IMG/VR virus record: IMGVR_UViG_3300031953_000070
Coordinates: 1-34,797 of that record
DNA: 34,797 nucleotides
Direction: 5' to 3' (one strand)
Source of the DNA: a virus
Lineage: Duplodnaviria; Caudoviricetes
The position numbers were made by a program, and so were the translations under genes. The notes below the pieces were generated by a model that saw nothing but the letters and a program-made list of their open reading frames with translations, was not told the DNA's origin and made no database searches. How positions within the stretch are numbered: position 1 is the first letter of the stretch; the number at the start of each line of letters is the position of its first letter. This document shows positions 1-34,797 of the stretch, piece by piece.

Positions 1-45
1 TTGTACAGGGCTTGCCGCGTTTAGTGATTTTATCCCCTACCCCTT
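1..45 (-). other. Probable cos/packaging-site region
   Basis: The - strand reads AAAAGGGGTAGGGGATAAAATCACTA at the end of the packaging HNH gene. A G-rich run here is typical of the approach to cosN in HK97-like phages. Inference from position. Confidence 0.45.
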
Positions 46-372
46 TTTAATTTTATTTTTATGGGCTTCAGCGCCTGATTTTGGATTGTGGTGCGCATGA
101 CAAAGACTTTGCAGTTCTTCATCTGCATATGGGTCCAGCCCGCTGTCTAAGAGAAAGCCCAGACCTCTGATGTGATCGGTAACTTCTGGTGGACCTGTGA
201 CGCCTTCAGCATCGCACATGACGCAAGTGGGATTCTTTTGCTTGTGCAACCGAGCAACCTTCCGCCACCGTCTGGCATTGTAGAAGGAACTCAGGTCACG
301 CCTACGGCCAAATGGCACGCGCTCCACAATTGGTTTGTACGCTCTATTGATTTTCTTTGGCTTACTGGGCAT
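37..372 (-). CDS. Terminase-associated HNH endonuclease (HK97 gp74-like)
   Basis: FYNARRWRK...CVMC...DHI...LQSLCHAHHNPKS. The likely start is MPSKPKK at 372 (the ORF track extends to 468). Confidence 0.88.
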   Translation of the reverse strand: MPSKPKKINRAYKPIVERVPFGRRRDLSSFYNARRWRKVARLHKQKNPTCVMCDAEGVTGPPEVTDHIRGLGFLLDSGLDPYADEELQSLCHAHHNPKSGAEAHKNKIKKG

Positions 373-619
373 CTGCTTCTTTCTTTTGGTTGAGTATTTT
401 GGCGGCATGGAAGCGCCACGTCTTTTTGATTGCTGAGTTGATCCGGTGTGCGTAAACTGTTTTCTCATAGTTTCTTACCTTACCATTATCATCTACCTTG
501 ATACTAAATTTCCTGCCAATTGGCTCACTGCTCACATGCACACCATTGCGCTCACACACTGCGATTGCTTGATTTATATCTATATCATTTGGCTGTAAAG
601 TCATAACTATGGTCATCAA
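362..619 (-). CDS. Hypothetical phage protein
   Basis: 85-aa ORF overlapping both neighbours in the operon. Confidence 0.65.
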   Translation of the reverse strand: MMTIVMTLQPNDIDINQAIAVCERNGVHVSSEPIGRKFSIKVDDNGKVRNYEKTVYAHRINSAIKKTWRFHAAKILNQKKEADAQ

Positions 620-1419
620 TACGGTGCGTCAGTTTTATTATCTATATCGTAATATTCATCCTCAAGCACTTCAGGCAAACCATTAGCGTTTATCTTGATA
701 TTGAAAGGCTCTACGGTTTTCCCTCGCCCAAAGGTTTCTTCCACAAGGCTCACATCATTGGCATGCTCATTTTTTGTAACCTTGAAAGCTGCCTCACATT
801 TGTTTTCCAACTCAGTACCCAGATGGCCGCGCATGTTACCATCGCTCTTATTTCCGTGCAGAACCGTTGTAATGTGTATGTCATAATCCACCGTCCACTG
901 CATTAGTTTTGCAATCATATTTGAAGATTCAACAGCATCGTTAAAATCTGCCACGAGGTCCCGTATTCCATCAATAACCAGTAGATCAATGTCACCACCA
1001 TGCTTCAGTAATAACCCCTCTATTTTTTCAATTCGTGTCTTGTAGCCGTAACGCCTAAGGCCGTAGAACATCATATTTTCATCACTGCCACACATACTTT
1101 TAATTCTTTTTGTAACCATCTGAGCATCGTACGGTGACTGCTCCGTATCTATCCACGCGACATTCTTCGTAACCATTGGCTGAAACTTATGGTGTATGCT
1201 TTCACGCTTTACCAGACCGGCCATCATAAGCGTGAGCGCAAATGTTTTCTTTGACTTTGCGATCCCCGACCAGCTGCTTATGTTACCACGGCTCATCTTG
1301 CCCACACCATCTATAAGCAGCACAAATGGCGGCTTGCCTATGTCATCACTGGCGCGTATACGATCGCATTCTATATCTACCGTGCTGCTTAGCGGCTTTT
1401 CTAACTCTAAGAGATCCAT
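616..1419 (-). CDS. RecA-like AAA_25-family ATPase / putative replicative helicase
   Basis: Walker A-like GIAKSKKT, WIDTEQS, Walker B LLVIDG, VLH..K...MRGHLGTELENK. Confidence 0.85.
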   Translation of the reverse strand: MDLLELEKPLSSTVDIECDRIRASDDIGKPPFVLLIDGVGKMSRGNISSWSGIAKSKKTFALTLMMAGLVKRESIHHKFQPMVTKNVAWIDTEQSPYDAQMVTKRIKSMCGSDENMMFYGLRRYGYKTRIEKIEGLLLKHGGDIDLLVIDGIRDLVADFNDAVESSNMIAKLMQWTVDYDIHITTVLHGNKSDGNMRGHLGTELENKCEAAFKVTKNEHANDVSLVEETFGRGKTVEPFNIKINANGLPEVLEDEYYDIDNKTDAPY

Positions 1420-1919
1420 GCGCTAATTTTTTTATTCCAGACTTCACAGAGTCCGTACAATTCCATTTTGTAATGCTCTTGCGCTTCGCCCAGCATGAAG
1501 GAAAGCTTCTCATTCTTGGTGAGATCCTGCGCCTTTTCATCTTCGGTCAGACCTTTGTGCGCAATGAGCGTATCAATGGCAAGCATTTTTGCTACATCAT
1601 CGACTATCACTTCACGACCTTGCTCAATGTTTTCTGCGATCTCTTTAGCAATTAATTCTTTGAACGTGATATTGTCAATAAACCCATCTTCTGGGCGATT
1701 ATGCATGTAGAGATATTTTAAGCGGTGCAGTGCCAGGGCATCAATGAGCATAGTGTTTACGTCATGCTTAACCAACTTTTCAGCGGCATTAATGAGCTTG
1801 ATAAAGGCATTAATACGCATTATTTGCTGTTTTTTTCTAGCTTCATTTTTAAAGAATGGCATCGCTTCTTTCATTTCGTTGACCGCGATCTTAGCATCTT
1901 CTATCTCCTGGTAGTGCAT
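1407..1919 (-). CDS. Hypothetical protein (replication module)
   Basis: 170-aa helical ORF between the initiator and the ATPase. Confidence 0.7.
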   Translation of the reverse strand: MHYQEIEDAKIAVNEMKEAMPFFKNEARKKQQIMRINAFIKLINAAEKLVKHDVNTMLIDALALHRLKYLYMHNRPEDGFIDNITFKELIAKEIAENIEQGREVIVDDVAKMLAIDTLIAHKGLTEDEKAQDLTKNEKLSFMLGEAQEHYKMELYGLCEVWNKKISAWIS

Positions 1920-1922
1920 AGC

Positions 1923-2843
1923 TTAAAATTTTACGTTCAACAATCGGTTTAAATTATCATCCTTGAGCAGGTGAATGGGCGTTGCAAACTCATAGTTCCC
2001 TTTCCGGTGGAAGGTATTTTTTGTATGCCACATGTTGCGCGTGGCAGCTTCCATCTGGGCTCCGGTAAATCCGTTTGCGATTTGTTTGGCAAGTAGTGTT
2101 TTTATTTCAGCCGTTGGTTTGAATTCACGATTTGAAACGCGGTTGAACATTGCCGTAAACCATTCCAGATATTCGTCAATACTTTTGTCCAATTCCTTTA
2201 AATCGATTCTTCTGAGCCAGTTTAAAAAATGTGCTTTTAAATCACTTTCAGAATACTCTTTTCCAACGCCCGCAGCTTGCAAAATAAATTCCGGTATTTT
2301 TTTGATGATTACCGCTTTGGAAACTGAATTTTGCATGGCCCCAGCTTCGATGGTTAACTCTGAATTTTTAAGTATTTTAATAGCTAAATCCAAATCACTT
2401 TTTTTGCCCAAAGTAATAGAAGTATATATATGTTGTTTATTATCTGTTATGGTTGAACCGTTTGGGTCAGGGTCTTGAACCGTTTGGGTCAACCCATTTG
2501 CCATAATGGACTTCTCTCTACTAACAACGCCTAACAGATTTTCTACTCCATTAGTGGTTGTGAACCATAAAGTGCTGTCATAATTTTTTTCGGAGAAGTT
2601 TCCGACCTCAATTGCACCTAATTTTTCACAGTTTTTAACTATTCTTTGAATCTGTCTTTGGCTCCAAAAAGTGAATATTTTATCAAAGGCTTTTCTTGAG
2701 TTATACGTCCAGTATTTACCCTCATGAAAATGCATATTATTGGCCGCATTTTTATGCACCCAAAAGTGTATATTTTGGATAAAAACGGCATTTTCAACAC
2801 CCCCAAATTGATCTGCTATAGCTGAATCGAAAACGTAGGTCAT
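1923..2843 (-). CDS. Putative phage replication initiator (N-terminal winged helix)
   Basis: N-terminus YVFDSAIA...FWVHKN...GKYWTYNS...FWSQRQIQRI resembles phage replisome organisers. It carries internal iteron-like repeats and lies upstream of the helicase. Confidence 0.7.
   Translation of the reverse strand: MTYVFDSAIADQFGGVENAVFIQNIHFWVHKNAANNMHFHEGKYWTYNSRKAFDKIFTFWSQRQIQRIVKNCEKLGAIEVGNFSEKNYDSTLWFTTTNGVENLLGVVSREKSIMANGLTQTVQDPDPNGSTITDNKQHIYTSITLGKKSDLDLAIKILKNSELTIEAGAMQNSVSKAVIIKKIPEFILQAAGVGKEYSESDLKAHFLNWLRRIDLKELDKSIDEYLEWFTAMFNRVSNREFKPTAEIKTLLAKQIANGFTGAQMEAATRNMWHTKNTFHRKGNYEFATPIHLLKDDNLNRLLNVKF
2453..2491. repeat. Iteron-like direct repeats (putative origin)
   Basis: TTGAACCGTTTGGGTCA at 2453-2469 and 2475-2491 (22-bp period), next to an AT-rich stretch at about 2360-2450. 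Confidence 0.7.
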
Positions 2844-2847
2844 TAAC

Positions 2848-3168
2848 TTATTTTTTTAAATATTTGATCATTGAAGGCGCAATTCTATAACATAGGGTCA
2901 TATCCATTTTATCAGAATTCCGGTTTTCCTTAAGCACATAATTGCTATCGGTACAGCTTTTAATAATTGTACGAATGGTCTTTTTAGACCAAAAAGGGAA
3001 ATACTCCAAAAATTCATCTTGAGTGATCCGCAGCCATTCTGACCTTTGATCAGAATGGTAAATACGATTACTCTCAAAGGCTATTATATCGTTCAGAACC
3101 TGCATAAAAACAGCTTCTTTAAGACCAATAACCGTAGCCAGTTCGGGATTAAAGTGTATTTCTTTCAT
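2848..3168 (-). CDS. Stand-alone paralogue of the initiator N-terminal domain
   Basis: IHFNPELA..IGLKEAVFMQ...W...FPFWSKKTIRTIIKSC...N...MDMTLCY aligns by eye with the N-terminus of 1923..2843. Confidence 0.7.
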   Translation of the reverse strand: MKEIHFNPELATVIGLKEAVFMQVLNDIIAFESNRIYHSDQRSEWLRITQDEFLEYFPFWSKKTIRTIIKSCTDSNYVLKENRNSDKMDMTLCYRIAPSMIKYLKK

Positions 3169-3171
3169 ATC

Positions 3172-3465
3172 CTAAAATGGTAAATCATCCGTATCTTCTT
3201 CACTCGCTTCGGCCATACCTTTATTTTCCCAAATCCTACCATTCCCTAGAAAAACCCGGTCGATCTTCTCACCAGCTTTTATACGTTCTATTTCGTCTTT
3301 TGAACGGCTGATGCTTAGCGAAAAATCATTATCAAAACGGTCTGGCTCATCATAATCCCAGGTTGATAGACTTAGGTACAATTTCCCATTCTCGTGTTTT
3401 AATATTCGATCCTTTGGTATATCGGATAAGCATATACTCACTGTTCTACTTTTACCTTGTTTCAT
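3172..3465 (-). CDS. Putative single-stranded DNA-binding protein
   Basis: 97 aa, beta-rich, with an acidic C-terminal tail ending DTDDLPF. Confidence 0.65.
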   Translation of the reverse strand: MKQGKSRTVSICLSDIPKDRILKHENGKLYLSLSTWDYDEPDRFDNDFSLSISRSKDEIERIKAGEKIDRVFLGNGRIWENKGMAEASEEDTDDLPF

Positions 3466-3477
3466 CGTTTTATATTT

Positions 3478-3588
3478 TTAATTATGTCCATAGAAATACG
3501 TCATTCCCATAAACATCAGGGTAAGACCCAGCACTATCGCTACTTTAAATTGTGATTCATATTTTTCTAAAAAGTCAATAAATTTCAT
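3478..3588 (-). CDS. Small membrane peptide (36 aa)
   Basis: MKFIDFLEKYESQFKVAIVLGLTLMFMGMTYFYGHN; fills the operon gap; not in the ORF track. Confidence 0.5.
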   Translation of the reverse strand: MKFIDFLEKYESQFKVAIVLGLTLMFMGMTYFYGHN

Positions 3589-3592
3589 ATCA

Positions 3593-3928
3593 CTATGTTT
3601 TGATTCCATAATCTCTGTAAGCGCCTTCCAACTCCTTATGCATCTTTATCGCTTGATCTGGAATAGTCTTTAATTCCGCATCCAGAAGGATATTTACCGA
3701 AAACTCCTCAAGTTGATTCAGCATATAACCCTCATAGATCTGGAAGAAAACAGCCAACTGCTTATCGGTAAAATCAAAGCACTTACGCACCGCATAAATG
3801 GCCATGATCTTGTAGCCGCTGTTCTCGTATTTAAAGAGTTCAGCCACATCCTTTTCCATCATTCCCGCAACTACTACGAGAAATCTACGCATCTTGTTAA
3901 GGTCTTTGTGTTTCCAAATCAGCATCAT
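3593..3928 (-). CDS. Hypothetical protein
   Basis: 111-aa ORF in the early operon. Confidence 0.65.
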   Translation of the reverse strand: MMLIWKHKDLNKMRRFLVVVAGMMEKDVAELFKYENSGYKIMAIYAVRKCFDFTDKQLAVFFQIYEGYMLNQLEEFSVNILLDAELKTIPDQAIKMHKELEGAYRDYGIKT

Positions 3929-4071
3929 TTTATCGTTTTACAGGTTGTACATTTATCGCCAAAGCTTTCCGCTTCAAGGTTGCATTTATCGGCTCCCAAA
4001 CACGTTTTTCCTGTTTTCAGAATCTTGTGCAACGGCTTATAGCTTCGGGTAATCTTACAATTCAGTCCCAT
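3925..4071 (-). CDS. Small Cys-rich hypothetical protein (48 aa)
   Basis: MGLNCKITRSY...CLGADKC...CTTCKTIK; overlaps both neighbours. Confidence 0.45.
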   Translation of the reverse strand: MGLNCKITRSYKPLHKILKTGKTCLGADKCNLEAESFGDKCTTCKTIK

Positions 4072-4397
4072 GGTATAGATCTTATACGGGCAACACGCTC
4101 TACGCCCGCCCTGATTACTTTTGTTATTGTACTTTTTTCACCATAGGGCGCTTCAAACATTTCTTGAGGGCCACAATGTTGCCTTACGAGTTGGCGCACA
4201 CGTGCCACATCTATTTTGCCCCACAGTTCACCGTCTGCGATCTGCTTACAGGTTAGTGAGCGGTTACGAAGCACTTTGCGTCTATAGGCGCTAAGATCAT
4301 CCCGACGTACATCGCGCACCATTGAACGGTGTACGATCACAAGATTTTCAGCCTTAAGGCGGTCCATAAAATCATCAAGTAGCTGCGCGTTGCTCAT
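4062..4397 (-). CDS. Hypothetical protein, possibly DNA-binding/excisionase-like
   Basis: Basic 111-aa ORF with an HTH-like segment LTCKQIADGELWGKIDVARVRQLV. Confidence 0.55.
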   Translation of the reverse strand: MSNAQLLDDFMDRLKAENLVIVHRSMVRDVRRDDLSAYRRKVLRNRSLTCKQIADGELWGKIDVARVRQLVRQHCGPQEMFEAPYGEKSTITKVIRAGVERVARIRSIPWD

Positions 4398-4400
4398 AGC

Positions 4401-4505
4401 TTATTTATTTATCCATTGCATTACATAAACCAGAAACACCCATGCGATAACCATACAGACACCCAGCGCCATCATAAACATCACGAAAAGGAATATCTTT
4501 GCCAT
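4401..4505 (-). CDS. Small membrane peptide (34 aa)
   Basis: MAKIFLFVMFMMALGVCMVIAWVFLVYVMQWINK; start overlaps the upstream stop codon. Confidence 0.5.
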   Translation of the reverse strand: MAKIFLFVMFMMALGVCMVIAWVFLVYVMQWINK

Positions 4506-4828
4506 CATTTTTTGATTTTTAGATCATGATCAGCATTACCATGAGCGTGCGCAGTGGTAGTAGGTCCCAACTGCACACCGTCCTCATAGCTGTGGCCTTC
4601 TTTGCATTCTTTCATGCATTCATCCCAGAATATCTCAACTTCTTCCCAACTGTACCCAACTTCATGTAGGGTATTGTTTATTGAAAAAACGGTAGCGCGT
4701 ATATCGCTTAAAGGGTCATTTGCCATAGGTTCTTCATTTAATTGATGCCAGTTAATTGCCGCAATCTGATCGTTTATATATCTATTTGTGGCGATATCGC
4801 GGCCGCTATCTTTAAAGTATGCGTTCAT
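4505..4828 (-). CDS. Hypothetical protein
   Basis: 107-aa ORF with ATGA coupling to the upstream gene. Confidence 0.6.
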   Translation of the reverse strand: MNAYFKDSGRDIATNRYINDQIAAINWHQLNEEPMANDPLSDIRATVFSINNTLHEVGYSWEEVEIFWDECMKECKEGHSYEDGVQLGPTTTAHAHGNADHDLKIKK

Positions 4829-5151
4829 AAATCAGATGATTTCTCTTCGAGAAACCAGTAAGATTCATCGGCTTCCTCGCTTATTTTCTCACAATTCGAC
4901 ATTGCTCCCTGTATAAGGGCCTTCAGTGCAACCCGATTAGATTTTGTGATCCTATTGGTCTGCGTGATAATATTTTCAACCGTTTTAAAGTTTACTCCGG
5001 TTTTTTCTGAAACTTCACGGCGTATATCAGTGGTAGCATATTTCAGCAGCACTTTAGCCAGTTCGTCCTCTAAAAAACACCCAGGGGACACGCCCTTAAC
5101 AACTTTCATTTTTTTACGTCCAGCCATGTTCTTTTTCTTTTTTGCGACCAC
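4825..5151 (-). CDS. XRE/Cro-like HTH protein
   Basis: RREVSEKTGVNFKTVENII HTH motif; the true start may be a downstream Met. Confidence 0.6.
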   Translation of the reverse strand: MVAKKKKNMAGRKKMKVVKGVSPGCFLEDELAKVLLKYATTDIRREVSEKTGVNFKTVENIITQTNRITKSNRVALKALIQGAMSNCEKISEEADESYWFLEEKSSDL

Positions 5152-5464
5152 CTTTGGTACGCGTTATTTTCACTCTTGAAACTGGCGCTCTCCGAAGTTG
5201 CATTTTTGGAAGGTCAGCAATGATGGAAGCCTGTATGAGAAGGAAAAATGCGGCCAGAAAATACTTTTTAGGATCGTCAAGGCTCAGGATAAATGCACGG
5301 GCAACATCTACAGCACCACGCGCCTTTAATTTCTTTCTGATAGTATAGGCGTGATTGTGAACGGTCGCAACACTAAGGCACAGTTTATCAGCGATTTCCT
5401 TCTCACTGTGGCCCCATGCAATCTGTTCCGCCACCCTTAACTCCGCTTTACTTAGTACTTTCAT
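5114..5464 (-). CDS. LuxR/GerE-type HTH regulator, first gene of the early lytic operon
   Basis: LSKAELRVAEQIAWGHSEKEIADKLCLSVATVHNHAYTIRKKL, followed by a hydrophobic segment. Confidence 0.85.
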   Translation of the reverse strand: MKVLSKAELRVAEQIAWGHSEKEIADKLCLSVATVHNHAYTIRKKLKARGAVDVARAFILSLDDPKKYFLAAFFLLIQASIIADLPKMQLRRAPVSRVKITRTKGGRKKEKEHGWT

Positions 5465-5530
5465 ATCAAAAATGGATTGATTAGTTTTTTGTCACTGTTT
5501 GAAAGCTTTTATTTTGTTACTTTGTTAGGT

Positions 5531-5560
5531 CAAAGATATATATTATAAATGTATTTTCAA
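5531..5560 (-). promoter_or_regulatory. Bacteroidota sigma70 promoter for the early lytic operon
   Basis: -7 box TATCTTTG (5531-5538, - strand) and -33 TTG (5558-5560), 19-nt spacer. Confidence 0.7.
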
Positions 5561-5569
5561 TGTATTTTC
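5548..5569. promoter_or_regulatory. Tandem 11-bp repeat, candidate repressor operator
   Basis: AATGTATTTTC x2 overlapping the -33 element between the divergent regulators. Confidence 0.5.
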
Positions 5570-5605
5570 AATTGAAATTAATATATTTTATATAAATAAC
5601 TGATT

Positions 5606-6082
5606 ATGAGCAAGAAAGAAATTGAAAAAAGGTTGAGAAATATACTTGAGATCATTAACGACAATGAAATCACTGCGTATGAGATAGCCGAAGGCACTGG
5701 CTTAAATCACAGCGGCATACACAGAATTCTTACAGGAGAGACAAAGCACCCCCGCTCAAGAACAATTGAGAAAATATTTGATTTTGTAGAAGATAAAATA
5801 ACAGGGAGGAAAATTAAGGACCATCCCAATTATGTAAAGCCAGTAAGAACTGAAGAAAGCACGACTAAGGAAAATGAATTATTAACAGCTTTTAACGATC
5901 TCAAAGAGATTATCGAGGAGCGCGATCAGGCATTTTCAACCACGCTGCAATTGACAATAATAAATACAGAGGAAACCAAGATAATGGCTAATATATCAGC
6001 AAAAAAGTTAGAAAGCATTGAAGAATCACTTAGAAGACTTGAAAACACCATTGCGAACCTTGCTAAGAACAGATCTTCTTAA
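5606..6082 (+). CDS. CI-like XRE repressor without a recognisable S24 peptidase domain
   Basis: ITAYEIAEGTGLNHSGIHRILTGETKHPR HTH, divergent from the early operon, with a coiled-coil C-terminus. Confidence 0.8.
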   Translation: MSKKEIEKRLRNILEIINDNEITAYEIAEGTGLNHSGIHRILTGETKHPRSRTIEKIFDFVEDKITGRKIKDHPNYVKPVRTEESTTKENELLTAFNDLKEIIEERDQAFSTTLQLTIINTEETKIMANISAKKLESIEESLRRLENTIANLAKNRSS

Positions 6083-6244
6083 CTCCTTTAGTATCAGTAA
6101 TTTTTCAGTATCATTGTAAACATCCAGTAGCTCAAGCTGATCAATCAATCGTTGTATATCTTTTTTCAAAATTGGGGTTTATCGTTAAAAGTTAAATATA
6201 TAACGACAAAATACACTAAAGAGTTTCATTCAACTAGTTAAACT

Positions 6245-6715
6245 ATGAGAAAATTATCACTATTACTTTTATCTTTTTGCTTTATTGCCTGCGGAAGCTT
6301 CAAAGCTACACCTGTCATCATTGCGCCAGTCTCACAAGATGTCGTTTTAACACAGGGAAAAGACCAACTGTACATCAAAGCAAACACATGGATGGTTGAA
6401 AATTTTACCAGCGCAAAAAGCGTCCAGCAGTTCTCAGATAAAGAAGCGGGAATTGTCACAGGGAAATACCTATTAAAATCAGGTGGTCAATATTCACAAT
6501 ATGGCGATACTACTTATGAAATTTTTGCGATTATTAAAATACAGGTTAAAAATAACGCTGCCAGAATAACAATTTCTCCGGAAGAATATCAATCACTAAC
6601 ATCTGCATTCGTAAATGATGATCTGGCATACACCGAAGAAAAAGCACGGGCAGATATTAATACTTTAATATCTGGCTTCTCTAACTATATGACAAATCAT
6701 AAAGACACTTTCTAA
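6245..6715 (+). CDS. Lipoprotein, DUF4468-like; candidate lysogenic conversion/superinfection exclusion
   Basis: Lipobox FIAC; KDQLYIKANTWMVENFTSAKSVQQFSDKEAGIVTGK; co-oriented with the repressor. Confidence 0.65.
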   Translation: MRKLSLLLLSFCFIACGSFKATPVIIAPVSQDVVLTQGKDQLYIKANTWMVENFTSAKSVQQFSDKEAGIVTGKYLLKSGGQYSQYGDTTYEIFAIIKIQVKNNAARITISPEEYQSLTSAFVNDDLAYTEEKARADINTLISGFSNYMTNHKDTF

Positions 6716-7905
6716 TCATCCAGATTAATAATCAATTTCTGCGCTGCATCCCGCTCTTTTTCGCTAAACTTATCCGCATAGGCAGTATCAACATCATCGC
6801 GCTCATGCCCCATAAGTTCACGTATCATATCCACCTCAATATGCAAAAATTTTGCGCGGGTACGAAAACTGTGACGCATCACTTTACTGGTCAGGTTCGC
6901 GTCTATGGGACTGAGGGCAATGCCATGTTTTTGCTGCACTTTTATAAGCCATTTATTATGCTGACCACGCCAGGTAATATAAGATTTATGCGGTTTTTTC
7001 CAAGGGAAAACATATTCCCCCTCAGATGCCATATACTTTTCCAAAATTTTTCGCGCCGGTTCAAATACGCGTACATCAAATTCTATTTTTAGTTTTCCCA
7101 ATTTTCCGCGCTGGAACATTACGCGGTTACCGTACAATTGTTTTCTTTTCAGATAATACAGATCAAAGAGATCAACACCCCCCAGGTAAAACTGCAGCAG
7201 GGTAAGATCTACCACCATGGTACGCCTGGGCGATAACCCCGTGAGCGCTTGCAATTGCTTTATACCTTCTGGGTCAAGATAGCGGTTCTTTTTGCGTCTG
7301 CGCCGGGTAGGCAGATCGCGCGTAGCATTCTCAAACGGCGTTTTATCCTTTATCAGCATATCGGGATCCCGTACCGCCTTGTTATATACCGCCCTGAGAC
7401 AGCCTACATACTCTTTTACGGTTTTATTCGTGCAGCCATCAAGCTTGTACATTTTAAAGCGCTCAATAAAATCTGGCGTGATATCATCAAAGAAAAGCTC
7501 GTGACTGAAGTATTTAAACTGCTGCATCACACCCTCATAAAAAAGCGCGTTGCCATCCCTACCAGATGCCCGCATCCTTTTGGTTAAAACATCACAATAG
7601 CCATACACACTATTATTAGCGCCACCACCTTCGGTATTCTGCAAAAAGTCAAGCGCCTGATCCAGCCGCTCAATTCTTTTAAACTTTGACGTAACCGCCA
7701 CCGCCCGCATACTCAATATCATTTCAGAAAGCTGCTCAAATCTAGGATGCGCAGGGCGCGGCAATTGGGTAGCTTCGTTCCAGTGTTCCAGAATAGAATT
7801 ACCAATAGTTTTCCGTTTGCGCTTGCCATTATAAAGCACAAGTTTTACGGGAAAACCCTTTTTTGATTCCCCATCTGTAGTATATAATTGTATGGTAGCT
7901 TCCAT
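6712..7905 (-). CDS. int: Phage tyrosine integrase (Bacteroidota type)
   Basis: SAM-like domain plus catalytic region KVMRHSF...MGH...Y. The first catalytic Arg is replaced by D (GVDLFDL), as in many Bacteroidota integrases. Likely ATG at 7905; adjacent to attP. Confidence 0.9.
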   Translation of the reverse strand: MEATIQLYTTDGESKKGFPVKLVLYNGKRKRKTIGNSILEHWNEATQLPRPAHPRFEQLSEMILSMRAVAVTSKFKRIERLDQALDFLQNTEGGGANNSVYGYCDVLTKRMRASGRDGNALFYEGVMQQFKYFSHELFFDDITPDFIERFKMYKLDGCTNKTVKEYVGCLRAVYNKAVRDPDMLIKDKTPFENATRDLPTRRRRKKNRYLDPEGIKQLQALTGLSPRRTMVVDLTLLQFYLGGVDLFDLYYLKRKQLYGNRVMFQRGKLGKLKIEFDVRVFEPARKILEKYMASEGEYVFPWKKPHKSYITWRGQHNKWLIKVQQKHGIALSPIDANLTSKVMRHSFRTRAKFLHIEVDMIRELMGHERDDVDTAYADKFSEKERDAAQKLIINLDD

Positions 7906-7992
7906 TTTATCGTACAAAACACGTACAAAATGTACGTAAAATTAACGTAAATATAGACATTTATCACAAATGCGCAAGTCACGACAAAGCAC

Positions 7993-8023
7993 AAAAAAGC
8001 CCGAAAACAGGCGTTTACGGGCT
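7993..8023 (-). terminator. Rho-independent terminator downstream of the att tRNA fragment
   Basis: - strand AGCCCG-TAAACGCCTGTTTT-CGGGCT-TTTTT. Confidence 0.7.
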
Positions 8024-8043
8024 AAAATATGTGGTTTTCTTAC

Positions 8044-8068
8044 TGTGAACCATATTGGATTCGAACCA
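8044..8068 (-). other. att core: 3' portion of a host tRNA (T-loop plus acceptor strand), possibly Lys or Arg
   Basis: - strand TGGTTCGAATCCAATATGGTTCACA; no 5' half present. Confidence 0.8.
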
Positions 8069-8152
8069 GTATTTTTAAAAACACAAACTATTAGTTATCA
8101 ATAACTTAAACACATTAAACTAATTTATCGTACAAATATCGTACAAATAAAC

Positions 8153-8389
8153 CTATTTTTTACTGTTTTTCAGCGTCTCACTATAAAATTCTTCACGAAT
8201 CTTCCCGGGCTTCCACTTAGCAATATATTCAAACGATTTCAGATCCTCATTGTTCAGCGTAAACTCAAAGCCGCCCCAGATCGCTAGGGATTCGCGCTGC
8301 GTTGATTCCGCATCCAGCCCTATGATTTGTACGTTGTACGTGCCCAATTGATCAGGCGTGTTATCTTCAAGGTCTATCCAGTTATCCAT
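8153..8389 (-). CDS. Hypothetical protein
   Basis: 78-aa ORF between the lysis cassette and attP. Confidence 0.6.
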   Translation of the reverse strand: MDNWIDLEDNTPDQLGTYNVQIIGLDAESTQRESLAIWGGFEFTLNNEDLKSFEYIAKWKPGKIREEFYSETLKNSKK

Positions 8390-8432
8390 GTAAATTCAGA
8401 TTTGAATAATAAATTTACATCAATAAAATGAA

Positions 8433-9035
8433 TTACCGCCTTATCCTAAACACAGAAACATCATACCCCACAATCCCATAATCCTGCCCATTAATGCGGG
8501 AATAGCCAAAACGTAGTATATTTCCTCGTTTATTCTGAAATCCCAGATTTCCACCAAAATTGACCAAATCAAGCGGATAACTGGCGCGCACTTCTCCACC
8601 TATAAGCATTCTGAATACGGTGGTTTTTTGGGTAAAAGTCCGCGGCTTGATCGTGTATGACGGTTTAAATTCTTTGATTTCACCCTGCACAGATCCTTCC
8701 AAGGTAATGGCTACGTTTTCATCTTCAAAGGTGTTCTTGAATTGCCGGATCTGGATCGCATTCAGATAAAGTTTGTATTTTTCCAGACTATCCTTTGCCG
8801 CTTTGTAATTCTCTGCCAACTCCTTATTTACAGGGTTTTTGGTGTAGACAATAGAATCCTTCCACTTTGTTTCCGTCACTGCTTCAGGCGTGATATAAAT
8901 AGGCTCCTGGGTGGGCAGTACGTTTGTGATTTCGGGAATGGTCCCCGTTTCGCTTTCGCAGTTCCTGAACTGAAATATCAGCAGAATTAAAACTCCGATA
9001 ACCGCACCCATCAGTATTTTTTGACTTGTTTTCAT
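8433..9035 (-). CDS. Putative spanin-like lysis protein
   Basis: N-terminal TM segment, central helical region and C-terminal amphipathic beta strands; directly follows the endolysin. Confidence 0.5.
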   Translation of the reverse strand: MKTSQKILMGAVIGVLILLIFQFRNCESETGTIPEITNVLPTQEPIYITPEAVTETKWKDSIVYTKNPVNKELAENYKAAKDSLEKYKLYLNAIQIRQFKNTFEDENVAITLEGSVQGEIKEFKPSYTIKPRTFTQKTTVFRMLIGGEVRASYPLDLVNFGGNLGFQNKRGNILRFGYSRINGQDYGIVGYDVSVFRIRR

Positions 9036-9562
9036 ATATAAAAACCATTAGGCAGGCGATCATTGATTTTCTGCTTGATTTCCCAGACCTGAATCATTTT
9101 GTCCCTATTGATGTCAAATAAGGGATTCCAGCTTGCAATACGTTCCGCGCTCAATCTTGAGGTGTGCAGCACATAACCGTCTGGCTTACCAATGGCCACA
9201 GGAAAGAAAACGGCCAAATAAACATCTACCAATCGGTGCATTTTTGTTCTAAAAGGCATCAATGCGTCTTTCACAAAATCCAGTTGTGCATAGGCGTCCA
9301 TTTCCCTGAGCGCGTCAGGAGTGGTTTTCACATCACTGGCCCTGGCTTTTCCAAATTGTATCAATCCCGTATATCCCAGCGCATTTGTAATGGAAGGATC
9401 GAAGGTCCCGGCAGTTTCCAATTCCATTACCACCATTAACCAGTTTGGGTTAATCTGCAGCTGGCAGGAAATCATGATCACTTTCTCAATAAAATCGTCA
9501 ATTTCTGTCTTGAGAATATTTTTGTTGAGTTTTTCCGTAAATATCAATTCCCGTCGCTTCAT
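9032..9562 (-). CDS. Endolysin, lytic transglycosylase/lysozyme-like fold
   Basis: NWLMVVMELETAGTFDP...GYTGLIQF...QLDFV...YLAVFFP. Confidence 0.85.
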   Translation of the reverse strand: MKRRELIFTEKLNKNILKTEIDDFIEKVIMISCQLQINPNWLMVVMELETAGTFDPSITNALGYTGLIQFGKARASDVKTTPDALREMDAYAQLDFVKDALMPFRTKMHRLVDVYLAVFFPVAIGKPDGYVLHTSRLSAERIASWNPLFDINRDKMIQVWEIKQKINDRLPNGFYI

Positions 9563-9608
9563 TGTGTTTTGGCTTTAACTAATATGCTCTGTTGTTTTTC
9601 GCTTAGTT

Positions 9609-9917
9609 TCATAATTCTTTATTTATACGCATTTTCAATATTCTGATCTCAGATCTCAAGCTGTCAATCTCCTTGCCCCTATATCCTACAACCTTTTCAA
9701 GGCTATCGGTTTTTTTTTCTGTCTTATAATAACTTTTGATCAATGATTTCCTGTTTTCCACGCTCATGCTTTTGGGCATTTCACTCAGGATCTGCGCATT
9801 CTCATAACTAATAAAAAGCCCAGCCGCAGCAGCCGGCAATACTAGAACCATGAAGGCAATGAAAATCCAGTTAGAAATACGGTTAAGAGTTACCTTTTTC
9901 ATTATCTGTAAGTTCAT
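9609..9917 (-). CDS. Membrane-anchored coiled-coil protein (lysis cassette)
   Basis: One TM segment followed by a coiled coil. Confidence 0.6.
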   Translation of the reverse strand: MNLQIMKKVTLNRISNWIFIAFMVLVLPAAAAGLFISYENAQILSEMPKSMSVENRKSLIKSYYKTEKKTDSLEKVVGYRGKEIDSLRSEIRILKMRINKEL

Positions 9918-10425
9918 GAATGTTTAAATTTTTATTGAAATTTGAAATCCTATTGATCCATGCAACGGGCGGGAATTTCCCTTTTGTAATTATTGACGAG
10001 TTGATAAACGCACTACTGGCAGGATATAGAAAAACCATTATACGGGTGATCACACTCAGCCATTCTGTGATTAGATTCTCTGAAGTGTAGATAAAATTGA
10101 ATCCCTCAAAAAGTACTCCCACACAAAACACAAGCCCGAGCTTCACGAATATCCCGACAATGTTCTTTTTAAAACTAAAATCGCGCTTTATAAAAAAATG
10201 CACGACCGTACCCAATAAGTGGTCTATAATGATGGCAACCAGCACGAAGAATATATAACTGCCATTGCTGGTTATCCATTCGCGCACCAGGTCGAATATT
10301 CCAAGGGGCGCAATCAACGCCGTTGCCGGAAACATTGAAAGTATCAGCGTACTCTTGAGTTTAACCAATGCGGTGCCGTAGTGGATCTTTAGGAATGTGA
10401 GCGCTAAGAATTTCAATATGTTCAT
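9883..10425 (-). CDS. Holin (Phage_holin_4_1-like)
   Basis: Multiple TM segments with IIIDHLLG motif; upstream of the endolysin. Confidence 0.7.
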   Translation of the reverse strand: MNILKFLALTFLKIHYGTALVKLKSTLILSMFPATALIAPLGIFDLVREWITSNGSYIFFVLVAIIIDHLLGTVVHFFIKRDFSFKKNIVGIFVKLGLVFCVGVLFEGFNFIYTSENLITEWLSVITRIMVFLYPASSAFINSSIITKGKFPPVAWINRISNFNKNLNIHELTDNEKGNS

Positions 10426-10438
10426 TTTTTGTCCTTAT

Positions 10439-10534
10439 TCATCCGAGTATGGATATCAAAAGCAGCGCAAGGGCGGTGTACAATAGAATTGCACCGGTGC
10501 CCTTTGCGATTACTTTTAGGTTTTCACGATTCAT
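10439..10534 (-). CDS. Small membrane peptide (31 aa)
   Basis: MNRENLKVIAKGTGAILLYTALALLLISILG; ATGA-coupled to the upstream gene. Confidence 0.45.
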   Translation of the reverse strand: MNRENLKVIAKGTGAILLYTALALLLISILG

Positions 10535-10953
10535 GCCTCCTTGAGTTCTACTTGATGCGTCTGGGGCGTTAAGAAATTAAGGATTTTCCGTACCCAGTTA
10601 TATCCATAAAATCCGTTGGCCTGGGGAATTGCGATCAATAGGACAAATACCAGATTATACCATTTTATGTTCTCAAAAATGCCAATCTTGAGTCCCCAGC
10701 CAATACCTCCAAGTATTGCCCCGACACCATAGGAAAGTGCGATGGTCCAGGTACGGTTTGGCATAAGCTGGATTTTTAGGATTTCGGTTATCCATATAAC
10801 GGCGGCCGCCAAACCTGCGACGGTTCCGAAGGTTGTACCAAGATCAACGAGGTTTCCAACGAGGCCGATAAAATCTATCCCGGCCTGAGCCTGTGCGGTG
10901 ACAAATACAAATAGGAATAAAAATGCTAATAATAATTTTGAATTGAATTTCAT
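10531..10953 (-). CDS. Multi-pass membrane protein, holin-like
   Basis: Signal-like N-terminus, three further hydrophobic segments, ITEILK and ANGFY motifs. Confidence 0.6.
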   Translation of the reverse strand: MKFNSKLLLAFLFLFVFVTAQAQAGIDFIGLVGNLVDLGTTFGTVAGLAAAVIWITEILKIQLMPNRTWTIALSYGVGAILGGIGWGLKIGIFENIKWYNLVFVLLIAIPQANGFYGYNWVRKILNFLTPQTHQVELKEA

Positions 10954-10985
10954 GATAAGTAGGTATTAAGATTAATTGTTAATTG

Positions 10986-12821
10986 TTAATTTTTAGTTCC
11001 CCCTTCGGGGGTTAGGGGGATTTGGGGGCTAGGGGGACAATTCCCTTCCCTTACAAGTTCCTCCGGCTGCACCTTAATATCCACGCAGCCCCAGGCATTA
11101 GGGATTGTGTTTTCCTTGATCGTGATAAGCCCATTGCCCTCGCGCAGCTGTATGCCGTAACTAGTGCTCAGTACTTCATTTTCAATGAGCGATAGCCCGT
11201 CTGTCATCCTGACCGTGATTGCGCCCAATACCGTATTTTGAAGGAATTCCGCATTGTTCACGCGGTCAAAGGTTACGGCCTGAGTGTTGTCAAAAGTGTT
11301 ATTGTCAACCGTTATTTTGCCATTTTGCCCATTCCTGTTGATCGTGGTGAACTGTGCCGCCGATCTGCCTCCACGGAAATAATTTGCATATATGCGAACA
11401 TTTTCCGCATAGGTGGAATGCGCAAATAGCGCGATACTGGTAGGCCGTTCGCTTGCGGTATGATTGTCGTACACTTCTGCGTTAATCGCATTCTTGATAA
11501 CGATGCCAGAAATGAAGTCCGAAATCTTATTGTCGTGAACCTTGCTTCCCTCACCACCCACACGGATGCCTTGACTGTAACCCTGAATCACATTCCCTAT
11601 CGCAGAATTGTTATGGGAAAATTCAGAAGTTGACCCCAGACCAATTCCCAGTCTGTTATTGTTTGGATCGGTATTGATCAGCGTGTTATTTCGGGCAGTG
11701 GTATTGGTCACGTGATCAATTACAATCCCGCTTTCAAGCGTGTTATTTTCGATAAGAATATTATCACCGGCCTTGAAGATAAAACCACCGCGCTTGCTGC
11801 CAACTTCCGTACAGTTGCGGATGATCACATTGCTCACTTTCTCATATTCATGTACTTTGCCCGTTACTTCATCCCGCTCGCGGTAGGGCTCTACATCTAT
11901 AGCAAACTGTGGGTTTGTACCATTGGAACCGGGAAGGTCTTTTCCCGTGCCGCCAAAATGACAACCGTCTATGGTCGTTCCCTGTGTATCGACAATGCTG
12001 ATCCCTTGCCTACGATTTTCTATAAATCGGCTGTTTTTGATCAAAATCCCCTTTGTGGGCACATAATTAGACTTCCACGTAAATTCATTGGCGTGAATAA
12101 CAAGGCCGTCACCATTGCCATGCTTGGCTTCCACATTATCTATCGTAATGTTTTGACCGCTCATTATGTCCAGAAGATGCCCCCATTCATCAGAACCTTT
12201 TCCGCTCCATTTATGCTCTAGGCGGTCACCTATGAGATGCCCACCGCTTACGTAATTTTTTTTATTTTCATCAAATACAAGAAGTGAATATTTCGCGCTA
12301 TTGTTCGGTTGAACCCGCAAGTAGGTTTCATCGCTCATCACCAGGTTGAAATCACTGGGAATGTTAATCCCTTCCACAGACGGGTAGAAGTTTTTGTTTG
12401 TCTCGCTTGTAACCGTGGAAACATCAAAGTAGACATCAACCTTCCCAATTTTAAAGGTGTCGATCCCGACTGATTTTGCATCCACAAATGCCTGCTTCAA
12501 ACCGAATCGGTTCTGCAATGCCTGGGCATCGGTCACGCGCCCTTCTACGATCTTGTAGTAATTGAGCGCCAAAATGTAGTTATTATCTTCCGGCTTCTTT
12601 ACCGGGTCTGGTACTTCCACGACTGGAGGCGGTGCAATCGTGTCCTCCACTGGTGGCGGTGGCGGTGGGATTATTGGGTCAATTACCGGCACGCTGTCAA
12701 TAGGTTTGGGTGGTGGCGGGATCACCGTATCGATGTCCTCCCCCTTGGGGGGCTGGGGGGAATTGTTGTTTCCGCAGCTTAATAGTAGTAATACTGTAAA
12801 TAATGTAATTAGATTTTTCAT
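10986..12821 (-). CDS. Lipoprotein with right-handed parallel beta-helix (pectate-lyase-like) domain
   Basis: Lipobox LLLSC, Pro-rich linker, GDGL...NRRQGISI...IDVEP and repeated N/I beta-helix rungs. Confidence 0.8.
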   Translation of the reverse strand: MKNLITLFTVLLLLSCGNNNSPQPPKGEDIDTVIPPPPKPIDSVPVIDPIIPPPPPPVEDTIAPPPVVEVPDPVKKPEDNNYILALNYYKIVEGRVTDAQALQNRFGLKQAFVDAKSVGIDTFKIGKVDVYFDVSTVTSETNKNFYPSVEGINIPSDFNLVMSDETYLRVQPNNSAKYSLLVFDENKKNYVSGGHLIGDRLEHKWSGKGSDEWGHLLDIMSGQNITIDNVEAKHGNGDGLVIHANEFTWKSNYVPTKGILIKNSRFIENRRQGISIVDTQGTTIDGCHFGGTGKDLPGSNGTNPQFAIDVEPYRERDEVTGKVHEYEKVSNVIIRNCTEVGSKRGGFIFKAGDNILIENNTLESGIVIDHVTNTTARNNTLINTDPNNNRLGIGLGSTSEFSHNNSAIGNVIQGYSQGIRVGGEGSKVHDNKISDFISGIVIKNAINAEVYDNHTASERPTSIALFAHSTYAENVRIYANYFRGGRSAAQFTTINRNGQNGKITVDNNTFDNTQAVTFDRVNNAEFLQNTVLGAITVRMTDGLSLIENEVLSTSYGIQLREGNGLITIKENTIPNAWGCVDIKVQPEELVREGNCPPSPQIPLTPEGGTKN

Positions 12822-15800
12822 CCTAGATATGTTTTTTTCATGAAATCAATTATTCCTTGGGCACGCAAGATGTGACCTGCTCCATTTGGATGTAGGCCGT
12901 CACCGCTAAAATCAGATAGGTTGGTCATGTTTACCGGCCACAGATCAACTAGGTTAACAACATATATCCCGTACAGCGCACCTACTTTCTCAATGGCATC
13001 AACATAATCATAAAGACTCAACCCAATATCATTAACCATCCCACTGGGCTGGCTTCCAGTACCTGAGTAAGCGCGTATGGTGGGGCTGAGGAAATATATT
13101 TCATTGAACCTATGTATGTCTTTCAATGTTTCTGCGATATGCCTAACACCCCCGTAAAACGTGGTCGTATCGGTGCTGTCTATGTCTCCAAGAGGGACGT
13201 TTTTACCAAAATCGTTCGTGCCGCCACCCACGGTGATAAGGGCAGGTTCCCTATTTGGGATACTGCCTACAATGTTGGGTATCTGATCTATTATTGAGTT
13301 CGCACCCGATGACATTGTAGCACCGCTAACTGCAATATTTGTGTGTTCTGCAATCTGGAAATCTGTAACAAGCTTGTTCTGGGTCTGCCCATTTGCATCT
13401 ACCGAATCGCCAAGGGAAGAGTATTTCTTGCCATTGAAAATCGATACCGCAGAATTTGGATAATTAACCTCAAGGCGTTTGATCCGCTCTCGGAAATCAT
13501 CTATAACACCCAGCTCCACAATCTTTTCAACATTCCCCGCAAAGAGTGGGTATGTAGTTATTCTCTCCGCACGTACGGCAATCCCGAACTGTGGATTGTT
13601 AAATTCGGGTTCCGCTCTGTTTGTATAGTCAAAGGTGAATCTAAGTTCATTATTTACCTTAATGTATATTATCTTTTCAACCCTATATGTTTCGATTTTC
13701 GCGCTAAAGGGAATGATCACGTTGGGAAGATCTATGATCTTTACTTGCACATCATTATCGGTAAACCTAAAAAGTGCGCCGCTGTTTGCGGTATTGTCCA
13801 ACGTAATGGCAAGAAATGAAGTCTTATCTCCGGCTATCATGAGATATGTTCCGGATATTTTAAGGTTGAACCTTATCCCTGTAGACCCATTGACTATCAT
13901 AACGGGATTTATACGGTCATTCAATACTGATATAGTGACATCCCCAGTTGGCGATAGCGTCTCTATCTGAATATCTTCATACTCAATGTCATCTATTGTG
14001 ATGGTCGAGTAAACGCTTCCCGTTTTCATTACAAAATCGGATATGGGCTTTCTGGTTGCATTATCGAGCAGCACTTGATTACCATCAAATCCGAATATTT
14101 CAGACATTTTACCTCCCAGAACATCAAATGTCACCTCGCTTGCATTGGCATATAGTTTGCCATCCACGAGGCTCATCGTTGGATTGTTCCCAGATGCATC
14201 CATATCAAAAGAAATGTTTCCATTTTGGAATAGGCGCATAATGACATTAGTAGCCTTAAACATCCAAGAATCATCCGATGGCAAATTATATGCAAGCCAT
14301 TTTCTCACTCCTGCAACATATAGCTGTATACGCGGAATGGCGGCATCAATATTAAACTGATCCTTTAAAGTGATGCCGCCTTCAATTGTTCCCCCTGTTT
14401 TTGGGAAAAGCTTGGCAATTTCAGCTAGAACAAAACTTTGCAATGCCTTACCTGACAAGGCATCTGCAAGCCCCGCTATATTAGGAATGCTAAGGTTTGC
14501 AAGGTCGCTCCTGTTTGCCTTGATGTAACTTACCACCTCTTGAAGTTCGTCAAGGGTAGTGTCGTCACTTGCCAGTATCGTAAGAATATCATTAACAGAC
14601 TGCACGGTAGCAAGCTGCGATAGGTCAATTTCTGCAAGTTTATCCTTTTCGCCTTGCGTGAATATTTTGGTATAGGCTTGAAACAACAACTGCGCTTCAG
14701 CAGATTCCAATTTTCTGCCTAAAATACTGTTTACAGCATCTAGCGCTTCCTGCGAAGCCTTACCCGCAAGAAAGTTTTTTATTACTGTGCCAGCACGGCC
14801 AGAAAGCACCTTCGTGTTATCGTCGCTTTCCAGATCATCGGCAAAGTCAATGTCCGCGCCGCCAAAGTCGGCAGGATCTACAATAGTACCATCAGCGCCA
14901 ACTAAAAAGCCCAAGGGCGCATCGGTCACCTTAAAGCTTCTTGCCGTGATTTCCTTATCTGTACTCGCCCCTTCATTGGTGACATCTTGCAGGGTTTTGG
15001 GATCTAGCTGCGGCGGGCCTTGCGCGGTGCTGCTGCCACTACTTACGGTTATTTGATCAAAATCAATATGGGTATCTGGGTTGATGCCAAAATACAGACC
15101 GTCCCATTCTTTCCCTGCCAGCTCATTTTCCACATTTACCGTGACATGCTGCCATACGCCGACCATCGTGGGATCAAAACCAACGGTGCCAAAACCTACA
15201 CTGCGCGAGAATACTTTTGCCGCCCCCATGTTGCTGGGGCCTTGCCGAAAACCAACCGTAAAACCAGTGGTTTCCGTGAAGATTCTGATCTTTACATAAA
15301 AGTCAAGCATATTAATGCTGCGACTGGCAGAGAAAGGAGCATCCCTACGGAAATACAGTTGCCGGGGCGCGCCACGGGCAAAAAGACGTATGTGCCTATA
15401 TCCTGCATAAGGTTCTTCGGTGGCGGTGAAATATATTTCATCACCATCGCCTATGGGATCCCATTCACCATCGGGATTATTGCCCAGCGGCCCTTCCGCA
15501 AATACTATTTCGGTTTCAATATTAATTGGGCGCTCTTCGGTGCTGTTCACTTGCACTTCGCCTATATACCGCTGACTTCCGGAGAGATTGGGTTTAACGG
15601 GCTCAACTGCAGGATCGCCCTGAGCAACACCTATATTCCCATCAGTATCTGCGTAAAAAACATACCACCGCTTGTCTACTGGTGACATCTCAAGATCAAA
15701 GACACGCGATGTGGGCGTGGCATTGTAATCAATGCCATTCACACGGTAGGACCGCGCATATACACGGAACTGTAAACCGCCCACATATTGAAAACCGATG

Positions 15801-15934
15801 TCTTCACGTACGAGAAACGGCACATTCTCATAAATCTCTTTAAGCATTTCACGCGCCTTGACAAAGCCGTCATATACGCGCTCCGCTCCCTCGTCTCCTG
15901 GTCCTGTTCCTGTATTTATGTGTTTATATGGCAT
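12818..15934 (-). CDS. Tail fibre/spike with C-terminal SGNH/GDSL hydrolase
   Basis: N-terminal INTGTGPGD anchor-like motif, TLQDVT and TLDELQEVV fibre motifs, and SGNH blocks LGDS, GGTND, DGLHPN. Confidence 0.8.
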   Translation of the reverse strand: MPYKHINTGTGPGDEGAERVYDGFVKAREMLKEIYENVPFLVREDIGFQYVGGLQFRVYARSYRVNGIDYNATPTSRVFDLEMSPVDKRWYVFYADTDGNIGVAQGDPAVEPVKPNLSGSQRYIGEVQVNSTEERPINIETEIVFAEGPLGNNPDGEWDPIGDGDEIYFTATEEPYAGYRHIRLFARGAPRQLYFRRDAPFSASRSINMLDFYVKIRIFTETTGFTVGFRQGPSNMGAAKVFSRSVGFGTVGFDPTMVGVWQHVTVNVENELAGKEWDGLYFGINPDTHIDFDQITVSSGSSTAQGPPQLDPKTLQDVTNEGASTDKEITARSFKVTDAPLGFLVGADGTIVDPADFGGADIDFADDLESDDNTKVLSGRAGTVIKNFLAGKASQEALDAVNSILGRKLESAEAQLLFQAYTKIFTQGEKDKLAEIDLSQLATVQSVNDILTILASDDTTLDELQEVVSYIKANRSDLANLSIPNIAGLADALSGKALQSFVLAEIAKLFPKTGGTIEGGITLKDQFNIDAAIPRIQLYVAGVRKWLAYNLPSDDSWMFKATNVIMRLFQNGNISFDMDASGNNPTMSLVDGKLYANASEVTFDVLGGKMSEIFGFDGNQVLLDNATRKPISDFVMKTGSVYSTITIDDIEYEDIQIETLSPTGDVTISVLNDRINPVMIVNGSTGIRFNLKISGTYLMIAGDKTSFLAITLDNTANSGALFRFTDNDVQVKIIDLPNVIIPFSAKIETYRVEKIIYIKVNNELRFTFDYTNRAEPEFNNPQFGIAVRAERITTYPLFAGNVEKIVELGVIDDFRERIKRLEVNYPNSAVSIFNGKKYSSLGDSVDANGQTQNKLVTDFQIAEHTNIAVSGATMSSGANSIIDQIPNIVGSIPNREPALITVGGGTNDFGKNVPLGDIDSTDTTTFYGGVRHIAETLKDIHRFNEIYFLSPTIRAYSGTGSQPSGMVNDIGLSLYDYVDAIEKVGALYGIYVVNLVDLWPVNMTNLSDFSGDGLHPNGAGHILRAQGIIDFMKKTYLG

Positions 15935-16067
15935 ATAGATCGCTTATTTTTTTATCACTGCTTATTTTCTGCACGTCGCTCGTACGGAATACCGTTTGGC
16001 TCTGTTGGCGGTATTTCTTAATGCCAAAGCCTATTACATACGTGGTATTATCAGGATATTCATTCAT
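15924..16067 (-). CDS. Small tail-region protein (47 aa)
   Basis: MNEYPDNTTYVIGFGIKKYRQ...; bridges the gap and overlaps both neighbours. Confidence 0.5.
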   Translation of the reverse strand: MNEYPDNTTYVIGFGIKKYRQQSQTVFRTSDVQKISSDKKISDLYAI

Positions 16068-18270
16068 AGTCCTGAAGGTTATTTATGGTGTCCTGCACCA
16101 TGGTTATCTCACAGTCACCGGTATTCAACCGGTTATTGAGCCGCAAGGGGAAGAAACTTTTCCCTCCGTCAAAATTAAATCCCACAATATCAAGCGGCCG
16201 GTACAGATTGAAACCCACGCCTTCAAGCTGGTACAATGGCTGGCTGTTTACATCCAGATAGGTTTCCGCAAGGGCCCGCTGCATGCTCCGGTCATTACCG
16301 GAATCATTGGCTTGTTTGAACCATTTGTTCAGGTACTGTAGATTTTCGGTCTGCTCGTTGGGATCGTAGCTCAGGCGGTAATAATAAAACCCGCCACCCA
16401 ACAGCGAAGGCGGTAAAAATGGAGTATCGTCTGTAGTATAGAAGTAATACGATGGCTTCGTTGAAAATGGAAATATTTTGCAATCAAAAACGATCGCGTC
16501 TGGACTTAGTTTTTTAGGATCTTCAAGATTGTTCCGTAACCGGAAATAAAGACTATCCTTATGGGTAAGCATGAGATCAACTACATAACGGCTTATTATA
16601 TATATTTCACGCCCATCTACATACTCCGTGCGATAACTGATTTTTACCTCTGTAGGTTCTGGTGGGCGCGAAGTGATAAAGAACGTGCTGTCCACCTGGT
16701 GATCTGCATTGGAAACCACCGTCAGTTCTTCGTTTATTTTCTTTGTATATTTTATGGGACGGGTGATCGTTTCCCCCAGCTTTCGCTCTTTACGGTATTT
16801 TATACTGGCTTCTTTGATTTGCGCATAGCGGAATACACCCTTTGTCCAAGTCTGCTGAATCCCATACAAGCGCATGGTGATTCTGGTATTTACGGGAAGC
16901 ACAAAATTTTTGAGATCAATGATGTAATCTATAAAGGTATTGCTACTGGGTGATGAGCTGGCTTCAATTTTAAAAGTGACTTTTGGCCGCCCTAGCACTT
17001 CTCTAAAAGAACTTATAATGGGGAAAAGGCCCGACATGATCTCAAACTTGAAAGCCTGAATGAATTCATCCCCATAGTAATCAAACTTATCCGGGCTGTG
17101 GGTTTGCCCAAAAAGCATACGCACCACTATTTTAACATCTGCCCCAGATGCAAAATCAGAAATATAAACGAAACTGGGCAACTCTATATATTTGCCGAAA
17201 GCTTCATTATAGGTGTTTGGCCTTTCATTCTTAAAGCCTACCCTATTCGGTTTGAATTCGTCAGGAGCATTTGTAGGCCGGGCGGTTCCGCTGGGAATGA
17301 ATTCGTTTATGTTATTGTCTAAGACTCCAGTAAAATCGTCGGTAAACAATTGCGCTTCCAAGCCATGATCGTCCCATCCCAATGGTTTTTTTGATGGCAG
17401 ATTTGTAAACCAAGCCACATTTGCCTGATCTACAAATTTCTGATCTATTAGCTCTGTATCATACGCCCCCTTCACATCAATCGTTGCCAATTTTACAGGC
17501 GGTTGCATCACGACCTGCGCCGCTTGCTCAAAGCCGATATTACGGATAAGCCGCTGCACTTTGCGCGTGCCCAGATATTCACCGTTCAGACTAAAATCTG
17601 CAAAAAGTATTTCACTTTCCGCAGTCCGGTTGATGCCCACGATATACCAGCGCATATCCTGCTGCACTACAAAACATCCCATCACTTTAAGCAATGTTTC
17701 TAAAATATCATAGGCCGACGGCTTATCTTCATCTTGAAATATTACGGTATTTAGCTGAACCAAATTCCAATATTGCCGTGACAATCTATTTTCTATGGCC
17801 GAAGCAATTGAAAATTCCAAGTTCAGACCGGTAAGTTCCAGACATGCACCTATCAACTGGGAAACACTTTTTACACCACGGTAAAATTCGGCTGGCAGAA
17901 AAAGACCTGATAAAGACTGTAGGCCATCTGTAGCCACAAATTCCACAAAGAAACCGCCGGCGCTGTATGGCTCACTATATTGATCTGGCAGTAAGAAGCC
18001 TGACCAGTATTTGGTATTGTTTTCGCCCCAAAGCTCCACTAAATACCGCCGTTCATCACCGGTAAAGAGTTCTTTAAAATGGGCATCCGCACCACTTTCC
18101 ACATCCATATTGAACTTAAGACTGCTCTTATAAAACTGAAACACCCGCTCGTCACCCGCATCATAACTAAGTGCTGGAGCATTGCGCTGGGCATGCTCAA
18201 ACGAAATCCCTGGGGCACCTGTCTCGTAGGTGTCCCTGATCACTATAAATAGGCATTCTTCGTTTTCCAT
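16060..18270 (-). CDS. Large tail tip/baseplate hub protein
   Basis: Follows the TMP with TAATG coupling; YWSGFLLPDQYSEPY...FVATDGLQSL motif typical of Bacteroidota phage tail proteins. Confidence 0.75.
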   Translation of the reverse strand: MENEECLFIVIRDTYETGAPGISFEHAQRNAPALSYDAGDERVFQFYKSSLKFNMDVESGADAHFKELFTGDERRYLVELWGENNTKYWSGFLLPDQYSEPYSAGGFFVEFVATDGLQSLSGLFLPAEFYRGVKSVSQLIGACLELTGLNLEFSIASAIENRLSRQYWNLVQLNTVIFQDEDKPSAYDILETLLKVMGCFVVQQDMRWYIVGINRTAESEILFADFSLNGEYLGTRKVQRLIRNIGFEQAAQVVMQPPVKLATIDVKGAYDTELIDQKFVDQANVAWFTNLPSKKPLGWDDHGLEAQLFTDDFTGVLDNNINEFIPSGTARPTNAPDEFKPNRVGFKNERPNTYNEAFGKYIELPSFVYISDFASGADVKIVVRMLFGQTHSPDKFDYYGDEFIQAFKFEIMSGLFPIISSFREVLGRPKVTFKIEASSSPSSNTFIDYIIDLKNFVLPVNTRITMRLYGIQQTWTKGVFRYAQIKEASIKYRKERKLGETITRPIKYTKKINEELTVVSNADHQVDSTFFITSRPPEPTEVKISYRTEYVDGREIYIISRYVVDLMLTHKDSLYFRLRNNLEDPKKLSPDAIVFDCKIFPFSTKPSYYFYTTDDTPFLPPSLLGGGFYYYRLSYDPNEQTENLQYLNKWFKQANDSGNDRSMQRALAETYLDVNSQPLYQLEGVGFNLYRPLDIVGFNFDGGKSFFPLRLNNRLNTGDCEITMVQDTINNLQDYE

Positions 18271-20513
18271 TAGAAACGTGAGTTTTTATTTTTCTCGCGG
18301 GTATAACTTATAAGGAGATCACTCCCTTTAATTCTGGTAGTGGCTATGAATGCCTGCGACCCGCCACTGGGCTGCATCATACCGTATAGTTTCTCCTGCT
18401 GATCTGTATTGAGTATCATTTCCTGGCTGTTTACACGGGCAAGGATCTTGTCACCGTAATAAGAGGAACCTCCTACGACGCCACCCGCTTCAAATTTTGG
18501 TATTGCGGCAAAAGCAGATAGGACACCACCCACGGCTGTAGCGATAAAAGCAGGTTGCGCAAAAACAGCGCCTGGTCCAGTAGCTAAAGCTGAAGAAGTA
18601 GCACTGGAAATAGCTTGAGAGATAGAACTCGCAAGCATCATTGAAATCAACTTTGTTATAGTTCCCGCCAATCCTTTTACAAAACCCTGAAATCCTTGAT
18701 CAGCTAATCCTAATGAGTCAACAACCCTAGAACTTAACCCGTCAAAAGCATCACCAACAGCGCTTCCTACTTGATAACCCAACTCTTGCAGGTAGTAAAA
18801 TTTATTACCTATTTCATCAAGTCCTGCTGTGATAAGATCCTTTTGCTCTGGTAATGCTGCCGCAAGTCCATCTAATGGATTGCCGACAGGCTCTATTTCC
18901 GTTTTTGCGGTTACGGTTGAGACGGTTTTCTCATTGCGGGTAAAGGAAACATCGGGCACTTTGATATTATCAAAGCTTTCAGACACCTTTTTGTTACTTG
19001 TAATAAGGCTGTCATTATCTCCCAAAAAACTGGTTAATTTATCCTGAAGCTTCCGCAGTTCGCTGCCTTCTTTACCCATATTTTCCGCAACACTGGCAGA
19101 ACTTCTGGCGGTAAACGCATACGCATTACCAGCCGAAAGGACCGCATTGCCCAGATTCTGCCAGATAGAAGGTTTTGCAGCGTCATTTTGCCCCAGTTGC
19201 AGATCAAGTAATTGCTTTTGCACTTCCACAAGCTTATCCTGCGCAGCCATTACACGCGCTTTCTGAAGCAGTGAAGTCACATAATCGTCAGTAGCGGTTT
19301 TAGCCTTATCTGTGTTTATGGTTTCCAGAGTAAGACCACCCAGATAATCCGGACTTAGCGTATTGAGTTCTTTTATGGCAGCAATACGATCTTCTTTACT
19401 TGCCGTATCATCACGGGCAACCGTGAGCAGTTTTTCTAATTGCGCCTTTTCTTCAGCAATACTACCCGTAGCACTTGCAGTAATGGAACTGAATTCCTTT
19501 TGCGCATCTGTAAGTTCCGTGAAGCGGCTATTTGCGATTAAGGCGGTTGCAGCCACAGCGGCGAGAACAGCGGCAAATGCACCTATGGGATTTGCAGCGA
19601 TCACCACACTCAATGTTTTAACGAGCGGGATAAGCGTTCCAATATTCCGTACGAGCGTACCGGTAATTATAAGTAATGGACCCAGCGCAGCGGCAAATGC
19701 GGCAACCACCACAATGGTTTTTTTAGTTCCACTGGAAAAACCATCTACAGTCTGCGCGACTTCTTTGATTCTTTTTGCAAAGGGCAGAAGCGCTTCACTG
19801 ATAATTTTACCAAAACCCTCAAGCACATCACCCAGTGTATTGCTCAATTGTTTAAAGCCACCAGCTCCAGCTTCGGCCGCAGCTTTTGCACTGCCACCGT
19901 ATTGTTTTTCCAGTTCATCAAGGATGATGTTCTGGGCATCTGCCAGCTTATTGGTTTTTACCAACGAATTGATCATTTGCTTTTGATCAACTGAAAACTG
20001 GATCCCACTACGGGAAAGTGCAGATAGATTTGCGACAGGATCATTTAAAGCTTTACCCAACTGGATAGAAGCACTTTTAAGGTCACCATCCAGACGGGTG
20101 GCAAGATCTAGCGCTGCCTGTTGGGTGCGGTCAAATTCTTTATTGGCAATATTGGTAAACGTGAGCAGCTGCGCGGTGGCATCCTTTAATATCTCTTCAT
20201 CACCAAAAAGGGAATTGTTTTGCAGTTCAGAAGCCATATCCTGCAATTGCTTGCTGGTTTTACCCACCTGATTGCCCGTAGTCTTTAAACCCTGCTCTAC
20301 CTGCGCGATGGCTTTGGCCTGCTTATCAAAGTTGGCCACCGCCACCGCACCCAGACCAAGCAGGGGCGCGGTAATAGTTAGGCTCATTTTCTTACCAACA
20401 GCCTGCATCTTTTTACCAGCACGCTCCATTGTGCGCGTGGCATTCTGAATGCCTGAACTAAAGCTACTTAGATCAGAAATAAAGCTAATTTTTACAGTTG
20501 AAAAGGCTCCGCT
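18270..20513 (-). CDS. Tape measure protein; probable 5' end at the in-frame AGC at 20513 (first ATG at 20429)
   Basis: Ala/Gly-rich helical protein ending FEAGGVVGG...ARVNSQEMILN. The frame is open from 20525 and encodes a TMP-like start (GAFSTVKISFISDLSSFSSGIQNA) upstream of the first ATG. The product call is firm; the start is inferred. Confidence 0.85.
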   Translation of the reverse strand, partial: SGAFSTVKISFISDLSSFSSGIQNATRTMERAGKKMQAVGKKMSLTITAPLLGLGAVAVANFDKQAKAIAQVEQGLKTTGNQVGKTSKQLQDMASELQNNSLFGDEEILKDATAQLLTFTNIANKEFDRTQQAALDLATRLDGDLKSASIQLGKALNDPVANLSALSRSGIQFSVDQKQMINSLVKTNKLADAQNIILDELEKQYGGSAKAAAEAGAGGFKQLSNTLGDVLEGFGKIISEALLPFAKRIKEVAQTVDGFSSGTKKTIVVVAAFAAALGPLLIITGTLVRNIGTLIPLVKTLSVVIAANPIGAFAAVLAAVAATALIANSRFTELTDAQKEFSSITASATGSIAEEKAQLEKLLTVARDDTASKEDRIAAIKELNTLSPDYLGGLTLETINTDKAKTATDDYVTSLLQKARVMAAQDKLVEVQKQLLDLQLGQNDAAKPSIWQNLGNAVLSAGNAYAFTARSSASVAENMGKEGSELRKLQDKLTSFLGDNDSLITSNKKVSESFDNIKVPDVSFTRNEKTVSTVTAKTEIEPVGNPLDGLAAALPEQKDLITAGLDEIGNKFYYLQELGYQVGSAVGDAFDGLSSRVVDSLGLADQGFQGFVKGLAGTITKLISMMLASSISQAISSATSSALATGPGAVFAQPAFIATAVGGVLSAFAAIPKFEAGGVVGGSSYYGDKILARVNSQEMILNTDQQEKLYGMMQPSGGSQAFIATTRIKGSDLLISYTREKNKNSRF

Positions 20514-20520
20514 TCGGCTA

Positions 20521-21345
20521 TTATTTTAGTTTATCAATTATTGATCTACGTTTGCAAATATTTGCAACGATATTCCATGCAATACCTGTATCAAGAGAGA
20601 TATGATGTATTATTTCACCATTCTCAAAACGCTGGCGCAATCTTCTGCGCATAGCTATCGGGTATTTATAATATTTTGATCTCTTATCATTTGCTCGTTT
20701 TTTAACTTCATCAGACATATCTTTATAGTTGTCCAAATGAGTTCCTAAAGCGATATTGTCTTTTGAATTATCCTGACAATTACCGTTTAAATGCCTTACG
20801 CAATCAGAAGTATAAACTTCATTCCCAAACTTTTGAAAAGCCTGTAATCTATGCACAAATACCTGTGACATATTGTGCTCTTTAAACGGTATGGAAAATA
20901 ATTTATATCCAAACTTATTATTGAATATTTTTTCCTCCACATCAAAGCCATTATAAAGAAGCGCTCCACAGTCATCAACTCCATAACCTAAGTGATATGC
21001 TCTTTCTGCTTTTTGCATATTTAACAAAGCTTCATTTATGATCTCCGATCCCTTCCCCAATTCAATGTTATCAATAGAACAATCTTGGGAATTAAGATTT
21101 AAATGGCGGATCAGCCTAAAATTATACAGCTTTGTTCCAAACTTCTGAAAAGCCTGTAACCTAGCTATATATATGGTTTGGGTCTTCCCATATCTTCTAA
21201 TAGAAAAATAAGTCTTACCACTTTTATTTTGCGAAGAATATTCACGGCCATTTAAATTATAGAGCGCTCCTGCTAGCGATACCCTAAAACCTTGATTATA
21301 GGCCTTTTCCTCTGGTTTCATGTTTTCATAAGTTTCTTTTTTCAT
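20521..21345 (-). CDS. HNH homing-endonuclease-like protein with tandem duplicated HNH domains and C-terminal HTH
   Basis: RLQAFQKFG...RHLN.N.QD.S.DNI.LG occurs twice; the second copy has intact VHR/HLNG/DN/N; AT-rich DNA. Confidence 0.8.
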   Translation of the reverse strand: MKKETYENMKPEEKAYNQGFRVSLAGALYNLNGREYSSQNKSGKTYFSIRRYGKTQTIYIARLQAFQKFGTKLYNFRLIRHLNLNSQDCSIDNIELGKGSEIINEALLNMQKAERAYHLGYGVDDCGALLYNGFDVEEKIFNNKFGYKLFSIPFKEHNMSQVFVHRLQAFQKFGNEVYTSDCVRHLNGNCQDNSKDNIALGTHLDNYKDMSDEVKKRANDKRSKYYKYPIAMRRRLRQRFENGEIIHHISLDTGIAWNIVANICKRRSIIDKLK

Positions 21346-21349
21346 GATA

Positions 21350-21604
21350 CTACGCGTTTAAAAGGTTTGATTTAAAGGACGTATAATCTAGATATGGAAA
21401 GTGCTGATAAAGGGCATAATAATCCATAGAAACTTTCATAAAAGCTTCTTCACAACTTTTAGAAAAAGGTAATTTTTTAAAATAGCAAGCGACAAACCCA
21501 CCAGGCTCGGCTAGTTTCGCTACATAGATTTCTCTCGGGGTGTAATAATCGGCTGTAAAAGCTGTTTTTGAGGCATTTCTGCCAATTTGTTCGTTGTTTC
21601 GCAT
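21350..21604 (-). CDS. Hypothetical protein, paralogue of the gene downstream of terL
   Basis: MRNNEQ...LAEPGGFVACYFKKLPFSKSCEEAF...YLDYTSFK aligns with 30922..31182. Confidence 0.7.
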   Translation of the reverse strand: MRNNEQIGRNASKTAFTADYYTPREIYVAKLAEPGGFVACYFKKLPFSKSCEEAFMKVSMDYYALYQHFPYLDYTSFKSNLLNA

Positions 21605-21760
21605 AACGTAAAAATTTGAGTTAAGAGCATGAAGAGATGGGTCGCTGCGAAACAACGAACAATTATGGTAATTGTAGGAAGATGCGATACTTTCACTCGC
21701 TCGCCCATCTCTAGGCTCATATGTTTTTTTTGAAGTACCATAATTAAAATTGTTTCGCAT
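21587..21760 (-). ncRNA. c4/CI-like antisense RNA with its upstream and downstream target sequences
   Basis: Stem AGAGATGGG/CCCATCTCT (21633-21641/21704-21712) encloses 21646-21670, which is complementary to 21587-21603 (17 nt), 21736-21745 and 21750-21759. Confidence 0.65.
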
Positions 21761-21762
21761 AG

Positions 21763-21792
21763 CGAAGATACACAAAAAAACAAAAGATGCAA
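21763..21792 (-). promoter_or_regulatory. Bacteroidota-type promoter for the c4-like cassette
   Basis: -7 box TATCTTCG (one mismatch to TAnnTTTG) and -33 TTG, 19-nt spacer. Confidence 0.55.
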
Positions 21793-21819
21793 GTATTAAT
21801 TTCATAACTTCTTGTTTTG

Positions 21820-21891
21820 TAGCGGTGGCGGGTATCGAACCCACTACCTCTGGCAAAGCACGCCAGCGAGCTGCCATTGCTCCACACCGCG
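21820..21891 (-). tRNA. Initiator (fMet)-scaffold tRNA-like gene with anticodon GCT and an atypical anticodon loop
   Basis: CGCGGTG-TG-GAGC-AATGGCA-GCTC-G-CTGGC-GTGCTTT-GCCAG-AGGTA-GTGGG-TTCGATA-CCCGC-CACCGCT-A. Full cloverleaf with C1xU72 mismatch, A11:U24, short variable arm and no encoded CCA. Confidence 0.85.
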
Positions 21892-21893
21892 AT

Positions 21894-22254
21894 TTATTCT
21901 TCTTTTAGTTCATCCACTTTATCCCAGAAATCACTCGATTTTATGGGTATAATGGCTATTATTTCTTTTTTATCCCACGGTAAAGAGAGCGTTTCAAGCA
22001 GTTTAGCACCTTTTTTAAGATGCGGCTTGATGCTTATAAATGCATTGTACCTGGTAATTTCCCAGCGCTCCCTGCTTTCGGCTTCCTGTTTGCGGGAATA
22101 GCCCACTACCTTATTTTCAAACTGGCGCGGCGTCATTGAATAAAACTGCGATGGCGATAAATCAAGTTCACCAATAGCAAGTTCCTCAAGCTGGTCCCAG
22201 GTTACTTCTTCCTCTTTTTCGGGCTTGCGGGCTTTGCCGGATTGCTTTTTTTTT
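21894..22254 (-). CDS. Tail assembly chaperone C-terminal extension (gpT-like), reached by -1 frameshift
   Basis: The -1 frame is open from the A9 run through EEVTWDQLEELAIGELDLSPSQFYSMTPRQF...RERWEITR. Confidence 0.8.
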
Positions 22255-22561
22255 CTTGAGGAAAGCTGGCGGCAAAGACTTCCATGATCTCAGCCATTTT
22301 AGTCGAATCATAGATTACTTCGCCTATGATAAGATCCTGGTCCTCGTCAAAGTCTCCCTGAATACCGCTGAAAATAACATCGCGCAGATCATCTATCTGC
22401 TCAAAGGTGGGATCTTCGCCCATGTCTGAAAACTTCGACAAACGCTTAATGAGTTCGCCGAAGGTTTTAATGTTCCAGATTTTGGAAAGCGTACGATGGC
22501 TTCCATAGTTGAAAGCTATCGTATACTTTTTACCGTTTATTTCAATCACTGGTTTTCTCAT
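22202..22561 (-). CDS. Tail assembly chaperone (gpG-like)
   Basis: IEINGKKYTIAFNYGS; lies between the tail tube and TMP genes. Confidence 0.8.
   Translation of the reverse strand: MRKPVIEINGKKYTIAFNYGSHRTLSKIWNIKTFGELIKRLSKFSDMGEDPTFEQIDDLRDVIFSGIQGDFDEDQDLIIGEVIYDSTKMAEIMEVFAASFPQEKKSNPAKPASPKKRKK
22246..22254 (-). other. Programmed -1 ribosomal frameshift slippery site
   Basis: GAA AAA AAA AGC gives an in-phase A AAA AAA heptamer. Confidence 0.75.
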
Positions 22562-22974
22562 ACCGCGATAACTCCTTTAGTAGGCGCACCATTTCCGGTA
22601 AGCGAGAAGCTTGCGGTGGGATCTTCATTTACCGCGCTGCTGGCATCCAACTGACTGAAATATGCCTTGCCGCTGTAGAATGTATTGCCGGTGCTGCTAG
22701 GGGTAAACTCAACATCAATCTCTGTTTTTGCGAGCATTGCATCAAACAGATCTTCAAAGTTGACATACTCTGTAGGTGCATCCACCGTACTCACCAGCAG
22801 GCTTTCACCGCTTGCACTCCAATCAATGATATTTGGTGCGCGTTCTACACCGTCTGTATCTTTGGTTGCCCGCTCCCTGAAATCCAGCGTTAAACTTATA
22901 GATGCCGAAGTCTCGTGCGCGAATTTTTTACCGTCAATCGTAAGTCTTAAAATGCCCTCTACTGTCTGTGCCAT
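22558..22974 (-). CDS. Major tail tube protein (TP901-1 family-like)
   Basis: ATKDTDG...WSASGESL...YSGKAYFSQLD...ATASFSLTGNGAP-like pattern (PTASFSLTGNGAP). Confidence 0.85.
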   Translation of the reverse strand: MAQTVEGILRLTIDGKKFAHETSASISLTLDFRERATKDTDGVERAPNIIDWSASGESLLVSTVDAPTEYVNFEDLFDAMLAKTEIDVEFTPSSTGNTFYSGKAYFSQLDASSAVNEDPTASFSLTGNGAPTKGVIAV

Positions 22975-22979
22975 TGGTT

Positions 22980-23336
22980 TTATTTTTTAAATGTGAAACT
23001 CATTGTTACGTAAGCCGTTTTTAGGTCATTGCTGTAATCGCTGTCTGACCCCTGAAAATAGAAGCTCTTTAAAATGCCTGCTTCCAGTAACTGCTCCTTA
23101 ATATTCTGGGCGCTCTGTGCGCCGTTTAGGTAATCATCGTCAAAGACGGTCACCGCCAGGTTATAATTGCCCAGACCACCTTTGGCCTCTGGATTGACTT
23201 CATCAACTTTATAGGTTATAAATGGTCTATCGGTGCCTTCTTCCGCATACAGCGGAAACACGCCACCCGCAAAACGCGCCTGGGCTTCTGCAGTTGCCGT
23301 TATTGCTGTATATGCTGCTTTTATCGCATCAACCAT
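22980..23336 (-). CDS. Tail completion/terminator protein
   Basis: VFPLYAEEGTDRPFITY; position before the tail tube gene. Confidence 0.7.
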   Translation of the reverse strand: MVDAIKAAYTAITATAEAQARFAGGVFPLYAEEGTDRPFITYKVDEVNPEAKGGLGNYNLAVTVFDDDYLNGAQSAQNIKEQLLEAGILKSFYFQGSDSDYSNDLKTAYVTMSFTFKK

Positions 23337-23760
23337 CTCCTAACCTATCTATTGATTTTTGCACATATCGTGCTAATTGTACCCTTGCTTTTTCACGCGC
23401 ACCCGGCACCGTAATCGTTCGGGCGCGGCCTACAAAGGGATTTGCCCTGGTCTTACCTTTACCGGTTATTTTGCGGCCATATTCAACAAAGTGGGCGTAA
23501 TACGCCTTCTTTCGATTTGGGGCGACCTTCACACCGGCAAGCGCTGCATCACGGAAACGAATCCTGCTGATGCGCAACGACTTTTTAAGCGCGCCTGTTT
23601 TCCCTTCCGGGGCTTCCTGCCTTGCGGCGGCAAGCGCTGGTTTTGCCACACGGCGCATGATCTTCTCGATCTCGCGGCCCTTGACTTTATCCGGTAGGCG
23701 CTTTAATTTTGCGCGGAGCTCTTCAAAGCCTTCCACGTCTATATCTATGCGGTTACTCAC
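23329..23760 (-). CDS. HK97 gp10-like neck protein
   Basis: VEGFEELRAKL...APEGKTGALKKS...YYAHFVEYG...ANPFV. Confidence 0.85.
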   Translation of the reverse strand: MSNRIDIDVEGFEELRAKLKRLPDKVKGREIEKIMRRVAKPALAAARQEAPEGKTGALKKSLRISRIRFRDAALAGVKVAPNRKKAYYAHFVEYGRKITGKGKTRANPFVGRARTITVPGAREKARVQLARYVQKSIDRLGDG

Positions 23761-24091
23761 GACGGGAGCATTTCAACTCAATGAACACATCACGGCCGTG
23801 AACACCTACATAATTGACATCCCACTTTACACCATCGTCAACCACGATCAAGTTTGCACTGTCCTGGTAAACTGCCTTGCGGTAGCGTATAAAGTAGCGG
23901 CGTACCTGCAGAGCGATCACGGTACCATCGTCAAGGCTCTCACCGCCGCTGGTATCTTCACGCTTTGCCCACACCGGGGCTATTTCATTGAACGTATCAG
24001 ACCGTTCCCCTATCGTATTCCTGCCACCGGCAACACGTTGTAAGATCACGCGGCGGTTGAGATCGCCAATAGATGGAAGGTCATTTGCCAT
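23753..24091 (-). CDS. Head closure/head-tail adaptor (SPP1 gp16-like)
   Basis: IGDLNRRVILQR...VWAK...FIRYR. Confidence 0.85.
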   Translation of the reverse strand: MANDLPSIGDLNRRVILQRVAGGRNTIGERSDTFNEIAPVWAKREDTSGGESLDDGTVIALQVRRYFIRYRKAVYQDSANLIVVDDGVKWDVNYVGVHGRDVFIELKCSRRE

Positions 24092-24093
24092 TG

Positions 24094-24651
24094 TTACCCG
24101 TATTTTCTAAAAGGGCGCAGCAATGACTGGCTGGCCTTATTGGTTATTGCCTTGCGGTCTTCACGATAGGTGTACATGTCTGAAATTTCCAGCAGCATCG
24201 CACGGCGTATATTGTCAGGAAGCGTATTTGCATCCCATCCGGAAACAACGGTCGCGGTGATCACGGCCTCTGCATCGCGCGCCACTTCAAATTCCTGAAG
24301 GAACAACAACCTGCTTTCCTTATCGTAGGTGATCAGCTTGTGATTACCCAGATCGTACACTTTATCTTCACCATCCACATCCACATAATCAATCGCGGTC
24401 ACAGCGGTTACTGGATGCACAGGAAGTATAATTTTTCGAGCACCTTCATCTGCATATACCTTTACATCGCTTTTTGCGACCGGATAGCCCAAATACTGGG
24501 AAGCCGAATCAAGCGCTGCACCTATGTACAGTTCAATGAGATCATTATCAAAAGCTTGATCTTCCTCTATGCGCAATTGGGCTTTCGCCTGTGGCAGTGT
24601 GATAAGATCTAGCGGTGATACGAGTTGCGATATGACGGTGTAGTTCAGCAT
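24094..24651 (-). CDS. Head-tail connector (HK97 gp6-like)
   Basis: ITLPQAKAQLRIE...DLIELYIGAA...LPDNIRRAMLL...YTYRE. Confidence 0.85.
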   Translation of the reverse strand: MLNYTVISQLVSPLDLITLPQAKAQLRIEEDQAFDNDLIELYIGAALDSASQYLGYPVAKSDVKVYADEGARKIILPVHPVTAVTAIDYVDVDGEDKVYDLGNHKLITYDKESRLLFLQEFEVARDAEAVITATVVSGWDANTLPDNIRRAMLLEISDMYTYREDRKAITNKASQSLLRPFRKYG

Positions 24652-24998
24652 TATTCCTGTACTTCTAAGGCGTAACCAGCTTTTATAAGCTCATCGGCCT
24701 GTTTAGCTTCCATTTTTGGAACAACTTCCCCCACGGAATAAGAAAGAAAGAACCTGCCAGATGGCGACTTCTCAATCAATACTTTCTTATACTTAGAATC
24801 TTTTGCTTTTTTTGGAGCTTTTACTTTTTTTACCTTTTTCTCAGGAAATTGATTGCCGATGATACGCTTTGAAAGTGTATCATCACCAATATTATCGGCA
24901 AACTCAATTTTTAAATCAGTTGCCATAGCCTTCAAATCTTCGGAATTAAGAGCAGCTAGCTCTTGTACCAGCTGCTCTTTTGTTTTTATATCACTCAT
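24651..24998 (-). CDS. Hypothetical head-region protein (Rho-N/HeH-like N-terminus)
   Basis: DLKAMATDLKIEFADNIGDDTLSKRI; C-terminal ADELIKAGYA; follows the capsid gene. Confidence 0.65.
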   Translation of the reverse strand: MSDIKTKEQLVQELAALNSEDLKAMATDLKIEFADNIGDDTLSKRIIGNQFPEKKVKKVKAPKKAKDSKYKKVLIEKSPSGRFFLSYSVGEVVPKMEAKQADELIKAGYALEVQE

Positions 24999-25007
24999 GG
25001 ATTTGGA

Positions 25008-26339
25008 TTAAAGGGTTATTTTCTTATTGATGGCAAAACCCTGTGGATTTGCTGCCATAATATCGCGGTGCAGATTCACGATCATACGCACCTCATTACT
25101 ACCGGCTTTAGTATATGGATCGACAACGAGGTTCATACCACCCCAGAAGCCAGCATATACGTTAGCCATATCACCATAAACAACAGGATAGTTATCCGCA
25201 GTGCCAGTAAGAACTGGGAGCAAAGATGTGCGGACGGTGCGAGTACCGTACAGCTCATTTCTCATATTCATAAGGAAAACACCACTTCCAGCATCCAATG
25301 GAATGCTCTTAGCGATAGCACCCAATTTTTTATGAATCAAGAAAATAGGATTCCCATTAGGGATATTTTCATCATCCACAGCGCCTTCCAACTCATTGAT
25401 TTTAGCAAGGGTCAACTTACCTTCTGCACCGGCATAAACAAAAGCAACTTCGGGATCATTAAGAAGCCCCAAAGTATTAGGAGCGACACCATCACCATTC
25501 AACATATCAAGCATTAATCGCTTGTTTAACGCCGTGGTTATTCGGTTACGAATATCGGTTTCAACATTCCATTCAGATTGAATAAGAAGTTGATTTGAGA
25601 TAGCGGTTTCCATCGCGGTACGCTTGGGCTTCATTATCCTTTTATCCCATTCCTGCTTTTGAGGAGTTGTGTTTGCGGTTTCTGCAAGATTCTCGAAAGT
25701 AAACTCACTACCTCTAACAAGTGGATAATCACCTATAAGGCCCCGTTTTACGGTTACACCTAGATCTTCTATAGAAAGACGATCTACAAAGGTGGGCAGC
25801 ATTTCACCTACTTCTTCACGAACCAGATTCCCGCCAAAAGCCCCACCATCCTGAGTCACGGTATGACTATCTGCGCGGAACATCATTTCATTAGGAATAT
25901 TTATGCCCCTTCTGGGAACTTCCAAGCCTTGACTTCTCAACTCCTCCTTAGCCATTGCATTCACTTCGGCTTCCACACCATCCAAGGCACGCTGATCCAG
26001 TTGCGCTTCAAGGGCGCGCTTCATGGAAAATTTAGCCATAATCTTGGCCTTTTCTCTTTTTTCGGAATCTTCGCCAGACGGTTTATCCTTTTTTCTTTTT
26101 TCTTCAGAAAGATCTACAGGAATGGCATCCCGTTCTGCTTTCTCAAGCTGCAAAGCTTCGGCATTTTCTGCACGGGTAACCGTTGCATTCATTGCTTCGA
26201 TTTCCGCATGGCGCTTATCGAAAGCTGTTGCTTCTTCTGGTGAAAAGTCACGGCTTTCGCTCTCGGCTTTTTCGGTTAATGTGATCTGAGCATCCTTTAA
26301 TGACTGACGCTCTTGTTTCAATTGATCAGATTTTTTCAT
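25008..26339 (-). CDS. Major capsid protein, HK97 fold with N-terminal delta domain
   Basis: Coiled-coil N-terminus, GGNLV, ISNQLLIQS, LNGDG, YGDMANVYAGFWGGMNLVVDPYT. Confidence 0.93.
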   Translation of the reverse strand: MKKSDQLKQERQSLKDAQITLTEKAESESRDFSPEEATAFDKRHAEIEAMNATVTRAENAEALQLEKAERDAIPVDLSEEKRKKDKPSGEDSEKREKAKIMAKFSMKRALEAQLDQRALDGVEAEVNAMAKEELRSQGLEVPRRGINIPNEMMFRADSHTVTQDGGAFGGNLVREEVGEMLPTFVDRLSIEDLGVTVKRGLIGDYPLVRGSEFTFENLAETANTTPQKQEWDKRIMKPKRTAMETAISNQLLIQSEWNVETDIRNRITTALNKRLMLDMLNGDGVAPNTLGLLNDPEVAFVYAGAEGKLTLAKINELEGAVDDENIPNGNPIFLIHKKLGAIAKSIPLDAGSGVFLMNMRNELYGTRTVRTSLLPVLTGTADNYPVVYGDMANVYAGFWGGMNLVVDPYTKAGSNEVRMIVNLHRDIMAANPQGFAINKKITL

Positions 26340-26349
26340 CTTTTTGTTT

Positions 26350-27000
26350 TTAGTATTGATACATTTTACATTGAGCTTGTCTTACTGTCATACTTCCGGA
26401 TTGCTCAGATCCCGATGTATTTTCTTTTGTGTCTTTTTCGCTTTCGCGGGCTTCAAAATTTCTTTTTGCCACATTGGTATCGGCATATGCCGGATAAGTG
26501 ACTGGCGAAACATCGTATAGACGTTCTATTTTCTTGATTTGGCGCAATTCATTTTCCCCTTCTTTTTCGATCCAAACCACTTCACTTGCGCGAAATGCAA
26601 AAGAGGACTGGGTGACGTCACCGCTTTCAATCGCGTCCTGAAGATCAATGGCAAACGTGCGGTTTGGCGTTGTGTAGCTATATTTTAATCCAGTTTCATC
26701 TATAGTAAGGCTCAACGTGCCCTTACCTTCATTACTACGGGCGAGAACGAAATTTGGGCTGTGATTAAAAAGGCAGCGCACATCATCATTTAAGATATCA
26801 TCAAATGCACCTGGTAATATTTCTTCATCAAACCAGCCTAGATCTGTACGGCTGTTAAATTTTGCCGCATACCCTTCTATTACAAAAAGCGTGGTCTTTT
26901 TATCTCCTTCAGCACGTTTCTCTACAGAGACTGGCGCGTCAAAAAATCTGCGCTCCGCCTGTTCATCCATTACTTTTGCATAATCTTTAGACTGGCTCAT
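26350..27000 (-). CDS. HK97-family prohead protease
   Basis: IEGYAAKFN...EEILPGAFD...LFNH...SSFAF...LYDVSPVTYPAY. Confidence 0.95.
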   Translation of the reverse strand: MSQSKDYAKVMDEQAERRFFDAPVSVEKRAEGDKKTTLFVIEGYAAKFNSRTDLGWFDEEILPGAFDDILNDDVRCLFNHSPNFVLARSNEGKGTLSLTIDETGLKYSYTTPNRTFAIDLQDAIESGDVTQSSFAFRASEVVWIEKEGENELRQIKKIERLYDVSPVTYPAYADTNVAKRNFEARESEKDTKENTSGSEQSGSMTVRQAQCKMYQY

Positions 27001-28189
27001 TGCTTTGTTTTTTCATTTGTTCTTCAGTCATCATATTGACCATTTGCAATAGTTCGTTACCATCTTTCCGTGGGTTGAGTTCCTCTAATTTTCTAACTTC
27101 ATTAGGCGTCATGAGCTTAAAGGAAACCATGGTTTTATAATATTCCGCACGCGATTTCTGATCGCCCCTGAGCATACTGCGCAGATCGAATTTTATATAG
27201 TGATCCATCTTCTCCTTATCGGAAAACAGTTTGCGGCGGCATTCCTGCTCAATGTTTACCGTACGCGGCATCACACTGTCCTGCTGATGCTCTATGGTCA
27301 TCTGCTGCAGGTTGCTGTAATTGGAATTATCGAGGTGCTTTAATTTATGCGGGGCCACGTTTAGAAACTGGCAGATATGAATGATGCCGCGCGTGTCGGT
27401 TTCCAGCCATTGCGCTTCGGCCGGTGTAACGGTGATTCTTTTGTACTTGAAACCTTCATCCAGTAGCGCTACTTTATGTGCGCCTTCTGAAGACATTTTA
27501 GTTTGAAATGCATTTTCAATTTTCCCCTTATTATCTGCGGTAACATTCATGTCAGTCTCAAGCGTACCGTGCGATAAGCCCTGATTGCTGAACGTGTCAC
27601 CCACAAAGGTTTGTCCGCTCAAGGTGATTCCCATAGAATTTGCGGCGTAGGTAACAATGCCGGTGCCCGAATATCCATTTGTGGAAAAGAAATAGAGGTG
27701 AATCATATCATCGCCATCTATGACGTTGCCTTTATACTTGTAATACATCTTATCGCTGCCCTTGAGCGGCGTGACCTGGTCTGAATCCAAATGCATAAGG
27801 GAAACCACGTTGCCGGTAGCTTTATCCCGGACTATCTTTGCGTAACCGTTGCCCTTCACAATGGCGCAGTAGCACAGGTATTTCCAGAAATTGAAGGGAT
27901 TTTGATAGGGATTAGGTTCTTCGGAAATCAGTTTATGAACGGGGTGGTCTGATAATTTATTGAGGTTGTCACCGTCTTTCTGGAAGACAGCTTTGGGAAG
28001 TTTGGCGATATCATCTGTACACAGATTGACGCCATTGTAGAATGCACCCAGCGTGAGCGCGGAATTCTCATTGATTTTTGAACCGCTTTTAGTTACGGAA
28101 TTACCGAAAAACGGGAAACCACCACCATTTCTGGCGGTGGTTGCTGATCGCAAACTTATCGGTGAAAAGACGTCGTTAAGTATACCCAT
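26987..28189 (-). CDS. Portal protein, HK97 family
   Basis: IAKLP...PNPYQN...GNGYA...LLDEGFKY...MTPNEVRKLEELNP. Confidence 0.95.
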   Translation of the reverse strand: MGILNDVFSPISLRSATTARNGGGFPFFGNSVTKSGSKINENSALTLGAFYNGVNLCTDDIAKLPKAVFQKDGDNLNKLSDHPVHKLISEEPNPYQNPFNFWKYLCYCAIVKGNGYAKIVRDKATGNVVSLMHLDSDQVTPLKGSDKMYYKYKGNVIDGDDMIHLYFFSTNGYSGTGIVTYAANSMGITLSGQTFVGDTFSNQGLSHGTLETDMNVTADNKGKIENAFQTKMSSEGAHKVALLDEGFKYKRITVTPAEAQWLETDTRGIIHICQFLNVAPHKLKHLDNSNYSNLQQMTIEHQQDSVMPRTVNIEQECRRKLFSDKEKMDHYIKFDLRSMLRGDQKSRAEYYKTMVSFKLMTPNEVRKLEELNPRKDGNELLQMVNMMTEEQMKKQSNEPV

Positions 28190-28218
28190 TTTTTAACCTA
28201 ATTAAATACTAACCAGGG

Positions 28219-28267
28219 CAAACATACGGGGCGAAGGGAGGTGATTTATGTATAATGTTTACATTAT
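28219..28267 (-). promoter_or_regulatory. Putative late promoter before the portal gene with an upstream palindrome
   Basis: -7 box TATGTTTG (28219-28226); palindrome ATAATGT-TT-ACATTAT (28252-28267); no clear -33 TTG. Confidence 0.55.
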
Positions 28268-28324
28268 TGAATTAATTGTGGGTGATTTTAGGGGTTTTTT
28301 GATTAGTTTATTATTTGCAGGGAC

Positions 28325-28492
28325 CTACAATAACACAATAAGAATGAAGCCTATTATTACCATTAGCACCACTACGACTAACATAAAGCCACTTCCTGTA
28401 TCTTGCCCTACAACCATGGGATCGTTAATTAAATCATCCCACGCGATATAATCATCTTCCTTAAGTTTATCTAAATAATTCTTGTCAATCAT
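28325..28492 (-). CDS. Small membrane protein (55 aa)
   Basis: MIDKNYLDKL...GFMLVVVVLMVIIGFILIVLL. Confidence 0.5.
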   Translation of the reverse strand: MIDKNYLDKLKEDDYIAWDDLINDPMVVGQDTGSGFMLVVVVLMVIIGFILIVLL

Positions 28493-28525
28493 AATTATGG
28501 TTTAGAAATAATTTATATATTTTTA

Positions 28526-28547
28526 ATTATGGCGAATTCGCCATAAT
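28526..28547. repeat. Perfect 22-bp palindrome
   Basis: ATTATGGCGAATTCGCCATAAT just past the recombinase stop codon. Confidence 0.8.
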
Positions 28548-28553
28548 ATCTAC

Positions 28554-29357
28554 TTAATTAATTAAGCTTGTCAAATTTCTGGCAGAATCAATCGAGGTTT
28601 CCACATAAATGCGAGTGGTCTTTTCGTTTTTATGGCCTAGGGCATCCTGTATTTTAGCCAGATCATTACCGGCATCATACAAATGCGTGGCGAAACTTTT
28701 TCTAAGGGAATGAAAACGGTATTTTTTACCGATATACTTTTTTACGATCGCGGTGCAGCTGGATGGGGAATATTGCTGCCGCCAGTCCTGACCAGTGAAT
28801 ACGTACTGCTTGGTTTTATATTCCCTGAAATACGCAATCAGCATATCGATTATTCCTTCTGAAATAGGCGTGTACCGGTCTTTTGCACCTTTACCGTCAC
28901 GCACCAGAATAACGCCCTGGTCCCGGTCAATATCCTTCCACTTCAAACTGATCACTTCTGAAACACGCAGCCCACAGCCATAGCCCAGCGCTATGATTGA
29001 CCGGTGTTTTAAGTTGGCTATCCGCGGTAGCACTTGAAGGATGTGATTTCTAGGAATAACGGGCTGCTTGTGCGTGACTTTACGCGGCCGTTCAATTTTA
29101 TCTAAATGAACCTGAGATTTACCAAGAATATATTTTGCAAATAGTTTTAAACTGCCTATAATCTGGTTTTGCTGCGAAGTGCTTTTATAATTTCTGTTTT
29201 CCAGATAATCTTCAATTTGCTTTTGCGAAACCTGATGCGGGTCTTTAATATTCTCATTTTTAAAGAACTCCTGAAGATAGTGGGTGTAAACTTCTATGGT
29301 TCTTTCCGCATAGCGCTTGTATCTTAATTTTCTCATGTAAACTTCCAGAACTTTCAT
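28554..29357 (-). CDS. Integron-like/XerD-like tyrosine recombinase
   Basis: SAM-like N-terminus YAERTIEVY...STSQQNQ; GLRVSE, GKGAKDR, HSLRKSFATH, LGH, TTRIY. No IntI-specific insertion is visible. Confidence 0.9.
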   Translation of the reverse strand: MKVLEVYMRKLRYKRYAERTIEVYTHYLQEFFKNENIKDPHQVSQKQIEDYLENRNYKSTSQQNQIIGSLKLFAKYILGKSQVHLDKIERPRKVTHKQPVIPRNHILQVLPRIANLKHRSIIALGYGCGLRVSEVISLKWKDIDRDQGVILVRDGKGAKDRYTPISEGIIDMLIAYFREYKTKQYVFTGQDWRQQYSPSSCTAIVKKYIGKKYRFHSLRKSFATHLYDAGNDLAKIQDALGHKNEKTTRIYVETSIDSARNLTSLIN

Positions 29358-29418
29358 AAGTGGTTAGTGTGTTAGTAAGGGTTAGTTAATAGGGTGGGGT
29401 TATATGGGTGTTGTATGC
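29358..29418 (+). other. attI-like site
   Basis: GTTAGT repeats at 29363, 29371 and 29381, then core G|TTGTATGC at 29410. Confidence 0.6.
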
Positions 29419-29428
29419 AATTGCCTAA

Positions 29429-29680
29429 TTACCATTTTTTAAGCTTAGTATCTAAGCCCTTGCCTCTTAATGTTTCCCAATCTTCGTCGGTCACATCTTT
29501 CGGCAACTGTTCGCTTTGCCCTACAACACGGTCTATAGATAATTGCTGGTCAGCGTACTTTTGCATGGCATTTTTTATATCCGCAAAGAGGTTTCCGTTA
29601 ATTTCTCCTGTTTCAGATATATAATTTAAATTTGCTTTATTAGGCTTGATTTCGTTTATAAAATCCTCTTTTGTCTTCAT
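29429..29680 (-). CDS. Cassette 1 ORF, hypothetical
   Basis: 83 aa; QLSIDRVVGQ is encoded by the attC left arm. Confidence 0.7.
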   Translation of the reverse strand: MKTKEDFINEIKPNKANLNYISETGEINGNLFADIKNAMQKYADQQLSIDRVVGQSEQLPKDVTDEDWETLRGKGLDTKLKKW

Positions 29681-29742
29681 TTTTATTTGGTTAAGTTATT
29701 TTTTAATTCTGCAACAATCCATAGACTAATCCGTTGTAGTGC
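29518..29742 (+). repeat. attC-like site 1
   Basis: CTACAAC-ACG-GTCTATAGATAATTGC ... GCAACAATCCATAGAC-TAATCC-GTTGTAG. Confidence 0.7.
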
Positions 29743-29743
29743 A

Positions 29744-30028
29744 TTAAGTATATACATATCTACAATCAGGCTCGTGGCAAATATCGGCTTCATCTGTAAT
29801 GGTAACTTCTGTACTTCCACACCAAACACATTTGCTATGTTCTGGGTGTTCCTCGCTATTTACTTTTAAGTGAGAATAGTCGTTACCATCAGAATAACGC
29901 ACTACAACACTATGTATAGTTAATTGCTCTATTGCGAATTTTAAAGTTGAGTAGGCGGCATTGCTCACATCTTTACTTTTGTGAAGTTCTTCAAGTGCTG
30001 TGCTTATTTTTTTTGTATCGTAATTCAT
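29744..30028 (-). CDS. Cassette 2 ORF with C-terminal zinc ribbon
   Basis: 94 aa; QLTIHSVVVR comes from the attC arm; CVWC...CHEPDC. Confidence 0.7.
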   Translation of the reverse strand: MNYDTKKISTALEELHKSKDVSNAAYSTLKFAIEQLTIHSVVVRYSDGNDYSHLKVNSEEHPEHSKCVWCGSTEVTITDEADICHEPDCRYVYT

Positions 30029-30097
30029 TTGTTTTTATTTATTAAATTCAGTTATTAATTTGTTCGCAACCATCCATACCACCAGACCGTTCTAAAC
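29899..30097 (+). repeat. attC-like site 2
   Basis: GCACTACAAC-ACTAT-GTATAGTTAATTGC ... GCAACCATCCATAC-CACCAGACC-GTTCTAAAC. Confidence 0.7.
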
Positions 30098-30238
30098 AAT
30101 AAAAACAATATTGGTATACCCCCATTTTACAAGCAGATCATTTGCCCTCTTTTTAGTTGTTTCTCGTATACGACCATAGACCTCATTATTTTCCTCATTT
30201 TTAGCCTCATACTTAAATTCTTTAAAATTTAGTCCCAT
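30092..30238 (-). CDS. Cassette 3 ORF (48 aa), hypothetical
   Basis: MGLNFKEFKYEAKNEENNEVYGRIRETTKKRANDLLVKWGYTNIVFIV. Confidence 0.6.
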   Translation of the reverse strand: MGLNFKEFKYEAKNEENNEVYGRIRETTKKRANDLLVKWGYTNIVFIV

Positions 30239-30254
30239 ATTTATTGTTTTTACA

Positions 30255-30386
30255 GTTAAGAACACGGTATAAAATCCAGTCTTACGCGTGTTTGGTTAAT
30301 TTGTTTTACTCAATTTGTTTTGGTGTGCTTGCCGTCAAATTCCTACGGAATTATGACGACCGTATCTTATACTAATCAGTTAGTAT
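30255..30386 (+). repeat. attC-like site 3
   Basis: GTTAAGAAC-AC-GGTATAA ... inner hairpin 30333-30358 ... TTATACT-AATCA-GTTAGTAT. Confidence 0.7.
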
Positions 30387-30560
30387 TTATTTTTTAGAAA
30401 AAGCCTGGTAAAACCTAAACCCCACCGCTATAGTGATCAGCATTAGCAGCGCTACCCATGCAATTCTAAAATTATTAATGGCTATATAGTCTAGATCAAG
30501 AAGCATTGTTTCAGCAAAAAGAATGGCCAGCGTACTTATTATGGTTATGACTTGTTTCAA
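30387..30560 (-). CDS. Small two-TM membrane protein (57 aa, TTG start)
   Basis: MKQVITIISTLAILF...IAWVALLMLITIAVGFRFY; TTGA-coupled to the upstream gene. Confidence 0.5.
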   Translation of the reverse strand: MKQVITIISTLAILFAETMLLDLDYIAINNFRIAWVALLMLITIAVGFRFYQAFSKK

Positions 30561-30925
30561 GGTTTTGATTTTTGTTTGTTAATTTCCTGCAGGGCTAATC
30601 GCGTTTTTGCGGTCATGGCGATTATGTGAATTTTCAGGCGTTGGCAAATCGTTATTTCAGTCAACATGCCTTCGCTTATCCGATCGCCATAAAGCCATAT
30701 TTCGTTGACCATGCCACTTTCAAGAATGGCCCGGTTATTACCCATGCCCCGGTTGCGTTGCTTTGGATCTGTATCATCAAGCACCATGCAATCTGTCATG
30801 TAGGGCACAAAAGGAACAATGTCGCGCCGGGCAAGGTTAAGCGCATGCACGATCTCCTTTATTTTTTCAAGGTTTTCAAAAACTGATGGGCTGCCCACTG
30901 GATGGGCGATATATACTATTTTCAT
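30557..30925 (-). CDS. DUF4406-like / nucleoside deoxyribosyltransferase-like fold protein
   Basis: IVYIAHP...PFVPY...EIWLYGDRISEGMLTEI. Confidence 0.7.
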   Translation of the reverse strand: MKIVYIAHPVGSPSVFENLEKIKEIVHALNLARRDIVPFVPYMTDCMVLDDTDPKQRNRGMGNNRAILESGMVNEIWLYGDRISEGMLTEITICQRLKIHIIAMTAKTRLALQEINKQKSKP

Positions 30926-31182
30926 TTTTTGGATTTATAATTTTTACAGCAAAGGCGAAAACTGTTGTAATCTGAATACCGCCAATCACCAAATATCTCA
31001 AAATACTGGTCATTTACATCGTTAAATGCTTCAATCTGGGTACGTGAACTTGGCAATATTTTAAAATAATGCTGAAAAAAACCTTCAGGCGTGCCCAGAA
31101 GTCGGGCGAGCGCGTAATTTTCTTCCGCAGATTTTAATTTTTGCTGAATAGCATTCAGTTCATGTGTTGTAATAATGGGCAT
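30922..31182 (-). CDS. Hypothetical protein directly downstream of terL
   Basis: GFFQHYF...EAF..VN..YFEIFG..RYSDYNSFR; likely start MPIITT at 31182. Confidence 0.7.
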   Translation of the reverse strand: MPIITTHELNAIQQKLKSAEENYALARLLGTPEGFFQHYFKILPSSRTQIEAFNDVNDQYFEIFGDWRYSDYNSFRLCCKNYKSKK

Positions 31183-31192
31183 GATTTCGATT

Positions 31193-32911
31193 TTAAATGT
31201 ATATTTCTGCACCTGGGCGGCTGTATTTGCCCCAATTTTTCTTCTGTTCTACACTTATGGAGCCTCCAAGGGCCATAATTGTTGCGATTATACCGTCTAT
31301 GCGGTAGCCGTGGGCGATACTCTTACCCTTATGCGGCTTGATATTGTCGTTTGCATCGCGCACTACGATTGTGCCGGAAAGCATCCATTTTAATAAAGGA
31401 TTGTCCTCATGCAAGATTTTACCTTCGGTTACCAGTTTTTCAAACTCTTTACTGGGTGCGCTCATGTTGCTGATGGCCTGCGAGAAGTACGACACTTGAA
31501 AACCCTGCTCCATGAGTTCATTAACCATCTGGGCAGCGTTCCACTGGTCAAATTCTATGCGGTTTACCCCATTTATATGGTAGGTTTTGGCAATTCTATT
31601 TTTCACCACTTCATAATCTACCACATTGCCTTCCGTAGGTATCAACCAGCCCTCACGCGCCCATAGATCGTACGGCACTTTATCTTCACGGCTGCGGCGC
31701 TTGATGGTTTCCTTCGGGCAGAAAGCCCACATTTTTAAGTATCTGTAACCATCTTCATCGGGTTCCGTAAGGTTTACGTATGCGGTAATGTCTGTGGTTG
31801 TACTAAGGTCTGCCGCGGCAAAGCTGCCAAGCTTTTTAAATACGCCTTCGGGAATTTCCTTCACGATCCCTTTATCCCAGGTATCACCCAGAATCCAAAC
31901 TTCTGGCGCATCTACCCACATATTGAGGTGCTTTGTCTGGAAATTAGGCACTTTACTGATCTGATTTGTAGCCTTGGTGTACTCTTTTTCGATGCTTTCT
32001 ATGCTCAAACCCTGCCCCAAAAGTGGATTTGCCTTAAACCAGTTGGCTTTATCCTGCCAGTCATCTTTTGGATCGAGGTCGTGAATCATAATCCACAGAT
32101 GATCATCGTGCTTTTTACCGTCCAGAATCTCTATGCAGGTATCTTCGTAGTGCTTGCAAACGCCCATCGTGTATACGCCTGCGGTGGTAATATGGTACGT
32201 GATAGGTTGCAGGCGCTGCACGGAAGATGATTCCAGATTTTCCTTGACGCTGTCGTCTTTATGCGCGTGGTATTCATCTATGATGCTCAGGTGACTGTTT
32301 ATACCATCCTGGGTTTTACTGTCACCGCCCAGCGGCCGCATTTTTGATCCTAAAGGTGTGAAACGGATTTCTTTTTGCAGTTTCCGAAAGCCCAAACCTG
32401 CAAGAAACGGACTTGCATGCGCGGCATGCTCGATGAAATCTGCGGCCTGATCCCAGCATAATTTTGCCTGATCTTCTTTGGTCGCGCCCACATAGACTTC
32501 CGCGCTGCTCTCGTGGTCTAGCGTCATTACACCCAGCGCCATACCCGCCATTTCTGCGGTTTTGCCGTTCTTTTTTGCCCGTTTATCATACACGGTATTG
32601 ATGCGTCGCTTTCCTTCAGCGTCTTTCCATCCGAAAAGGTTGTACATCGTGAACTGCTGAAAGGGTGCAAGAACAAATGGTTTACCCGCCACTCTGCCCT
32701 TTGTATGCTTGAGCGCGGTGGGAAAGAAGTTTATGATCTGCATCCCGGCATTATGGTCCAGATGGTAACCGTCTGCTTCGGCGGTTTCCATCCACTTGTA
32801 GAAACGGTCTACTGCCTGGCGTATGCGATGGCCCACAACCACACTACCGTCACGTACGCCTGCGGCGTATTGGAATGGGATTGAGTTTAATTGGGTGGTT
32901 GTGGGTTGCAT
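31193..32911 (-). CDS. terL: Terminase large subunit (Terminase_1 family)
   Basis: AKKNGKT Walker A, IIDEYH Walker B, ITTAG, KANP, DLSTTTD, FDQWNA, RIDG. Confidence 0.96.
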   Translation of the reverse strand: MQPTTTQLNSIPFQYAAGVRDGSVVVGHRIRQAVDRFYKWMETAEADGYHLDHNAGMQIINFFPTALKHTKGRVAGKPFVLAPFQQFTMYNLFGWKDAEGKRRINTVYDKRAKKNGKTAEMAGMALGVMTLDHESSAEVYVGATKEDQAKLCWDQAADFIEHAAHASPFLAGLGFRKLQKEIRFTPLGSKMRPLGGDSKTQDGINSHLSIIDEYHAHKDDSVKENLESSSVQRLQPITYHITTAGVYTMGVCKHYEDTCIEILDGKKHDDHLWIMIHDLDPKDDWQDKANWFKANPLLGQGLSIESIEKEYTKATNQISKVPNFQTKHLNMWVDAPEVWILGDTWDKGIVKEIPEGVFKKLGSFAAADLSTTTDITAYVNLTEPDEDGYRYLKMWAFCPKETIKRRSREDKVPYDLWAREGWLIPTEGNVVDYEVVKNRIAKTYHINGVNRIEFDQWNAAQMVNELMEQGFQVSYFSQAISNMSAPSKEFEKLVTEGKILHEDNPLLKWMLSGTIVVRDANDNIKPHKGKSIAHGYRIDGIIATIMALGGSISVEQKKNWGKYSRPGAEIYI

Positions 32912-32915
32912 GGGG

Positions 32916-33131
32916 TTATGAATTAGTAGCTACAAATATTTCAAAGCCATTTATAACTTCGTGGTGTGACCTATCTGCATCGGCCATTCCTCCTTTTACA
33001 AGTGTTTTTGCCATTGCTTCGCCATTTTTATCAAAAAGCTCAGCTCTTATAGTTTCAGCATTGTATTTATCAGTTCTATAGATGAAGTAATTTTCACCGT
33101 CCCCTAAGTAATATTTTTTATTTAGTTCCAT
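32916..33131 (-). CDS. Hypothetical protein
   Basis: 71-aa ORF in the operon. Confidence 0.6.
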   Translation of the reverse strand: MELNKKYYLGDGENYFIYRTDKYNAETIRAELFDKNGEAMAKTLVKGGMADADRSHHEVINGFEIFVATNS

Positions 33132-33147
33132 AATGTTAAAATTTTGG

Positions 33148-33642
33148 TTAGTATTTTAAATTTGTCCAGTGAATAATTTTACCTGTGGAGTCTTTATTGA
33201 AATAAGCAAAGAAATCTTCTGCGGAATCAAAGCCGTCGTTAATGGCTAGGTTTTCAATTTCTACAGGCGTAAGATTTCGATTGTCAATGTGTACAGAAGG
33301 ATTTGCAATTTGAAAACCTGCACTATCAATATTTTGGTATATTGCTATGAGCTGAACCGATTTACAGATAACTACAGGAGCAAACTGAAACCGCTGCGGC
33401 GTTCTATTATTGATAACGAAATGGATGTTTTTACCGGCTTCCCACCTGTTTTTTGAATCGGTGCGAATGGTGTGTTTCTTTTTTCTGCCTTTAGCCTTTT
33501 CTGTATCGAAACCTTTTTTATTTACTTCCCTCCAATAAGGATATTGCACTTCTGGTTCCAATAAAGCAAATAAGCAGTGGTGTATCTGTTCTACAAAATG
33601 GGTAGGGTTTCCCTTAATTTCTGTTTTGAATGATAATGTCAT
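33148..33642 (-). CDS. ASCH/PUA-like domain protein
   Basis: KKHTIR...W.AG..IHF...LAINDGFDS.EDFF.YF...GKIIHW. Confidence 0.65.
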   Translation of the reverse strand: MTLSFKTEIKGNPTHFVEQIHHCLFALLEPEVQYPYWREVNKKGFDTEKAKGRKKKHTIRTDSKNRWEAGKNIHFVINNRTPQRFQFAPVVICKSVQLIAIYQNIDSAGFQIANPSVHIDNRNLTPVEIENLAINDGFDSAEDFFAYFNKDSTGKIIHWTNLKY

Positions 33643-33663
33643 TGTGGTTAGTATTTTAAAATT

Positions 33664-33686
33664 AAAAAAGGCCGGAGCTAGCGGCC
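33664..33686 (-). terminator. Putative rho-independent terminator
   Basis: - strand GGCCG-CTAGCTC-CGGCC-TTTTTT after the 33697 stop. Confidence 0.5.
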
Positions 33687-33696
33687 CTTTACTGGT

Positions 33697-34422
33697 TTAT
33701 ATAAAAATTACCGTGGTGTGCTTTTCGATTTTACCCACTTCTTCCATGACACGTTTTTCTCTGGATTCATCAACCAGCTCTGCTGCGTCTGCGCTTTCCA
33801 GAAAGCATTTAATATCAAGGCTGGATCCTGCTTCTATCACAATATCTATTTTGATACTTTGTGATTCTTCACCTTCGATAAGCGGAATGTTGATTTCAAA
33901 TGATTCTGGCACATTAGATTCTACCGCTTGCTCAAAAAGAATTGATTTATTGCCGCGGCGGTCATCTTCATCATTGAGATTACTGTTTACTTTCGCCTGA
34001 AAATTAAAAAGGGCACCCACTACTTTTGCATGCTCAGCCTTGTCTGGGAAAATGGAGCGCAGTAGCTTGAATTTTTTAGAAAGTTCTTTGGGCGCATAAA
34101 ATTTACCGGGGTTATTGATACCTAGGGCTTGATAAATTTTTGAAGTCTCGATCTTACCGGTAATCGAATGCTTGAGCAATGGCCAGCTTTCATTTACGAT
34201 CAACTGAATGGTGCCTTCACTTTTAGAAACCAAAGCGTGGGAAGTCTTCACCTCTATATTTTCTTTACGATAGTCAATGTATCGAGAAGGTGAATCTATC
34301 GTGCCAGATATGGTTAAAGGCTCTGGCTTCTCGATGGTATCTGCGGCACCGGTTCGGATTACAAGCTCTTTTAATTTAGGATTGTTCTCTAATTCTTGCT
34401 GTACTATTTTCTCGTTACTCAT
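33697..34422 (-). CDS. Conserved phage protein, YfdQ/DUF2303-like
   Basis: ISGTIDSP...VPESFEINIPLIEGEE pattern; family assignment tentative. Confidence 0.55.
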   Translation of the reverse strand: MSNEKIVQQELENNPKLKELVIRTGAADTIEKPEPLTISGTIDSPSRYIDYRKENIEVKTSHALVSKSEGTIQLIVNESWPLLKHSITGKIETSKIYQALGINNPGKFYAPKELSKKFKLLRSIFPDKAEHAKVVGALFNFQAKVNSNLNDEDDRRGNKSILFEQAVESNVPESFEINIPLIEGEESQSIKIDIVIEAGSSLDIKCFLESADAAELVDESREKRVMEEVGKIEKHTTVIFI

Positions 34423-34797
34423 TTCCTGCGCTTTTAAGTGTTCTTATTTTGGTTTGTTTTTCTGAAGGCGTAATGGGGCGGGCGTGAACACATACACCTT
34501 CTTTATCGAAATAATACATCATGCCAGTTTCCGGCTCATCGATCAGGAAGATTTTACCCTTCATGTGCTCACTGCGGTGCTTGATGTTTTCCAGAAGACG
34601 GGCGCGCTCGATTTTTGGTTCTTTGATCTTTGCACGGAGTTTCGCGCTGATCTCTTTTTTCTCAAGCTCAAGTTCTGAGATATTAATGGAAACTTCAGCC
34701 AGTTCTGTTTTGCGTTCTGCCAGGTCTTCTTCGGTAAGCGGTTTTGTATAGGATTCTTCCTTTACCTCGTAGCAGATCCCTTCGAGGTTCTGTTCTC
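34415..34797 (-). CDS. Hypothetical coiled-coil phage protein, 5'-truncated by the window edge
   Basis: Open frame EQNLEGICYEVKEESYTKPLTEEDL...HARPITPSEKQ...GNE*, overlapping the next start codon. Confidence 0.7.
   Translation of the reverse strand, partial: EQNLEGICYEVKEESYTKPLTEEDLAERKTELAEVSINISELELEKKEISAKLRAKIKEPKIERARLLENIKHRSEHMKGKIFLIDEPETGMMYYFDKEGVCVHARPITPSEKQTKIRTLKSAGNE

Follow-up and report, generated by a model that had tools for sequence, protein, structure and literature searches.

How does a phage translate its tape measure protein (TMP) when the gene opens on none of the usual start codons? This question is raised by the window, i.e., the whole stretch of DNA analysed here (34,797 nucleotides of a brine phage), in which a tRNA with an unusual body lies upstream of such a gene. 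We propose, with a probability of roughly 0.85 and on the strength of sequence comparisons, that the phage replaced the ATG of the TMP gene by AGC, and that a cognate, initiator-bodied tRNA with the anticodon GCU likely starts the TMP in trans.

A TMP gene with AGC at its Met position and the upstream tRNA

The locus comprises the following features, all on the minus strand:

18270..20513, minus: tape measure protein gene (TMP), 747 codons counted from AGC
20511..20513, minus: putative private start codon AGC at the Met position of TMP (homologues, relative with ATG, covariation)
20514..20518, minus: GCCGA context preceding AGC; A at -1 faces U37, G at -2 faces U38
20521..21345, minus: internally duplicated HNH endonuclease gene (274 aa; Pfam HNH_3)
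21350..21815, minus: structured leader of the putative passenger cassette (inverted repeat, fold z = -3.06)
21587-21603 / 21646-21662, minus: perfect 17-nt inverted repeat in the leader
21750-21764, minus: competing partial repeat copy in the leader
21604-21350, minus: possible 84-codon ORF in the leader, no family
20512..21891, minus: 1,380-nt block absent from relatives (approximate extent, from comparison of co-occurring relatives)
21820..21891, minus: initiator-bodied tRNA, anticodon GCU (GCT, 21859-21857), from a tRNA call and Rfam
21894..22561, minus: tail assembly chaperone pair (22561-22202 and an overlapping frame to 21894)

The TMP frame is open from a stop at 20528-20526 and reads AAT AAT AGC CGA AGC GGA GCC TTT. 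With the AGC at 20513 as codon 1, ATT first occurs at codon 9 (20489) and ATG at codon 29 (20429), and the earliest CTG, GTG and TTG are codons 51, 57 and 90, in agreement with a preliminary description of the locus that saw no usual start codon ahead of 20429. TMP homologues (P0002 at 92%, P0003, P0004, P0005) share the N-terminus M-A/G-A-F-S-T/E, a segment which that description had named as usual for such phages, and their Met therefore falls on AGC 20513-20511; an insertion-free close relative has TAG ATG at this very position. Of the two AGC codons put forward earlier for the expected Met, the one at 20511-20513 thus stands, and that at 20519-20517 is rejected as the homologues' Met aligns with 20513. 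The window contains 42 YGA-AGC sites, and TMP is the sole long ORF opened by any of them. A read error had been considered at this start; contigs of runs X2 and X8 span the AGC without any difference and a piece in run X10 covering 20490-20628 has zero differences from the window, and these identical letters argue that the AGC is not an assembly error, with the contigs being not fully independent since the window DNA may itself come from X2, according to a flag on that run, and the X8 record is near-identical.

The tRNA starts 2 nt past the chaperone stop codon and scores 44.8 bits against the Rfam tRNA model, with the 1-72 pair flagged as non-standard. Its acceptor end shows a C1xU72 mismatch followed by G2-C71 and C3-G70, with A73 and no encoded CCA. 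It has an A11-U24 pair, a variable loop of 5 nt and an anticodon stem of G29-C41, G30-C40 and an inverted C31-G39, closing a loop (G32 U33 G34 C35 U36 U37 U38) in which G32, U37 and U38 are unusual and which is able to close down to 5 nt. Elongator tRNA-Ser has a long variable arm, G73 and a paired 1-72 (SerRS and EF-Tu features); the ARAGORN label, elongator tRNA-Ser(GCU), is at odds with the 5-nt variable loop, A73 and C1xU72. A purine 11-pyrimidine 24 pair characterises bacterial initiator tRNA-fMet, and the A11-U24 seen here is the same as in the host copies; since this pair belonged to our tRNA search patterns, its presence at other loci is no independent evidence. The GCU tRNA also carries the determinants for Fmt in initiator tRNA-fMet, namely paired 2:71 and 3:70 next to an unpaired 1-72 (PMC5389676). 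Of the three G-C pairs 29-31/39-41 demanded by the 3GC rule of the E. coli initiator, including the required G30 (PMC5389676, as excerpted), the first two are kept and the third is inverted, and the CAU anticodon is replaced by GCU. The initiator features reported earlier for this GCT tRNA are hence confirmed in C1xU72, A11-U24 and G30-C40. In an alignment of 16 chosen phage tRNAs and two host tRNAfMet, position pair 1-72, which was not included in the search patterns, is unpaired in 18/18 rows, and the other 20 pairs are 100% paired with many compensatory changes. The GAC sub-family of the phage tRNAs has C30-G40 where E. coli needs G30.

The ~1.3 kb separating the tRNA from TMP hold the structured leader and the HNH gene, which together with the tRNA make up the 1,380-nt block. 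This block is missing in three co-occurring relatives with flanks ~85-88% identical, in which the chaperone stop is followed by the TMP start. The chaperone pair is the upstream neighbour of the tRNA in the same late operon, and its A-run at 22254-22246 is presumably a G/GT frameshift site, given the familiar pattern; a Bacteroidota-type promoter near 21770 is our guess from the motif only. The leader matched no Rfam family (a separate scan of the whole window at gathering score missed even the tRNA) and had no look-alike in the other collected loci, and its 84-codon ORF had no match in the Atlas or Pfam. With its HNH domain and optional presence among relatives, the HNH gene fits a free-standing homing endonuclease; the cassette, lying between the tRNA and the start codon, would be a passenger that may also help the block to spread. 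The record also holds a second recombinase block within the head module.

Covariation of codon and anticodon in other phages

The preliminary description had asked whether the anticodon covaries with the first TMP codon. Gathering TMP loci by protein alone yielded 160, of which 37 were dropped and 123 were scorable (L027 and L033 were left out for N runs). At 121 of them the start is normal and the 1.5 kb upstream hold no tRNA, and the two without ATG, GTG or TTG inside 10 codons both carry this type of tRNA and its exact cognate codon (Fisher p 1.3e-4 over 123 loci that are not independent): GCU with AGC in L018, and CCU with AGG in L028. Anticodon and codon 1 thus change together, and the contrary case of a tRNA kept alongside an ATG at TMP occurs in 0/123. 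In L028 an in-frame TGA precedes the AGG, and the first GTG and ATG are codons 83 and 579. In both loci just the tRNA and 22-31 nt lie ahead of the start codon. No new case emerged from tRNA patterns in 401 genomes of the family of G001 and 401 of its order, with 7 other matches in one of these scans being as frequent as in the reversed control; an exact 24-nt tRNA pattern recovered two viral stretches and one metagenome stretch, every one of the same phage type; and searches of viral contigs with one protein at a time, TMP or HNH, returned just the window's own kin or distant matches. Pattern matches such as L204, L215, L238, L244 and L259 are other tRNAs with a paired 1-72 and were set aside.

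Related phage tRNAs elsewhere have the anticodons ACU, CCU, GUU, GAC, AAC, UAC and UAU, and genes opening at the cognate codon were found in 14/20 records examined, with up to 11 genes per record. The cognate non-AUG codon at target starts covaries with the anticodon, as expected of an orthogonal initiation system, and some of these starts sit exactly at the Met position of orthologues. In G416 (UAC), T-GTA ranks first of 235 four-mers (p 1.1e-5), a Shine-Dalgarno-like motif accompanies 10 of the 14 candidate sites, and the targets include portal, protease and TMP; in G409 (ACU), five genes open at AGT (rank 1/223). With CCU, the major head gene of G410 reads AGG-ALFER versus M-ALFER in homologues, and the targets in G406 are TMP, an endolysin and a third gene. 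RCYGA-GTC ORF starts occur at 16/17 GAC loci, but the strict motif within 2.5 kb at only 5/16 AAC loci. Between orthologues, AGT/GTA/ATG and ATA/ATG are exchanged at the same position or a few codons off. Targets were not found in 6/20 records (G407, G415, part of G417, the short L225, L187, L182), and three long records without target have a tRNA with paired 1-72; four-mer enrichment was not significant in 8/12 records, with little power where targets number 1-3. Since targets lie up to 25 kb from the tRNA, and on both sides of it, their arrangement points to action in trans.

Beyond the codon, tRNA base 37 tracks the mRNA base preceding it: U37:A(-1) in the window, A37:U(-1) in G416, C37:G(-1) in G408 and G37:C(-1) in G418. 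The extended pairing suggested earlier is thus retained for base 37, and only partially for base 38 with -2; pairing of base 39 with -3 is rejected by G406 and G410. R-C-Y-G-A recurs ahead of cognate codons in other phages with U37 U38 tRNAs, the R-C-Y at -5 to -3 being conserved yet unmatched by the tRNA stem.

Alternative explanations

That the RNA pairs with the codon as an uncharged P-site mimic or trans activator, with translation from codon 2 or nearby, is improbable, and is the best surviving alternative. The dicistrovirus intergenic IRES with its tRNA-mimicking pseudoknot provides a model, and the odd loop (G32, U37, U38), the unmatched R-C-Y, the missing G30 of the GAC type and the closeness of tRNA and codon in L018 and L028 (within ~35 nt) would suit it. 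Yet the 1x72 mismatch, G2-C71 and C3-G70 are kept across anticodons and needless for a mimic, targets are distant and lie on both sides of the tRNA, and it is the three long target-less records that have a paired 1-72.

We consider it quite unlikely that host tRNAfMet starts TMP at the near-cognate ATT 20489 or at ATG 20429, the HNH cassette having destroyed the ATG and the tRNA being an unrelated passenger. The HNH gene does adjoin the TMP start, but is absent from L018 and L028; ATT, ATA or ATC is found at codons 7-9 in 3/3 Flavobacteriaceae-type cases, but Ile is a conserved family residue there, and a start at ATG 20429 loses 8 near-invariant columns. Such a start would account neither for the perfect agreement of codon and anticodon in all cases nor for the compensatory change of GCU/AGC to CCU/AGG.

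Excision of the 1,380-nt block from RNA, as a self-splicing intron or bypassed segment, would yield ATC and not the restored ATG, which makes it very improbable even though relatives lack the block, an HNH gene and structured RNA lie within it, and its borders can be placed so that a U precedes it and a G closes it; no intron family matched in Rfam even at a cut-off of E 1, L018 and L028 have the tRNA next to the codon without the block, and a single tRNA cannot be spliced to several remote target genes. Just as improbable is a dead gene or assembly error leaving TMP untranslated, for which speak the purely metagenomic contigs and the recombinase block in the head module, but not the identical letters in contigs from three runs, the intact 747-codon frame and the recurrence of this layout in two further genomes, where a compensatory change accompanies it.

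A probable private initiator tRNA and known systems

A private initiator tRNA paired with an AGC-started TMP, as originally suggested, is overall supported by covariation, tRNA body and Met position. As the codon shifts with the anticodon in other phages, a private start tRNA for chosen virion genes, i.e., an orthogonal initiation system of natural origin that controls late genes, is likely. The tRNA would be cut from the late transcript, receive CCA and be charged by a host synthetase; by identity rules, we assume that C35, U36 and A73 could suit mischarging by MetRS or ArgRS. Its C1xU72 end would lead to formylation by Fmt and exclusion from elongation, and IF2 would place it in the P site for GCU to read AGC, with U37 pairing with A(-1), and perhaps U38 with G(-2), for added specificity. 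Because host tRNAfMet(CAU) could not read AGC, TMP would be made only when the tRNA is made, and tail assembly would depend on the phage tRNA, which the TMP start likely needs. Given this mechanism, its likeliest purpose, at about even odds, is to add a further lock on a late gene at the level of translation, against lysogen leakiness or for timing. Escape from a tRNAfMet-targeting defence, also proposed at the outset, fits this phage poorly, given that 14 of 15 further genes checked in the window start with ATG and one with GTG in the ORF lister's calls.

More broadly, orthogonal initiator tRNAs have probably evolved as a family (with the anticodons GCU, CCU, ACU, GUU, GAC, AAC, UAC and UAU at the least) in phages of several bacterial groups. 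They would have private four- to five-base start signals and begin proteins on formylated, not necessarily Met residues, and would act as a master translational switch over anything from one gene to most of the virion operon, while standard annotation would truncate or miss such genes and mislabel the tRNAs. Textbooks describe bacterial initiation as the work of a single tRNA (CAU) at AUG and a handful of near-cognate codons. If true, another initiator that occurs naturally in phages and has a codon to itself would break this one-initiator rule and equip phages with a translational switch for individual late genes. It would also provide naturally evolved components for orthogonal initiation, a field in which engineered ones are limited by charging and formylation, and predict systematic annotation errors; the TMPs of the window and L018, the G410 head protein and gp53 of BS-TP2, which has its candidate GTC 11 codons ahead of the annotated start, are all called from internal starts. 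The cultured phage BS-TP2 (GenBank PQ571275.1) carries the GAC/GTC version, which is therefore directly testable.

Several known systems share parts of this arrangement. Free-standing HNH homing endonucleases of phages are optional blocks next to essential genes and absent in relatives, as is the HNH block here; it differs in being a passenger, as the tRNA/start-codon pair exists without it. Phages with suppressor tRNAs reportedly recode stop codons in lytic genes (Borges and colleagues, 2022), likewise a feature of the code that relies on a phage tRNA, is restricted to late genes and has been proposed as a regulatory lock; that recoding acts in elongation and at many codons, whereas here it would act once per gene at initiation, with the code unchanged. 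E. coli infC has a natural AUU start read by host tRNAfMet. Together with Streptomyces sigR, which has a natural GTC start (PMC5472188), it exemplifies real genes starting outside ATG/GTG/TTG, but with the host initiator and IF3 control, in contrast to AGC/AGG with a dedicated cognate tRNA. The GCU tRNA resembles tRNA-fMet (PMC5389676; Flavobacteriaceae host copies L290-L293) in C1xU72, G2-C71, C3-G70, A73, the GAGC/GCUC D-stem with A11-U24, G29-C41, G30-C40 and the short variable loop, and differs in GCU instead of CAU, the inverted third G-C, and G32/U37/U38 replacing C32/A37/A38. Base 37 of the initiator is described as pairing with the mRNA base at -1 (excerpt of PMC10018350), a quadruplet pairing like U37:A(-1) in the window; the effect there was modulating, at AUG and through mutants, while here natural variants meet private codons. 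In the literature we found only engineered versions of such initiation. In most strains, the largest gains came from E. coli initiator tRNA(CCU) paired with AGG (bioRxiv 2026.04.16.719103), tRNA(AAC) was Val-charged, formylated and started at GUU (bioRxiv 2025.12.21.695813), and a GCU initiator was misfolded with <35% translation in vitro, where CCU was poor too (PMC11744186). In the excerpts of the two preprints, GCU/AGC does not appear among the engineered pairs, and the natural CCU, AAC and UAC anticodons do have counterparts there (CCU/AGG, AAC/GUU, UAC/GUA). Engineered and phage tRNAs thus have in common an initiator body, a non-CAU anticodon and a cognate non-AUG start; the phage version is set apart by its natural origin, a remodelled anticodon arm and changed bases 37/38 that match the surrounding mRNA.

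The tape measure gene and its probable AGC start

The window, which spans the entire virus record (34.8 kb), carries on its - strand a late module of siphophage type (terminase, portal, protease, head, connectors, major tail, chaperone, tape measure, tail, holin) and also encodes integrases. The 13 sequencing runs listed all come from brine metagenomes, and 11 of them contain at least half of the window's words. The host is probably a member of the Flavobacteriaceae, since the named homologues of the tape measure protein (TMP) come from this family. Terminase and portal are separated by 3 kb (28190-31190) that contain small ORFs, DUF7768 and a further tyrosine recombinase, the second of the window (29357-28554); this block is possibly another inserted element.

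18270..20513, - strand: tape measure gene (TMP)
20521..21345, - strand: HNH gene
21820..21891, - strand: initiator-type tRNA, anticodon GCU (ARAGORN and Rfam)

An AGC codon at the expected Met position of TMP and an initiator-type GCU tRNA are confirmed. The stop at 20528-20526 (- strand) bounds the open frame upstream, and the first alternative codons, counted from AGC 20513, are ATT (codon 9), ATG (29), CTG (51), GTG (57) and TTG (90). The preliminary description had offered two AGC codons for the Met position and stated that the TMPs of such phages usually begin with a similar segment. The closest homologues indeed begin with MAAFSTV (P0002, 92%; P0003; P0004) or MGAFSEL (P0005) and the window reads x-GAFSTV, which places the Met on AGC 20513-20511. 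Checked for errors over this start, the window is identical in its letters to contigs of runs X2, X8 and X10. Of its 42 YGA-AGC sites, that of TMP is alone in opening a long frame, and the 15 other genes checked have ATG or GTG starts, as called.

Through protein alignment alone we gathered 160 TMP loci and dropped 37 (35 with matches beginning after residue 40, two with N runs). In 121 of the 123 scored, an ATG, GTG or TTG lies at most 10 codons from the expected start, and the 1.5 kb upstream contains no tRNA; the two without such a start both have an initiator-type tRNA just upstream (Fisher p 1.3e-4, a guide value as many loci are related). The anticodon covaries with TMP codon 1, the comparison that had been proposed: a Pukyongia MAG (L018) combines the loop UU GCU UU with AGC, and a Flagellimonas MAG (L028) the loop UU CCU UU with AGG, immediately 3' of an in-frame TGA, with GTG not before codon 83 and ATG not before codon 579. 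Both loci lack the HNH cassette. The L028 gene (4992-7112) contains two Met codons among 707, the first at 579, and a few homologues are equally low.

The GCU tRNA and its optional block

The body of the window tRNA, described earlier as having initiator features, is common to Flavobacteriaceae tRNAfMet (L290-L293: C1xU72, G2-C71, C3-G70, A73, A11-U24), from which its anticodon arm sets it apart (GCU, G32, U37, U38, C31-G39). Serine tRNAs have a long variable arm, whereas this GCU tRNA has none. It is predicted in silico to fold into a cloverleaf and keeps G30, which is absent from GAC-type tRNAs; PMC5389676 gives G30 as the key stem base of initiator tRNA.

Relatives ~85-88% identical, from runs X2, X8 and X10, lack a net 1,380 nt (three joints). 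In the loose end of one of them, the chaperone end is followed by TAG, ATG and a codon aligning with the window's GGA, the ATG occupying the exact place of AGC. By this comparison the block, which holds the tRNA, a structured leader and the HNH gene, is optional.

The last HNH codons (DKLK, 20535-20524, - strand) repeat the chaperone gene end (21914-21900, - strand), the 12 nt at the HNH gene end exactly match the block-free relative's sequence before its ATG, and HNH homologues terminate four residues earlier; the repeat resembles a junction duplicated upon insertion. Within the leader (21587-21764, - strand), a 15-17-nt motif occurs three times and its copies can pair in alternative ways, which suggests an RNA switch; a search for relatives of the leader found none. 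An HNH homologue (P0128) and a TMP whose called start is an internal Met (P0034), both on contigs of length 22,129 from the same sources, are probably a further locus with HNH and an ATG-less TMP.

Related tRNAs and their target genes

Viral contigs were pattern-scanned twice for tRNAs combining a D-arm of initiator type with an anticodon other than CAU, yielding 17 and 56 stretches (overlapping sets, including some ordinary tRNAs). We inspected 14 long records (G408 and G417 partly) and six short loci, and found candidate targets in 14 of these 20.

Candidate target genes by record and anticodon
G409, ACU: five genes at AGT, including portal, capsid-like gene and head-tail adaptor
G410, CCU: major head gene, AGG-ALFER versus M-ALFER in homologues (78-88% identity)
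G406, CCU, U37 G38: TMP, endolysin and a third gene; C/T-A before AGG
G408, GUU, C37: one gene at G-AAC
G416, UAC, A37: eleven late genes at T-GTA
G418, UAC, G37: one gene at C-GTA
G411-G414, L234, L253, AAC or GAC: small Arg-rich and other genes at GA-GTT or GA-GTC
L239, UAU: two genes; ATG at this position in orthologues
G420: three weak candidates

No target genes were found in G407, G415, the inspected part of G417, or the short loci L225, L187 and L182, the last two being short pieces of G406 type. In the three long records that lack targets, the tRNAs (L194 of G407, CGC; L236 of G415, UUU; L209 of G417, UAC) have an initiator-like D-arm and a Watson-Crick 1-72 pair, and may be decayed or elongator forms. 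In a hand-chosen comparison of 16 phage tRNAs (with targets, plus close kin) and two host copies, 1-72 is unpaired in 18/18, and the remaining 20 pairs are fully paired, 13 having changed on both sides.

In a blind test, a four-mer was predicted from each tRNA and its enrichment assessed at sites carrying a Shine-Dalgarno-like motif; this four-mer ranked first in G416 (10/14, p 1.1e-5), G409 and L239 and second in G420; the other eight of 12 records were not significant. A strict RCYGA motif lies within 2.5 kb at 16/17 GAC loci versus only 5/16 AAC loci, two of the AAC negatives having their target 4.2-4.3 kb off in a variant context. Start codons switch with the anticodon between homologous genes, as GTC/GTT (proteins only weakly similar, E 5e-5 and 0.002) and AGT/GTA/ATG. 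The cultured Bacteroides phage BS-TP2 carries an unannotated GAC tRNA, and its gp53 frame extends upstream to GCTGA-GTC, 11 codons ahead of the annotated ATG.

Loop bases had been proposed to extend pairing past the codon, which holds in part. Base 37 pairs with -1 at 23/23 hand-picked sites, a partly circular count as many were selected with this filter; filter-free support comes from G416 (10/11) and homology-fixed sites. Base 38 faces -2 as G-U in 19, Watson-Crick in one and unpaired in three of the 23. A purine follows at +4 in 21/23, as is also frequent after ordinary starts. Pairing of base 39 with -3 was rejected, as the two do not track each other, and the conserved R-C-Y at -5 to -3 is not matched by the tRNA stem.

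In G416 (L284, L285), an NTG directly followed by a stop lies in the -2 frame across every one of the 11 T-GTA-R starts, the NTG being ATG in 8/11; host tRNAfMet would encounter a start-stop there, possibly a decoy or the evolutionary route. In gut Bacteroides-type phages (L208, L253, L234, G411-G414, L294), several small Arg-rich genes opening at GTC or GTT lie before terminase, among ASCH, PAPS-reductase-like and ParB-like genes.

Feasibility, purpose and known systems

The codon, the tRNA body, the covariation and the multiple distant targets are documented at the sequence level, and this comparative evidence supports the earlier proposal that the phage's own orthogonal initiator tRNA drives the AGC start, to which we assign a probability of about 0.85. 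The tRNA would be excised from the late transcript, receive CCA, be charged by a host synthetase, formylated and bound in the P site. Engineered E. coli initiators indicate by analogy that private initiation is feasible: most strains showed the largest gains with CCU/AGG (bioRxiv 2026.04.16.719103), an AAC initiator was Val-charged, started at GUU and had ~30% of N-termini formylated (bioRxiv 2025.12.21.695813), and base 37 pairs with mRNA -1 (PMC10018350). As counter-evidence, PMC11744186 reports an engineered GCU initiator that misfolded and reached <35% in vitro, and CCU was poor in the same system; the natural GCU tRNA has a different stem.

An uncharged mimic in place of a charged initiator is unlikely. 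A start by the host at a near-cognate or internal codon is less probable still: ATG 20429 has eight near-invariant columns of a 40-sequence alignment upstream of it. Least probable, and equally so, are an intron and a dead gene; against the latter stands a frame of 747 codons from AGC 20513.

In the full-text literature, with most subscription papers outside scope, we found no phage that naturally encodes an initiator for a private codon, nor is one described in the accessible parts of PMC3073962 or PMC13092985; the matches concerned engineered systems, non-AUG starts read by the host initiator, and elongator tRNAs of phages.

As to the purpose of the putative private initiator, TMP is the only target in this window, which suggests that it serves to lock a single, indispensable tail gene. 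Together with the ATG or GTG starts called elsewhere, this disfavours the suggested escape from tRNAfMet-targeting defences. In other phages the private-start targets are virion and lysis genes, likewise the kind of late genes subject to the stop-codon recoding reportedly described by Borges et al. in 2022.

Follow-up and report, generated by a model that had tools for sequence, protein, structure and literature searches.

Does the short region between the portal and terminase genes of this phage genome act as a platform on which gene cassettes are exchanged and, if it does, is it an integron? An initial annotation, made from the sequence alone, had described an integron-like element with three cassettes at this place in the window (here, the whole stretch of 34,797 nt that was analysed). 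We find that the element is real and mobile, and that it works like an integron, not a classical one: an attI-like site with a crossover at G/TT (the slash marks the point of exchange) lies beside the recombinase, and the cassette ends are paired arms with an unpaired central spacer. We did not class it as an integron because three further features of integrons, namely the I2 domain, extrahelical bases and the orientation of the cassette genes, were tested and found to be different here. We consider it probable that the element is a gene-cassette platform with exchange exactly at G/TT, likely carried out by the adjacent I2-less recombinase on the bottom strand in its folded form and finished by replication.

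Layout of the element

The setting within the packaging module was borne out, as was the identification of a second tyrosine recombinase in a phage that has another integrase. The features, in window coordinates, are as follows.

6712–7917, minus strand: the phage's other integrase (context; PF13102), likely for lysogeny
26987–28189, minus strand: portal gene (context)
28554–29357, minus strand: short tyrosine recombinase, 267 aa, PF13495 and PF00589, IntI-related, no I2 insertion
29358–29412, plus strand: attI-like docking site, crossover between 29410 and 29411; common to the variants, which differ after GTT; GTTAGT repeats at 29363, 29371 and 29381
29411–29733, plus strand: cassette 1, swapped for others in three variants (L003, L050 and L052)
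29429–29680, minus strand: cassette 1 open reading frame (ORF), 83 aa, starting in the hairpin loop and then running through the left arm
29521–29739, plus strand: attC-like site 1 (AAC 29525, GTT 29733), R' side longer by 3 nt, stem positions 10 and 15 occupied by wobbles
29734–30089, plus strand: cassette 2, found again deeper in the L003 array
29744–30028, minus strand: cassette 2 ORF, 94 aa, with a loop-encoded head and a body-encoded tail
29902–30095, plus strand: attC-like site 2 (AAC 29906, GTT 30089), 4 extra nt, wobbles at 10, 14 and 15
30090–30379, plus strand: cassette 3, bounded by GTT cores
30092–30265, minus strand: cassette 3 ORF, 57 aa from a GTG; an internal ATG may be the real start
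30257–30385, plus strand: attC-like site 3 (AAC 30261, GTT 30379), interior 98% identical to an L052 site on a different gene
30379–30392, plus strand: distal half of the original docking site, where the backbone resumes in L050 and L052
31193–32911, minus strand: terminase large subunit (context), best cultured match Cellulophaga phage phi39:1 (51%)

All four GTT cores (29410, 29733, 30089 and 30379) and the inverse cores (GCACTACAAC at 29899, GTTAAGAAC at 30255 and TACAAC at 29522) stand where they had been annotated, together with the three GTTAGT copies of the attI-like site and a fourth in the final half-site at 30379. The claim that each inverse core matches the 5' end of its own cassette held strongly for cassettes 2 and 3, but the 6-bp match of cassette 1 lacks significance on its own. 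Any one core match is weak evidence when taken alone, since matches of at least 9/10, found twice in the 1-kb array, also occur four times in the remaining 33.8 kb. When half-site profiles were built from 13 further loci, with the window and L003 excluded from training, they matched the 34.8-kb window four times, all inside the array; in addition, the ends of cassette 3 pair over 22 nt at 86%, and GC content is 0.339 in the array versus 0.427 in its flanks. DNA folding of whole sites, proposed as a check at the outset, gave a long stem for site 1 but neither for site 2 nor for site 3; direct comparison of the arms was used instead. An Rfam search gave no match at either threshold. The first core lies 53 nt from the start of the recombinase, so the locus is not a CALIN (a cluster of attC sites with no integrase nearby).

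Between the recombinase and the portal gene, a stretch of 250–300 bp (28290–28590) with a 55-aa ORF (28325–28492) is absent from L003 and L050; a 10-mer within it, at 28405, is identical to R'' of site 1. An HNH endonuclease gene lies among the tail genes (20521–21345). The host is probably a member of the Flavobacteriaceae, judging from the best matches of the terminase (phi39:1, above) and of the recombinase (closest named relative in Lacinutrix iliipiscaria, 62%), in agreement with the Bacteroidota host first suggested. Runs containing the stretch are labelled brine metagenome, and none of those listed is an RNA run.

Cassette changes in the same phage and in cultured phages

Variation at the GTT boundaries among relatives, on which the initial annotation had staked its claim, was found in three of the five distinct contigs of the same phage (recombinases 94–100% identical; L003 and L051 are the same). 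In L003, L050 and L052, the docking site is as in the window and divergence begins at the predicted G/TT, 0–3 nt past the GTT at 29410–29412, each contig continuing with different cassettes; L050 and L052 are back on the common backbone at 30379, and window cassette 2 recurs approximately 2.9 kb deeper in the L003 array. The remaining two contigs (L001 and L002) retain the window array. The empty site had been held to be reconstructable: both of its flanks are common to L050 and L052, but an empty docking site had 0 matches in the viral contigs. Of 23 listed loose contig ends in eight runs (three of the runs may be the window's source, and three more ends fall outside the list), 15 are no more than 5 nt away from a core or from R'' at 30261, and no back-joints of cassette circles were listed in the contigs of these runs. 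The recombinase is intact in L050, interrupted by the contig end in L052, and altered by a stop at codon 76 and by R161W in L003.

Two further observations concern whole elements and repeated cassettes. The L002 terminase protein is 95% identical to that of the window whereas its recombinase and array are identical, which points to a recent exchange of the element in its entirety. In another locus (L007), one cassette is present twice by eye (approximately 670–1110 and 2110–2550 nt upstream of the recombinase), the pattern that copy-out and re-insertion would be expected to leave.

Among cultured phages, Freya, Danklef, Leef and Ingeline have recombinase homologs (31–46% identity) in the same layout, and the homolog in Freya matches the window enzyme at only 37% identity. 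Among the seven of ten Freya strains sampled (1, 2, 5, 6, 8, 9 and 10), all six isolates compared with the reference, Freya_10, differ from it exactly at GTT, with junction homology of 3–4 bp. Four deletions start from attI (4942, 4100, 3198 and 307 bp; 3 bp homology), one runs between two hairpin sites (902 bp; 4 bp homology), and Freya_6 has an extra 472-bp cassette at attI that is absent from Freya_10; all changes lie at GTT or GTTG, and the remaining genome is at least 99.99% identical. The isolate table gives E27_4/1/1, 4/1/2 and 4/1/3 as Freya_9, _10 and _8, such that the array would have changed during purification if isolate names trace plaque lineage; Freya_6 and _7 were sampled on two different dates. 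A donor of the Freya_6 cassette was found neither in phages beyond Freya_6 and _7, nor in viral contigs, nor in 121 genomes, and 401 further genomes gave short AT-rich matches only, the host genome being knowingly included in neither genome set. Because no donor was found, and because all Freya forms could be losses from a longer ancestor without capture, these isolates do not prove cassette capture. In the arrays of both L003 and Freya_10 (L022), some cassettes have tiny gene-less bodies of approximately 55 nt, each with a hairpin of its own; very long loops with whole genes come after them.

Danklef_2 and _3 are without a 781-bp methyltransferase cassette, precisely at GTTA, and Danklef_4 likewise by coverage only. 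The Danklef recombinase is truncated, without its 5' half and docking site, which in Danklef_5 (L025, 13700–14480) are replaced by array sequence; Danklef was considered as a negative control and rejected, as it also loses a cassette. A Danklef cassette region (L025, 10722–11011) is 76% identical over 290 nt to Polaribacter phages P12002L and P12002S, which links a published CALIN phage to the cassette pool.

Because a cassette was lost in Danklef despite a truncated enzyme, and because the L003 enzyme is broken, the adjacent recombinase is presumed to be the catalyst; action in trans is plausible, since the hosts have longer homologs of their own whose sites share this geometry. The cassettes and sites could then be real with a host's longer chromosomal homolog doing most of the recombination, leaving the phage enzyme dispensable or minor. 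Besides the Danklef and L003 enzymes, nine long homologs with eight half-site matches downstream, none upstream, and the same wobbles favour this, as do the integrase-less clusters reported for Polaribacter phage P12002L in the available text of PMC9892861; however, attI of the phage itself was used in four of the five Freya deletions, the first core lies 54–66 nt from the recombinase start codon in most of the 45 loci listed, and none of 34 close homologs departs from the catalytic residues, all of which make a largely host-driven process unlikely. The arrays of the long homologs have sense-strand genes in the three loci printed. Chromosomal homologs of approximately 370–390 aa, with arrays downstream and sense-strand genes, occur in L044, L039, L040, L188 and L189, and the first cassette of L039 resembles a toxin–antitoxin pair.

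Hairpin sites and the recombinase

To return to exchange by the phage's own enzyme, site anatomy was assessed across homolog loci (125, or 104 after removal of duplicates), in which site and locus counts are not independent events because the loci are related. Around 88 short homologs, half-site matches numbered 109 in 300 kb upstream versus 2 in 366 kb downstream (training loci included). Core and inverse core matched at 9/10 or better in 266 of 324 sites (shuffled mean 18, maximum 29), the site profile for this count having been refined on confirmed sites. With ends set independently (n = 208 sites), true arms paired at 11.7 of 16 positions versus 7.6 for shuffled partners, and pairing was best with 3 extra nt on the R' side in 103 sites and with 2–4 nt in 177, giving an asymmetric central spacer. 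Arm spacing ranged from 40 to more than 1000 nt, with arms co-varying in sequence.

Strand differences were assessed in 154 of these 208 sites (the other 54 were set aside because their arms paired weakly or at other shifts). G·T pairs were 12-fold biased, with 259 on the bottom strand versus 21 on the top, and concentrated at stem positions 10 (91) and 15 (130), at both of which each of the three window sites has a wobble. The bottom strand was computed to be more stable in 150 of the 154 sites; for window site 3, the arms-only duplex slightly favoured the top strand (−11.3 versus −10.8). A left-arm bulge added two or more pairs in only 7 of the 154 sites and is unneeded in the three window sites; the extrahelical bases of the R''–L'' arm that mark integron sites are not a feature of this set.

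The window enzyme has the catalytic residues R131, K156, H216, R219, H242 and Y251, and it is not an IntI: the IntI-specific I2 additional domain is absent, and its K156-to-HxxR segment has 67 residues versus 112–114 in four IntIs (65–71 in 19 short homologs, 71–72 in 8 long homologs and 77–79 in two Xer proteins). It scored 150 bits against TIGR02249, for which the cut-off is 265, and its alignment to 2a3v is split. A structure model (pLDDT 87) had VchIntIA (2a3v) as its best Foldseek match, unlike the best sequence match, XerA, and a search of plasmids with the recombinase returned mainly IntI1 at 27%. An unrooted tree, in which one of the Xer rows is partial, separates the short and long forms from both IntI and Xer (99/91).

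Partners that share only GTT, variable complementary arms and one-sided wobbles are together best explained by a single strand exchange on the folded bottom strand, followed by replication. Accessible portions of earlier work establish bottom-strand folding and replicative resolution for IntI (PMC2727003, PMC5027507 and PMC3458562). For the phage recombinase, the predicted substrate is likewise the bottom strand of each hairpin site in folded form, which it would cut; replication would complete the exchange, and the wobbles with the asymmetric loop may replace the I2/extrahelical-base code for strand choice.

The compact enzyme might instead act on double-stranded inverted-repeat sites by two strand exchanges, as Xer or Cre does, with the hairpins incidental. 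Although the lack of an I2 insertion, the XerA-like best sequence matches and the lack of extrahelical bases would suit such a mechanism, double-exchange systems of the Xer/dif type, with short double-stranded sites, need spacer identity between partners, whereas the crossover partners here have only 3–4 bp in common; the distance between co-varying arms and the 12-fold strand bias of the G·T wobbles also speak against it, and we regard it as quite improbable. It is scarcely credible that assembly chimeras, or microhomology events of the RecA/RecT type among AT-rich repeats, account for the differences, even though the variants were assembled from metagenomes (three carry the assembly id of the window itself) and the Freya genomes are described as short-read assemblies in the available text of PMC8776804, given that the window array recurs in L001 and L002, that variant junctions recur in separately assembled runs, and that 6/6 Freya junctions fall on predicted GTT cores with so little homology.

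Cassette genes and relationship to known systems

All three window cassette genes face the docking site, and two begin inside their own hairpin. Among 133 complete cassettes from 41 loci, 127 ORFs point towards attI and 2 away, and 4 cassettes have no ORF; relative to integron cassettes, whose genes point away from attI, orientation is thus inverted in 3/3 window genes and 127/129 genes of relatives. The genes may be read by leftward phage transcription instead of a Pc promoter. A Bacteroidota −7 promoter motif was enriched neither by strand nor in the loops, and the array has no copy of it on the minus strand. Forty-five ORFs of the 133 cassettes run from the loop across the left arm, 39 of them in one frame.

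The three cassette proteins matched no family in Pfam, NCBIfam or PHROGs, and the cassette 1 ORF had no homolog other than itself. The cassette 2 protein had 22 homologs (5 with its head and other tails, 7 with its tail behind other heads, 9 with the tail alone, and 1 being itself), with the head-to-tail switch at the valine codon of R''. At the DNA level, 51 pairs, including window site 3 and L052, combine a common hairpin interior with unrelated bodies, AAC marking the boundary. The converse, the same body with a different hairpin, was seen among 41,041 pairs in only 8, all weak and for the most part due to shared leaders; the protein homologs are the better evidence. If recombination occasionally takes place at the R'' AAC, a hairpin could be joined to a different gene body, with the protein head encoded in its loop kept in frame. 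Recombination at R'' has been reported for classical sites without extrahelical bases (PMC2727003, in the portion available); such recombination fits the chimeric heads, and descent from shared site families fits them too.

Pfam named 20 of 132 array proteins (118 of the 133 from other loci, and 14 from variants): 7 DNA methyltransferases, 4 YopX, 3 ADP-ribosyltransferase-like and 6 others. One phage cassette protein (L153, 4833–5264) matches Pfam Arr-ms (rifampin ADP-ribosyltransferase, E = 1.9 × 10−8) and lies next to an ART-PolyVal cassette.

Like integrons (IntI, VchIntIA 2a3v and IntI1), the phage system has a recombinase pointing away from attI, crossover at G/TT, the core/inverse-core signature, folded sites with a bottom-strand G·T bias (a bias already known for classical attC, at 1.24 versus 0.39 per site in the available text of PMC5027507) and an enzyme whose best structural match is 2a3v. 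Unlike them, it has neither the I2 insertion nor extrahelical bases, it has 2–4 extra nt on the R' side and wobbles at fixed positions, and its genes are inverted, many starting inside the hairpin. With Xer proteins (XerA, XerC and XerD) and dif modules it shares a compact catalytic domain without I2, but the window lineage is a separate tree branch with long variable hairpin sites and crossovers without spacer identity. Phage integrons and CALINs, as far as described in the accessible text of Qi et al. 2023 (PMC9892861), which includes Polaribacter phage P12002L, resemble it in being cassette arrays in phages with DNA methyltransferase cargo (here 7/132 proteins), but the complete integrons of that set occur in phages of proteobacteria and have true IntIs, and the main text of that paper describes neither an I2-less partner enzyme nor the present site geometry. 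The 'integron-like' tyrosine recombinase subgroup of Smyshlyaev et al. 2021 (PMC8138268), compared by its description in the available text, is presented there with no cassette arrays or sites tied to its insertion-less members. The open-access literature, including the accessible parts of PMC8618304, PMC8352920 and PMC11523902, contained no description of an I2-less enzyme with its sites (subscription papers being mostly outside this scope). For the Freya source paper, 'integron' and 'cassette' occur 0 times in the main text of PMC8776804 and 'integron' 0 times in its supplement, files 2, 5 and 6 aside. By these comparisons, the element appears to be a variant of the integron kind with a putatively new enzyme–site pair.

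A broader proposal, for which we see roughly even chances, is that Bacteroidota and their phages hold a second, independent kind of integron: an I2-less lineage using folded single-stranded sites read via fixed G·T wobbles, with back-to-front cassettes captured from a phage-specific pool, rearrangement within a few rounds of plaque purification, and in-frame swaps of hairpin heads. The I2 helix has been held to be the innovation that lets integron integrases recombine folded single strands, with natural intermediates said to be lacking (PMC7790495, in the portion available). A natural I2-less enzyme heading arrays that change precisely at GTT makes this claim testable, and a ready system is at hand in the deposited Freya_1, Freya_10 and host (DSM111233, DSM111234 and DSM111048); if the proposal is true, I2 is not required for single-strand cassette recombination. 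Standard searches find almost no integrons in Bacteroidota, according to the available text of 10.1101/2022.02.28.482270, and an I2-less system could explain this near-absence, together with the origin of many small accessory genes and methyltransferases in flavobacterial phages.
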